Both the position numbers and the translations under genes were made by a program. A stretch of DNA of 53,690 bases from NCBI GenBank assembly GCA_964570465.1, contig CAZMYG010000003.1:7740-61429 (forward strand), written 5' to 3'. Within the stretch, counting starts at the first letter, position 1, and the number at the start of each line of letters is the position of its first letter. The notes beneath the pieces were generated by a model. That model saw only the letters and a program-made list of their open reading frames with translations. It made no database searches and was not told where the DNA came from. The DNA comes from an uncultured Planctomycetales bacterium. GTDB lineage: Bacteria > Planctomycetota > UBA1135 > CAZMYG01. Positions 1 through 53,690 of the stretch are shown piece after piece.

Positions 1-557
1 CCACGCGCCTTCGCAAATCGAATCGCGCAAGAATCTCCGATTCCGCCATCGATGTAATGCTGCCCATTTTTCTCTAGCGGCTCAAACACTCCTGGTAGAG
101 CGCAAGAAGAGTACACGGCGTCTGGTACCGAAATGTCGCTGAGCTGAGAAAGTCCCCAGAAAATGTTCGCGCCCGTCTCGAGAGAAATTGTGTTGCAGAA
201 AAATGGTTTCTTTAGTTTGCCAAATTCATGAATGGGTAAAACGCGTTTGAGAAAGGCGTGGAAGTTTTCTCCTTTATAGATATTGGCGACGCGGCCGAAT
301 TTCAGGAATACCTTAAAGAGATTGGATTTGAAGTATTCGCTCTTTGAAATATCGCCAATGATTTCTTCCATTTGATCTGTGGAGAGACCGGCGGCATAGA
401 GCGCTCCAATGACACTGCCCATGCTGGTGCCAATAATCTCGTCAACCTCGATGCCCAGGCGTTTGAGCGCCTTTAGTACACCGATGTGAGCAATGCCGCG
501 CATGCCTCCGCCACCCAACACAAGGGTGATTTTTTTGGGAGTCTTGCGACGGATCAT
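1..557 (-). CDS. Patatin-like phospholipase (3' end truncated by window edge)
   Basis: Not in the ORF track. Manual translation from ATG 557 gives MIRRKTPKKITLVLGGGGMRGIAHIGVLKAL...GTSMGSVIG...HYIDGG: glycine-rich oxyanion loop, GxSxG nucleophile and DGG motif. Confidence 0.92.
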   Translation of the reverse strand, partial: MIRRKTPKKITLVLGGGGMRGIAHIGVLKALKRLGIEVDEIIGTSMGSVIGALYAAGLSTDQMEEIIGDISKSEYFKSNLFKVFLKFGRVANIYKGENFHAFLKRVLPIHEFGKLKKPFFCNTISLETGANIFWGLSQLSDISVPDAVYSSCALPGVFEPLEKNGQHYIDGGIGDSCAIRFAKAR

Positions 558-659
558 CTCGGCTGCACTGAGTACTGAAGTATTTGTAGTAGAAGAAATC
601 ATTTGTTTTGTGGACCGCCACGCCCTATATCGGTGCGCGACGCTATCTATATTTAATTC

Positions 660-2135
660 ATGGGCAAAATTTCTTGGAACGTTCTTTCCCGACTCCCCGC
701 CCGAGATATCCGGGAATTGCAAAACGTCAAACTACAGACGTTCCTACAAAGGCAAATTAACCCTTTTTCTCCCTTCTATCGAGCGCTCTTCGAAAAAAAC
801 CGTATCGATGTTCGAAAAATCCGCAACGTCGAGGATCTCAAAGCGATTCCTTTTACGAGTAAGGCCGATCTTTTGCCTACCCCAGAGCACCCGACCAAGT
901 TTAGGGATTTCATTTTGCAGCCCAATAAGGAGCTGATTTCGAAGCACTGGCCTCTTTCTGCGAAGCTGCCACTCTTATTCGCTGGAAGTGCGGGCGCAAA
1001 GCAAAAGCTCGAATGGGAGTACCGGCCGATTTTTGTAACCTTCACCACAGGTCGTTCCGCCGCTCCGGTTTCTTTTGTCTATTCGCAATACGATCTGCGC
1101 AACTTGGAAGAAAGTGGCAAACGCATGTTAGAGGTTTCTCAGCTTTCTTTGGAGACTCGCGCGGTCAACATGTTTCCCTATGCCCCGCACTTGGCCTTCT
1201 GGCAGGTGAGTTTTGCAGGATTTGCGGCTGGAGTTTTTATTTTAGGAACGGGTGGGGGAAAAGTTCTGGGCACCGCAGGCAATATCCGTGCAATCGAAAG
1301 ATTGCAAGCAGACAGCATTATGGGAATGCCCGGATTCGTCTATCACTGCCTGCGCGAGGCGAAAGCGAGTGGGGTCAAATTTGCTTCTGTGAAAACCATC
1401 ATATTAGGAGCAGAAAAAATCCCTCCAGGCATGCGCGAGAAAATGCTCGAAGTGCTTGGTGGTATGGGTGCATCGCAAGTGAGGATTTTCGGGACTTACG
1501 GTTTTACTGAAGCGCGCATGGCCTTTGTTGAGTGCCCAACTCCTCATGGAGAATCGAGCGGCTATCACCTTTATCCGGATCTTTGTTATTTCGAAGTCAT
1601 CGATCCAAAAACTGGGGAAAGTAAAAAAGATGGAGAGGATGGCGAACTTGTTTTCACAAGCCTAGATGGACGTGGCTCTACTGTGCTGCGCTATCGCACG
1701 GGTGATCTTGTAAAAGGAGGAATTCGTTGGGATCCCTGTTCCTATTGTGGGCGCACAGTACCTCGAATTTCATCCAGTCTCTCTCGCGCTTCCAATAATA
1801 CCGGTCTTAATCTCACCAAGATAAAGGGCACCTTGGTCAGCCTCGATGAACTCGCCGCGATTTTGGGCATGTTCAAAGAAATCGAAGAATGGCAGATTGA
1901 GCTTTGCAAAGAGAAAGATGATCCCTTGGGCTTGGATCAAATCATCGTGTGGCTCTCACTGGCGGAGGGCGCGGATGTGGAATCAATAAAGAAACAGGTT
2001 CGCGAGAAAATGGTTTCGATTGTCGAAATTGCTCCAAACCGCATGGAAGTGATTCCCTTGAAAGAACTGCTTCAGCGACTCGGCATGGAATCCGAAATAA
2101 AGGAGAAGCGTTTTCTCGATCGTCGACCGAAATAG
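660..2135 (+). CDS. Phenylacetate-CoA ligase (PaaK)-like adenylate-forming enzyme
   Basis: IPFTSKADL, YGFTE, GELVFTSL and LRYRTGD motifs of the PaaK family. The P-loop is atypical (FTTGRSAAP). Confidence 0.8.
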   Translation: MGKISWNVLSRLPARDIRELQNVKLQTFLQRQINPFSPFYRALFEKNRIDVRKIRNVEDLKAIPFTSKADLLPTPEHPTKFRDFILQPNKELISKHWPLSAKLPLLFAGSAGAKQKLEWEYRPIFVTFTTGRSAAPVSFVYSQYDLRNLEESGKRMLEVSQLSLETRAVNMFPYAPHLAFWQVSFAGFAAGVFILGTGGGKVLGTAGNIRAIERLQADSIMGMPGFVYHCLREAKASGVKFASVKTIILGAEKIPPGMREKMLEVLGGMGASQVRIFGTYGFTEARMAFVECPTPHGESSGYHLYPDLCYFEVIDPKTGESKKDGEDGELVFTSLDGRGSTVLRYRTGDLVKGGIRWDPCSYCGRTVPRISSSLSRASNNTGLNLTKIKGTLVSLDELAAILGMFKEIEEWQIELCKEKDDPLGLDQIIVWLSLAEGADVESIKKQVREKMVSIVEIAPNRMEVIPLKELLQRLGMESEIKEKRFLDRRPK

Positions 2136-2163
2136 AAACAAAGGATTAGGTTAGGGGAGTCAT

Positions 2164-3453
2164 TTGAAAAGATTGGCGGTTTTGGGAGGGGTGCGCAGCC
2201 CATTCTGTAAAGCAGGTTCTTCGCTGCGTTCACTCTCTGCGTCGGATCTAGGCGTTGCCGTAACTCGGGAATTGCTTGCGCGAATTCCGATCGATGCTTC
2301 AGAGATCGATGAAGTTATTTTCGGTTGCGGCGGTCCCTCTTCTACAGAAGCGAACATTTCTCGCGTGATTGCCTTGCGGGCGGGAATTCCCCAAGAAGTC
2401 ACCGCGATGACGGTACAGCGCAATTGCGCTTCTGCTTTTGAATCGATCACCTCAGCACAAATTCGTCTCGAAGCGGGCCGTGGAGAGCTATTTCTCGTCG
2501 GCGGTACAGAGTCGATGTCGAATTATCCACTCATCATGGGCACTGAGCTCACGGCCTTTTTTGAGCGTTTGATGAAATCGCGTTCTATTGGCCAAAAGCT
2601 CGGAACTTTCCTTTCTTTCCGCCCGCGATTTCTCGCTCCGCGAATTGCTGTGGTCGAAGGTCTCACCGATGCCACATGTGGAATGATTATGGGCATGACG
2701 GCAGAGGTGCTGGCACGCGAATTCGGAGTCACGCGCGACGAGCAAGATCAATTCGCTTTAGAAAGTCATCAGCGTGTTACGGATGGTTATCGAACTAGCA
2801 GTTTTGTCGAGGAAGTTTGTGCGGTCTACGCGCAGGAGAAAGGAAAGACGATTCCGGTCTCTGCAGACAATGGTCATCGCACGGATCAGAACATTGAAGC
2901 TCTGAGAAAGTTGAAACCTTATTTTGATCGTCGTCATGGCACCGTTACAGTTGGAAATGCGAGCCAACTCACCGATGGAGCCGTCGCACTACTTGTTTGC
3001 TCTGAAGAAAAAGCAAAATCCTTAGGGATCGAGCCCTTGGGATTCTTGCGCGATCATGCCTATGCCGGACTCGATCCACGCAAAATGGGTCTGGGTCCTG
3101 TTTACGCTACGGCAAAACTGTTTCAACAAACCGGCTACACGATGAAACAGGTTGATCTCGTTGAACTCAATGAAGCCTTCGCGGCGCAAGTGATTGCTTG
3201 TGAGCGTGCTTTCGCTTCCAAAGAATTTGCGAAGAAGGAATTGGGTTTGGATCAAGAGTTGGGTGTCATCGATCGAGCAAAACTGAATGTACACGGCGGC
3301 GCAATTGCTTTTGGGCATCCAGTCGGTGCGACGGGTTCACGTTTGGTACTCACCGCGCTTCTCGAAATGAAACGCAAGAATCTTTCTGTTGGCTTGGCCA
3401 CTCTATGTATTGGTGGAGGACAAGGCGGCGCTCTGTTGCTGGAGAGAAAATGA
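2164..3453 (+). CDS. fadI: Acetyl-CoA C-acyltransferase (3-ketoacyl-CoA thiolase, FadI-like)
   Basis: RNCAS active-site Cys, NEAFAAQ, GHPVGATG and CIGGGQG motifs. TTG start with GGGGAG upstream. Coupled to the FadJ-like gene. Confidence 0.9.
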   Translation: MKRLAVLGGVRSPFCKAGSSLRSLSASDLGVAVTRELLARIPIDASEIDEVIFGCGGPSSTEANISRVIALRAGIPQEVTAMTVQRNCASAFESITSAQIRLEAGRGELFLVGGTESMSNYPLIMGTELTAFFERLMKSRSIGQKLGTFLSFRPRFLAPRIAVVEGLTDATCGMIMGMTAEVLAREFGVTRDEQDQFALESHQRVTDGYRTSSFVEEVCAVYAQEKGKTIPVSADNGHRTDQNIEALRKLKPYFDRRHGTVTVGNASQLTDGAVALLVCSEEKAKSLGIEPLGFLRDHAYAGLDPRKMGLGPVYATAKLFQQTGYTMKQVDLVELNEAFAAQVIACERAFASKEFAKKELGLDQELGVIDRAKLNVHGGAIAFGHPVGATGSRLVLTALLEMKRKNLSVGLATLCIGGGQGGALLLERK

Positions 3454-5564
3454 CAGAGAAATCGAGCAGCGTGAGCGCCCAAATCGACTCGAAAGGTCTC
3501 GCCGTTTTAACTCTTGGCGATGCCGCAGTGAAAGTCACCGTTCTCACTCACGAGCTCATCGACAATTTAGAGAAAGAAATCGCTCGCTTGGAATCCAATC
3601 CTTCGGTGAAGGGACTTGTCATTCGCGGTTGTCGCGACGAGATGTTTGCTGCAGGGGCGGATATTGAATCGATTCGCGATGTGACCGATTCGGCAGAAGG
3701 GGAAAAATTGGCTCGTAAAGGGCAGATGATCTTCCATCGAATTTCAAAACTGCCTTTTCCTACAGTTGCAGCGATTGGCGGCCCTTGTCTTGGTGGGGGT
3801 TTCGAACTTGCGCTTGCCTGCCGTTATCGTGTGGGCTCCGATCACGAGAAAACGCGAATTGGATTACCAGAAGTAAAACTCGGCATTCTTCCCGGTTTTG
3901 GAGGAACGCAGAGACTGCCGCGATTAATCGGAATGCCCGGAGCTCTACAGGCAATTCTCACTGGACGAATGTACGAACCGATTCCTGCGATGAAGGCAGG
4001 ATTGATTGATGAAGTTGTACCCGTTGCGTATTTGCTTCAATATGCCGGCGCGCTCGCTTTGGGGCAGATTTCTAAATCGCCTCGCAATGGATTTCGAGCT
4101 TGGTTTGAAGGCAATCCCTTATTGCGATCCTTCGCGGCTTCGCAAGCGCGCAAGCAAGTACAAAAAGAAACAAAGGGGAAATATCCCGCTCCGCTCGCGG
4201 CGATTGATTCGGTTGTATTTGGTTTAGGGTCTGGTCTCGAGCGAGGTCTTGAAAACGAAGCGCGATTACTTGGCAAACTGATTGTGTCGCCAGAAAGCAA
4301 ATCGCTTGTTCATCTGTTTTTCCTGACAGAAAAATCGAAACGCGCGGCATCAGCGGCAGAAAATTCTGCACCGATCACCCAGGCCGCAGTGGTTGGCGCT
4401 GGAGTCATGGGCGCAGGCATCGCCATTGCGATGGTGGATAAAGGAATCACTACACGTTTGCGCGATCTCAATCCGGATTTTGTTTCGAAGGGGATTGAAC
4501 AGGCTCGAGGGTTTTTCAAATCGCGTGTGAAAAAGAAACGATTGAGCGCGACGGAAATGCAGGCGAATCTCGATCGATTGATTCCTGCGATTACTCCGGC
4601 GAGTTTGAAGCCCGCGGAATTAGTCATCGAGGCAGTCGCTGAAAAGATAGAAATCAAAAATGCGGTTTTCCGCCAAGTCGCGAGCGAACTTTCCTCGGAT
4701 TCAATTCTCGCGACCAATACGAGTTCGCTTTCGGTGTCGCAGATGCAGAAGGAATTGCCTCATCCACAGAGAGTGGTAGGGATACATTTCTTCAATCCAG
4801 TCGACAAAATGCCACTCGTTGAAATTGTGCGCGGAGAAAAAACGGATTCTTTAGTGGTTGCGCGCTCCGCAGCGCTTGCAGTTAGGCTCGGTAAATTCCC
4901 GGTCGTTGTGAAGGATTCGCCTGGTTTCTTGGTCAATCGAATTCTCGCTCCTTATCTCAATGAGGCGGCGCATCTTTTAGGAGAGGGCGTACCGATGCGA
5001 GAAATTGATGCAGCAGCAGAATCTTTTGGCATGCCGATGGGACCAATCACTCTTCTTGACGAAGTGGGACTCGATATCGCGAGCTCTGCAGGGAAAACCA
5101 TGTTGGCGGCGTTTGGCGATCGCATGAAAGCGCCGTCGCATTTGGATCGTTTGCTAGAAGCGGGGCGAAAAGGCAAGAAAAGTGGGGCTGGATTTTATTT
5201 ACATCAAAAAGGTAAAAGGCTCGACGATCCGCAGGTTGGGAAAATACTTGGCCTTTCTGCTCAGAGGAAGATTTCCAGAGAAGAGATTATTGATCGTTTA
5301 GTTTTGCCGATCGTCAACGAAGCGTTGCGCTGCCTTGAAGAGAAAGTCGCAGACTCGGCCGATGATGTCGACTTGGGATCGGTGATGGGATTTGGCTTTG
5401 CCCCTTTTCGTGGAGGGGTGCTTCGTTTCGCAGAGGCCGAAGGATTCTCGAAAATACACGAAAAACTCAATAAATTTAAAAATAATTTAGGAAGTCGCTT
5501 TTCTCCATGCCAGCTTTTGGAGTCTCTTTCTCAGCAAAAGTCTAAATTGCCGAGACATTCCTAA
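3450..5564 (+). CDS. fadJ: Fatty-acid oxidation multifunctional enzyme alpha subunit (enoyl-CoA hydratase/3-hydroxyacyl-CoA dehydrogenase)
   Basis: AGADI, GGGFELALAC and GLPEVKLGILPGFGGTQRLPRL (crotonase); GAGVMG, ATNTSS and HFFNP (HAD). Start moved to ATG 3450, which forms an ATGA overlap with the thiolase stop. Confidence 0.93.
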   Translation: MTEKSSSVSAQIDSKGLAVLTLGDAAVKVTVLTHELIDNLEKEIARLESNPSVKGLVIRGCRDEMFAAGADIESIRDVTDSAEGEKLARKGQMIFHRISKLPFPTVAAIGGPCLGGGFELALACRYRVGSDHEKTRIGLPEVKLGILPGFGGTQRLPRLIGMPGALQAILTGRMYEPIPAMKAGLIDEVVPVAYLLQYAGALALGQISKSPRNGFRAWFEGNPLLRSFAASQARKQVQKETKGKYPAPLAAIDSVVFGLGSGLERGLENEARLLGKLIVSPESKSLVHLFFLTEKSKRAASAAENSAPITQAAVVGAGVMGAGIAIAMVDKGITTRLRDLNPDFVSKGIEQARGFFKSRVKKKRLSATEMQANLDRLIPAITPASLKPAELVIEAVAEKIEIKNAVFRQVASELSSDSILATNTSSLSVSQMQKELPHPQRVVGIHFFNPVDKMPLVEIVRGEKTDSLVVARSAALAVRLGKFPVVVKDSPGFLVNRILAPYLNEAAHLLGEGVPMREIDAAAESFGMPMGPITLLDEVGLDIASSAGKTMLAAFGDRMKAPSHLDRLLEAGRKGKKSGAGFYLHQKGKRLDDPQVGKILGLSAQRKISREEIIDRLVLPIVNEALRCLEEKVADSADDVDLGSVMGFGFAPFRGGVLRFAEAEGFSKIHEKLNKFKNNLGSRFSPCQLLESLSQQKSKLPRHS

Positions 5565-5776
5565 CCTGATGGAAATCAATCCCTTATAGCTCTCAAAAAT
5601 CTTCGCCTTCCATTTCGCAACTCCGACCCCAAAAAGGACTCATTTCCCGCATCAAAAAGAGCCGAAATAGCTAGCAGCAAAAAGCCATTGCATCGGGAGC
5701 AGTGGAGTATAGTTGAAGTAAGGGAGAACCTGGCCTGAGCCCGGATGCGCGGGTGAGGAGCTAGGAAGCGAAGACA

Positions 5777-6892
5777 ATGAAGTTTGGCAGAATATACATC
5801 TTGTTTGTTGCAACGTGCTTGGGCTGTGTAGCACCAGGTATGGATTCACCAAACCTTTCCTCAAGTCCTCTCCCGAAAAAATCCGCTTTCCAAGCACAGC
5901 TTGGTATTCGAGTTGCCTCGCCGGCTTATTCCTCCGATTTGCTTCCCAGGGCATACGATTCCGTTCGTAGTGTTTCTTGGAGTGATCGAAACGATTTGAG
6001 CACGCTTTCACTGGCTAGCGCGCCCAGCGCTCACGAGCTCGGCGGTATTGTCAAAATCGAAACGATTTCTTCCGAGCCCGTTCGCGATGTCGAGATTTCG
6101 ACTTTCTTGTCTCATTACGCCCCGATTTCTTTTTCTGAATCGGGAGTTGAGTCTGCGAATCGTCGCTTCGATTCTCAGTTGAGCGATACGCGCTTTTGGC
6201 ATCAGCTTGTGGATGGTTTTCATGCAAGCTCTCAAGACATGTGGAAAAGCGATTTGCGAAACATACTCGACTCTTCCCCGATGCGATATTCAGGAGGAGA
6301 CGATCTGGCGCTTGTTGCAGAATTAGGAGACCCGTTTTCTCCTGAACGTAGTTTTTATGCGCAAAATCGTGCAGATCGCTTGTTCCGTTCGGCACTACGC
6401 GATTCTGTGAAGCATAGTGATCTTGGCAGCCGTCTCATCGAAGAGCTCAAAAACTGGCGTGAAGAGCCGTTGCGTTTTGCTCTAGCCCTTCTAGGTGGTG
6501 CTCTTGAACAGCAGACGCCTGAAGGTGGAACGTTGAGTTTGGGTCCGGATTGGAGCGAGTTACAAGACTCCGATAGCCCCGCAGAAATTCTCCGTGCGCG
6601 ATATGTGTTTGGACCTTTTGAAGCCCGAGCGGAGTTGCGCGAAGCTTGGGTGCGCTGCCGTACAGAATGGCAAGGATTCACTTGGTTTGCCAAAGCCTCC
6701 CAGAGATATCTGGAAGACGATCACAAACTATTGCTTGGTGTTCAAAGAAGGCTTGATGGGACGACCGTGATTCGCGTGATTGGCGGAACCGGTATTTGCG
6801 GAGAAAGCCTGACTGGGGAGATTCCGTTCCCAGAAGCTCCGAAACGAGAACGAACGGTTGGGGTCATCGCCTATTTAGAACGTCGTTTTTAG
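5777..6892 (+). CDS. Hypothetical exported (lipo)protein with possible C-terminal beta-barrel
   Basis: Lipobox-like CLGC after a hydrophobic N-terminus. Amphipathic beta-like C-terminal segments end in VIAYLERRF. Confidence 0.6.
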   Translation: MKFGRIYILFVATCLGCVAPGMDSPNLSSSPLPKKSAFQAQLGIRVASPAYSSDLLPRAYDSVRSVSWSDRNDLSTLSLASAPSAHELGGIVKIETISSEPVRDVEISTFLSHYAPISFSESGVESANRRFDSQLSDTRFWHQLVDGFHASSQDMWKSDLRNILDSSPMRYSGGDDLALVAELGDPFSPERSFYAQNRADRLFRSALRDSVKHSDLGSRLIEELKNWREEPLRFALALLGGALEQQTPEGGTLSLGPDWSELQDSDSPAEILRARYVFGPFEARAELREAWVRCRTEWQGFTWFAKASQRYLEDDHKLLLGVQRRLDGTTVIRVIGGTGICGESLTGEIPFPEAPKRERTVGVIAYLERRF

Positions 6893-6899
6893 AAGTTTT

Positions 6900-7925
6900 A
6901 TGAAGTTTCAAAACTGTCCGAGTCCTTTCTTCTGGGCTCGGACAGTTTTGTTTTTAGGCGTAGCGCTCTTCTTGAATGCTTGCACAGTTGTTCCTGCAGC
7001 GCCACCTCGCCCTGCGTTGCCGCTTCCTGAAGAAATTGCCAAACGCTTCGAACATCCGATTCTGCCCGCCTCGATCGATTTTTTTCGCGAGAAACGTTAC
7101 GAGAGATATACCCGACGCTGGGGCGAGTTCCGTGGAATCGACGGGCTCTCGGTGCCTTTTGAGTACTACATTCCTCACGGAGCTAAGGATGCCCCCTTCG
7201 GGCTTGTGCTGCCCTATCTCGATGGAAGTTATCTCTTACCTCGGTTGATTTGCCGAAATCTAGCTCAACACGGCGTAGTCGCGGCCTTTCTTGAAAGACC
7301 GGGAGAAGTACTTTCTCCACGGCAACGTGGCGCAGATCTCGAACAAATGGCTCGCGAGACCGTGTCCCGCTATCGTGCCTTTATCGATTGGGTCAGCGAG
7401 CGCTCCGAAGTCGACCATCAAAAAATTGGAGTTGTCGGGGTCAGCATGGGTGGAATGCTCGGCACAATTCTTCAAGCCGTTGACCCGCGCATCGCAAAAT
7501 CGGTTTTGATTCTTCCTGGCTGCAATGTGCCTGAAATTCTCTTGCGCTCTCAGGAAGAGAAAGTGCTCGACTATCTTAGTTTTCGTAGACTTCGAGAATC
7601 GCTAACGCCCGAAGAAATTGCGGAAGAGTTTCGTGAGCAATTTCTTTCGGATCCGGCTGAACTGGCGCCTTACGTGGATTCGCGTGGCGTACTGATGATC
7701 TCCGCTCGTTACGACACGGTTATTCCTAGAGAGTCTTCTGACATGCTTTGGAGTTTGTTAGGAAAGCCAACTCGAGTTTGGTTGCCGACGGGACATTACA
7801 CGGCAGGACTTTGTCTTCCTTATCTCGAGCACAAAATTGTGCAGCATTTTAGCTCGCCTTGGGAATCGCTAAAGCTTAGCGCGCCTGAACCTGAACTAAG
7901 AACCGCCTCGCACGCGGCGCCTTAA
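6900..7925 (+). CDS. Alpha/beta-hydrolase family lipoprotein (esterase/lipase)
   Basis: LNAC lipobox; GVSMGG nucleophile elbow; YDTVIP Asp; TGHY His. Confidence 0.85.
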   Translation: MKFQNCPSPFFWARTVLFLGVALFLNACTVVPAAPPRPALPLPEEIAKRFEHPILPASIDFFREKRYERYTRRWGEFRGIDGLSVPFEYYIPHGAKDAPFGLVLPYLDGSYLLPRLICRNLAQHGVVAAFLERPGEVLSPRQRGADLEQMARETVSRYRAFIDWVSERSEVDHQKIGVVGVSMGGMLGTILQAVDPRIAKSVLILPGCNVPEILLRSQEEKVLDYLSFRRLRESLTPEEIAEEFREQFLSDPAELAPYVDSRGVLMISARYDTVIPRESSDMLWSLLGKPTRVWLPTGHYTAGLCLPYLEHKIVQHFSSPWESLKLSAPEPELRTASHAAP

Positions 7926-8443
7926 TTCTCAGATCCAACAATCGTGATCAACACATCCCCGCCGCCGACAGCCTGTCCCGCTTTGACATGAATTTTCTGC
8001 ACCTTGCCCGGCGCATCGGCACGAATTTCATTTTGCATTTTCATCGCTTCGAGAATGAGCAAGGGTTGATCTGCGGTGACGGTGTCGCCCTCTTGAACCA
8101 TCAGTTTTGCAATGATTCCAGGCATTAATGCAGGAATCGTGCGAACACCTCCGGTTGCTGGGCCCCTTGTAAGTAATTCGGCCGCGCGCTCGCGTTCGTC
8201 TTCAAGTTTGATTTGAAATACTTCACCTGCGAGACCAACTGTGTACTTTCCTAACTCTCCATCAATCGAAGCGGCATAAGAACGTTGATCGACTGAAACG
8301 GCGTATTGGCCGAGTCCGTCTACTTCTGCGTAATTGATGAGATGTCGCTTTTCATTGCCGATTCGAGCGAAGAGCTTGCCTTCGACTTCTTCGAGATGGA
8401 CTTCGATTTCTCTCTGCTCGTTGACCTTTACGAAGTATTTCAT
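7922..8443 (-). CDS. Biotin carboxyl carrier protein of acyl-CoA carboxylase
   Basis: EAMKM biotinylation motif; directly downstream of the biotin carboxylase. Confidence 0.92.
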   Translation of the reverse strand: MKYFVKVNEQREIEVHLEEVEGKLFARIGNEKRHLINYAEVDGLGQYAVSVDQRSYAASIDGELGKYTVGLAGEVFQIKLEDERERAAELLTRGPATGGVRTIPALMPGIIAKLMVQEGDTVTADQPLLILEAMKMQNEIRADAPGKVQKIHVKAGQAVGGGDVLITIVGSEN

Positions 8444-9948
8444 CGCGCTCTCCCTCGCAATCGCTCGAGTCTTGATTGAAGCACCCAGGGGGAAACTCCT
8501 GATCCTTCTTTACCGCCACCGATTTTCAAAGAGCGACGTCTTCGTCGCAAATGCCGGTGAACGGCGGAGACAATAGCTGCGGCTTCTTCGGATTCTGGGT
8601 TGGCAAGCGAGGGTTTGAATCGTTCCAAATAATGCGTATCGAACTCTCCTTTTCGGAAAGAAGCATCCTTCAGCACACGCAACGCATAAGGAACACCGGT
8701 GCGCACGCCTCCGACATAAAATTCCCGCAACGCGCGTTCCATACGCAAAATGGCGGCCTGTCGGTCTTCTGCCCAAACAATCGCTTTCGCTAGCATCGAG
8801 TCATAGAAAGGCGTTACCACCTGCCCGCGATAAAGAGCAGAATCAATTCGTACCCAAGGTCCTCCGGGGAATCGAAGATTCACAATCGTTCCTGTCGAAG
8901 GCATGAAGTTTTTAGTGGGGTCCTCTGCGTTGACCCGCACTTCAATGGAATGCCCACGAGGAGTTGTTTGATCTTGTTTGATCGAGAGCTTTTCTCCTGA
9001 GGCGATTCGGATTTGTTCACGAACGAGATCGATGCCGGTCACCATTTCGGAAATCGGGTGCTCTACTTGAAGGCGCGCATTCACTTCAATGAAGTAGAAC
9101 TGCCCCCCGGCGTAGAGAAACTCCACCGTCCCCGCGTTTACATAACCAGTAGCCTTGGCAATGCGAATGGCGGAGTCTTGTAATTGAGCGCGAGTTTTTT
9201 CATCCACAATTGGCGAGGGGGTTTCTTCAATCAGTTTTTGATGTCGTCGTTGTATTGAGCATTCTCTTTCGGCGAGTGCTACCGTATTTCCGTGACGATC
9301 GGCAAGAATCTGTACTTCAATGTGTCGAGGACGATCTAGATATTTTTCCAGATAGAGCCTGCCGTCACCAAAAGCGGCTTTGGCTTCACCACTTGCCGTA
9401 CGGAATGCAGATTCAAACTCTTTTTCCTCGCGCACGACGCGAATCCCGCGTCCACCGCCACCCGCGGCGGCTTTTAGAACAACGGGATAGCCAATTTTCT
9501 TTGCCTCAGTGCTCGCCTCTACGGGATCTCCGATGGGATCCACCGGGCCAGGGACAACTTGTACACCAGCTTTTTTTGCGGCGCGTTTCGCTTCGATTTT
9601 GTCGCCCACTGCCTGCATAGTCGCTGGCGTTGGACCAACAAAGGTGATTTTTGCGTCGGCACAGGCTTTGGCAAATTCCGGGTTCTCGGAGAGAAAGCCA
9701 TAGCCAGGGTGAACGGCATCGACGCCAGCCTTTTTGGCTACATCAACGATCTTATCGATGCGCAAATAGGACTCTCGTGCTGGAGAAGGCCCGATCGGGT
9801 AAGCCTCCCTCGCCATTCTTACGTGCAGAGACGTGCGATCGGATTCGGAATAGACGGCAACCGTTGTAATACCCATCTCCCGGCAGCTGCGGATGACTCG
9901 GAGTGCGATTTCCCCACGGTTTGCGATAAGTAGTTTCTTGAAGGCCAT
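8440..9948 (-). CDS. accC: Biotin carboxylase subunit (acetyl/propionyl-CoA carboxylase)
   Basis: LIANRGEIA, HPGYGFLSEN, GGGGRG, ECSIQRRHQK and EVNARLQVEHP motifs. Confidence 0.95.
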   Translation of the reverse strand: MAFKKLLIANRGEIALRVIRSCREMGITTVAVYSESDRTSLHVRMAREAYPIGPSPARESYLRIDKIVDVAKKAGVDAVHPGYGFLSENPEFAKACADAKITFVGPTPATMQAVGDKIEAKRAAKKAGVQVVPGPVDPIGDPVEASTEAKKIGYPVVLKAAAGGGGRGIRVVREEKEFESAFRTASGEAKAAFGDGRLYLEKYLDRPRHIEVQILADRHGNTVALAERECSIQRRHQKLIEETPSPIVDEKTRAQLQDSAIRIAKATGYVNAGTVEFLYAGGQFYFIEVNARLQVEHPISEMVTGIDLVREQIRIASGEKLSIKQDQTTPRGHSIEVRVNAEDPTKNFMPSTGTIVNLRFPGGPWVRIDSALYRGQVVTPFYDSMLAKAIVWAEDRQAAILRMERALREFYVGGVRTGVPYALRVLKDASFRKGEFDTHYLERFKPSLANPESEEAAAIVSAVHRHLRRRRRSLKIGGGKEGSGVSPWVLQSRLERLRGRAR

Positions 9949-9991
9949 AAAGGCCTAAGAAAATAGCATCGAGATTGAGTTTTTTACAGGG

Positions 9992-10777
9992 TTAGCGCCT
10001 GGGCTGCAAAATGGATTGCAAGGTGCCTGCCGAGAGATTGGCCTGGGCTTGCACCGCAATGCCCTGGCGGGAAAGAATTTCTAACTTAGTTTTCTCTGCA
10101 AGCTCTTGTGCGTAGTCAACATCTTCGATGCGCGAGCGAGCGGATTCCAAGGCCTGAACTCGATTCGATAAATTGTTGCTGATGAAATCCATGCGTTTGT
10201 CCGCAGTGCCCAATCTAGCTTCAGCTCGCGCGACGGTATCTCCCGCAGCGTCGAGCTTGTCTAGAGCGTCAGCATCTTCTGGATCGAATGCGTCTAGACT
10301 CAATCCCTCTGTCGAAATGTCAGACCCATTGACGAAGACCACGTCTCCGCTTTCGTCTCCCACTTGTAGTTCCAGGGAGTCTGTATTGTTCAGAAGCTGT
10401 CTGCCGTCAGGCCCCTTTTGATTGGAAATACTATCTATGTTCTCGAGCTCGGACTGGATCTGCTCTCGGATGATTTCTTTATCCGTTGCATTTGCTTGTT
10501 TGAATTGAAGGGTCAATTCCTTGACTTTTGAAATCGACTCGTGCGCCGCAGCCGTTCCGCTAGCAGCCGTGTCGATTACGCCACGCGCGCTGTCTGCATT
10601 GCGTAGCGCCTGAGAGAGGCCGCGCGATTGCACCTCAAGCCGATCGGCCTGAGCGAGCCCTGCAGGATCATCGGCAGTTTGTTTTTTGCCGGAAGCAAGG
10701 CGTTTTGTGTTTCCGAGAATGTTGTTTTGAATCGTGTTCAGATGTTGAAAACTGTTGTCGACCGGCGAAGTCCCCAT
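9992..10777 (-). CDS. fliC: Short flagellin-family protein
   Basis: N-terminal RLASGK..ADDPAGLA, central LQVG, C-terminal SARSRIEDVDYAQE...AQAN. ATG 10777 has a purine-rich RBS upstream. Confidence 0.85.
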   Translation of the reverse strand: MGTSPVDNSFQHLNTIQNNILGNTKRLASGKKQTADDPAGLAQADRLEVQSRGLSQALRNADSARGVIDTAASGTAAAHESISKVKELTLQFKQANATDKEIIREQIQSELENIDSISNQKGPDGRQLLNNTDSLELQVGDESGDVVFVNGSDISTEGLSLDAFDPEDADALDKLDAAGDTVARAEARLGTADKRMDFISNNLSNRVQALESARSRIEDVDYAQELAEKTKLEILSRQGIAVQAQANLSAGTLQSILQPRR

Positions 10778-10806
10778 ATTATTTCCCTTTCCCAATAGAT
10801 TAGTAT

Positions 10807-10846
10807 GAACAGGCCTTTATCGATCGTATAAAGGCCTGTTCTTTAG
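10807..10846 (-). promoter_or_regulatory. 14-bp inverted repeat overlapping a sigma28-like promoter upstream of flagellin
   Basis: GAACAGGCCTTTAT-N7-ATAAAGGCCTGTTC at 10807-10841. The minus strand reads TAAA-N17-ATCGATAA versus the consensus TAAA-N15-GCCGATAA, so the spacing is imperfect. Confidence 0.45.
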
Positions 10847-10872
10847 GGAAAAATAGGAAATCTCAAATAATT

Positions 10873-12420
10873 TTAGAGAGGAATATTCCCGTGCTTCTTG
10901 GGTGGGTTTGTGTCCCGCTTGCCCCGTAGAAGATTCAGTGCAGAGATCAATCGGGGCCGAGTTTCCGAAGGTTCAATCACATCGTCGACATAACCGCGAG
11001 CGGCTGCATCGTAGGGGTTATAGAACTTCTCTTTGTAATCGGCGATTCGCGCGGCTTCTTCTTTTTTGGCATCTTTTGCTGAACTGATTTCCTTGCGGAA
11101 AATCACTTTTGCCGCACCTTCAGCGCCCATCACGGCAATTTCAGCGCTGGGCCAAGCGAGATTCAAATCGGAACGAATATGTTTGCTGGCCATGACGCAA
11201 TAAGCGCCGCCGTAGGCTTTGCGAGTAATGATCGTGAGTTTAGGAACAGTGGCTTCGCAATAGGCATAGAGCAGCTTGGCGCCATGTCGAATGATTCCGT
11301 CATACTCCTGCGCGGTTCCGGGCAAGAAGCCGGGTACATCTTCAAAGGTGACAATCGGGATATTGAAACAATCACAGAATCGGACGAAGCGAGCCCCTTT
11401 GATCGAGGCATCGATGTCAAGACAGCCCGCTAAAATCGAAGGCTGATTGCCGACAATCCCAACCACCATGCCTCCCAATCTGGCGAAGCCGACCAAAATA
11501 TTGCGCGCCCAGCCGCCCTGCACTTCGAGGAATCGCCCGTCATCGACGATGAGCTTCACAACTTCCTTCATGTCATAGGGTTTATTGGATTCCGCCGGAA
11601 TAATCGAATTGAGCTTAGGATCGCGGCGATCTGGAGAATCCGTAGGTTCATTGCGGGGAGGATCTTCCGCGTTATTCGAAGGCAAATAACTCATCAAATC
11701 CCGGATTAACGCCGTACATTCCCGATCGTCTCTAGTAGAAAAGTGGGCAACCCCGCTCTTCATATTATGTACAGAGGCTCCACCAAGCTCTTCGCTCGTG
11801 ACTTCCTCATGCGTGACCGTCTTGAGAACGTCTGGGCCAGTGATGTGCATATAGGAAGTTTTTTCCACCATCACGATGAAATCGGTGATCGCTGGACTAT
11901 AAACAGCGCCACCTGCGCAAGGTCCCAGAATTGCGCTGATCTGAGGAACAACTCCCGATGCGAGAGTATTGCGTAGGAAAATGTCCGAATAGCCGCCTAG
12001 AGAAACGACGCCCTCTTGAATTCGCGCTCCACCGGAATCGTTGAGTCCGATAACGGGAGCGCCAACCTTCATGGCCTGATCGAGCACTTTGCAGATCTTG
12101 GCGGCATGAGTTTCCGAAAGAGAGCCCCCAAAAACAGTGAAGTCTTGGGAGTAGACAAACACCATGCGCCCGTCGATGGTTCCATATCCCGTGATCACGC
12201 CGTCGCCCAGGATTTTCTTCCCATCCATCCCAAAGTCGCGGCATTTGTGGGTGACGAACGGATCGTACTCCACAAAAGAGCCGTCATCGAGCAACAGCTC
12301 AATACGCTCGCGTGCAGTCAGTTTGCCTTTTTCATGTTGAGCGGCGACTCGTTCTGCACCGCCTCCGGCGCGGGACTGATCGCGCATCTTTCTTAATTTT
12401 TCAATACTCGATTCCGACAT
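10873..12420 (-). CDS. pccB: Propionyl/methylmalonyl-CoA carboxyltransferase beta subunit
   Basis: [39 protein letters not shown] and RKAYGGAY motifs; C-terminal KKHGNIPL. Confidence 0.95.
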
Positions 12421-12833
12421 TAGCGGTTCTCCGGATGGTCTTCCACGACCTCGGTCAGCACTCCTCCAGTGGAAGAAGGGTGGAGGAAGGCAATTTTGGT
12501 TCCGTGTGCGCCCTTGCGAGGCTTCTCGTCAATCAGTTCGGTTCCGTCGGCTTTGAGGGTGGCCAAAGTTTTCACGATGTTGTCTACTTTATAAGCGATA
12601 TGGTGTATGCCAGGCCCGCGCTTTCCGATAAATTTTCCCACAGGTGTCTCGCGGTTTAGTGGCTCGAGTAATTCGATTTTTACATTGCCAGCATAGAAAA
12701 TCTTGACCCGCACCCCTTGCTCGGGCACGAGATCTTCTGGGCCTTCTCGAAGACCCAACACATTGCCGTACAGAGTTTTTGCAGTGGTTAAGTCTGTAAC
12801 AGCAATACCGATATGGTGGATTCCTTGAAACAT
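12420..12833 (-). CDS. mce: Methylmalonyl-CoA epimerase
   Basis: [22 protein letters not shown] and AFLHP...GGVLTE (VOC fold); pathway context; AAGGAGG RBS. Confidence 0.93.
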
Positions 12834-12866
12834 GGCTTCCTCCTTACTTGCTTTTGAAGGGGGAGG

Positions 12867-12875
12867 ATTCTACCA
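12867..12875 (-). promoter_or_regulatory. Extended -10 promoter element for mce-pccB
   Basis: Minus strand TGGTAGAAT (TGnTAnnnT) about 35 nt upstream of the mce ATG. Confidence 0.5.
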
Positions 12876-12885
12876 GAAGAATTGT

Positions 12886-15222
12886 TTAATAAACCCGGAT
12901 CACCACAGTTTGCTCACTCGTGCCGCCTTGGCCATCACGAACGAGGAAGACGATTTTGTGCACGCCTTGTTGGTTTCCAATATGCCAGCGAAATAAACGA
13001 CCGGGTCCATTTGGGTTTGGCAGTAGATAGGAACCAGCAGGCAAATCCCTAGCTCCATAGACCAAGTTATCTCCGTCTGGATCTTCTGCGCGGTAAGAGA
13101 ATTGAATCCACATATTGGCAGGCAAGGACATATCGGTAAGTACAAATCCCTGCGCTGGGTTTTGATTGAATCGAGGCGCCCGATTTTCTCCTGCAGGGGC
13201 AATAATCGTTGGAGCCTTCCTGTGAGCGAAGAGAGAGTGCTGTTGAACGACTCGGTCACGTCCGGAATCGTAATCACCATCACCCAATTGAACGATTTTA
13301 TTGTGAATCTCTCCGATGATTTGTGTGCGTTCGCTAGGCGGGCAAAACGGCCGTGCGAAATTGCCGGTCAGAAATTCATCCATTTCCTCATCCCCGTAGA
13401 GCGCATAACGATAAAGAAGCCCGCCTGCGAGAGTTTGGATCGCTAAGTTTCTAGTGCGTAACTGATTGTTGAAGCTACTTTGTTCTTCTTCATTGTTGCA
13501 GTTCAAAGGCAAAGAGTAGTTGCAGTCGAGATCGAGAGGGGGGTCGATGGTCTGGGAAAGCTCGGAAAAGCTATAGAACAGATCTCTAGTCTCAACGTAG
13601 CTCTCTCCAAAGGGCAGCAAAAGCGAATTATAGACATCGTCGGAATGTCCAAGCCCTACTCCCGGTTGGCTGCCTCCAATAAAAACCAATCCCGGTATTT
13701 CCAATCTTCCGTGAGCGGAGGCGAGAGTGAAACCATAACGTGCCGGTACATTCGCTGCCCGGATCATAGAACAAAGAAAACCGCTTGTGCTATGACAGCC
13801 AGAAAAGCTGACGTGATCATTGCCAGGCGCTGGAAATGGCAAGGACTCTGGAAGCGAATTGCCTAGATATCCATCGTCTGGGTCGTCGGGAAGATGATGT
13901 CGAAGGTGGGCACGAGCCCAATCGGTGATACCGACGACCGTGTCTTGTCTTGTCTCCTTCAAAATCCGAGCTTGTTTTAAAAAGTCGTAAAGGATTTGCG
14001 GATTCCATGGGGATGCCGAGTTCATGGCACCATTTGTTGCATCAGAATCGTCCGCATTAAACGAATAGAGCCCATTCACCGCAATTCTGGGAACGATGAA
14101 TCGAGAATCTAAAAAAAGCTTCCTTTGATTGGCAGCCATCGAGGCGAGTGGCGTGGCACAACTGTGATGTCGATCGAACCAAAGAGAATGAGCAACCCAG
14201 GCGAGGAAAATTTTCTTTGCGTCTTCTGCGGAAAAGCAGGGGTTTTGAATATAGACCCAGCCGAAGGGCGGTAAAAAGGTCCCGACGGTTTCTAATATGG
14301 TCGGAGGTCCATCGAGAGCCAGTCTTTGTCCCCGTTCTAGCAACAGAAGATTTGCTTTGAGCTGGGTTTTCATACTGGTGGGCCAGCAGTCATAACCCAA
14401 ATAGTCGATGGATCCTTCCCAGTTCATCTGCGAGCGAATCACTGGATTGGAAAGGTAAAGGGCTTCGATGGATTCAGGAGAAACGTAACTCAGCGTGGCT
14501 TCGAATAAATTGTTGGAGTTATCGATTTCCGGATCCGAGTTGTTCAGCAAAGTGCTTTGCGGCTGAAACTCAACCTTCACTGGAGTCGGAGAAAGAATCC
14601 ATAGGGGCAGAGTAATGGAATAACTTCCACCTCCAGGGGCAATTGCTGGAAGAACATATCCAAAGCGATTTGTCAGCATCCCGTTTTGCCATACTCGAAA
14701 GCCGGCAAAGAATGGAGGGTTGGGGAGATTACCTCGATTCGACAGAGTTACTCTAAGTCGATTCGTAGAGATCACACTCGCATCAAGTTCTAAATCGAAT
14801 CCGTTCGTTGGCACTGCGTCGAGCTGAGAAGACATGGTGTTTTGCAATTCATCTTCTTCGTCGATCTCGCGCAACGGATCGATGATGGCGAGTACGCGTC
14901 GGCTAGATCTCGAGACGCGCACGGTAGTGTTTAAAATTGTTTGCCCACCAACCGAGCGAAAAGACTGATCGAACAATTCTCCTAGCGCATAATCTCCAAC
15001 CTGTACGTGATCAACAAAGAGTTGAAGTCTTCCAGTATTCGCTGGCACAACTGCGCTGCCCTGATTTGAAAATGCGAGAATGATTTCGTTGTTTGAATCT
15101 AGAGTGAAATAGTCAATTTGCAGATCAGGTTTGGGTAGAGAAGAAGGATTGGGAATAATTAACGGAGCGACCGCGATGCTCCGAAGGATTGCAGCTCCCG
15201 CGAGTTGCGCCCAGCTGTCCAT
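12886..15222 (-). CDS. Hypothetical multidomain protein: CARDB-like Ig domains, transglutaminase-like core, C-terminal Ig-like domain
   Basis: PDLQI..SNQG..IDPLREIDEEDELQN and a second EIDNSNN repeat (CARDB-like); GCHSTSGFLCSMIRAANVPAR..AHG..HSDD; NRAPRF..AEDPDGDNLVY..VRDGQGG. Confidence 0.65.
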   Translation of the reverse strand: MDSWAQLAGAAILRSIAVAPLIIPNPSSLPKPDLQIDYFTLDSNNEIILAFSNQGSAVVPANTGRLQLFVDHVQVGDYALGELFDQSFRSVGGQTILNTTVRVSRSSRRVLAIIDPLREIDEEDELQNTMSSQLDAVPTNGFDLELDASVISTNRLRVTLSNRGNLPNPPFFAGFRVWQNGMLTNRFGYVLPAIAPGGGSYSITLPLWILSPTPVKVEFQPQSTLLNNSDPEIDNSNNLFEATLSYVSPESIEALYLSNPVIRSQMNWEGSIDYLGYDCWPTSMKTQLKANLLLLERGQRLALDGPPTILETVGTFLPPFGWVYIQNPCFSAEDAKKIFLAWVAHSLWFDRHHSCATPLASMAANQRKLFLDSRFIVPRIAVNGLYSFNADDSDATNGAMNSASPWNPQILYDFLKQARILKETRQDTVVGITDWARAHLRHHLPDDPDDGYLGNSLPESLPFPAPGNDHVSFSGCHSTSGFLCSMIRAANVPARYGFTLASAHGRLEIPGLVFIGGSQPGVGLGHSDDVYNSLLLPFGESYVETRDLFYSFSELSQTIDPPLDLDCNYSLPLNCNNEEEQSSFNNQLRTRNLAIQTLAGGLLYRYALYGDEEMDEFLTGNFARPFCPPSERTQIIGEIHNKIVQLGDGDYDSGRDRVVQQHSLFAHRKAPTIIAPAGENRAPRFNQNPAQGFVLTDMSLPANMWIQFSYRAEDPDGDNLVYGARDLPAGSYLLPNPNGPGRLFRWHIGNQQGVHKIVFLVRDGQGGTSEQTVVIRVY

Positions 15223-15256
15223 TCGGGCGCCGTTTTAATCCAGCGAAGCACCAAAA

Positions 15257-16828
15257 TCAAAACAACTTTCCTTCTGCTTGGTACTTTCCAAAGACTTTTT
15301 CTAGTCTGGCGCAAATCTCCCCAATGCTTGCATAGCTCTCTACGGATTCGAGAATCGCGGGTAGCAAATTCTCTTTTCCTTTTGCGGTGCTTTCTACTCG
15401 ATCGAGAGTTTTTGCTACTTTTTTGGCGTCTCTTTGTTTGCGTGTTTGATGCAGAGTCTTCAGTACTTCGGCGGCAGCTTTGGGATTTGGTTTAAAAATC
15501 TTCGGTGGCTGCTCTTCCATTTGGAATTGATTGACTCCGACGACAATCTTTTCTCCTTTTTCCATCTCGGTTTGAAAAGTAAGTGCACTCTTATGAATTT
15601 CTCTTTGAATGAAACCTGCTTCGATTGCGCGAACCGAGCCGCCTAGTTGATCAATTTCTTCAATGAGCGAACGGGCGCGTTTTTCGAGCTCGTCGGTCAA
15701 GCCTTCGATAAAAGGAGAGCCTCCTAGCGGATCAGCAGTTTTTGTGACGCCACTTTCATAGCCAAGTACTTGCTGTGTACGCAGTGCGAGACGTGCGGAA
15801 TCTTCGCTCGGTAAAGACAGAGCTTCATCGCGGCTGTTCGTGTGTAGAGATTGAGTACCTCCGAGTATGGCTGCGAGTGCTTGTATCGTTACGCGAACTA
15901 CATTGTTGTCAGGCTGCGCCGAAGTCAGAGTCGAACCCGCGGTTTGTGTGTGAAAGCGAAGTTTTTGAGCCTCGGGATCGCTGACAGAGAAACGCTCCTT
16001 CATGATTTTTGCCCAAAGACGTCGCGCAGCGCGGAATTTCGCCACTTCTTCAAAGAGTTCGTTGTGTGAGTTGAAGAAAAAAGAGAGTCGCGATCCGATT
16101 TCGTTGAGATCGAGCCCTCGACGTTTTGCGGCTTCGACATATGCGATTCCATTGGCGAGAGTGAAAGCGATTTCTTGAACGGCGGTGCAACCGGCTTCCC
16201 GCATGTGATAGCCGCTAATAGAAATCGGATTGTAATTGGGGGCTTCCTTTGCGCAGAAATCCATGATGTCGACGGTGAGTCGCATCGAGGCATCTGCTGG
16301 AAAGCGGAAATTACCCCGTGCTGCATATTCTTTCAGGATGTCGTTTTGTACTGTGCCGCGGATTTTTTCTTTAGGAACGCCTTGGCGTTTTGCGAGCGCC
16401 ACATACATGGCAAGCAGAATCGAAGCGGTCGCATTGATCGTCATCGAAGTCGAAACCCGGTCGAGTGGAATTCCTTCAAAGAGAATTTCCATATCGCGTA
16501 GCGAGTTGATTGGTACTCCGACTTTCCCCGCTTCTGCTTGCGCTAGCTCGTGGTCGGAGTCGTAGCCAATTTGCGTGGGCAAATCGAAAGCGACAGAAAG
16601 CCCGGTTTGTCCTTGCTCGAGCAGATAGCGAAATCGACGGTTGGTTTCTGCGGCAGAAGCAAATCCCGCATATTGGCGCATGGTCCAAAGTCGCCCGCGA
16701 TACATCGTCGGGTAAACGCCGCGAGTAAATGGGAACTCTCCCGGTGCAGGCAGATTCGAGCTTGAACCGTAATGTGCCTGAAGCGGGATACCGGAATTGG
16801 TCTCAAATTTGGGAGTTTTCTTTTCCAT
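15257..16828 (-). CDS. Methylmalonyl-CoA mutase, substrate-binding (N-terminal) subunit
   Basis: [50 protein letters not shown] and RFHTQT motifs; no B12-binding domain. ATG 16828 preferred because the ORF-track GTG lies inside the palindrome. Confidence 0.93.
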
Positions 16829-16857
16829 CGGGAAAATAATCCTAACGGATGTTTTCC

Positions 16858-16940
16858 AGAGGGACACTCGTTAGATTGTCGGATTCTCCAGTTCAGCAAC
16901 GCTGAACTGGAGAATCCGACAATCTAACGAGTGTCCCTCT
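16858..16940. repeat. Perfect palindrome (40-bp arms, 3-nt loop); copy 1 of a GGGACACTCGTTA hairpin family
   Basis: AGAGGGACACTCGTTAGATTGTCGGATTCTCCAGTTCAGC-AAC-exact reverse complement. Confidence 0.97.
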
Positions 16941-16947
16941 TAGGAGC

Positions 16948-19900
16948 GTGATCATGAATTCTTCTAATTCCTCTCGTGTTGTTTTTGTTCTGTTTGGATT
17001 GTTTGCGGCAGGCATTTTGCTTTGGACATTTTGGGAGTCTGAAGAGAGAGCTCCGCAGATTTCAGAGGCGGTGAAAACGGTTCAAGCGAGCACTACACAA
17101 GAGCCGGTAGCAAAAACGGAAACTACTCAGGCTGTTTCAGCAAACGAAGGGGCGATTAAATCTGATTCAACACGCCAGGAATACTCCGCAAGCTTTACTC
17201 AAAAAATTCGCGGACGACTCACTGTGATCGGAAAGTTTCCTTTGCCTCTAGCAGCAAAAATCACAGCAGAATCGACTGAAGACAAATCGCAATACTCCGC
17301 AAACGCAAACCCAGATGGCAGCTTCGAAATCGCTTTTCCCAAATTACCGAAGGAAGCAAAATTCACCATCGATTCGGACTATCACTACTTGGAAACGCCT
17401 TTCCTTGCCGCAGCGGATGAATCTGGTTCTTTCTCCGAACTAGTAATTCCTCTGAAGGTGGGAGGGAAGATCGAAGGCAAAGTCCGCCTACCCAACGGTT
17501 CCAACGCAGAGCATGTCCAAGTTTTACTAGGCCAAGTTTCAGAAGGAATGTGGATGGGAATGGGTGGCCAGAAAGCTCCTACGAAAAGAAAAGTAGAAAG
17601 CGATGCTCAAGGGAGTTTTGCGATTAAGGGAATTCCGATTGGGTCGAAGTATCTGCTGCGCTCAAGTCTTTCTGGTTACGCGCCCGTGCTTGCCAAGGAT
17701 ATTCATGTCGAAGCCCTTAAGACCGAACAATTCAATTGGCAGCTAGAGCCAGAATCATCCATTGCAGGATCTGTTCAAAACGAAAAAGGCGATGCGGTTC
17801 AGGGCGCAAAAGTTGTCATTGTGCCTTGGGGTGGATTTGGGGAATTCGCGGAACTGGGCGTTTTTCATGAAGAAATGAGAGCTGAAGTCATGACCGACTC
17901 CGCTGCTGACGGTTCCTTTCGTTTTGGATCTCTCGGTTCCGGACGTTTCAAAGTTATTGCGAACAAGACTGGTTTAAAAGAGCAGATGAGTGAAGTTATC
18001 ACGCTGAAGACAGGGGAAAGCGTGAACAATGTGAAGTTGGTACTTCATGCCGGGAATCAGATTCGAGGAATTGTTCTAGATAAAGCTGGGCAGCCGATTG
18101 CCAACGCTCGAGTTGCCGCGAGTCCAGATTATTACAGCGGTGGGGGAGTTCAGTTTCGATTTTCGTTATATGCAAGTGAATCACTGCCAGAAACAAATAC
18201 AGATCAGGAGGGGAAATTCATTTTAGAAGGATTTGCCGACGAACTTTTTGTGGTCAATGCGAGTTTAGAAGGAGTCGGGCAAGTCAGTAAGAATCGCGTG
18301 AAGCCAGGCGGTGGCGATTTAGAGCTGCGCCTGCTTCCCTACGGATCCATTTCCGGAACCGTACGAGTCGCTAGCCTCAACGCGCCGATCTCTAAATTCC
18401 AAGTCGAAACCTTTCGTCTTGAGCAGGGCATGATTCCCGTCGCTGTGAAGTCGGAGTTTTTTCAATCGAAGGATGGGCAATACGAGCTCAGCGGTTTGGT
18501 TCCAGGATCGTTAACTGTTGTTGCGAAGGCGGAAGGTTTCTGTGCAGTAAAACAAAAGATCGAAATTGAAGAAGGAAAAATAGCGACTTTGGATTTTTCT
18601 CTTCCGCTTGCCGCGGTCGTGCGCGGCCGCGTGTTAATGAATGGGAGTTTAGATCCCGTTGCAGGAGCGCAGATTTCTCCCAGTGGGGGCAATCCAGCAA
18701 CTTGGTGGTTAGATCGAATGGATACGAGCATTCCAAGAACGCAAACAGATGGAGAGGGGAATTTCAGTCTTTCAGGTTTGTCAGCGGGATCACACACCAT
18801 ACAGGTTGAACATCCTGAGTTTGCTACCGCGAAAGTGGGCCCGTTTGAGCTTGCTGCCGGCGATCTCAAAGATGGAGTTGAGATTCTCTTAAAAGGAGGC
18901 GGAGGCATTGAAGGAGTTTTCTATGCCGATGGAGGACAGCCGGTCTCTGGTGGAAATATCACGGTGTTCAATGTCCAGGCTGGAATGTTTAAGAACGCTC
19001 AAACAGATGTCGGCGGGCATTTTTCAATTCCGCGTGGTTTGGCGGAAGGGAAATACCAAGTGATGGGCGTGCCCGCACTTTCAGACGCTTCAGAAAAAGA
19101 CGAGATGCAAGAGTCGATGATGCAGGGGATGAAGATTGTTTTTGTCGACGTGAAGGATGGAGAAATTGTTCAGGCGATTCTTGGAGAAAAGAATGCGAGC
19201 GGTTGTCGTTTGCATGGGCGAGTGTTGGCAGGAGCAAGTCCTGTTTCGAATGCCTATATCTCGATTACTCCCAAAGCCAATGCGGAAGCAGAAAAACAAA
19301 CCGATCTCAAATTCACTTCTAGCGATAAAGAAGGGAAATACAGTTTAGAGAATCTCAAACCTGGGCATATCAGTCTGACGATTCAAAGAAATGACGGCAG
19401 TAGTGGAATGGGGAGTTCGATCACGGTCGAAACAGAAATCCCCGATCGCGCGGAATATCAATTCGATATTCAATTGCCTGGCGGATCGATTGCAGGCCGC
19501 ATTGTGGATGCAAAAACGGGTTTACCGATTGTCGATATTTCTGTGACTCTGAGCTTAACGCCTGGGTCCACGCCCTCAGGCAGTAAGGGCTCTCAATTTG
19601 GGCAATTAAAAACCGACGCGGAAGGTCGCTATCAATTTCGCGATCTCGCTCCGGGTAGTTATATGATCACAGCAGCGGGAGGAATTTTCTGGGGCAAGGA
19701 TTCCCGTGGCTACGGACGGATTGTGCGAGAAGCGAGCCTAGGCGGAGAGAATGCGATGGACGGAATTGATTTCTCTTTACGCCCCGGAGGAAAAATCGAA
19801 GGACGAATCACTTCTTCTGGAGCACCGTTGGCCGGAGCATCGGTATTTTTTCAAGATCGTTCCGGACAAACTTTGAACTCTTATTCCGATGTCGTCAGTG

Positions 19901-20349
19901 ATGCGAGTGGTAACTTTGTTTATGAAGGGTTGGCTTCTGGAGAATATGCGGTCATTGCGAAGGGGCCTGGCTATGCGCCTTCCCGTCGCGAAGCGGTTCT
20001 CGTTCAAGAAGCGCAAACCAGTTCGGTTGTTCTCGATTTGCAGATCGGAACACAAGTCACCATCAAACTTCTCAGCAATATCGATAGTAAGGTAATCGCA
20101 GGAGCCAGTGTTCAAGTCTTTGATGAGAAGGGCAGATCTTTGACGGGATTAGTTGGCTACTCCGAAATGATGGAGGCCTGGAGCGAGGGCATTCAAGCAG
20201 GTTCTTACCCAGTTGGTAGCCTCGCCCCAGGAAACTATCGAGTTATCATCTCACATCCAAGCTACAAAACTTTTGAGCAATTCGTAGAAATCTACAAACA
20301 AGAAACGCAAATGGTGACGTTAGAGCTCACTGGTTTGTCAGGCCAATGA
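16948..20349 (+). CDS. Membrane-anchored protein with multiple carboxypeptidase-regulatory-like (Cna-B-like) beta-sandwich repeats
   Basis: N-terminal TM helix; repeated I.G.V....G.P..GA.V ... TD..G.F...GL..G.Y.V units; AGGAG RBS at 16942. Confidence 0.85.
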   Translation: MIMNSSNSSRVVFVLFGLFAAGILLWTFWESEERAPQISEAVKTVQASTTQEPVAKTETTQAVSANEGAIKSDSTRQEYSASFTQKIRGRLTVIGKFPLPLAAKITAESTEDKSQYSANANPDGSFEIAFPKLPKEAKFTIDSDYHYLETPFLAAADESGSFSELVIPLKVGGKIEGKVRLPNGSNAEHVQVLLGQVSEGMWMGMGGQKAPTKRKVESDAQGSFAIKGIPIGSKYLLRSSLSGYAPVLAKDIHVEALKTEQFNWQLEPESSIAGSVQNEKGDAVQGAKVVIVPWGGFGEFAELGVFHEEMRAEVMTDSAADGSFRFGSLGSGRFKVIANKTGLKEQMSEVITLKTGESVNNVKLVLHAGNQIRGIVLDKAGQPIANARVAASPDYYSGGGVQFRFSLYASESLPETNTDQEGKFILEGFADELFVVNASLEGVGQVSKNRVKPGGGDLELRLLPYGSISGTVRVASLNAPISKFQVETFRLEQGMIPVAVKSEFFQSKDGQYELSGLVPGSLTVVAKAEGFCAVKQKIEIEEGKIATLDFSLPLAAVVRGRVLMNGSLDPVAGAQISPSGGNPATWWLDRMDTSIPRTQTDGEGNFSLSGLSAGSHTIQVEHPEFATAKVGPFELAAGDLKDGVEILLKGGGGIEGVFYADGGQPVSGGNITVFNVQAGMFKNAQTDVGGHFSIPRGLAEGKYQVMGVPALSDASEKDEMQESMMQGMKIVFVDVKDGEIVQAILGEKNASGCRLHGRVLAGASPVSNAYISITPKANAEAEKQTDLKFTSSDKEGKYSLENLKPGHISLTIQRNDGSSGMGSSITVETEIPDRAEYQFDIQLPGGSIAGRIVDAKTGLPIVDISVTLSLTPGSTPSGSKGSQFGQLKTDAEGRYQFRDLAPGSYMITAAGGIFWGKDSRGYGRIVREASLGGENAMDGIDFSLRPGGKIEGRITSSGAPLAGASVFFQDRSGQTLNSYSDVVSDASGNFVYEGLASGEYAVIAKGPGYAPSRREAVLVQEAQTSSVVLDLQIGTQVTIKLLSNIDSKVIAGASVQVFDEKGRSLTGLVGYSEMMEAWSEGIQAGSYPVGSLAPGNYRVIISHPSYKTFEQFVEIYKQETQMVTLELTGLSGQ

Positions 20350-20384
20350 ACTCTAGTTGAAGTAATCCATCGAAAGAAATAGAT

Positions 20385-21545
20385 CTATTGGCACCGCATC
20401 TGCAGACAAGGAGCGTTTATACAACTGTTGCAAGCCCAGCTTGGGATGGCTAACCAACCCGTACATGTTGATTCCGGGACAGGGGGATCGCAACTAAGGG
20501 GATAGGTATTCGGATTCCCAATGCAGTTTGTGTGTGGATTTGACGGGGTTCCGCACCCATACCAGCAGCGTTCGGAATTTCCTATCTTGCACACTTGGAC
20601 TTCTACTTGGTAGATAGCCGTTTTCAGGCTTCGGCATTCGTGGCAAGAACAGTGGTTGGATGGGGTATCCTCACTGACCGTGCAAGAAGCTTCGGCGCAT
20701 GCAGATTGTCCAGATATGATTGCACCTGCGATTTCAAATCCCAATTGTGTAGAAAGGCCAAAGGCTGCAGAGATGGTTCCTCCTAAAGAGGTTTGAGATT
20801 CTCCACAGACATTAGCGGTCGCAGTAACCGATTCAAAAATGCCATTACAAGTAGTCATTGCTTGGCTTGAAGGGGCAGTTTTGTAGCGGAAGTTTGCGAT
20901 GAATCGTCCGCTGTGGGTAATGACGGTTGGAATTAAAACTCCTCCTTGAGGTACAGAAATTCCGTCTTCGGTCGAGTAATAAGGCCCCAAGTCAAGGCTT
21001 GGACTTGGAGGAGGTGGAGGGCAGGCGTTAACTTGTCCTCCGATTCCAGGTATCGATGGATTGAGAACAGGAAAAAGGGATCCACCAGGCTGGGTGTTCA
21101 TCGAAAAAATGAAGCTTCCATATCCTTCGATATCTCCAAACCTGCTTTCTATGACACTGATCCCCCAAAAACCTTGTTCGCTGTTCCCAATTAGTGTTTC
21201 GTCTTCGATTGAAAAAATGTCGACGAGGGTTTCTTCATTGAGCGAAGCGATTCTTGTCTGCGAAGTAAAAGTTTTTCGTTCTTTCTGGAATACAGCTCGA
21301 AGTACTCCAGTTTGAATTTGGTCCGAATCAGCAACGCATAGAATTCCGAAAATAGCCCCATCTTCTAAAGACAATTCGTCAGCGCGGTCTTGAGATATCA
21401 AGGCAAAATCACCGTTACCCACATAAGAAGCGGCGTAAGTGCGAATCGGCAAATATGGATCTTTATCGTCCTGCTGTGCCGAGAGCGATTTGAAATTACC
21501 TAGAAAAAGAGAAAGCAAAGTAGTGATGTACCCAAAAGTTCTCAT
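20385..21545 (-). CDS. Secreted hypothetical protein with Pro linker and Cys-rich C-terminal half
   Basis: Signal peptide ending SLSA-QQ, a CPPPPPSPS linker, then 17 further Cys; AAGGAG RBS. Confidence 0.75.
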   Translation of the reverse strand: MRTFGYITTLLSLFLGNFKSLSAQQDDKDPYLPIRTYAASYVGNGDFALISQDRADELSLEDGAIFGILCVADSDQIQTGVLRAVFQKERKTFTSQTRIASLNEETLVDIFSIEDETLIGNSEQGFWGISVIESRFGDIEGYGSFIFSMNTQPGGSLFPVLNPSIPGIGGQVNACPPPPPSPSLDLGPYYSTEDGISVPQGGVLIPTVITHSGRFIANFRYKTAPSSQAMTTCNGIFESVTATANVCGESQTSLGGTISAAFGLSTQLGFEIAGAIISGQSACAEASCTVSEDTPSNHCSCHECRSLKTAIYQVEVQVCKIGNSERCWYGCGTPSNPHTNCIGNPNTYPLSCDPPVPESTCTGWLAIPSWACNSCINAPCLQMRCQ

Positions 21546-21791
21546 AGCATCTCCTTAGGTTTATGAGTGTTGCAAAAACAGCCGTTGCGTTTCTATGTAG
21601 TCCGTAGAGAGCGAAACGGTTATGCAAGGAATTAGCGTTTAATCGCTATTTTTTACGCCATGGGATTTGGAAAATCTTATGAAGTGGCCATAACATATTG
21701 ACAAAATGGGTAGTTGCGATTGACTATCATTAAGCAAGAAAGTTGGAGAAAAGTTAGAGAAGAGTGCTACTAACTCCAGCTTTCAGTAACA

Positions 21792-22394
21792 ATGTCTACT
21801 TCACCACGTTTTGCAAAGCCGTCTACCACGCTTTTTGAGAAAGCCCGACAAGGGGATTCTGCTGCGGTGGATCAGCTTCTTTCGTTGATTTACCGGGAAT
21901 TGCATGAGATGGCGCATCGCAAGATGTGTGGAGAGCGGGTTAGGAAAACACTTCAAACCACCGCGTTAATCAATGAAGCCTATCTTCGATTATTTAGAGA
22001 TAAGCGATTTTCTTGGGAGAACCGGGCACACTTTTTCGCTTCTGCTGCGGAAGCCATGCGCCATGTCTTAGTAGATCACGCTCGGGCGCGTCTGCGCGTG
22101 AAACGTGGCGCGGGAAAAGAAGCAATGGCGCTTGAAGGATGGGATATTCAAGTTGCGGAGGGAGGGAGCTTGAGTCCCGAAGAACTCTTGGATCTCGATG
22201 AGGCGCTGTCGCGATTGGAGCAAATCGAGCCTCGAATGGCTTCCATTGTGAAGCTTCGCTATTTTGCGGGCATGACCATTGAGGAAACCGCGCAATCCTT
22301 GGAGCTGAGCGCGCGTAGCGTCAACCGAGATTGGATTGCGGCAAAGGCGTGGCTGCACAATGAATTGAGCAAAGGAGCTGAGCAAAGCGAGTGA
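21792..22394 (+). CDS. ECF sigma factor of the kinase-associated, planctomycete-enriched type (TIGR02999-like)
   Basis: IYRELHEMA, TLQTTALINEAYLRL, HFFASAAEAMRHVLVDHAR, LRYFAGMT and RDWIAAKAWL motifs. Confidence 0.9.
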   Translation: MSTSPRFAKPSTTLFEKARQGDSAAVDQLLSLIYRELHEMAHRKMCGERVRKTLQTTALINEAYLRLFRDKRFSWENRAHFFASAAEAMRHVLVDHARARLRVKRGAGKEAMALEGWDIQVAEGGSLSPEELLDLDEALSRLEQIEPRMASIVKLRYFAGMTIEETAQSLELSARSVNRDWIAAKAWLHNELSKGAEQSE

Positions 22395-22395
22395 A

Positions 22396-24621
22396 ATGGG
22401 TTCTAAACAAGTAGAAACCTTACGCGAAGTTTGGCGGATTTTTCATGAAGCGTTGGAGAAAAAGGGGGGAGAACGAGAATCTTTTCTCAAGAGCGCATGT
22501 CGTGAAGACAACGGGCTGAAACAAAGAGTCGAAGAACTTTTACATTCCCACGAAAATGCACCCGGCTTTTTAGAGACCCCTGCGATTTCGCGACCAACTC
22601 CGGCATCAGAACTTTCCGCAGGCAATCATTTGGGTCAATACACTCTTTTCAAAGAGATTGGTCGCGGCGGAATGGGTGTGATTTACGAAGCCGAGCAATC
22701 TCATCCGCATCGAAAAGTGGCGCTGAAGCTTTTGCATGGCGCGCTAGTTTCTAAAAGTTTTCTTAATCGCTTTGAGCGAGAAGCGGAAATTTTAGCTCGC
22801 CTGCAACACCCCGGGATTGCGCAAGTTTTTGAATCCGGCTCTGTAGATACCCCAACGGGTGCTCAACCCTATTTCGCAATGGAATTGGTTCGTGGGAAGA
22901 CACTGAACGAGTATTGCGAAGAGGAAAAACTTTCCACGCGGGAACGGTTAAAACTTCTCATTCAGATTGCCCAGGCAGTGCAATACGCGCATCAGCAGGG
23001 AGTGATCCATCGCGATTTGAAGTCTGCGAACATACTCGTCGATCAATCCGGGAAAACAAAGATTCTGGATTTTGGCGTTGCTCGAATTCAAAGCGCAGAT
23101 TTGCAGGCGATGACTTTGCAAACTAAAGGCGGCGATTTTCTAGGGACTTTACCCTATATGAGTCCGGAGCAATTGGAATCTCATCTCGAATCGGTCGATA
23201 CTCGTGCCGATGTTTATGCGCTCGGCGTGATTGGCTACGAACTGCTCGCCGGGCGTTTGCCATTCGACGTGAGCGATATCAGTCTTACAGAAGCAGTCCG
23301 AATCATTTCGCACGATACTCCACTATTGTTAGGTACTTTCAATCGAGAATTCCGCGGCGATCTGGAAACGATTTTTGCTAAAGCATTGGAGAAGGAAAAA
23401 GAGCGCCGTTACGCTTCGGCTTCGGAGTTTGCTGCAGACCTGGAGCGTTATTTAGATTCGCGACCGATTTTGGCTCGCCCACCGAGCACGAGCTATCAAT
23501 TCAGAAAATTTGTGCAGCGGCATAAGTTGCCTACAGCTTTGTTCTGTACTCTCTTTCTTTCGCTCTGCGGATTTTTGATTTATGCATCCACTCAAGCGGA
23601 GCGATTAAGGAAAGAACGCGATCGAGCGCTCCAGGCAGAATCTTTGGCAGAAAAAAAGGCCCATGAGGCTCAGCAAGCTGAAAAACTTGCTCAGGAAAAT
23701 GCGGTGGCGGCACAACTCGCAGAGAATCTTGCCGAAAAGCAATCGGAGGAAGCTAGCCTTCAAGCAAAACTCGCGAAAGAGGAGGCGGAAAAAGCCACCA
23801 AGATCGCCGATTTTTTCCAAGAGATGTTTATTCTCGCTATCCCCGACAAGAATGGCCCGAAAGTCACCCTGCTTGAAGCTTTAGATTTGACTGAATCCAG
23901 AATTGGGAAGGATTTGGCTTTTGCGCCAGAGATTGAACGATCTTTACGCGAACTTTTAGTTCAAGTGTTTGGCATGGTAGGTCAGCGTGAGCAAGCGCAC
24001 AGACAAGCACACAGAGCTTTAGAACTCAGCGAAGAGCTTTATGGGGAAGAGCACCCCCTTCATATCCGTGCACTGATGGCCTACGGGAGTTCGTTGTCTT
24101 TGTTGGGAGAGATTCAGGAGGCCGAACGTACGTTGAGAAGGGCGCGAGCGCTATCTCAAAGTGGACCAGGTGCGGATGCCGAAACCTTTCTTGCAGCGAC
24201 AAATTCTTTGGGCGGACTTTTTCAGAAAACAAAACGAAGGCAGGCGGCGAAGGAGCTTTATGAGGAATCGATTGGAATCTCTAAGTTGCTTTATGGCGAG
24301 GAGAGCTGGATTACGCTGACGATGCAAAACCAAATGGGGACGACTTTGATCAATCTACAAGAACTCGCGCAAACAGAACCATTTTTGAGAAAAACCTTGG
24401 AAGATTGTAAGCGGCTTACAGGAGAGAAGAGCACAATGACTCTTCTTGCTACGGCAAATTTGTCCGTCGCACTTTTCAACGGGAAAAAATACGAGGAAGC
24501 GAGGGCATTGTGTCGACGCGCCGTTGAGTTGTTTGAAACCGTTGTTGGAAAAGATCACCCGGACACGATGGAATTCATGAAAAAGGCCGAAGTGATTTTG
24601 GCTTCCAAAGGACAGAGCTAG
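22396..24621 (+). CDS. Hanks-type Ser/Thr protein kinase with TM helix, coiled coil and TPR repeats
   Basis: IGRGGMG, VALK, HRDLKSAN, DFG, GTLPYMSPEQ and DVYALG motifs; TM segment; G.EHP-type TPR units. Confidence 0.93.
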   Translation: MGSKQVETLREVWRIFHEALEKKGGERESFLKSACREDNGLKQRVEELLHSHENAPGFLETPAISRPTPASELSAGNHLGQYTLFKEIGRGGMGVIYEAEQSHPHRKVALKLLHGALVSKSFLNRFEREAEILARLQHPGIAQVFESGSVDTPTGAQPYFAMELVRGKTLNEYCEEEKLSTRERLKLLIQIAQAVQYAHQQGVIHRDLKSANILVDQSGKTKILDFGVARIQSADLQAMTLQTKGGDFLGTLPYMSPEQLESHLESVDTRADVYALGVIGYELLAGRLPFDVSDISLTEAVRIISHDTPLLLGTFNREFRGDLETIFAKALEKEKERRYASASEFAADLERYLDSRPILARPPSTSYQFRKFVQRHKLPTALFCTLFLSLCGFLIYASTQAERLRKERDRALQAESLAEKKAHEAQQAEKLAQENAVAAQLAENLAEKQSEEASLQAKLAKEEAEKATKIADFFQEMFILAIPDKNGPKVTLLEALDLTESRIGKDLAFAPEIERSLRELLVQVFGMVGQREQAHRQAHRALELSEELYGEEHPLHIRALMAYGSSLSLLGEIQEAERTLRRARALSQSGPGADAETFLAATNSLGGLFQKTKRRQAAKELYEESIGISKLLYGEESWITLTMQNQMGTTLINLQELAQTEPFLRKTLEDCKRLTGEKSTMTLLATANLSVALFNGKKYEEARALCRRAVELFETVVGKDHPDTMEFMKKAEVILASKGQS

Positions 24622-25583
24622 TTTCGGTTATCTCTTCGAAGAAAATTTAGAAAATCGTTCATATCTTTGTGAAGTGGCGCTTCAAAGGAAATTCGATCTC
24701 CCGTTTTGGGGTGCAGGAAAGAGATCGAAAAAGCGTGTAGGAATTGACGATGCACGGGAGGGAGTTCTTTTTTAGGGGCATTCCAAACAGCTCCGCTCAC
24801 TCGATACAGGCGGTCGCCTACAATCGGATGACCTAGGTGACTCAAATGTACTCGAATTTGATGTGTTCTCCCTGTTTGAGGGCAACATCGGACATAGCTG
24901 AAATCCGCGAATCTCTCCAAGGTTTCGTAATAAGTAGAAGACTCCTTTCCATCCGCGCGCAAGATCGCCATTTTCTCCGGATTTTTTGGATCTCGACCCA
25001 TCAGTCCTTCAATGTGATCGGAATCAAAACGCAATTTCCCTCGAACAATGGCGCGATACTCTTTCTCGATACTGCGATCTTTGAATTGTTTTCGCAACGA
25101 AAGAAAAGCTTCCTGAGTTTTTGCGAGCAACATGACTCCAGTCGTATCGCGATCGAGTCGGTGCACAATTCCAGGACGATCTTCTCCTTGTCCTCTGGGC
25201 AAAGCGTTCCCAAACATCGCAAGCGCGGCATCGGCGACGGTGTCATGCTCAGAACTGGTATTTGGGTGAGAAGACATTCCTGCGGGTTTATCGATCAGTG
25301 CGAGATCTGCGTCTTGAAAAATGATTTTCAATGGTTGTCGTGAAGCTTCGCTTGCGGCAGCTTGACGGCGCGGGACTAACTGAACCTGAATGGTTTCGTC
25401 TGCTACGAGAATTTTCCCGGGCTTTGTGATCACACGTTGGTTAACTGAGACAAAACCTTTTTCAATCAACTCTTTGAGATAGGTTCTAGAAAAATCGGGA
25501 ATGAGTTCGTGCAGCGCCTTATCGAGGCGCTGTCCAATCAGTTTCCCAGAAACTGTGCTGTGGAACTCCTTCTCTTCGGACAT
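24618..25583 (-). CDS. rluD: RluA/RluD-family 23S rRNA pseudouridine synthase with S4 domain
   Basis: RLDKAL S4 domain; DKPAG, RPGIVHRLDRDTTG, TGRTHQIRVH and LHA motifs. Confidence 0.9.
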   Translation of the reverse strand: MSEEKEFHSTVSGKLIGQRLDKALHELIPDFSRTYLKELIEKGFVSVNQRVITKPGKILVADETIQVQLVPRRQAAASEASRQPLKIIFQDADLALIDKPAGMSSHPNTSSEHDTVADAALAMFGNALPRGQGEDRPGIVHRLDRDTTGVMLLAKTQEAFLSLRKQFKDRSIEKEYRAIVRGKLRFDSDHIEGLMGRDPKNPEKMAILRADGKESSTYYETLERFADFSYVRCCPQTGRTHQIRVHLSHLGHPIVGDRLYRVSGAVWNAPKKELPPVHRQFLHAFSISFLHPKTGDRISFEAPLHKDMNDFLNFLRRDNRN

Positions 25584-25596
25584 GCAGAATCAATCT

Positions 25597-28257
25597 CTAT
25601 AGACCTTTTAGGTTGTCAGCGAGCAGTTGTAACTCACGTTCCATGTCCGTGAGTCGTTTTTTTTCGCTTTCTACGATTTCTGGATCTGCGTTTTTGACAA
25701 AAGCTTTGTTTGCAAACTTCGCTTGGACGGTTTTGATCCCGGATTGAACTTTTTCCATTTTCTTTTGCAGCATTTGTTTTTGCGCGCCGATATCTGTCCC
25801 TTCTGGAAGCGGAACATAGACAAGACCACCATGCCAAACATCGAGCACGGAAGATTTGGGGCGAGGGAGTTTCTTTCCGATCGTGAGATCTTCAATTCCC
25901 GCCCAGTGAGCGATCAATTTCACATTGTGCTGAATTTCTGCACTGGAAAATTTGCTTTCGTTCTCTACCGAGATCTGCACTTGCAGTTGCGTCGCGCCAT
26001 CGAGGACGTTTACCGCGCGGATATTGCGAATTGCGCGTACGGCATCCTGTATGCCAGACATTAAGTTTTCCGCATCGCTATCGGGCGAGCCCGCTTCCTG
26101 GTTTTTAGGCCAAGATGCGACGATCAATAGAGCCGCGTCGTCTTTCGAATTGCGAAATGCTTTCAATTTGCCCCAGATTTCTTCACTGATGTAAGGAGTG
26201 AAAGGGTGGAGCAGCCGCAGACTAGAATCCAGCACCTGTACCAGTATCGCTCGAGCCATCTCGCGGTCGGGACCGGGTTGGGAGAGTCGAGGCTTCACCG
26301 CTTCTAGATACCAATCACAGAAATCGTTCCAAATAAAACTGTAAAGAGTCTGCGCGGCGTCGTTGAGTCGGTAGCCTTCTAGAGCCTCAGTCACTTTCGA
26401 AATCGTTTCGTAGAGCCGCGAGCGAATCCAACGGTCTTCGAGTCGGATTGCCTGATTGGGATCTGCCTTTGGCGTGCCTTCAAGATTCATCAACACGAAT
26501 CGCGATGCGTTCCAGATTTTGTTGCAGAAATTGCGGCCCTGAAGAATTTTGTCCTTCGCGAGTTTTACGTCCTGTCCTTCTTTGGTCAGGATCATCAACG
26601 AATAGCGAGTCGCGTCCGCGCCGTATTGCTCGATGAGTTCGAGTGGATCGATGCCATTGCCGAGAGACTTCGACATCTTGCGGCCCTGCGCGTCGAGAAT
26701 CGTGCCGTGGATATAGACATCAGAGAATGGAATTTTTCCTGTGAGATCCAAACCCGCCATCACCATGCGCGCGACCCAGAAGAAAATGATGCCACGATCG
26801 GTGGAAAGTAAATTCGTCGGGTAAAAAGTTTTGAGATCTTGTGTGTCGTCCGGCCAACCGAGAGTGGAGAAAGGCCAAAGCTGACTGGAGAACCAGGTGT
26901 CGAGCACGTCTGGATCCTGAGTGAGTTTTGAACTCTTACACTTCGCGCATTGTTTTGGATCTTCGAGATACGCTTTACGTTCCCCGCAGCTCTCGCAATG
27001 CCAAACGGGAATTTGATGTCCCCACCAAAGTTGTCGGCTGATACACCAATCGTGAATATTCTCGAGCCAAGAGAGATAGAAATTTTCCCAGCGCGCGGGA
27101 TGGAATTTGATCAGTCCTTTTTTCTGTGCCTCAATCGCCTTTTCGGCGAAAGGTTTCATCTTCACGAACCATTGTTCGGAGAGATAAGGCTCGACGACGG
27201 TGTCGCAGCGATAGCAGCGGCCAACCGCATGTTGATGATCTTCTACACCGGCGAGTAATCCTTGTGCTTCGAGATCAGCAACGATTTGTTTGCGCGCTTC
27301 GAAACGATCGAGTCCGCGATATTTCTCCGGGGCGTTTTCGTTGATCTTGCCGTCCGGGGTCATGATGTTTATTTGTTCGAGTTTGTGACGCTGGCCCAAA
27401 CCGAAGTCATTTGGATCGTGCGCGGGCGTGACCTTCACCGCACCTGTGCCGAATTTTGCGTCGACCATATTGTCAGCGACGATGGAGAGCTCGCGGCCCA
27501 CGAGTGGGAGAACTAATTTCTTCCCAACGAATTTTTTATAGCGCGTGTCTTCGGGATTCACCGCAACGGCGACGTCACCCAACATCGTTTCCGGGCGCGT
27601 GGTCGCCACTTCAATCGAAGCGCCTGCCCCGTCCTTCATTGGATAGCGAATGCGCCAGAGATGGCCTTTGGTTTCTTTATGTTCGGACTCTTCATCAGAG
27701 AGCGCCGTTTGGCAGCGCGTGCACCAATTCACAATGTACTTGCCGCGATAGATCAGGCCTCGATCGAACCATTTCACGAACGCCGTGCGCACGGCGCGCG
27801 AGAGACCTTCATCCATCGTGAATCGCGTACGCGACCAATCGCAGGAAGAACCTAGTCGGCGGAGTTGGCTGAGAATTCGTTTTTCGTACACCTCTTTCCA
27901 ATTCCAAACTTCTTTGAGAAAGGCTTCGCGGCCGAGTTGATGGCGGTTCTTTCCCTGTTTCTTAAGTTCTTTTTCGACGACGTTCTGCGTCGCGATTCCG
28001 GCGTGATCCGTGCCTGGCATCCACAACGCTTTTTTCCCCTGCATGCGCTGAAAGCGAATCACCACATCTTGAATGGTGTTGTTAAGTCCATGACCCATGT
28101 GTAAAGCGCCAGTCACATTGGGTGGTGGAATCATGATGGTGAAAGACTGGGCCTTGGATTTTTCATCCGGACGGAAAAAACCACCTTCTTCCCAAGATTT
28201 GTAAATTCCTGGTTCAATGGAAGCGGGTTCGAAACGGGTTCCTAATGTTTCTGTCAT
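25597..28257 (-). CDS. valS: Valine--tRNA ligase
   Basis: PPPNVTGALHMGH (HIGH), DHAGIATQ, DWCISRQLWWGH and KMSKS motifs; C-terminal coiled coil. Confidence 0.97.
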   Translation of the reverse strand: MTETLGTRFEPASIEPGIYKSWEEGGFFRPDEKSKAQSFTIMIPPPNVTGALHMGHGLNNTIQDVVIRFQRMQGKKALWMPGTDHAGIATQNVVEKELKKQGKNRHQLGREAFLKEVWNWKEVYEKRILSQLRRLGSSCDWSRTRFTMDEGLSRAVRTAFVKWFDRGLIYRGKYIVNWCTRCQTALSDEESEHKETKGHLWRIRYPMKDGAGASIEVATTRPETMLGDVAVAVNPEDTRYKKFVGKKLVLPLVGRELSIVADNMVDAKFGTGAVKVTPAHDPNDFGLGQRHKLEQINIMTPDGKINENAPEKYRGLDRFEARKQIVADLEAQGLLAGVEDHQHAVGRCYRCDTVVEPYLSEQWFVKMKPFAEKAIEAQKKGLIKFHPARWENFYLSWLENIHDWCISRQLWWGHQIPVWHCESCGERKAYLEDPKQCAKCKSSKLTQDPDVLDTWFSSQLWPFSTLGWPDDTQDLKTFYPTNLLSTDRGIIFFWVARMVMAGLDLTGKIPFSDVYIHGTILDAQGRKMSKSLGNGIDPLELIEQYGADATRYSLMILTKEGQDVKLAKDKILQGRNFCNKIWNASRFVLMNLEGTPKADPNQAIRLEDRWIRSRLYETISKVTEALEGYRLNDAAQTLYSFIWNDFCDWYLEAVKPRLSQPGPDREMARAILVQVLDSSLRLLHPFTPYISEEIWGKLKAFRNSKDDAALLIVASWPKNQEAGSPDSDAENLMSGIQDAVRAIRNIRAVNVLDGATQLQVQISVENESKFSSAEIQHNVKLIAHWAGIEDLTIGKKLPRPKSSVLDVWHGGLVYVPLPEGTDIGAQKQMLQKKMEKVQSGIKTVQAKFANKAFVKNADPEIVESEKKRLTDMERELQLLADNLKGL

Positions 28258-28369
28258 GGTTTTTGCAGGTGAAAGATTTGTTTTGATATATCACATTGAA
28301 ATATTGATGGTTAGAGGGGAGTGAGAAATTGGCAATCGAGTGGCCTGTTCTGCTGTCAATAAATTAGGG

Positions 28370-28400
28370 TTGACTCCAGTTTACTCATGAGTAAACTGGA
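28370..28400 (+). promoter_or_regulatory. 26-bp perfect palindrome overlapping a putative sigma70 promoter
   Basis: TCCAGTTTACTCATGAGTAAACTGGA at 28375-28400; TTGACT (28370)-N16-TAAACT (28392). Confidence 0.6.
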
Positions 28401-28423
28401 CATATATCCGCTTTACTAATGTC

Positions 28424-29584
28424 ATGAACTCTCAGCCAGAACGCTATATCCAAGAAAACGCTCTCGACGATTTGAAAGAGAAAATGATCTTCGTCGGCGG
28501 TCCCCGCCAAGTAGGAAAGACCACTTTTGCTTTGTCCGTTCTTTCCAAACTCGTTCGGGGCGAGGTAACTAAGAATCATCCTGCCTATCTGAATTGGGAC
28601 ATTTTGCAGCATCGCAAAGAAATTCGCCAAGCAGCCATCGCACCGAACCAACCCTTAATCGTTCTCGATGAGGTTCACAAATACCCGAGGTGGCGAAATC
28701 TGATGAAGGGTTTGTTCGATCAGTATGCGCCTAAAATATCCTTTCTCGTGACAGGTTCAGCGAGACTCGATTATTACAGCAAGGGCGGGGACTCCTTGAT
28801 GGGTCGCTATCATTACTATCGATTGCATCCCTTTTCTCTGCGCGAGCTAAACAAAACTCCTAGCGCCCAAGATGTAAGTCTTCTGCTTCGTTTTGGTGGT
28901 TTCCCAGAACCGTTATTTCGAGGCAGCGAGACTGCGTGGCGTCGCTGGCAAGAGGAGCGTATCCATCAAGTGTTGCAAGAGGATGTCAGGGATTTGGAGA
29001 GGGTTCGCGAGATTGGCTTACTGGATCTTCTCGTAGACGCCCTTCCGGAGCGAATCGGTTCGCCTCTTTCTATTCAGGCGCTACGCGAAGATTTAGTAGT
29101 CGATCACAAAACGGTCGAGAATTGGCTTCGCATTTTAGAGAGACTCTATGTTTGCTTTCGCATCGCACCCTTTGGATCACCAAAAATCCGCGCGGTCAAA
29201 AAGTCCAACAAGCTTTATCTCTGGGATTGGTCAATGGCTCCAGAAGGAGGGCCGCGTTTCGAAAATCTGGTCGCCTCTCAGCTTTTGAAGTATTGCCATT
29301 TCCTCCAAGACACGCAGGGCTACAGAATGGAATTGCGATTTATCCGAGACACGGACCTGCGGGAGGTGGATTTCGTTGTCCTCCAAAACAAAAAGCCTCT
29401 ATTTGCGGTCGAGTGCAAATCCGGCGAAAAAGAAGTATCGCCAGCCCTGCGTTATTTCCGCCAGCGAACGAACATTCCTCGTTTCTTTCAAGTGCATCTA
29501 GGCACGAGAGATTACGGCGATGATGAAGTAGATGTACGCGTGCTGCCGTTCCACAAATTTTGCTCGGAGCTTCGGTTGCCTTAA
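28424..29584 (+). CDS. AAA+ ATPase (AAA_14) with DUF4143 / PD-(D/E)xK-like C-terminus
   Basis: Walker A GPRQVGKT, Walker B IVLDEVH, TGSA, GGFPE, KLYLWD and EVDFV...AVECK. Confidence 0.88.
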   Translation: MNSQPERYIQENALDDLKEKMIFVGGPRQVGKTTFALSVLSKLVRGEVTKNHPAYLNWDILQHRKEIRQAAIAPNQPLIVLDEVHKYPRWRNLMKGLFDQYAPKISFLVTGSARLDYYSKGGDSLMGRYHYYRLHPFSLRELNKTPSAQDVSLLLRFGGFPEPLFRGSETAWRRWQEERIHQVLQEDVRDLERVREIGLLDLLVDALPERIGSPLSIQALREDLVVDHKTVENWLRILERLYVCFRIAPFGSPKIRAVKKSNKLYLWDWSMAPEGGPRFENLVASQLLKYCHFLQDTQGYRMELRFIRDTDLREVDFVVLQNKKPLFAVECKSGEKEVSPALRYFRQRTNIPRFFQVHLGTRDYGDDEVDVRVLPFHKFCSELRLP

Positions 29585-29599
29585 GAATCGATGCTGCGA

Positions 29600-30025
29600 T
29601 TAGAGGTCGATTTCGAAAAATCCTAAGTCAGGTCGCGGGCGACGCGAAATTGGCGTATCGCTTGCGCCGTGTAAGAAAAACTCCCCCGTACACGAGACAG
29701 TGCCTTTGAAAAAATGCCCGCCGTGCACGCGAAACAATTTGTCTGAAAACACACCGTGAAGATGGGCGAAGGGGGCGCCTTCTTTAACCGTGATATTCCC
29801 ACTCAAAGAAAGAATCTCGAGATCTTCCTCAATCGTCCATCTGCGATATTGCTTGGTGTTCATGTCCAGATAGCCGAGTTCTACATTTTTCGCAGCGCCG
29901 ATGCCCCGGATTGAACCAAAAGCAATGCCTTCTTTTTTGAAAAAACTCGTCAGCGTTTCGCTGATTTCTTCCCCCAAGTCCACGCGAATCAGATATTGTC
30001 CGTCACCGGTTTTCTTGCTTTTCAT
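29600..30025 (-). CDS. PPC/DUF296 domain protein
   Basis: GIGA, EILSLSGNI, HLH and GGH motifs. Confidence 0.88.
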   Translation of the reverse strand: MKSKKTGDGQYLIRVDLGEEISETLTSFFKKEGIAFGSIRGIGAAKNVELGYLDMNTKQYRRWTIEEDLEILSLSGNITVKEGAPFAHLHGVFSDKLFRVHGGHFFKGTVSCTGEFFLHGASDTPISRRPRPDLGFFEIDL

Positions 30026-30107
30026 AAGCGGCGGATCTTATCACAATCATCCGTTTCTCGTTCCGATCTCCAGGCAGACGATATGAAACAAACAATTTAA
30101 ATTCTCC

Positions 30108-30986
30108 ATGCGAAAAGCCCGACTCATCGTCAACCCAATCTCTGGCAGTGGAAAAGGAAAGTCCCTGGCACCGCTGATTTTGCGTGCCCTGGAGCGGCAA
30201 GGAATGCAGGGAGAAATACGATTCACGGAGAGTTCAGATGCGGCTGCGCAGGAAGCGGCAAGTGTGGAAAGCGACGTCGACGTGGTCGTAGCTGCCGGAG
30301 GTGATGGAACTTTGAATGCCGTGTTGGGAGGACTCAAGCAACAGATTCCGGTGGCGTTGTTTCCTCTGGGCACGGCGAATGTGCTTGCTTTGGAATTGAA
30401 TTTGCCGACAAAGCCTGACGCCTTTGCGCAGATGCTGCTAAAAGGGAAAACCTGTTCAATCGACACGATGCGTGCGAACGGACGAGTGGGCTTTTTCTCA
30501 CTCGGCGTGGGTTTCGACGGAATGATGATTGAAGATTTGCATCTTCATCGGCGCGGTAGTATTCGGAAATTGTCTTATTTGCCTGTGCTCTGGCGCTGCT
30601 TCTGGAAATATCGCACTCCGCGTTTGCGAGTGATTGCGGATGGGCAAATTTTCGAAAATTTGTCTCTCGCATTAGTGGCCAATACGAAACATTACGCGGG
30701 CAATGTCTTTTCTCTGTCAGATCAAAGACAGTTGGACGATGGGCTCTATGAATGCTATCTCTTTGCAGGCGCCGGACGCGTTTCGCTACTGCGTTATTTG
30801 TTCCAAGGAGTCGCGCGACGGCTAGCCAGCGGCAGGGATCCAAAGATTGTGAAAGCGAAGAAAATTCGCATCGAGTCGATGGATTCCGATTTTGCGGTAC
30901 CCTTTCAAATCGATGGAGAGTTTGGGGGAACGACACCAGTTGAACTCGAAGTCATTCCTAACGGGATGCAAATTGTGATTCCATGA
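30108..30986 (+). CDS. Diacylglycerol/lipid kinase family protein
   Basis: NPISGSG, AGGDGTLN, PLGTANV and QIDGE motifs. Confidence 0.9.
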   Translation: MRKARLIVNPISGSGKGKSLAPLILRALERQGMQGEIRFTESSDAAAQEAASVESDVDVVVAAGGDGTLNAVLGGLKQQIPVALFPLGTANVLALELNLPTKPDAFAQMLLKGKTCSIDTMRANGRVGFFSLGVGFDGMMIEDLHLHRRGSIRKLSYLPVLWRCFWKYRTPRLRVIADGQIFENLSLALVANTKHYAGNVFSLSDQRQLDDGLYECYLFAGAGRVSLLRYLFQGVARRLASGRDPKIVKAKKIRIESMDSDFAVPFQIDGEFGGTTPVELEVIPNGMQIVIP

Positions 30987-31792
30987 AAATTGAAATTGGA
31001 AATTTGACACTAGACGGAAAGAAGTTGTTCTTAATCGCAGGACCTTGTGTGATTGAGAGCGAGAAATTTGCTTTGGAGACGGCGAAGAAACTGCGCGATA
31101 TCGCGGCAAAACGCAAAATCCCTTTCATCTACAAATCCTCCTATGACAAAGCCAATCGCTCTTCGGGAAAATCCTTCCGCGGCGTGGGACTGAAAGCGGG
31201 TTTGGAGATTTTGAACAATGTGCGGGACAAGGTTGGCGTTCCCGTGTTGACCGATGTCCATCAACCTTTTGAAGCCGTAGAAGCAGGCAAAGTTGTCGAC
31301 TGTTTGCAGATTCCGGCATTTCTCTGTAGACAAACGGATTTGCTGCTCGCCGCTGGGGAAAGCGGAGTCGCCGTCAATGTGAAAAAGGGGCAGTTTCTCT
31401 CTCCCGAAGAAATGAAAAACGTCGTCGAGAAAGTCGCCTCAACCGGGAATGAAAATATCCTGCTCACCGAACGCGGCACTTTTTTTGGTTATGGTCGTCT
31501 TGTCGTCGACATGACCACAATTCCCATCATGCAGAAATTTGGCGTGCCTGTCGTGATCGACGCTACTCATGCAGTGCAGCGTCCCGGCGGGCTCGGCGAT
31601 CGCACGGGCGGGGACCGAACACTAGCTCCTTATATTGCCAAGGCCGCAGTCGCAGTCGGTTGTGATGGCGTGTTTGCCGAAGTACATCCCAATCCCGACA
31701 AAGCCCCAAGCGATGGTCCCAATATGATTCGCATGCAGGATTTGCCAAAAATCCTCGATCAACTTCTCGCGATTCGCAAAGCCATTGCCTAG
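30983..31792 (+). CDS. kdsA: 3-deoxy-8-phosphooctulonate (KDO8P) synthase
   Basis: IAGPCVIES, KSSYDKANRSS, QIPAFLCRQTD, KKGQF, DATHAVQ and SDGPN motifs. Confidence 0.96.
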   Translation: MKIEIGNLTLDGKKLFLIAGPCVIESEKFALETAKKLRDIAAKRKIPFIYKSSYDKANRSSGKSFRGVGLKAGLEILNNVRDKVGVPVLTDVHQPFEAVEAGKVVDCLQIPAFLCRQTDLLLAAGESGVAVNVKKGQFLSPEEMKNVVEKVASTGNENILLTERGTFFGYGRLVVDMTTIPIMQKFGVPVVIDATHAVQRPGGLGDRTGGDRTLAPYIAKAAVAVGCDGVFAEVHPNPDKAPSDGPNMIRMQDLPKILDQLLAIRKAIA

Positions 31793-34074
31793 CGTTTTCC
31801 GGACAGCGATTGCGCGGTGCGAACCAGACTGATGAACTCCGCGCGATAGCCAGAAGCATCCTGCCCGCGACTTTTCTCTGCGATTCGCAGAATGTCATCG
31901 AAAGAGAGCTCCATTCTCTGAGAAGAGTCTTGCAGAATCATGCCAAAGGCAGCGACTGAAGCTGCGAAACGAAGATTGTTCGAAGCGCTTTCAAATTTGT
32001 TCTCATAGGGTTTCAGCGCCTGAGTCAACAACTTGCTGCTGTCATCCTGAGGATTTTTGTATCGGACTTTCAGAGTCAACACTTCGCGATTTTGTGTGAA
32101 GGAAGATTCTTGCGGAGTATGAGCTCTCCATGGCTGATTCGCTTGGTATTTGAGCGGATCGATATCAGGTCGCACGAGATCTGCGCGTGCGGGAACGAGT
32201 TCGTAAAGAGCAGTGACTGAATGGCCGGCGCCCATTTCTCCTGCGTCTTTTTGATCGTCATTGAAATCACGCGCCGCGAGCGCCCGATTCTCATAGCCGA
32301 TCAATCGATAAGCACCAACCTGCGCGGGGTTGAATTCAATTTGAATTTTTACATCCTTGGCAATAGTTTGCAGCGTAGCGCTCGCTTCATTGAACAGAGC
32401 TTTGCGAGCTTCTTGGAAAGTATCGATGTAGGCGTAATGGCCGTTGCCTTTATCCGCCAGAGTTTCCAAGCGATCATCCTTGAGATTTCCGATTCCAAAG
32501 CCAAACACGCTGAGAAAAATGTTTCGCTTGCTTCTTTCTTGTATGTATTGAACGAGCTCGTTTGTGTCGGTGATGCCGACATTGAAATCTCCATCGGTAG
32601 CGAGAATCACGCGGTTGATTCCATTTTGCTGCTGGAAATTTGCCGCCATGTCATAGGCCATTTGAATTCCTGCTCCACCATTTGTTCCGCCGCCGGCTTG
32701 GAGTTGCTCGAGCACTTCAAGAATCACTTCCTTCCTTTCACAGGAAGTCGAAGGCAAGGCAATCGCTGCGCTATTGGCGTAGGTCACGATTCCCACTCGG
32801 TCCTGAGTATTCAGTGTTTGAACCAACTCTTTCATCGCGGATTTCAGCAATGGGAGTCTGTTGGCTGGCGCCATCGATCCTGAAACATCGATTAGGAAAA
32901 CCAAATTGCAGGGCGCGCGACGCTCCTTCTCGATTTTCTTTGCTTGAATGCCAACGAGCAGAATTTGGTTGTTGGAGTTCCAGGGGCAGCGTGCCGTCTC
33001 GACATTGACCGACATGGGATGCTCGCCCATGGGTGAGAGATAGTCATAAGAGAAGTAATTCAGCATCTCTTCAATGCGCACAGCTTGTTTTGGAGGTAAG
33101 GATCCTTGATTCAAGAAGCGGCGGATATTGCTGTAAGAAGCGGTGTCGACATCGACGGAGAAAGTTGACAGTGGATCCTGCATCACAGAACGAAATTGGT
33201 TTTCCGGAGATGATTGATAGGACTCGGAGCCAGGATTTTCAATTTGGCGCGGAGGAATCATGTCGATTGGTCCTGCATATATTCCATCAGGTCGTGGACC
33301 AGCGTTATGAGGGCCAGCAGGTGCAGAGTATCCCGATGTAGCCCCGGCCCTTGGCTTTGAGCCTTTCCTTACTGGCATGTTATGCCGAACGCGGAAGGAT
33401 CCTTTAAAGTGTCCAGTAGTTTTGCCAGAGCCCTGACCCAGTCCAATGACCTCTTCTTCTGAATTTTGATCCTGGACGCTTTCTGTCTGGGCTCCTACTG
33501 AGTCAAACCTAGTTGCGGTAGCGAACTCATCAGGGTTGCCTGGGACTTCTGAATTGTCTCCAGAAACCAATGTCTGCGGCGCAGCGCCCATTTCTAGCTC
33601 CGGGGCAATGGGGATTGGAGCCGCTTCAATTGTTTGTATCGAAATGATTTGCTCCGGATTCGGTTGTCGATGTTCGGCTAAAAAAATCGGAGTGCTATTT
33701 GGGGTGGTTTGCGCAACGACCTGCTCCGCTTCGCGAATCGAAGATTCCGTCGCGACGAAATAAACGCCTGCACTAATCGCGAAAAGTGCAGTCGCCGCAA
33801 AAGAGAGAGACATCCACGGGATTCGATGTTTCTTCGTGCGCGAAGTTTCATGTAAAGCAATTTCTACCGCCAAGCGATTGATTTCCGCCAACTCCGGTCG
33901 CGCTTCCTGTTGAAACTCACTTTGCAGCAAAGCCGTCGTCGCGTGTATTTCCTCAAGTTCCGCTTGGCAGGATTTGCAATCTCGCAAATGCAAGGAGAAC
34001 TCAGCCTGTTCTTCCGCCGTTAATTCCCCGAATGAATAATCCGCCCAATTGTTTTCGAATCGTTCACAATTCAT
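31789..34074 (-). CDS. Anti-sigma (zf-HC2)-TM-vWA fusion protein (YfbK-like)
   Basis: Start at MNCERF (ATG 34074). HLRDCKSC zinc motif, TM helix, STFSVDVDTASY, MIDAS DVSGSM, LATDGDFNVG, YRLIGYENR. Confidence 0.88.
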   Translation of the reverse strand: MNCERFENNWADYSFGELTAEEQAEFSLHLRDCKSCQAELEEIHATTALLQSEFQQEARPELAEINRLAVEIALHETSRTKKHRIPWMSLSFAATALFAISAGVYFVATESSIREAEQVVAQTTPNSTPIFLAEHRQPNPEQIISIQTIEAAPIPIAPELEMGAAPQTLVSGDNSEVPGNPDEFATATRFDSVGAQTESVQDQNSEEEVIGLGQGSGKTTGHFKGSFRVRHNMPVRKGSKPRAGATSGYSAPAGPHNAGPRPDGIYAGPIDMIPPRQIENPGSESYQSSPENQFRSVMQDPLSTFSVDVDTASYSNIRRFLNQGSLPPKQAVRIEEMLNYFSYDYLSPMGEHPMSVNVETARCPWNSNNQILLVGIQAKKIEKERRAPCNLVFLIDVSGSMAPANRLPLLKSAMKELVQTLNTQDRVGIVTYANSAAIALPSTSCERKEVILEVLEQLQAGGGTNGGAGIQMAYDMAANFQQQNGINRVILATDGDFNVGITDTNELVQYIQERSKRNIFLSVFGFGIGNLKDDRLETLADKGNGHYAYIDTFQEARKALFNEASATLQTIAKDVKIQIEFNPAQVGAYRLIGYENRALAARDFNDDQKDAGEMGAGHSVTALYELVPARADLVRPDIDPLKYQANQPWRAHTPQESSFTQNREVLTLKVRYKNPQDDSSKLLTQALKPYENKFESASNNLRFAASVAAFGMILQDSSQRMELSFDDILRIAEKSRGQDASGYRAEFISLVRTAQSLSGKR

Positions 34075-34621
34075 TGGAGTCACTCCTAGGGTTTGGGGAG
34101 AGTAAATTCTTCGCCCGAAGTTTTTCCCGTAAGTTTTTAAGCCCGACATGCACGAGTACACCGACATAGGAAATCGAGTGATTGGTGACTTCACTGATCT
34201 GTCGGTAACTAAATCCCTCTTGCAGTTTGAGCCTCAGAACCTGTTGTTGGATTTGCGGCAAGCTCTCGAGCGCTTGGAGAATCTGAGAAGCCGTTTCATT
34301 TCGCTCGAGCGTGAGATGTGGTTCATCTGGACTTGCCGTTTCCGCTTCGGCGCTTTTCTTTTCTAGACTCTTCATGCGTCTTTCCTGTCTTTGCAAATCA
34401 AAGGCGCGACTCCGACACACTGCGAAGAGCCAACCCGCATCGTGGTTTTGTTCCGGATCTGTGCGCTGCTCGCAATATCGGATGAAGGTTTCCTGCACCG
34501 CATCGCGAGCGAGCTCTGGATCCCGAATTAGCCGAGCTGCATAGCGCAGAAGAGGCGTTTCAAAACGCCGCATCAACGCACGCACTCGTTCGGGCTGGCT
34601 CATTCCTTCCTGTGTCGTCAT
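34064..34621 (-). CDS. ECF sigma-70 factor
   Basis: Region 2 ARDAVQETF..WLFAVCRSRAFD; region 4 LESLP..QQVLRL..GFSYRQIS. Overlaps the anti-sigma start. Confidence 0.9.
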   Translation of the reverse strand: MTTQEGMSQPERVRALMRRFETPLLRYAARLIRDPELARDAVQETFIRYCEQRTDPEQNHDAGWLFAVCRSRAFDLQRQERRMKSLEKKSAEAETASPDEPHLTLERNETASQILQALESLPQIQQQVLRLKLQEGFSYRQISEVTNHSISYVGVLVHVGLKNLREKLRAKNLLSPNPRSDSNEL

Positions 34622-34647
34622 CGCAAATGTCGCTAAAACAAGGAAAA

Positions 34648-34673
34648 GACGTTTGTGAACGAGAGTTTCTTAG
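34648..34673 (-). promoter_or_regulatory. Candidate autoregulatory ECF promoter
   Basis: Minus strand CTAAG-N17-CGTC just upstream of the ECF gene, resembling the generic ECF AAC-N16/17-CGT layout. Confidence 0.35.
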
Positions 34674-34782
34674 TGAAAAAATGTGGGCAAGTTACGAGAA
34701 GAAACGAAGGGACAGAATTAAAGGTTTTTAAGTTGTTGCAGTGTATGGATTAGTGGAAGCCAAGAAACGGAGCTTGTCTGCT

Positions 34783-35079
34783 TTATTTATCTTTGATTTT
34801 AGAGACGAAATCTTCAGGTAGTTCGGAAAGCGGCGTCCAGTACACAGTGGTGTTCGCTCCAAAAATTCCAATAGCATTCCAATACTGCAAATAGGCGCGA
34901 TCCCATGACGCGCCGATTACTTGCGCGTTCTGTGCCGAGTTGCCTTGGCTGGCTCTAGAGAGTTCCATGAATTCTTGAGCATTCACTTTGCGTAGACTCG
35001 AACAGCCTGCCAACAATAGAACAGCAAGTAGAAGAATTGCGATCGACAATCCCAGCCAAATCGTTTTGTGTTTCAGCAT
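34783..35079 (-). CDS. Small hypothetical lipoprotein
   Basis: Hydrophobic signal with LAGC lipobox; AAGGAG RBS. Confidence 0.75.
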   Translation of the reverse strand: MLKHKTIWLGLSIAILLLAVLLLAGCSSLRKVNAQEFMELSRASQGNSAQNAQVIGASWDRAYLQYWNAIGIFGANTTVYWTPLSELPEDFVSKIKDK

Positions 35080-35090
35080 GTGTACTCCTT

Positions 35091-36407
35091 TTAGCGGCTA
35101 CAAATTTCCTCAACTTCTTTCACAGACTTGGCGATTCCCTTGGTCAAATTTTCATAACCTGTTTTGGTAACGAGAATGTCGTCTTCGATGCGAACGCCGA
35201 TACCGTGGAATTCTTTGTGAACGCCCTCGGCGCCTTCTTCTATATATAGACCGGGCTCTACAGTCAGAACCATGCCTGGCTCGAGGGGACGAGACTTTTG
35301 TCCTTCGCGATAGTAACGACCCGCATCGTGTACATCTAAACCGAGCCAATGTCCTGCGCGATGCATATAAAAACGTGTATAGGCGCTGGACTCGATGAGC
35401 TTCTCAACTTTTCCTTTTAATAGTCCAAGCTCGACCATGAGCTCGGTAAGGCGACGTACAGAGTGATCGTGTATGGCGTGGAAAAGAGTTCCTGGTTTCA
35501 CCATCTCCATACATTCGATTTGAACCTGAAGAACGGCTTCGTAAACGGCCTTTTGCGCTTTGGTGTATTTCCCACTGACGGGAAATGTGCGAGTGACATC
35601 GGCAGCGTAATAGTTGAACTCTGCGCCTGCATCGACGAGTAATAAATCACCTTTCGCCATGCGCCGATCATTTTGTGTGTAATGCAAAATCGTGGCATTC
35701 GCGCCACTCGCCACAATCGAACCATAGGCCCAACCGTTTGCACCCAGGCGGCGGAAGTTGTAATCGAGTAACGCTTCCATTTCATATTCGTAAACACCAG
35801 GACGTCCTTCTTTCATCACTTGATGATGCGCTTCCTTGGTTATTTTCGCGGCTTTGCGCATCCAGTCGATTTCGGTTTCTGTTTTATGAAGGCGCATTTC
35901 GTGAACGAGAGTGGTGGGGTCGATCACTTCGGTGGGTGTGGTCACGCCAGCGCGAATTTGTGTGCGGAGTTTTTCGAACCACTTAGGCAATTTCTCGTCG
36001 AGCTCGCGATCTTTTCCGATTTTGTAATAGATGCGTTTGGCGCCTTTGAGCAGTTTCACAATTTCTTCATCGAATTTCTCAATTTCGAAGGCTTCTTCCG
36101 CGCCGAACTCTTTCTTCGCGCCTTCCACGCCGAAACGTCGACCTGTCCAAATTTCCTGGGTCTTATTGCGAGCTTGCACGAAAAGCAGATAGCGAGTTTT
36201 AGATCCCGACTTGATCAGCACCGCAACGGAATGGGGCTCACAAAATCCTGTCAGATAGAAAAAATCGCTGTCGGGACGATAGCGATGTTCCACTTCCCAA
36301 TTCCTGGTTAAAACCGGTGCCGCCGGAAAGATGGCAACGCCATCCTCGATCAAATCGAAAAAACGTTTACGATTTGCGGCGAAGAATTTGTTTTCGTTTT
36401 TAGGCAT
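35091..36407 (-). CDS. pepP: Xaa-Pro aminopeptidase (M24B)
   Basis: DFFYLTGF, ILHY, DAGAE..YAADVTRT, GHWLGLDVHD, TVEPGLY and GVRIEDD motifs. Confidence 0.95.
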   Translation of the reverse strand: MPKNENKFFAANRKRFFDLIEDGVAIFPAAPVLTRNWEVEHRYRPDSDFFYLTGFCEPHSVAVLIKSGSKTRYLLFVQARNKTQEIWTGRRFGVEGAKKEFGAEEAFEIEKFDEEIVKLLKGAKRIYYKIGKDRELDEKLPKWFEKLRTQIRAGVTTPTEVIDPTTLVHEMRLHKTETEIDWMRKAAKITKEAHHQVMKEGRPGVYEYEMEALLDYNFRRLGANGWAYGSIVASGANATILHYTQNDRRMAKGDLLLVDAGAEFNYYAADVTRTFPVSGKYTKAQKAVYEAVLQVQIECMEMVKPGTLFHAIHDHSVRRLTELMVELGLLKGKVEKLIESSAYTRFYMHRAGHWLGLDVHDAGRYYREGQKSRPLEPGMVLTVEPGLYIEEGAEGVHKEFHGIGVRIEDDILVTKTGYENLTKGIAKSVKEVEEICSR

Positions 36408-36410
36408 GGA

Positions 36411-36629
36411 ATGAATCCCACTCCGGAAGAACTTTTAGAAGAATTAATCGCTCAACAGCGAAAGAAGTTACTCGCCTTGGCCAATCGAATCAATCCGCGT
36501 CTTACGGCGGACGATATTGCCCAGCCTCATGACTGGCCCGAGCTTGCGAGCGATGCGCAGTTTCAATATGAAGACGGCATTCTTGCTGGACTACTTGCTG
36601 CGCAAGTTGCATTGCGCCGTAAGCCGTAG
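36411..36629 (+). CDS. Small hypothetical protein (72 aa)
   Basis: Protein-like helical sequence (PHDWPEL...FQYEDGILAGL) filling the gap between pepP and the S8 protease. Its stop codon lies in the palindrome. Confidence 0.7.
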   Translation: MNPTPEELLEELIAQQRKKLLALANRINPRLTADDIAQPHDWPELASDAQFQYEDGILAGLLAAQVALRRKP

Positions 36630-36712
36630 GGACACTCGTTATATTGTCGGGTTCTCTGACGCAGCTTTGCCGCGTCAGAGAACCCGACAATATAACGAGT
36701 GTCCCTACGGCT
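36622..36712. repeat. Perfect palindrome (41-bp arms, 9-nt centre); copy 2 of the GGGACACTCGTTA hairpin family
   Basis: AGCCGTAGGGACACTCGTTATATTGTCGGGTTCTCTGACGC-AGCTTTGCC-exact reverse complement. Confidence 0.97.
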
Positions 36713-36725
36713 CCACGTCCCGCCC

Positions 36726-39700
36726 CTAGGGTAAATCCACGTAGTAAATATCCCCATTCGAAATGCCCGCCCTGCGATCATCCCAAACAATGCGATTGCC
36801 AGAAATCGAGGTTGCGTACTGTTCTGCGCTATCGCGAGTGATGGGGATTTCGAGATTGAGTTCGAGATCGTAGAGATACACGTCCGGGTTGTAATGTCGG
36901 TTATCGGTCCAAATGATGCGATGTCCGTTAATTTTTGGATTTGTCTGGTCCGCAGTACTGGAAGTGATTTGTCTTTCTTCGCCCGTGACAAGATTCATCC
37001 AGTAAATATCCCAATTCCCATTTCTCTTGTCTTGCCAAACCACATAGTCGCCAGAAATATCGGGACGCTGTTGCAAAAAAGGATCGACGACGAGAGGAAT
37101 TTCTTGGCCACTGCTGATTTCATAGAGATAGATATCGCGATTTCCATTTCGCAAGTCTTCCCAAACCACTCGATTCCCATCGATTGCAGGAGCAAAAAGA
37201 TCTCCTGGGTCCGCGGTGATTTTCTGAGCCACTCTAGTTGGGATGTGATAGAGCGTTAGCTCGGGACTCTCATCGTAAATTCCTCGAAACACGACATAGT
37301 CGCCGGAGATAACCGGACTTGATTCCTGTTGAGGATCAAATGCCAACGGAATCGACATTTCCGTTTCTAGATCAACGAGATAAACATCGCCCCACTCCGT
37401 TCGCGAATTGAATTGCTTATATACCACGCGGTTGCCAGAAATGTCCGGATCAAAATAGGAACTCTCATCCGCATTGGTCAATCGATGAGAAATGCCATCA
37501 ACCAAATTGAGGTAATAGACATTCCAAGTGTCAGTTCCTAATTGAGAATACACAATTCTCTCTCCATCGAGCACGGGATCGGTTTGAAAAAGTGGATCGA
37601 CCAAAGCTGCGCGAATATTTTCCACGAAAACAGGACGTTCTTTTTCAAAGACAGCGCCTTGAGTGGTTTGAATTTGTAATTTCAATCGGTAAGGTCCGTT
37701 GTCGAGTGAGCCAATATTCCACTGCGCGAGAGAGGCATTAACTACAGGTGAAGAAGAAACAGCAGAAATTGGAACCCACTGAGCTGGACCGAAATCGCGG
37801 GTGTAGAAAAGCTGATAACTCGCGAAATCTCCTCCTGTTGCAATTCCTTGAATCGAGACGCTTTGATCGGGGGCGCGCAACAACGCATCGTTCAAAGGGG
37901 AGAGAATTTCAAAATCGATTCGCTGAAGTTGAACTTGTTGAATGCTTTGCGTTTGCAAGCCGTCTTGTGAGTTGAGCACGAGTTTAAGTTCGTAGTTTCC
38001 CGTCGGGAGATCAAAAATTTCCCAGTTAGCCAACAGCTGATTCAATACGGGTGTCGTTTCCACCAAGCTGAACGGAGACCAAGGCTCTTCTCCTCTACGA
38101 TAGTAAACTTGCCAATTGGAAAGAGAATCTCCTGCAACGGTGCCAAAGACAGGAACCCAATTATGTTCCGGGTTCAACAAAGAGTTGGCCTGTGGACTGG
38201 CGAGATTCGCGACGAGCGGCGTTACGCTTTCATCAATCTTCAAAAACACATCGAAGTTTCCGTTTCGATAGTCCGTCCAAACAATGCGATTGCCCCAAAT
38301 CTTTGGACTCGTCTGTGATGCTGGATGTGCAGATAGGGCACGCGTTTCTTCTGAAAGCAAATCGTAGAGATAGACATCTTCATTGCCATCGCGGCGATCA
38401 ATCCAAACCACGCGATTTCCAAAAATGGATGGTTCATCTTGTAGCGCCGCTTCAGTCGTAAGCCTTTTCTCTTCTCGCGTGATTAGATCGTGGAGATAAA
38501 TATCCCAATTTGTATCGGCGCCTGAAGGATTTCGTGTATCCGTCCAGACAATCCAATTACCCCAGATCTTTGGACCTTTTTGCGATGCCGGATGATTCGT
38601 GATTCGTTTCTGTTCGTGATTGATAAAGTCGTAAAAGTAGATTTCGGCATCGCCGTGTCGGTAATCGGTCCACACGAGCTTGTTTTCATAGATCGCAGGG
38701 CCAGATTGTTCGGCAGGGTCTGCGGTGATTTGAGCCTGAATGCCATTCACTAAGTTATGTAGATAAATATCCGCGTTGCCATTTCGGAAATCGGTCCAAG
38801 CGACGTAATTGCCCCAAATTACTGGAGCCGTTTGATCGGCAGAGTTGAAAGTAAGTCTGCGTTCTTGCCCGGTGCTGAGATCTTTCGAATAGATTTCCCA
38901 ATTCCCGTGACGCTTGTCTTGCCAGACAACGCGATTCTCCCAGATTGCAGGAGCATAGGAACTTCCTAGCGTTAGCGATTGAGTCGTTTGTGAGTTTGAG
39001 TCGAACATCGTTACTGCGGTGTTGAGAGGATTGCCATTCACCGCGTTGACCCACACCACGCGCTCGCCCCAAATCGCTGGCGCCCATTCCCATTCCGTGC
39101 TCGGAGTAATCTGTTGAATGTTGCGTTCGAGATAAATTTGAACCTGATCTAAATACTGCAGGCCATCTTGCTGTGCCACGCGAAGACGAATTCGATAGAC
39201 ACCGGTTTCTAATCCGGAAACATCGAAATAGCCCAAGACTCCAGACTCGACAGGATTTACGGAGACTTCGCCTAGAGCTGTCCAGGTATTGAGATCGTCC
39301 ACGTTTGCATAGTCCAGTTGATATTGAGCAAAGTCTGCTCCGCTCGCACTGCCCATGACAGGAATCGATGCATCGAGAGAACTCCAATTTGAAGCGGAAG
39401 CAGGGCTTTGGATTTTGACATGCAAAACAGATTGCACTTCTAGGGCTCGTTTTAAATTGAGCCTCCCCGAACCGGTGTTTTCATCGAAGCCTGTAACATC
39501 GGTGTCGTCCGCAGAAATACGTAGGACTTGACGGATTTCGTCATTCGAAAAATCCGGACGATGCGAACGAATCACCGCCGCTGCTCCGGCCACATGTGGA
39601 CAGGCCATGCTAGTACCTCGCGCGCGGAAATATTCTTCCTGCAAAACCATTTCCCCTGCCCAACTTTCTCCACAGATGGCATACATGTCGATACCGCTTG

Positions 39701-41021
39701 CGCGCAGAGAAAGTATGTTTTGAATTTCTAGTTCTGCTGGACCTGGAATGCCTACAACCTGACTACATCGCAAACCGCTCGCTCCACCGGGAGCGACGAG
39801 GTCGACTTCAATTCCGTAATTGGAGAAGTCGACGCGTTGATCTTCAGGATCGCTCGCACCAACCGAAATGGTTTCGGGCATGTTTTGCGGGCTAAAGAGG
39901 GTGGCATCGGCGCTGGCGTTGCCGGCAGCGAACACAACCACTGCGCCCATCGAATGAGCCACTCGCACGGCATCTTCGATAATCGGATTGCGCGGGCAAG
40001 GACTGCCACATCCCCAACTGCAACTGAGCACATCGGCGCCGTTGAATGCTGCATAGAGAATGGCTTGTGCGAGTTCACTGGAATAGCCTGCGCCCTGATC
40101 GTTGAGGCCTTTGAGCGGCATGATTTTGGCGCGCGGCGCAACGCCGACAATTCCAATTCCATTGTTGCCGATTGCAGCAATGGTTCCAGAAACATGTGTA
40201 CCGTGTCCGTGTCCGTCGAGCGGATCGTTGTCAGGAAAATCTGGAATGACGCAAATTCCAGAGCCAATATCTGCAACTAAGCAGCTTGTGAAATCCCAGC
40301 CGCGCCAATCGTCGATAAAACCGTTGCCATCGTCGTCGATGCCGTTGGGAATCGGCGATTCGCCAGGATTGGTCCAAACATTCGCGGCGATATCGGGATG
40401 GTTGTAATCAATGCCGGTGTCGATCACTGCGACGACAACGCCTTGTCCTTGTCCGTTTGTTTGCATCCACGCATCGCGAGCGCGAATTTTCTTTAATCCC
40501 CAAAGATCTTCATAGTTTTGTCCCCACGATCCCGCGGAATGAAAGAAAGGATCATTGGGCCAGGATTCCGGGAGAGTCGGAGGAATCGAAGGTTGCAAAG
40601 GTGGGCGTTCAACAATTCTGGGAGCCGGAGAAAGCTTTGTGTGACCTTTCTCTTGTTGAGTAGTGAGAACGAGATCGAGTTGCGCGTATTCGACTGCGGG
40701 ATCATTCGCAAGCTCGGCGACAGCCGTCGCTGGATCCGTGTCGGCGATTTCGATGACATAAATAGAAGAGAGTTTCTCTAGTTCTCTGCGAGCGTTTGCA
40801 GAACGAGTGCGCGCTTGAAAGGCCGGTTTGATTTCAAACGCGTTGTATCGCGAGAGCCAGGGATCGATAGAACTTAGATTTGCTTGTTGTCCTTGCTCGG
40901 TGCGGAATTTCACAATGATTCGATTCGGCGCATATGGATTGAACTCCGCTTTGGGGAGTGAAATCTCAGGGGATTGGAAAAGAAAAAATCCAATAACTGT
41001 GTGGATGCTTGCAAATAACAC
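36726..41021 (-). CDS. Secreted S8 (subtilisin-like) serine protease with Ig-like domains and two TolB-like beta-propeller repeat blocks
   Basis: Catalytic triad VIDTG / HGTHVSG / GTSMACPHV; AAGN oxyanion; prodomain; many P.I.G..VVW.D.R.GN.DIY repeats. Confidence 0.92.
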   Translation of the reverse strand: MLFASIHTVIGFFLFQSPEISLPKAEFNPYAPNRIIVKFRTEQGQQANLSSIDPWLSRYNAFEIKPAFQARTRSANARRELEKLSSIYVIEIADTDPATAVAELANDPAVEYAQLDLVLTTQQEKGHTKLSPAPRIVERPPLQPSIPPTLPESWPNDPFFHSAGSWGQNYEDLWGLKKIRARDAWMQTNGQGQGVVVAVIDTGIDYNHPDIAANVWTNPGESPIPNGIDDDGNGFIDDWRGWDFTSCLVADIGSGICVIPDFPDNDPLDGHGHGTHVSGTIAAIGNNGIGIVGVAPRAKIMPLKGLNDQGAGYSSELAQAILYAAFNGADVLSCSWGCGSPCPRNPIIEDAVRVAHSMGAVVVFAAGNASADATLFSPQNMPETISVGASDPEDQRVDFSNYGIEVDLVAPGGASGLRCSQVVGIPGPAELEIQNILSLRASGIDMYAICGESWAGEMVLQEEYFRARGTSMACPHVAGAAAVIRSHRPDFSNDEIRQVLRISADDTDVTGFDENTGSGRLNLKRALEVQSVLHVKIQSPASASNWSSLDASIPVMGSASGADFAQYQLDYANVDDLNTWTALGEVSVNPVESGVLGYFDVSGLETGVYRIRLRVAQQDGLQYLDQVQIYLERNIQQITPSTEWEWAPAIWGERVVWVNAVNGNPLNTAVTMFDSNSQTTQSLTLGSSYAPAIWENRVVWQDKRHGNWEIYSKDLSTGQERRLTFNSADQTAPVIWGNYVAWTDFRNGNADIYLHNLVNGIQAQITADPAEQSGPAIYENKLVWTDYRHGDAEIYFYDFINHEQKRITNHPASQKGPKIWGNWIVWTDTRNPSGADTNWDIYLHDLITREEKRLTTEAALQDEPSIFGNRVVWIDRRDGNEDVYLYDLLSEETRALSAHPASQTSPKIWGNRIVWTDYRNGNFDVFLKIDESVTPLVANLASPQANSLLNPEHNWVPVFGTVAGDSLSNWQVYYRRGEEPWSPFSLVETTPVLNQLLANWEIFDLPTGNYELKLVLNSQDGLQTQSIQQVQLQRIDFEILSPLNDALLRAPDQSVSIQGIATGGDFASYQLFYTRDFGPAQWVPISAVSSSPVVNASLAQWNIGSLDNGPYRLKLQIQTTQGAVFEKERPVFVENIRAALVDPLFQTDPVLDGERIVYSQLGTDTWNVYYLNLVDGISHRLTNADESSYFDPDISGNRVVYKQFNSRTEWGDVYLVDLETEMSIPLAFDPQQESSPVISGDYVVFRGIYDESPELTLYHIPTRVAQKITADPGDLFAPAIDGNRVVWEDLRNGNRDIYLYEISSGQEIPLVVDPFLQQRPDISGDYVVWQDKRNGNWDIYWMNLVTGEERQITSSTADQTNPKINGHRIIWTDNRHYNPDVYLYDLELNLEIPITRDSAEQYATSISGNRIVWDDRRAGISNGDIYYVDLP

Positions 41022-41077
41022 CGTTTTACCTCATCAATTGCGGTCTTTCTAGGAAGCCGGAGATTCTACAGCATGCT

Positions 41078-42172
41078 TTAAACCAAGGCGAGTTGCTCGC
41101 GGCTCTGTGGACGAGAGTCGATGATTTTGTAGAAGAAATTGCGTCGTCGTGGGAGAAAGCCCGCCGCTTCAATCGATCGTTCGATTTCTGGTAAATCGAC
41201 GAGCTCGAAGCAGCCAGCCTTGGAAACCACATTCTCTTCCATCATCCCTCCGCCGAAATCGTTCACGCCATATCGCAGAGAAATCTGCGCGGTTTTGATT
41301 CCTTGAGTGACATAGCTCGCCTGGAAATTCGAAATATTCTGCAAGTAAATGCGCGCGACCGAAACGACGCGCAGATATTCCGCAGGAGTCGTCGTGGGTA
41401 CGTCGAGACAGGTGTGTTCTTTTTGAAAATTCCAACAGGCGAAGGCGGTGAATCCACCGGTTTCATTTTGCAAATCGCGCAAGCGTCTTAAGTGCTCGAT
41501 GCGTTCTTTCGCCGTTTCGACATGTCCGTACATCATGGTCGCTGTCGTGCGAAGGCCCAGATGATGCGCGTCACGCATCACGCCCAGCCACTCGTCGCTC
41601 ATGGTTTTCTTGGGAGAAATGACTTTGCGAACGCGGTCGACGAGAATCTCTGCGCCGCCACCAGGAATCGACTGCATTCCCGCTTTCATCAGGCGGTGAA
41701 TCACTTCGCGGACCGGGATTTTGTCGATTTTAGAAAGATGGTGGATTTCCGGTGGGGAGAGCGCGTGTAGATGAATCGAAGGATAGCGTTTGCGCAAATC
41801 GCTCAGCAGCTCTTCATACCATTCGGTTTTTAAATACGGGTGATGTCCGCCTTGCATTAAAACCAGCACGCCGCCGACGGAGATCAATTCTTCTATTTTT
41901 TGATAAATCACTTCGCGCGGCAGGACATAGGCCTCAGCGTCGTTGGGTCTGCGATAGAAAGCGCAGAAAGAACAATCGGTGATGCAGACATTGGTCGGGT
42001 TGATGTTGCGATCGACGATATAGCTGACAATCGGCTCAGGATGTAGCCGCCAGCGAACCTGATCGGCGAGTAAGCCCAAAGTGTTTAGATCCACTTTCTC
42101 GTGCAAGAACAGGGCTTCTTCCTCGGAGATAGGTTTGGCGTTTTCTATCTTTGCTGCAATTTCCTTGAGCAT
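41078..42172 (-). CDS. mqnC: Cyclic dehypoxanthine futalosine synthase (radical SAM, menaquinone futalosine pathway)
   Basis: YIVDRNINPTNVCITDCSFCAFYR (CxxxCxxC), SIPGGGAEIL, TATMMYGH and MMEENVV motifs. ATG 42172 avoids overlap with glyQS. Confidence 0.88.
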   Translation of the reverse strand: MLKEIAAKIENAKPISEEEALFLHEKVDLNTLGLLADQVRWRLHPEPIVSYIVDRNINPTNVCITDCSFCAFYRRPNDAEAYVLPREVIYQKIEELISVGGVLVLMQGGHHPYLKTEWYEELLSDLRKRYPSIHLHALSPPEIHHLSKIDKIPVREVIHRLMKAGMQSIPGGGAEILVDRVRKVISPKKTMSDEWLGVMRDAHHLGLRTTATMMYGHVETAKERIEHLRRLRDLQNETGGFTAFACWNFQKEHTCLDVPTTTPAEYLRVVSVARIYLQNISNFQASYVTQGIKTAQISLRYGVNDFGGGMMEENVVSKAGCFELVDLPEIERSIEAAGFLPRRRNFFYKIIDSRPQSREQLALV

Positions 42173-42212
42173 GGGCTTCAGTATATCGAAGCATCCCGTA
42201 AAATCCGCCCCT

Positions 42213-43535
42213 ATGTCTGCATCTATCGAATTCATGGAAAAGATCGTTTCGCTCTGCAAACGCCGCGGTTTCGTTTTTCAGTCGAGTGAAATTTATGGTG
42301 GTTTGAACTCTTGCTGGGACTACGGTCCGCTCGGTGTCGAGCTCAAGCGTCGTGTGAAAGAGGCTTGGTGGGAGTCGATGGTCTATTCGCGGCAAGATAT
42401 TGTCGGTTTGGATTCGGCGATTTTGCAGTCGCCCCGAGTTTGGGAAGCTTCCGGCCACGTCGAGGGTTTCACCGATCCCTTGGTCGATTGCAAAAAATGC
42501 AGACAGCGTTTTCGCGCAGATCATTTGCCAGAAGGCACGACGAAATGTCCCGAGTGCGGTGGCGAGCTTACGCCAGCGCGTAAATTCAATTTGATGTTCA
42601 AGACTTTCATGGGTCCCGTGGAAGATTCGGCGGCTCAGGTGTATATGCGACCTGAAACCGCGCAGGGGATTTTCATCAACTTCCAAAATGTGATCACGGC
42701 GACGCGCAAAAAAATGCCAGCGGGAATTGCACAGATTGGAAAATCGTTCCGAAATGAAATTACCCCCGGCAATTTTGTTTTCCGCACCCGTGAATTCGAG
42801 CAAATGGAAATGGAGTTCTTTACTCCGCCTGCAGACGCGCCCAAGTGGTACGACTATTGGAAGCAGGAGCGTTTCGACTGGTATTTGAAATATGGGATTC
42901 GCCGCGACAAGCTGCGTTTGCGCGAGCACGGCAAAGACGAGCTTGCTCACTACGCTGCAGGCTGTGCGGACGTGGAATATGAATTTCCTTTCGGTTGGAG
43001 TGAGCTCGAGGGAATTGCGAATCGAACCGATTTCGATCTCAAACGACATTCGCAGTTCAGCGGCAAGGATCTTTCCTATTTCGATGAGGAAAGTAAGTCT
43101 CGATACATTCCTTATGTCATTGAGCCCGCGGCTGGAGTCGATCGCACAGCGCTCACTTTCTTAGTCGATGCTTACGAAGAGACGACGGTGAAGGAGGAGA
43201 TGCGAGTCGTTTTGCATTTCCATCCCAAGATCGCGCCGATCACGGTTGGGATTTTCCCGCTCGTTAAGAAAGACGGCATGCCTGAGCGGGCTGTCGAAAT
43301 CGAAAAGGAATTGCGGCGTTTCTATCGCACGGCGATTGAGATGAATCAGTCCATTGGCAAGCGCTATGCGCGGCAGGATGAAATAGGGACTCCGTACTGC
43401 ATTACGGTGGATGGGCAAACCGCTCAAGACGACACTGTCACACTTCGCGATCGCGATACGACTCAGCAGGAACGTGTGAAAATCAGTGAACTTGTTGGGG
43501 CAATTGAAAAGAAGATCAAAAACTATCAGCGTTAG
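42213..43535 (+). CDS. glyQS: Glycine--tRNA ligase (alpha2 type)
   Basis: KRRGFVFQSSEIYGG, RPETAQGIF, FRNEITP..FRTREFEQME, EGIANRTDFDL and SIGKRYARQDEIG motifs. Start set at ATG 42213. Confidence 0.96.
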   Translation: MSASIEFMEKIVSLCKRRGFVFQSSEIYGGLNSCWDYGPLGVELKRRVKEAWWESMVYSRQDIVGLDSAILQSPRVWEASGHVEGFTDPLVDCKKCRQRFRADHLPEGTTKCPECGGELTPARKFNLMFKTFMGPVEDSAAQVYMRPETAQGIFINFQNVITATRKKMPAGIAQIGKSFRNEITPGNFVFRTREFEQMEMEFFTPPADAPKWYDYWKQERFDWYLKYGIRRDKLRLREHGKDELAHYAAGCADVEYEFPFGWSELEGIANRTDFDLKRHSQFSGKDLSYFDEESKSRYIPYVIEPAAGVDRTALTFLVDAYEETTVKEEMRVVLHFHPKIAPITVGIFPLVKKDGMPERAVEIEKELRRFYRTAIEMNQSIGKRYARQDEIGTPYCITVDGQTAQDDTVTLRDRDTTQQERVKISELVGAIEKKIKNYQR

Positions 43536-43665
43536 CGGAAGCTCTTAATCTCTGGATGTCACTTTTGCCGCGGCAAGTCTGCGGCTAGGCATTTCGGTCA
43601 AAAATTTAAAGAAACTTCGTAGCGATTTCGTGTTTTCTCCGGATCAATCAGCACTGGAGAAAACT

Positions 43666-44682
43666 ATGAGCACATTGCTACCATCCGATTACGGGAACTT
43701 ACTCGTCGAGATCAAGGAGAGAATCCGCGGTGCCCAATACGAGGCGCTTAAGGCGGTAAACAAAGAACTGATCGCGCTGTATTGGGATATTGGGAAGATG
43801 ATTGTCGAGCGGCAGCAACAGGAAAGCTGGGGAAGAAATGTCGTGGAAAGTTTGGCAAAGGATTTACAAGCCGAGTTTTCAGGCATTCAGGGATTTTCCG
43901 CGCAAAACCTCTGGAGAATGAAGCAGTTATATCAAAGCTATTCCACGAACGAAAAACTCTCACCATTGGTGAGAGAAATTGGCTGGACTCACAATGTCAT
44001 CATCTTGATGAACTGCAAAGACGATCTCCAACGCGAATTCTACCTCCGCATGACCCGCAAATTCGGCTGGAGCAAAAACATCCTCATCCACCAAATCGAA
44101 AACCAAAGTTTTGAGAAAACCTTCGCGAACCAAACCAACTTTGACCAAACGCTACCCGCCAAAATCCGCCCGCAAGCGAAGCTCGCTGTCAAAGACGAGT
44201 ACACCTTTGATTTTCTCGAATTAGGCGACGAACAAAGCGAGCGAAAACTCGAAGCCGCCGTGCTCGCTCGCGTTGAACCTTTCTTGCGGGAAATGGGTGG
44301 CGTCTTCTCTTTGATCGGCAGTCAATATCGTTTGGAGATTGAAGGCGAGGAGTTTTTCATCGATCTGCTGCTCTATCACCGCGCACTCAAATCTCTAGTC
44401 GCGATCGAATTGAAGACGGGCAAGTTTCTTCCCGAGTATGTAGGCAAGATGCAGTTTTATCTCGCCGTGCTCGATGAAAAAGTCCGCCTCGCTGGAGAGA
44501 ACCCGCCAATTGGAATCATTCTTTGCAAGCAAAAGAACAAAACCATTGTCGAGTACGCCCTGCGCGATTCGAAAAAAGCGATTGGCGTCGCCGCTTATCA
44601 GATTTTCAAATCACTACCCGAGAAACTCAAAACCCAACTCCCTAATCCGGAACAGATCTCGCGACTTCTAGAAGGAATGTGA
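43666..44682 (+). CDS. yhcG: YhcG / DUF1016 family PD-(D/E)xK nuclease
   Basis: YWDIG, GFSAQNLWRM, KDEYTFDFL, IDLLLYH..VAIELK, GKMQFYL and IGIILC motifs. GGAG RBS before ATG 43666. Confidence 0.92.
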   Translation: MSTLLPSDYGNLLVEIKERIRGAQYEALKAVNKELIALYWDIGKMIVERQQQESWGRNVVESLAKDLQAEFSGIQGFSAQNLWRMKQLYQSYSTNEKLSPLVREIGWTHNVIILMNCKDDLQREFYLRMTRKFGWSKNILIHQIENQSFEKTFANQTNFDQTLPAKIRPQAKLAVKDEYTFDFLELGDEQSERKLEAAVLARVEPFLREMGGVFSLIGSQYRLEIEGEEFFIDLLLYHRALKSLVAIELKTGKFLPEYVGKMQFYLAVLDEKVRLAGENPPIGIILCKQKNKTIVEYALRDSKKAIGVAAYQIFKSLPEKLKTQLPNPEQISRLLEGM

Positions 44683-44780
44683 TAGCGAACCTTCAATCGC
44701 GCTGGAGTGAAATCCCGCCGGGGCATCACATATCCGCATGCCAAAAAACTCTTGCAATTCATCGATCACAGAATACTTTC

Positions 44781-44859
44781 AGCGCTCTTTGGCGCCGAGG
44801 AGGTGCCAACCATAGGGTCGGAAGGCCCGATTAACGCTCTTGTCTGAGAGTAGAAAGGA
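44781..44859 (+). other. Putative structured 5' leader RNA (three hairpins)
   Basis: TTGGCGCC/GGTGCCAA (44789-44809), GGGTC-GGAA-GGCCC (44815-44828) and GCTCTT/GAGAGT (44836-44851). Preceded by TTGCAA-N16-TACTTT. Confidence 0.4.
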
Positions 44860-44870
44860 AGTTCTTCGCC

Positions 44871-45347
44871 ATGAAGGACGCCATCATTTCCAAGTCTTTG
44901 TCTTGCCTCCGTTCGTTAGCAGAAGATCTAAACCGCGCTTCGGATCAGTTAACCGAAGCCTTGCTTCAAACTGAAAAAGCTCTCGCGGCGATCCGTCTAG
45001 GGATTGAAGTGAGTCTTGAGGAACCCATTCTCAAAGAAACAGATTGGCTGGTGGATGAAAAAACCGGTAGGTCAACTGAGGGACCTGACTGGGAACTATA
45101 TCTCGGCTACGGGAGACGCTTTTTCAAATCAAAAAATGATTGGAGTATTTACGTCGATATCTTTTGTTGCGGTGAAATCCACTCCACCCGTCGCATTTCA
45201 GAGCTTTCCCGCGATCAACGAATCCTTGTTGCAGATCACTTGCCAGAACTTTTAGACTTCATTGCCTCAAAGGCAAAAGAAACTCTGGAAAAAGTCAAGA
45301 TAGCCAAAGTCTCCGTGGAAACAGCAACACAAACACTCGACGGGTAA
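44871..45347 (+). CDS. Hypothetical protein (helical termini, small beta core)
   Basis: 158-aa ORF with AAAGGA RBS; apparently co-transcribed with the exonuclease gene. No motif recognised. Confidence 0.75.
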   Translation: MKDAIISKSLSCLRSLAEDLNRASDQLTEALLQTEKALAAIRLGIEVSLEEPILKETDWLVDEKTGRSTEGPDWELYLGYGRRFFKSKNDWSIYVDIFCCGEIHSTRRISELSRDQRILVADHLPELLDFIASKAKETLEKVKIAKVSVETATQTLDG

Positions 45348-45368
45348 GGTTTAGGAAAGGAGCAAAAA

Positions 45369-46259
45369 ATGAAGAGAGTTCTTTTACCCGCAAGTGTCCT
45401 TGTTTTGGACGTTGAAACTAGCGAGTTCGTAGTGGATTGCCCAGAGCAGTGCAAGGTAGCTATTGTGGGAACGACGACATACTCCAGAAGTGGGGGACGC
45501 TATTCACGTGGGAGTTATCGGGTCTGGGAAGCAAATCAAATCGAGAGTCTACTTAAGTTTTTAGCTTCTTTTCCAGGTGTAATAGTCGGACACAATATCT
45601 TTGCTTTCGACTATCGAGTCATCGCCCGAAATGAAAATGGCGTGCTACACCTTCCAAAGGGCGTGATCGAAAAGTCGGTCGATACGCTTGCCGTCCTCCT
45701 TGAAAGTCCCACCGTAGCGAAATGGATCGGAGGTCCAATGGCTTTCGTGTGCGGAAGTACCCAGGAATGGGTGGCAGATAATCAGCAGTATGCGGGTCTT
45801 GGCCTTGACAATCTGTGTCGGAAAAACATTGGACGAGGCAAACGCGGAAAGGCTAGTTCGGTCGGAGATTTGTGGAGCATGGGCAAAAAAGAGAAAGTTA
45901 TCGATTACAACCGATGCGACTGCTCGTTGACATTCTCACTCTGGCACCATCTGGTAATTCACAAACAAATTGACAGATCGTATGAGCCGAAATGGAAGAA
46001 GGCATCTAGGCGTTCCATTCGTCATGATGAAAAAGTCGTGGTTAAACTGTCGAAAACTCAACTTGGTCAGCTGTTAGGGTCGAAGCCACGTTTTGCATCA
46101 CTCGCAAGGTGGCAGAACGAAGTTAAGAGAATGAAGGCTCGTATCGAGGCATTGCGAATGAAAAAGCTAATTGCAGATGATGAAGAAGGTGAGAGCTGGA
46201 CAGTTCCAATGCTCACAAAGGGAGGATATCCCTTTGTTGCGAATCTTTACCAGGGATAA
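45369..46259 (+). CDS. DEDDy 3'-5' exonuclease (RNase H-like / YprB-like) with basic C-terminal extension
   Basis: ExoI LDVET, ExoII GHNIFAFD, ExoIII YNRCD; LDNLC..IGRGK; AGGAG RBS. Confidence 0.8.
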   Translation: MKRVLLPASVLVLDVETSEFVVDCPEQCKVAIVGTTTYSRSGGRYSRGSYRVWEANQIESLLKFLASFPGVIVGHNIFAFDYRVIARNENGVLHLPKGVIEKSVDTLAVLLESPTVAKWIGGPMAFVCGSTQEWVADNQQYAGLGLDNLCRKNIGRGKRGKASSVGDLWSMGKKEKVIDYNRCDCSLTFSLWHHLVIHKQIDRSYEPKWKKASRRSIRHDEKVVVKLSKTQLGQLLGSKPRFASLARWQNEVKRMKARIEALRMKKLIADDEEGESWTVPMLTKGGYPFVANLYQG

Positions 46260-46473
46260 GTGACTGAATGGCCTTAGTTGGGTCAGTCACCGACATTCGA
46301 TTTTTGCTCACTAAAAAATTGCCGAATGTCGATTGATTGCCCCCCAAAGAAACCTTTCTTTTGGTAAATCTTAATGATGTGTAAGTTACCTCCACTCAGC
46401 AGGTTCATCCCCAAGACAAGTCATTTTGAAAGAAATGCTTGCTGCGAAAGTTGGGGGAGTAGGCACCCGTCGC

Positions 46474-47079
46474 CTAGTGCAAGATTCTCTTCAGCCGCGC
46501 CTGCACCGTGGCTTTACGGGAACGCTCTTGAATTCGTCCGATCCAGCGTCGGCATTCCTGAATTCGGAAGCCACGGGGAATTTCAATTTCTGGTAAACGG
46601 GCAAAAAGCCGGCTGCGGGCACTGGTTAAATACAGCACATCCATCAAAGCCTTCTCGGCACTGGCGAGCCGAATTGGCGGCTTTCCCTTCGTTTCATAAC
46701 CGCCGAAAAATTCCGGCGCCAAACGATGTACCGAGTACGTTCCTAAAACGGTTTTGACTTTTCGCGTGGGCCCCAGCGAAGCGACAAAAATCACCTGAGG
46801 AATCTGACTCATCATTCCGTGAAAATAGAGAGCGGAGTGAAAAGAGATGTAGGCAGGAAAAGGAGCTGTCAAGGATTCCGGGATTGCCAGGGGGTCAATT
46901 TCCGAATCGAGAGTCCAGATACCACGAGCAATTCGCAGACACAGACCCTCGCGGGCAAGCCGCGAGAGAGTCATCGAAGTAGCAGGGATCGCTTGCTTCA
47001 GTCGAATGGAAGCCTCTTCCGTCGTAAAAACCACTTTTCCCATCCGTCGCAGCTCGCCAAGGGCTTCAATCGCGTTCAT
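46474..47079 (-). CDS. abiEi: Type IV toxin-antitoxin antitoxin, AbiEi family
   Basis: N-terminal wHTH (LSRLAREG..RIARGIW), AYISFHSALYFHG..QIP, FFGGY and AEKALMD. ATGA overlap with the toxin gene. Confidence 0.85.
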   Translation of the reverse strand: MNAIEALGELRRMGKVVFTTEEASIRLKQAIPATSMTLSRLAREGLCLRIARGIWTLDSEIDPLAIPESLTAPFPAYISFHSALYFHGMMSQIPQVIFVASLGPTRKVKTVLGTYSVHRLAPEFFGGYETKGKPPIRLASAEKALMDVLYLTSARSRLFARLPEIEIPRGFRIQECRRWIGRIQERSRKATVQARLKRILH

Positions 47080-47843
47080 TTCTGCAAGCCCTCCAGGCGG
47101 TCGATCACGAGTTCGCAGATTCGCTCCCAGGCAGATTTTGTTCCAAAGATCTCTTGATGTTCGGGAGCTAGAAAGGGAACAACCTGGGACTTGAAGATTC
47201 CAAAATCCGTTTCCATCACACGCTCGATGGCGCGCGGGATGATTTCTTTTTGTGATTTAGGAAGCGCAGACGGAGCCGCGCCCGTCATTCGAAAAAGATG
47301 TTCAAGATCCCAAATATCTCGCGCCTGCGGTTCACGCCGGCCAATCAACGCAGCAATTTTTTGACGGATCGCTGCGGCAGCGGTGTAATGATTTGCTGTC
47401 GGTGCAGGCAAACCATACTCGCCCACAATTTCCGAACGTGCTGGTTCGAGTAGATAAGGCTCCTCCGTTCCTCGTCTGCTGAATTCGACTTTCGTGTGCA
47501 AGGGCAAACGACTCGCCGCGGTAGAAATCTCAAATTTCCAGCGCGGGGTCGTTTCGGTTTGCTTAGGCTTGCTGCTTTTGAGTATTTGCTGTCCTTGAGA
47601 ACGCAACAAAGTTTGGAAGGCTGGGGAAACGAGCATTTGGTCGACCTTTTCGCGCAACACATAGAAAGCGCCAGAAATCACATCGAGATCCAAATCCTCC
47701 GAATAGCGCGCACTGCCAAACCAAACGCGCAGATTCACCCCACCTTTGACCACGTAGCTCTTGCGATCGAGCCGCGTTTCCATGGCGCGCAAGAAAAGCA
47801 AGTGAAAGACTTCGACCTCTTGAATCGCCCGGCGTGTAGGCAT
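47076..47843 (-). CDS. abiEii: Type IV toxin-antitoxin nucleotidyltransferase toxin, AbiEii family
   Basis: KGGVNL, RYSEDLD and QKIAAL..R..ARDIWDL motifs. Confidence 0.88.
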   Translation of the reverse strand: MPTRRAIQEVEVFHLLFLRAMETRLDRKSYVVKGGVNLRVWFGSARYSEDLDLDVISGAFYVLREKVDQMLVSPAFQTLLRSQGQQILKSSKPKQTETTPRWKFEISTAASRLPLHTKVEFSRRGTEEPYLLEPARSEIVGEYGLPAPTANHYTAAAAIRQKIAALIGRREPQARDIWDLEHLFRMTGAAPSALPKSQKEIIPRAIERVMETDFGIFKSQVVPFLAPEHQEIFGTKSAWERICELVIDRLEGLQK

Positions 47844-47855
47844 GATCGATATTAT

Positions 47856-47883
47856 TACTTGTTAACGAATGAATGAACAAGTA
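47856..47883 (-). promoter_or_regulatory. Inverted repeat, candidate AbiEi operator
   Basis: TACTTGTT-N12-AACAAGTA immediately upstream of the abiE operon start. Confidence 0.5.
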
Positions 47884-47947
47884 GATATTTCGTTCTTTTT
47901 AACGGGTCAGCGTAATGTCGAAAGTCTGTAACTGATCCTAGACTCAA

Positions 47948-48973
47948 TCAGCGCGCAGCTTCGAACTTTTTGAGCCTCTCCTGCAATTCCTCTTTCAGGG
48001 TTTTTGAATCCGCAAGCTCAACAGCTTTTTTCTGGGTTTCGATCGCTTTGTCATATTGCTTGAGTCGGAAATAGCATTCTGCCAAGGTGTCCAGGACGCC
48101 AGCTGAGTTGGGCTCTTTTGCGACGGCCTTTTTGGCGTACTCCAAAGCCCGATCTAGTTTTCGATTGTGAGTGGCAAGAAACCAGGCGTAATCGTTAAGC
48201 CATATCGCATCATCAGGTTTGTTTTTGATGACATACTCGAAAGAAGGCTCCGCGATATCCGGATGATCTTTCTGGGCGAGGAATGCGGCGATTGTTTCAT
48301 GCGCGGGAAGAGCAAACTTAGGATCGGGGTATTTTTTTGCAAAAGAAAGCAGCTTGCTCGTGTCTCCGCTTTCTTCCAACGCCATGATGGCGAGATCTCG
48401 TTTCGCAAGAATGGCGGATTCGGTCTTGGTTTCAAAATCGAGCTCGAGAATTTTATTCAAATGCTCTGCGGTTTTTTCGCGCTCGCCGCGCTCGCGGTAT
48501 TTGCCTGCTAGCTTCCAATGTAATTGGGGATCGTTAGGAGAATTGGAAACTTCCTTTTGTAGGGTTTGGAAGTTTTTCCCGCCTTGGAATTCTTTGAGCT
48601 GTTTGATGAACTCCGCCGACTCCGCATAGCCAGAGATTCGATCTGTTTCTTTGCCATCGGCTTCAACGAGTACAAAAGTCGGAAATCCGTTCACTCCGTA
48701 TTTCTTCGCGATTCTCGGGCCCTCTCCCTTTTCTGCATCGATTTTCCAAGTGACGATTCCATTGAGATAGGAAATCACCGAAGCATCTTGGAAAGTTGTC
48801 TTGTCCATCTTTTTGCACCAAACACACCAATCCGTGAAAAAGTCGATGAGCACGGGCTTTTTCTCGGCTTTTGCTTTGGCGAGAGCTTCTTCAAAATTGC
48901 CTTGGAAGTAAGTAACACCTTCGCCAGAAATGGGGGCGGCGAGAGTGAATAAGAGCGCAAGTTCTGCAACCAT
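47948..48973 (-). CDS. Exported thioredoxin-fold protein with TPR repeats
   Basis: Signal-like N-terminus, WCVWC (CxxC), cis-Pro GFPT; C-terminal LNDYAW..LDTLA TPRs. Confidence 0.88.
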   Translation of the reverse strand: MVAELALLFTLAAPISGEGVTYFQGNFEEALAKAKAEKKPVLIDFFTDWCVWCKKMDKTTFQDASVISYLNGIVTWKIDAEKGEGPRIAKKYGVNGFPTFVLVEADGKETDRISGYAESAEFIKQLKEFQGGKNFQTLQKEVSNSPNDPQLHWKLAGKYRERGEREKTAEHLNKILELDFETKTESAILAKRDLAIMALEESGDTSKLLSFAKKYPDPKFALPAHETIAAFLAQKDHPDIAEPSFEYVIKNKPDDAIWLNDYAWFLATHNRKLDRALEYAKKAVAKEPNSAGVLDTLAECYFRLKQYDKAIETQKKAVELADSKTLKEELQERLKKFEAAR

Positions 48974-49037
48974 GTTTTTTCCTCAGACAAGAAAAGTGTT
49001 TCTCATCCTAGGTTCTATCTAATAAATATCCAGGTTC

Positions 49038-50657
49038 ATGAAGAGACGCTTTTTCAGGGGACCTCTAATAATTTCTCGCGGCTGGTTTGCGGCGGAGTCG
49101 GACGGCGGCTTTGTTGCAGCTCCTCCGAAACCCGTCCTAGGAGGGTTGCGTCGTCGCTGCGCCTCGCCGCCCTCCGACCGCGCTCGCAAACCAGCTCGCG
49201 GGGAATTATTAGAGGTCCCCTTCATCCTTTTACTGCTTTGCCTGTTCCCGTATTTCCTCGGGCTGAACTCTGTAGGCCTTTTTGAGGCGGAGGAAACGCG
49301 GCAGGCATTGATTGCGAAGGAAATGTTCGAGACCGGGAATTGGCTAGTGCCGCGCTTGTCGGGAGTGCCGATTCTGGAAAAACCTCCGCTTGCGAGCTGG
49401 TTGGTGGCGGGGTCATTTCATTTATTCGGGGTGCAGGAGTGGTCTGCGCGGCTTTTGTCTTTGCTCTGTGCGCTGTTCACGGTGTTTTTTGCTGTGCGGC
49501 TTGGAACTTTGCTAGCCAATCAAAACGCAGGAGGGATTGCCGGAATATTGCTTGCGACAAGTCCGCTCTTTTTTGGAATGGGACGGTTGTTGAGTACAGA
49601 TATGTTGTTTAGTGCAGCGATCGGCGGCGGGCTGTATTTCCTCTTAGCCTACTCAGTCAAGAACTCTTGGTATTCGGCCTTGGGATTTGGACTCAGTCTC
49701 GCTGCGGCATTACTAAGCAAAGGTCCTATCGGCGCTTTCTTATTAGGCTTCGCTGTATTGGCGTCGAGTTGGACTCAGCGCTCCTGGAAGGAATGCAAGA
49801 TTCTATTTCACCCTTTAAGTTTGCTGCTAGCGATTGGATTGAGCCTGCCTTGGTTTTGGCTGATTGCGCAGCAATATCCATCCTTCCTCGATCATTACTT
49901 GCATCAGCATTTAGGGCGGTTTTGGGAAGTCGATTCGAGTGAACGCGATTTTCATGCGGAGCCGCTCTGGTATTACCTGCCAGTCATTTTTGGAGTTTTC
50001 TTGCCGTGGAGCGCTTTTCTCATTTCTGCTTTCCTGAATGTTAGAAAGAGTTTCTTGCCAAATTGGGATTGCAAACGAACTCGTGCGCTTTGGCTTTGGG
50101 CGCTGCTTTCCTTTGCTTTCTTTTCTGTTTGTGCAGGGAAGCGAATTCCCTATTTACTGCCGCTGCTACCGGCCTTAGCCGTTGGGGTTGCGATCTATCT
50201 CGAAAGCTGGATGGTGAAGAAAAAAAATCGCCCGATTCTTCTTCGAAACTTAGCTCTAGCTACGATCGCGCTAGAAATGACTTTGGTATTTTTCCTGTCC
50301 CACTTTGATTCTCGTATTTCGATGCGTAGCACGATGGAGCAAGCACAGGCTTGGATGGAGACAGGAAGAACGTTAGTGCTCTTTCCACGCTATCGACCTG
50401 GACCTTTTTACTATTCACCGTTTCCAGTCAAAGTCTGTGGTTCCCCGGACGAACTCGATTTTGGTCTGGAATTGGAGCCGCAGCGGGCGGGCATTTTTCT
50501 CTCGGATCCGGAATTTAGCGCTTTGTTGTATCGACCTGGCTCTTTGGTGATTGTCGGTCCTTCAGATCATTTGCTGTCAAATTTGAAACGCTGGGACCCA
50601 ACAGGGAAATTTCAACGTGCCGGAGAAAATCAAAAATGGATGGTGGTTAAAAACTAA
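49038..50657 (+). CDS. ArnT/PMT (GT-C) family glycosyltransferase carrying a 56-aa MITE-derived N-terminal insertion
   Basis: ETRQALIAKEM, WLVPRL..EKPPL, EWSARL, KGP, PLWYY and KRIPYLLP motifs; many TM helices. Confidence 0.88.
   Translation: MKRRFFRGPLIISRGWFAAESDGGFVAAPPKPVLGGLRRRCASPPSDRARKPARGELLEVPFILLLLCLFPYFLGLNSVGLFEAEETRQALIAKEMFETGNWLVPRLSGVPILEKPPLASWLVAGSFHLFGVQEWSARLLSLLCALFTVFFAVRLGTLLANQNAGGIAGILLATSPLFFGMGRLLSTDMLFSAAIGGGLYFLLAYSVKNSWYSALGFGLSLAAALLSKGPIGAFLLGFAVLASSWTQRSWKECKILFHPLSLLLAIGLSLPWFWLIAQQYPSFLDHYLHQHLGRFWEVDSSERDFHAEPLWYYLPVIFGVFLPWSAFLISAFLNVRKSFLPNWDCKRTRALWLWALLSFAFFSVCAGKRIPYLLPLLPALAVGVAIYLESWMVKKKNRPILLRNLALATIALEMTLVFFLSHFDSRISMRSTMEQAQAWMETGRTLVLFPRYRPGPFYYSPFPVKVCGSPDELDFGLELEPQRAGIFLSDPEFSALLYRPGSLVIVGPSDHLLSNLKRWDPTGKFQRAGENQKWMVVKN
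49057..49220. mobile_element. 164-bp MITE with 17-bp perfect TIRs and 4-bp TTCA target-site duplication
   Basis: GGGGACCTCTAATAATT (49057-49073) and AATTATTAGAGGTCCCC (49204-49220); TTCA at 49053-49056 and 49221-49224. Imperfect pairing extends about 55 nt inward. Confidence 0.9.
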
Positions 50658-51709
50658 CCAGGGCCGCGTAAGTTTTTGAGCTTGGCGATGGCATCGAGCA
50701 CGGATTTTTTCTCGGAAGGAGAAGTTGACGGAGGCTCGGGAGCTTTTCGAACGGGCTGTTCATGTGCATGAGTTCCGCCAGCCGGGGCTGCAACTGGAGC
50801 CGGCGCCGGCGCGCTAGCCAAAATACTTCCAGGTCTCGCCTTTGCGCTGTGCTGCGCGAATTCCAATTGTTCGAATAAGTTGACAGCTTTTTCAGCGGAT
50901 TCAGCGCTCTTCTGAGCGGCAGAGGCTGCCAGGCTGGCGGCTTCAAGAGACTGATGAATCAAAGCCTGGCTCTTCGAGATTTCTGTATGCAGCTTGGCCA
51001 GACCATTACGCTCTTCTTGCTGTGCGTTAGTGATTGCCGTTTGCAGTGGCTCGAGTGAAACGGTCGGCGCTTTCAGATTAATTAAAACGGTTTTCAATTG
51101 TTCTAATTGCTGTTGAATGGGCTCTAGTGATTTGCCTCGATTCGAGAGCATGGCGCTATCTTCGCGCAGTCGCGACATTTGGACTTTGATCTCTTCAAAG
51201 GAGCCGGCGATTTCTTCAATTTTGAGTTCCTGCTTTTGCAAGCTGGTATGAACGGTTTCCAAGGGTTTCGCAAATTTCTGCGAAGCCGTGAGCACCGGAG
51301 AAATGCGCTCTTCGAGTCGTTCCGCAAAAGGACGAAGGGCTGCAAGTAAGGAAGCCACTTCTCGATCGAAAGCCTGCTCGGTGAGATCGCTCATTTTGCC
51401 TTCGATGCGGCGTAAGTCCTTCATCAAAAAGAAAAACGCAAGTAATACGGCTCCCATTCCTGCGAGCATTCCACTCAAGAGCATCGAGCTTTGATTCGAG
51501 GCGGCTGCAGCTTTCTCGATGCCTTCGGGAGTGACCGTGGCCGCGGCGCCTGCAGGGTTCGCTGGGTTCGGCATTTCTCCCATCTGCAGAGAGAACATCA
51601 AAATACCGCCGACCAAAGTGGCGGCCCCCAAGACTGCCAAGAGAATAGGGAAAATTCCCAGCGGAGCTGAGTTTGCTTCAGATTCGGGGCGTTTTATTTC
51701 TTCGTCCAC
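50654..51709 (-). CDS. Hypothetical membrane protein with two TM helices and a long coiled coil
   Basis: Two hydrophobic segments, heptad-like region, Pro/Ala linker and amphipathic C-terminal helix (SVLDAIAKLKNLR). GTG start with GAGGA RBS. Confidence 0.75.
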   Translation of the reverse strand: MDEEIKRPESEANSAPLGIFPILLAVLGAATLVGGILMFSLQMGEMPNPANPAGAAATVTPEGIEKAAAASNQSSMLLSGMLAGMGAVLLAFFFLMKDLRRIEGKMSDLTEQAFDREVASLLAALRPFAERLEERISPVLTASQKFAKPLETVHTSLQKQELKIEEIAGSFEEIKVQMSRLREDSAMLSNRGKSLEPIQQQLEQLKTVLINLKAPTVSLEPLQTAITNAQQEERNGLAKLHTEISKSQALIHQSLEAASLAASAAQKSAESAEKAVNLFEQLEFAQHSAKARPGSILASAPAPAPVAAPAGGTHAHEQPVRKAPEPPSTSPSEKKSVLDAIAKLKNLRGPG

Positions 51710-51823
51710 GGATGTCCTCGAAACAGATTAAGAGCCCCTTTTATCGGATAATTCCCTGGCCAAAGTTGATAGAGAAACGGTTTTCTTGCTGCTGGAGTCC
51801 CCCAGGCGTATCCTGCTCGGCTC

Positions 51824-53632
51824 ATGTCAAATTCTTTGCGTGGCATTGCCATTTCGACAGGAATTGTGGTGGGTAAGGCCCAGGTTTTGGATCTGGAGCC
51901 AGAGGAAGATCTTTTACCCATCCCTCATTCCGTCAACCTAGACAAAGAAATTCGACGTTTTCGCGCGGCTCTGTCTAAGGCAGAGCGAAAGTTGCATCAG
52001 ATTAAGAATGCGGTTCAGAAGAAGGCTGGCGAGCGCGATGCGATGATTTTTCAGGCCCAGCTGGCAATTTTGCGAGACCCTTCTGCCCACGAAGAAGTCA
52101 TTCGCGCTTTAAGAGAACAGAAAACCACTTCGGAAAAAGCGGTTCGCCTGTTGATGAAAGGTTTTGAAAGCAAATTTCGCGCGATTTCTGATCCGGGGCG
52201 CGATTGGGTTTCTGAAGTAAGAGATCCTTGGAATTTGGTGCTGCAGGCTTTGTTGCTTGGAGAGCAGAAAAAATTGCTCGGCGCAGAGGATCGGTACATT
52301 TTGGTCACCGAAGAACTCACTCCGACCATTGCCATGTATTTGGAAAAGGGACGAGTGATTGCCGTGGTGAGCGAGCGCGGGGGAAAGTATTCACACGGCG
52401 CGATTTTGGTGAGATCGTTTGGAATTCCTGCCATCGCTGGAATCTCGAAAGCAACGAGTCGGATTCGCAGTGGCATGACTTTGATCGTCAACGGGGATGA
52501 CGGAGAGCTTTGGATTGAGCCTTCTTCCGAGAAAGTGATCGAGCAAAGACGGCGCAGTCGAGAGCAAGCGGTTCGGGCGCAGTTGATTGCGCATCGAGCG
52601 CAGGAGCCGCTGAAGTCTCGCAACGGCGACCGCATTTTGGTTGAAGCGAATGTAGAGAGCCTGCGCGATCTAGATCAATTTGATTTATCCGTTGTCGATG
52701 GAATTGGTTTGCTTCGCACGGAATTTCTTTTCCGCGAGCGTAGTGAATTTCCCTCCGAAGACGAGCAAGTTGAGATCTATCGTCAGGCATTAAAGAGCCT
52801 GAAGGGTAAGCCAGTCACGTTTCGGACTTTGGATATTGGCGGTGATAAGCCCTTGCCCATGCTGCAAACGCCTAAGGAAAACAATCCAAGTCTCGGATGG
52901 CGGGGGCTGCGCCTCTCTTTGCAATGGCGAGACTTGTTGATTGTGCAGCTTCGCGCACTTTTGAGGGTGAGTGAGTTTGGGCCAGTTCGCATTCTTTTGC
53001 CCATGGTGACCAACCTTGGGGAAGTGCGTACCGTGCGCGAGTTGATCGATTCTCTACAACAGGATTTGCTTGGAGTAAAACGAGGGGTCAAGGATTCGGT
53101 GCCTTTGGGCATCATGGTTGAAGTCCCAGCGGCGGCTTATTTGCTGCCACATCTGAAAGATTTGATCGATTTTATCAGCGTTGGAACCAACGATCTGACT
53201 CAGTATTTACTTGCAGTCGATCGCGACAATCCTTGGGTGGAATCTCTATATGAACCGTTTCACCCGGCCATGATTCGCTTTTTAGACGAGTTGGCAAAAA
53301 CGGCAAGGCAGTGTAACATTGCAACTTCCATCTGCGGTGAGATGGCAGGCGACCCAGAAGCAGCCATGCTTTTCTATGCAATGGGGATTCGAAGTTTGAG
53401 TATGGTTCCCAATCGAGTGGCGGGGGTAAAAGCGCTGCTGCGTTTGGCGGACCGGCGCGAGATGGAACGGTTGAGGACAGAAGTATTGGGACTTGCAACG
53501 GCAGAAGAAATTCGCCAAGCTCTCAGCCGCGAAGCGAGGAAACTGTGGGATCTGGCCCCTGGCCGAAAAGAGTTGGGGGGAAGTCGAGCTCGCACGGTGC
53601 GGGCAGTTTTGAAAAAAGGACGAGGGAGATAG
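51824..53632 (+). CDS. ptsI: Phosphoenolpyruvate-protein phosphotransferase (PTS enzyme I)
   Basis: SHGAIL phospho-His, GIGLLRTEFLF, RTLDIGGDK, ENNPSLGWRG, GTNDLTQY and CGEMA motifs; no GAF domain. Confidence 0.93.
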   Translation: MSNSLRGIAISTGIVVGKAQVLDLEPEEDLLPIPHSVNLDKEIRRFRAALSKAERKLHQIKNAVQKKAGERDAMIFQAQLAILRDPSAHEEVIRALREQKTTSEKAVRLLMKGFESKFRAISDPGRDWVSEVRDPWNLVLQALLLGEQKKLLGAEDRYILVTEELTPTIAMYLEKGRVIAVVSERGGKYSHGAILVRSFGIPAIAGISKATSRIRSGMTLIVNGDDGELWIEPSSEKVIEQRRRSREQAVRAQLIAHRAQEPLKSRNGDRILVEANVESLRDLDQFDLSVVDGIGLLRTEFLFRERSEFPSEDEQVEIYRQALKSLKGKPVTFRTLDIGGDKPLPMLQTPKENNPSLGWRGLRLSLQWRDLLIVQLRALLRVSEFGPVRILLPMVTNLGEVRTVRELIDSLQQDLLGVKRGVKDSVPLGIMVEVPAAAYLLPHLKDLIDFISVGTNDLTQYLLAVDRDNPWVESLYEPFHPAMIRFLDELAKTARQCNIATSICGEMAGDPEAAMLFYAMGIRSLSMVPNRVAGVKALLRLADRREMERLRTEVLGLATAEEIRQALSREARKLWDLAPGRKELGGSRARTVRAVLKKGRGR

Positions 53633-53690
53633 AAACGATGAATGGTGTTCGCAAAGAAATTCGGCGCGGTAGATGGTCGATTGGGGAAGT

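Follow-up and report, generated by a model that had tools for sequence, protein, structure and literature searches.

The Correia or NEMIS repeats of Neisseria are hairpin-forming MITEs of about 100–160 bp that have terminal inverted repeats (TIRs) and a short duplication, TA, and that are known from one genus only; they are often co-transcribed with neighboring genes, carry a functional site at their center and, when transcribed, form hairpins that are cut by RNase III in Neisseria. The Rickettsia palindromic elements (RPEs) are, in the available portions of two accounts, frequently intragenic and in frame and encode a conserved peptide (PMC10969869, PMC3733652). The first of these accounts, again in its available portions, terms in-frame fusions of MITEs with host open reading frames "not unusual" and names ERIC, BOX, QMITE1 of Coxiella, and MITEb/e of Anabaena (PMC10969869).

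The window analyzed here is a stretch of 53,690 nucleotides from the assembly of an uncultured Planctomycetales bacterium (GCA_964570465.1), in which a MITE-like element lies in frame near the start of a gene for an ArnT-like glycosyltransferase. The locus resembles the RPEs as portrayed in those portions in that a palindromic repeat of about 150 bp is in frame in a gene and adds a peptide to an otherwise intact protein. It is unlike them in that all but one of about nine loci in this genome lie outside genes and frame neutrality is not a property of the related families, and also in its clear TIRs and target duplication and in the phylum of its host; it should be noted that this comparison is one of anatomy rather than sequence. 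With ERIC, BOX, QMITE1, and MITEb/e, as outlined in the same available text, the element shares its small size, TIRs, non-autonomous character, and capacity to form a hairpin, but it has no known cognate IS, and it is the center rather than the termini that is conserved across the phylum. The phylum-wide structured core also distinguishes it from the Correia repeats, as does its 4-bp flank, which is TTCA here and CTAG in related families of two other genomes (G060 and G141). REPIN/RAYT and TIRtron/TIRYT, in the available part of their description (PMC3733652), are likewise hairpin doublets dispersed in a genome, and this genome holds one such Y1 system; however, the window element has a target duplication, and the Y1-linked doublet family is distinct from it. 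The host protein is like the ArnT of PDB entry 5EZM in its GT-C fold, PMT_2 domain, and acidic motif after the first transmembrane segment (TM1) but differs in having a 56-residue N-terminal insert and in falling below the ArnT equivalog cut-off.

Results

Anatomy of the Insertion

The interrupted gene (49,038–50,657, plus strand), recognized from Pfam, PDB, and NCBIfam matches and an AF2 model, would encode an ArnT-like GT-C glycosyltransferase (PMT_2/GT39) of 539 residues including the insertion. In the list of open reading frames, a divergent intergenic region of 64 bp (48,974–49,037) separates its ATG from a thioredoxin/TPR gene on the minus strand that starts at 48,973. The coding sequence opens with ATG at 49,038, followed by AAG AGA CGC TTT TTC; these native codons 1–6 (49,038–49,055), encoding MKRRFF, are identical in product to residues 1–6 of an orthologue, P0001. 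They are followed by the element GGGGACCTCTAATAATT...AATTATTAGAGGTCCCC (164 bp; 49,057–49,220, plus strand), which is delimited by its sequence, inverted repeats, folding, and a copy in another sequencing run, X7. Copies of TTCA adjoin it at 49,053–49,056 and 49,221–49,224, the left one being read from the sequence and from an empty-site contig of a related population and the right one from the sequence and contigs.

The anatomy is MITE-like. The inverted-repeat search identified 17-nt perfect TIRs at 49,057–49,073 and 49,204–49,220, and a genome-wide search found the exact 17-mer only at these two ends; they lie within outer arms of 25 nt that are 92% complementary (49,056–49,080 and 49,197–49,221), which are followed by inner arms of 11 nt that are 100% complementary (49,081–49,091 and 49,185–49,195). 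The 164 bp contain no transposase coding, the open frames corresponding to repeat-derived peptides of about 54 residues, and their G+C content is 64.6%, as compared with 49.6% for the window. Both a target duplication and an empty site are present, the duplication being open to two parses, 4-bp TTCA or, with TIRs read as AGGGG...CCCCT, 2-bp TC; either way, 168 bp have been added. The first-pass annotation had proposed that a MITE of 164 bp plus a 4-bp TTCA duplication makes up 56 stop-free codons, and this holds, the frame at 49,038–50,657 reading through for 539 residues; the open frame that it placed on the minus strand (49,019–49,225) is also present and would encode 68 residues.

Filled and Empty Alleles

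In the protein database, P0001 has 483 residues (539 minus 56) and is identical at 437 of 465 positions (94%); its N terminus is MKRRFF followed immediately by TLLLLCLLPYF. The alignment with an orthologue that had been suggested in the first-pass annotation therefore gives the clean 56-residue gap that was predicted, the insert residues being absent after MKRRFF, and removal of the element restores a native N terminus. At the DNA level, the empty site comes from run contigs: a contig from X7, which represents a related population with 90–95% identity, joins 49,051 to 49,220 and so skips exactly 168 bp. The same run contains the 164-bp element with other flanks, 92% identical with 13 differences and no gaps, and another right end whose flank differs from both; for the second copy, no matching 4-bp duplication is seen in the loose-end consensus (TTTT versus ATTT). 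Because the orthologue has 483 residues, the relative shows the 168-bp skip, and a 92% identical copy lies elsewhere in that relative, the lineage-specific transposition of a mobile, noncoding, TIR-bearing palindromic element into a coding sequence is confirmed as genuine. The insertion and its boundaries, the empty site, and the second copy in the relative are direct observations.

The filled allele is found in the three biofilter-sample runs where this genome occurs (X1, X2, and X3), which were examined as Logan contigs, in which rare alleles are invisible. A 4084-bp contig from X1 bridges the site with 0 differences over 48,500–49,521, a contig from X3 (49,037–49,800) bridges it with 0 differences, and contigs from X2 overlap the junctions. 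None of the X1–X3 contigs skips the element, contigs being prone to drop rare variants, and no sign emerged of the removal at the DNA or RNA level that the first-pass annotation had considered. The species-representative genomes, which include no close relative but only genomes of the same order with at most 37% protein identity, provided no empty site at the DNA level.

Search for a Partner Transposase

A transposase with matching ends had been anticipated, but none emerged from TIR and domain searches of this fragmented assembly, of metagenomes, and of G060. Apart from the element, the TIR search of the genome returned only a similar sequence with a single end, on contig C86 beside an Rce1-like gene; a 23-nt TIR pattern gave a single, uninformative match in the JGI metagenomes (L060), in an unrelated-looking noncoding context; and the TIR sites sampled in G060 were MITE-sized pairs in seven of eight cases and a solo end in the other, with no transposase domain near the solo end. 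Profiles PF01609 and PF13358 had no match in the fragmented, 91% complete assembly of this genome, and the two genes matched by PF01797 come from a different repeat family. Mobilization in the manner of REP/REPIN sequences by RAYT/TIRYT enzymes was rejected: the Y1 transposase gene on contig C33 is flanked by a distinct 30-nt TIR unit that occurs in about 15 doublets, its similarity to the TIR of the element is marginal (about 5% of shuffles are as good; p ∼0.05), and Y1_Tnp has no match in G060 or G001, both of which are rich in the core described below. The label MITE therefore rests on anatomy and on presence and absence, since no autonomous partner with matching ends was found; a transposase acting in trans is what we infer.

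A Hairpin-Repeat Family with a Conserved Core

The central ∼65 nt of the element form a structured core supported by covariation (alignment A1), with lineage-specific arms and termini on either side. In the window, this core corresponds to the hairpin apex (49,104–49,172, plus strand), which is the best match of covariance model R1 (79.3 bits; G000:C3:56843-56911, where G000 denotes this genome). In its consensus, GTTGC-NGC-TCCTCC-GAAAC-[short hairpin]-GTTGC-GTCGTC-GCN-GCGCCTYG, GTTGC occurs twice, isolated C-G pairs are bracketed by pyrimidine-pyrimidine mismatches that are themselves conserved, and the terminal hairpin covaries. With R1, eight cores were identified in this genome; when 151 genomes were searched from the order and 151 from the phylum, Planctomycetota, the model matched 42 and 32 of them, respectively, with up to about 80 copies per genome. 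This spread of the core is observed, and the element belongs to a large Planctomycetota hairpin-repeat superfamily in which the apex is conserved and arms and termini are lineage-specific.

One full copy of the 164-bp subtype is assembled here, and at least two with other flanks are present in X7; copies of a related subtype occur at no fewer than seven loci in this genome, mostly at contig ends. Seven of the eight other matches to the element are within about 150 nt of a contig end in this assembly of 239 contigs. As a separate observation, the repeat family fragments metagenome assemblies, and its copies are often directly 5′ of gene starts. The sister family in G060 has about 80 copies and that in G141 at least 10; in G060, a TIR pattern gave 86 + 79 matches as compared with 0 + 0 for a control pattern.

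IS5-group elements generate a 4-bp duplication and have a YTAR target. CTAG is found on both flanks in 8 of 8 aligned copies in G060 and 6 of 6 in G141, and TTAG-like flanks are found at C21; other copies in this genome have TTAA, TTTA, TATA, or CATA, and the window copy has TTCA. No IS5-type transposase linked to the family was found.

A search of Rfam 15 returned no family, the best match being a generic hairpin match to mir-3132 (22 bits versus 84; E = 0.26), and no published description of this repeat family was found in the open-access literature searched. A hammerhead-like reading of CGAAAC-stem-GUU was dropped on inspection by eye, there being no CUGANGA, no stem II, and no Rfam ribozyme match. 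The CGTC and GTAG families of REP sequences were also discarded, their 8–9-bp stems and tag, as given in the available text of PMC3733652, being unlike the core. We suggest tentatively that the 65-nt apex may be a functional structured module and possibly a binding site for a mobilizing enzyme or a host factor, as single-stranded DNA or as RNA.

The Host Glycosyltransferase and Its Tail

The host protein matches Pfam PMT_2 (E = 2.1e-19; 70.7 bits versus a cut-off of 26.1) and, over residues 4–331 of the post-insert protein, its nearest relative of solved structure, PDB 5EZM, the ArnT of Cupriavidus metallidurans (E = 3.7e-33). All 36 aligned sequences have the acidic residue that follows TM1, Glu86, as befits a PMT_2 protein. 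The score against the NCBIfam ArnT equivalog model NF009784, 162.3 bits, lies under the 567-bit cut-off, and the protein appears to be ArnT-like rather than an ArnT equivalog (lipid A L-Ara4N transferase).

An in-frame TAA at 49,020 makes ATG 49,038 the first start. Up to codon 90, ATG, GTG, or TTG occurs in frame only twice, as this ATG and as a TTG within the element (49,146–49,148), the sole canonical alternative before TM1; the next is codon 91, past TM1 and the acidic motif, and the codon scan found none between the element and TM1. The internal TTG seems an unlikely start, as it follows the Shine-Dalgarno-like AGGAGGG by about 1 nt, a poor spacing. With no ATG, GTG, or TTG from the element to TM1, the suggestion that the element is only untranslated leader does not apply and, for the same reason, element-encoded residues must be part of the enzyme, if it is made.

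The insert peptide has 10 Lys and Arg as compared with 5 Asp and Glu, and has no TM-like stretch, its maximal 19-residue hydropathy being 0.48 versus 2.0 for TM1 (residues 56–74). In the AF2 model, residues 1–55 are coil (pLDDT 41–50), TM1 is a helix at residues 56–72 (codons 49,203–49,253), and the remainder is confident (pTM 0.83); the first seven residues of TM1, ELLEVPF, derive from the right end of the element and the TTC of the right TTCA. The N-terminal length before the invariant Glu is 27–87 residues in 35 homologues and 85 here, so that a stretch of this length has a counterpart in one homologue. The cytoplasmic N-terminal peptide that had been proposed agrees with the basic, non-TM, disordered stretch that precedes TM1 in the model; the insert fits a basic, disordered, cytoplasmic tail, the translation, location, and tolerance of which we infer.

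The 539 codons show neither a frameshift nor a stop nor any other sign of decay, and the reading frame is intact. Among the listed differences from the relative within 49,401–49,553, 12 are synonymous and 3 are nonsynonymous, an excess that spans the whole divergence of both lineages rather than the time since insertion. Two paralogous ArnT-like genes, 33% identical, are on contigs C130 and C70.

Reading Frame

Four of the six frames of the element are open (forward 1 and 2, reverse 1 and 2). Shuffled sequences reach four or more at a rate of 2.8% when mononucleotides are shuffled and 9.2% when the shuffles are palindromized, which makes the count only mildly unusual (p = 0.03–0.09). Because the length with the duplication is a multiple of three and four frames are open, the window copy would keep a host frame open in two of the three insertion phases in either orientation. 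The first-pass annotation saw here a coding-compatible palindromic element with the RPEs as precedent, and the wider family does not bear this out. Among the approximately nine assembled loci in this genome, to which the census refers, the window copy is the only intragenic one; the copies on C94, C50, C29, C111, C210, C230, C26, and C40 are intergenic, several of them immediately upstream of gene starts. For 21 related copies in G060 and G141, the length plus 4 is 0, 1, or 2 modulo 3, and 0–3 of six frames are open. The copies in G060 have 0–2 open frames, and 9 of 15 are not multiples of three, the other 6 being a 158-bp subtype that, with 4 bp added, is; all six copies in G141 shift the frame by +1, and a compound copy of the C94 type (∼265 bp) plus 4 bp is not a multiple of three. 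A census of spanning open reading frames in high-GC relatives was set aside as too noisy, spurious open frames being frequent.

Hairpin and Expression

The RNA of 49,020–49,260 folds with −125.3 kcal/mol (z = −9.9; 0 of 200 shuffles as good), and the DNA of 49,053–49,224 folds with −65.8 kcal/mol (z = −10.4). The long hairpin in the RNA begins at 49,056, 19 nt past the A of the ATG, as had been noted. A scan of 48,850–49,350 scored no σ70-like promoter and no terminator-like site. Judged from the predicted fold, a hairpin so near the start codon could strongly lower translation or expose the mRNA to cleavage.

Discussion

The explanation that we favor, with a probability of about 0.6, is that a non-autonomous, MITE-like element of 164 bp, with TIRs and a 4-bp TTCA duplication, has inserted after codon 6 of a gene for an ArnT-like, lipid-carrier-dependent glycosyltransferase and would be tolerated there as a near-neutral or mildly costly in-frame insertion, giving an enzyme with a tail if the enzyme is made. 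The insertion postdates the split from the ∼92–94% identical relative. Translation, if the enzyme is made, would proceed from the native ATG at 49,038 and place 56 element-encoded residues ahead of TM1 and the catalytic loop, both of them intact. The frame survives because copy and duplication together are 168 bp and four of six frames are stop-free; as part of the same explanation, this would be a lucky but moderately probable outcome (two of three phases) that involves no adaptation of the family. It should be recognized that the intact reading frame may reflect merely a young insertion and that, since there are two paralogues, on C130 and C70, loss of this ArnT-like copy might be tolerated. 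These considerations lead to the alternative that the gene is silenced or crippled, the hairpin blocking initiation or elongation or being cut as double-stranded RNA, with the frame intact because the insertion is recent and the phase permissive, and with the paralogues covering the function. The stability of the hairpin (−125.3 kcal/mol, z = −9.9) and its start at +19, the RNase III cleavage of Correia/NEMIS hairpins, the two paralogues, and TIRs that are perfect over 17 nt beside an intact duplication, which suggest a young insertion, are all in keeping with silencing. However, there is no frameshift, stop, or decay in 539 codons, the filled allele is assembled in runs from three studies, the phase is open and the peptide compatible with the positive-inside rule, and the stem begins beyond the region contacted by the ribosome, which reaches to about +18, so that we consider silencing rather unlikely.

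Long palindromes between short direct repeats stimulate precise deletion through replication slippage. This and the exact 168-bp empty form in the relative are what can be said for a reversible switch, also raised in the first-pass annotation, in which the element, together with one TTCA, would be excised precisely and at appreciable frequency, so that the gene reverts to wild type and envelope modification becomes phase-variable. But the empty form is found only in a diverged population (90–95% identity) from another study and not in X1–X3, where contigs are weak evidence either way; moreover, direct repeats of only 4 bp are rather short for slippage to be efficient, and nothing supports a renewed insertion into the same site, without which there is no true switch, making such a switch very improbable. 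Even less probable is a gene-adapted, RPE-like family, with length and open frames selected for translation as protein segments: the 168 bp, the four open frames (p = 0.028 against mononucleotide and 0.09 against palindromized shuffles), and the 158-bp subtype of G060 (6 of 15 copies a multiple of three with 4 bp added) are as this would have it, but they are set against a single intragenic locus here with copies on eight named contigs intergenic, the 9 of 15 copies in G060 that are not multiples of three and their 0–2 open frames, the uniform +1 shift in G141 (6 of 6), and the ∼265-bp C94-type copy. An assembly or binning artifact, by which a repeat was misplaced in the gene, might be suspected in an assembly of 239 contigs where seven of eight other matches to the element are within ∼150 nt of contig ends, but its probability is negligible given that independent Logan contigs from X1 and X3 run across the two junctions without a single difference and X2 contigs overlap these junctions, the TTCA duplication is exact at the junctions, and the frame is open.

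The in-frame insertion of a hairpin element is a known phenomenon, whereas the repeat family to which this element belongs, notable for an unusually conserved center, is previously undescribed in the literature searched. The proof of insertion is unusually direct, comprising both the filled and the empty allele and another copy at a different site, and in-frame insertions are thus documented in a free-living planctomycete lineage, at the N terminus of an envelope glycosyltransferase. The core motif is present in about a quarter of the sampled genomes of the order and about a fifth of those of the phylum, in multiple copies and outside Rfam. If the apex is indeed a functional module, the family would represent a Planctomycetota-wide class of mobile hairpins that keep their center and can vary their termini, contrary to ordinary MITEs, and the copy found in frame in the gene for the ArnT-like enzyme would be one by-product of an active, uncharacterized transposition system; what recognizes the apex could then reveal a new route of hairpin-DNA mobilization or a new regulatory RNA module.

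The Element and Its Insertion Site

The first-pass annotation had described a palindromic element in the 5' end of an ArnT-like glycosyltransferase gene, and its observation is accurate: a 164-bp element (49057-49220), bounded left and right by a TTCA duplication (49053-56 and 49221-24), lies within an ORF of 539 aa (49038-50657) that stays free of stops through the element, and a 68-aa ORF crosses it on the opposite strand (49019-49225). Over 48800-49500, the gene start reads ATG AAG AGA CGC TTT TTC A, passes into GGGGACCTCTAATAATT...AATTATTAGAGGTCCCC, and continues as TTC ATC CTT TTA CTG. Alternative boundaries (AGGGG...CCCCT with a 2-bp TC duplication) can be drawn, and the added length is 168 bp under both parses. 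A repeat search finds 25-nt (92%) and 11-nt (100%) arms, and the G+C content is 64.6%, as against 49.6% for the window. The RNA of 49020-49260 is predicted to form the single long hairpin reported earlier (−125.3 kcal/mol, z −9.9, equaled by 0 of 200 shuffles), and the DNA of 49053-49224 folds with −65.8 kcal/mol (z −10.4).

Among species-representative genomes no close relative of the protein was found, the matches coming from the same order with at most 37% identity. A large protein database holds an orthologue, P0001, of 483 aa, which is exactly 539 − 56; it is identical at 437 of 465 positions, begins with MKRRFFTLLLLCLLPYFLGLNSVGLFEAEETRQ, and shows the clean 56-residue gap at the element that had been anticipated. 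The stretch is present in six biofilter metagenome runs from three studies and, as a small share, in X7, a biofilm run from a fourth study; contigs of runs X1, X2, X3, and X7 were compared over 48500-49800. The filled allele is spanned by one X1 contig (48500-49521, 0 differences) and one X3 contig (49037-49800). X7 contains a relative that is 90-95% identical, of which one contig joins 49051 to 49220 with 168 bp missing, an empty site; a 521-bp X7 contig carries 49057-49220 with 13 differences and no gaps between other flanks, and a further right end of the element has a third flank. Because the site is filled here and empty in the relative, where the element is present elsewhere, the element has undergone transposition, or insertion followed by lineage sorting; the same empty site and additional copies led us to reject an ancestral protein segment. 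Insertion is thus proven.

Two partial likenesses should be noted. Contig C86 of the source genome (126-150) resembles the left end of the element, including the upstream TTTTTCA, with 2 differences over 49050-81 before unrelated sequence begins. An Rce1-like CAAX protease gene lies ∼180 nt downstream of this likeness, which may represent a solo end or reflect target preference. The single metagenome match to the 23-nt TIR (terminal inverted repeat) pattern, in a JGI contig (L060:842-973), falls where the DNA looks non-coding and includes a 16-nt inverted repeat of its own.

The Host Protein

The product matches Pfam PMT_2 above the cut-off (E 2.1e-19). Among solved structures it is closest to ArnT of C. 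metallidurans (5EZM, E 3.7e-33), but the NCBIfam ArnT equivalog score of 162 bits is far below the 567-bit cut-off; it is therefore designated an ArnT-like GT-C enzyme. An in-frame TAA lies six codons upstream of ATG 49038. Between this ATG and TM1 a single canonical in-frame start occurs, TTG 49146, which lies within the element ∼1 nt downstream of AGGAGGG; thereafter none comes before codon 91, past TM1 and the acidic motif. Since there is no other start before TM1, a functional enzyme must bear residues encoded by the element (56 of them, or no fewer than 26 with the TTG as start), and the alternative that the element is only an untranslated leader does not apply.

The insert contains 10 Lys + Arg, 5 Asp + Glu, 8 Pro, and 7 Gly, and has no hydrophobic stretch (maximum 0.48 versus 2.0 for TM1). 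In an AlphaFold2 model from 36 sequences (pTM 0.83), residues 1-55 are coil with pLDDT 41-50 and the TM1 helix starts at residue 56. This helix opens with ELLEVPF, seven residues encoded by the right end of the element and the TTC of the right TTCA. In 35 homologues, 27-87 aa (median 34) precede the invariant Glu; in the window protein, 85 do so. Among the differences from the X7 relative listed for 49401-49553, 12 are synonymous and 3 non-synonymous. By the positive-inside rule, a basic tail before a first transmembrane helix would be expected in the cytoplasm. The insert is basic, non-hydrophobic, and modeled as coil before TM1, in keeping with the cytoplasmic peptide proposed at first, although neither composition nor model shows that the protein is made. 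We predict, with a probability of about 0.6, that the insert is a tolerated cytoplasmic tail. That the insertion has instead silenced the gene is less likely. The hairpin at +19 may lower expression, and the two further ArnT-like genes of the source genome (on contigs C130 and C70, 33% identical) could mask a loss. The suggestion of a switch was not supported. Downstream, a minus-strand ORF of 351 aa (50654-51709) is convergent with the glycosyltransferase gene, whose last 4 nt it overlaps; the encoded sequence is hydrophobic near its N-terminus, then charged and rich in Ala, Glu, and Lys, and has no Pfam match.

Reading Frame

Four of the six frames of the element are open, frame 0 being closed in each orientation by TAA TAA / TAG in the TIRs and a central CCTAGG. 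The 164 + 4 bp added are divisible by 3, so that a host ORF would stay open after insertion in two of the three possible phases, whichever way the element is oriented. When the sequence is shuffled, at least four frames are open in 2.8% of mononucleotide versions and 9.2% of palindromized ones. The first-pass annotation had placed the element in a coding-compatible class like the Rickettsia palindromic elements (RPEs) and looked to other copies for an in-frame preference within genes. No such preference was found: the assembled relatives in the source genome (contigs C94, C50, C29, C111, C210, C230, C26, and C40; 76-86% identity) are intergenic. Several are directly at gene starts, the C40 copy ending 5 nt before the ligA start, the C210 copy lying upstream of a dxr-like gene, and the C26 copy adjoining a start codon. 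The lengths and open frames of other copies likewise do not support a coding-adapted family: the C94-type compound copy (∼265 bp) is not a multiple of 3, only 6 of 15 copies in genome G060 are so with the 4-bp flank (0-2 open frames), and all 6 copies in genome G141 give a +1 shift (3 open frames). The RPE-like reading is not supported, because other copies of the family do not behave like coding-adapted repeats.

According to a 2024 review of prokaryotic MITEs (PMC10969869), it is "not unusual" for intragenic MITEs to be fused in frame with host ORFs; the review cites ERIC, BOX, QMITE1, and Anabaena MITEs, with RPEs as the extreme case. In-frame MITE insertion is a kind of event already known; this copy is new.

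Mobilization

The transposase with matching ends that had been sought was not found in the source assembly (91% complete): there is no second exact copy of the TIR, and DDE_Tnp_1 and DDE_3 have no match. Two Y1 (IS200-like) genes are present. One, IS200/RAYT-like and of 339 aa, lies in C33:18210-19447 between perfect 30-nt TIRs that belong to a family other than that of the element and have marginal similarity to the element's TIR (shuffle P ∼0.05). REPIN-like inverted doublets of this 30-nt unit, ∼15 in all, are spread over 12 contigs; two lie in the window (16859-16940 and 36629-36706). The central stems of the doublets differ by compensatory changes. Y1 genes were not found in two core-rich genomes, G060 and G001. 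The 4-bp flanks in the family are CTAG, TTAG, and TTAA, with TTCA at the window element, and we take them to resemble IS5-group targets.

The Family and Its Conserved Core

A BLAST search of 301 genomes of the order matched 28, including the source genome. All matches outside the latter are partial (at most 83 of 164 query positions), and the best involve the central part of the element within different long inverted repeats. An alignment of 19 centers gives the consensus GTTGC-NGC-TCCTCC-GAAAC-[short hairpin]-GTTGC-GTCGTC-GCN-GCGCCTTG, a core of ∼65 nt that recurs at the apex of long hairpins unrelated in other respects. RNAalifold assigns 18 pairs, 13 with compensatory changes; 93.3% of pairing cells can pair, versus 78.6% in shuffles and 29-53% with the partners slid, and of 500 shuffles none reaches the observed values on four of five measures and 7 do so on the fifth (further pair types). 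Both C94 and C50 have TCG TCG / CTC CTC in place of TCC TCC / GTC GTC in their second units, and single C-G pairs are retained between conserved pyrimidine-pyrimidine mismatches. Rfam contains nothing similar to the element, and no account of core or family was found in the open-access literature searched; Di Nocera et al. 2013 (PMC3733652) describe REPs of the GTAG and CGTC types, together with families of TIRs that surround tyrosine transposases, among them some in Rhodopirellula baltica.

A covariance model of the core finds eight copies in the source genome: at the apex of the window element (49104-49172), as two units each in C94 (41-109 and 154-223) and C50 (30-98 and 143-212), and in C26 (15197-15265), C40 (13045-13114), and C21 (9447-9517). 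The core-bearing hairpins C26:15148-15315, which adjoins the start codon of a minus-strand gene, and C21:∼9400-9570 have near-perfect arms of ∼47-51 bp, not seen elsewhere in the assembly. A related subtype has the TIR GGGCACCTCTAAAAACTACCGC and a compound two-core form of ∼265 bp; its copies are at the ends of C94, C50, C29, C111, C210, and C230, and 7 of the 8 BLAST places of the element lie within ∼150 nt of contig ends. Because of this location, the repeat family is one cause of assembly fragmentation, and its copy number is under-counted.

Within the order, the model matches 42 of 151 genomes, with 7 of 9 other families represented, and across the phylum 32 of 151 (both counts include the source genome), with at least 34 scored matches in several genomes. 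When all species representatives were scanned with an exact pattern, 11 stretches matched, in 5 MAGs; of these MAGs, three are titled or placed as Planctomycetota, one as Ca. Eisenbacteria (L055 and L056), and one as Sandaracinaceae (L051). Two of the MAG records are identical in sequence to order-mates G297 and G289, and it is on this identity that we take the phylum to be Planctomycetota. The exact cores in MAGs titled as other phyla reflect either horizontal spread of elements or planctomycete contigs that were binned wrongly.

In complete genomes the units are MITE-like, sharply bounded, and numerous, with copies of 157-159 bp. G060 has 86 + 79 TIR matches (control pattern, 0 + 0), and CTAG is present on both sides of 8 of 8 aligned copies there and 6 of 6 in G141. 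Two copies sit inside another copy, inserted at a CTAG within its core flank (G060:C1 ∼1666012-1666577 and 2186485-2187050), which suggests recent activity and CTAG targeting in G060. Across lineages, arms and termini differ and the apex is kept; MITEs that arise from insertion sequences by internal deletion would be expected to show the opposite pattern. It is this phylum-wide conserved apex that makes the family worth following up.
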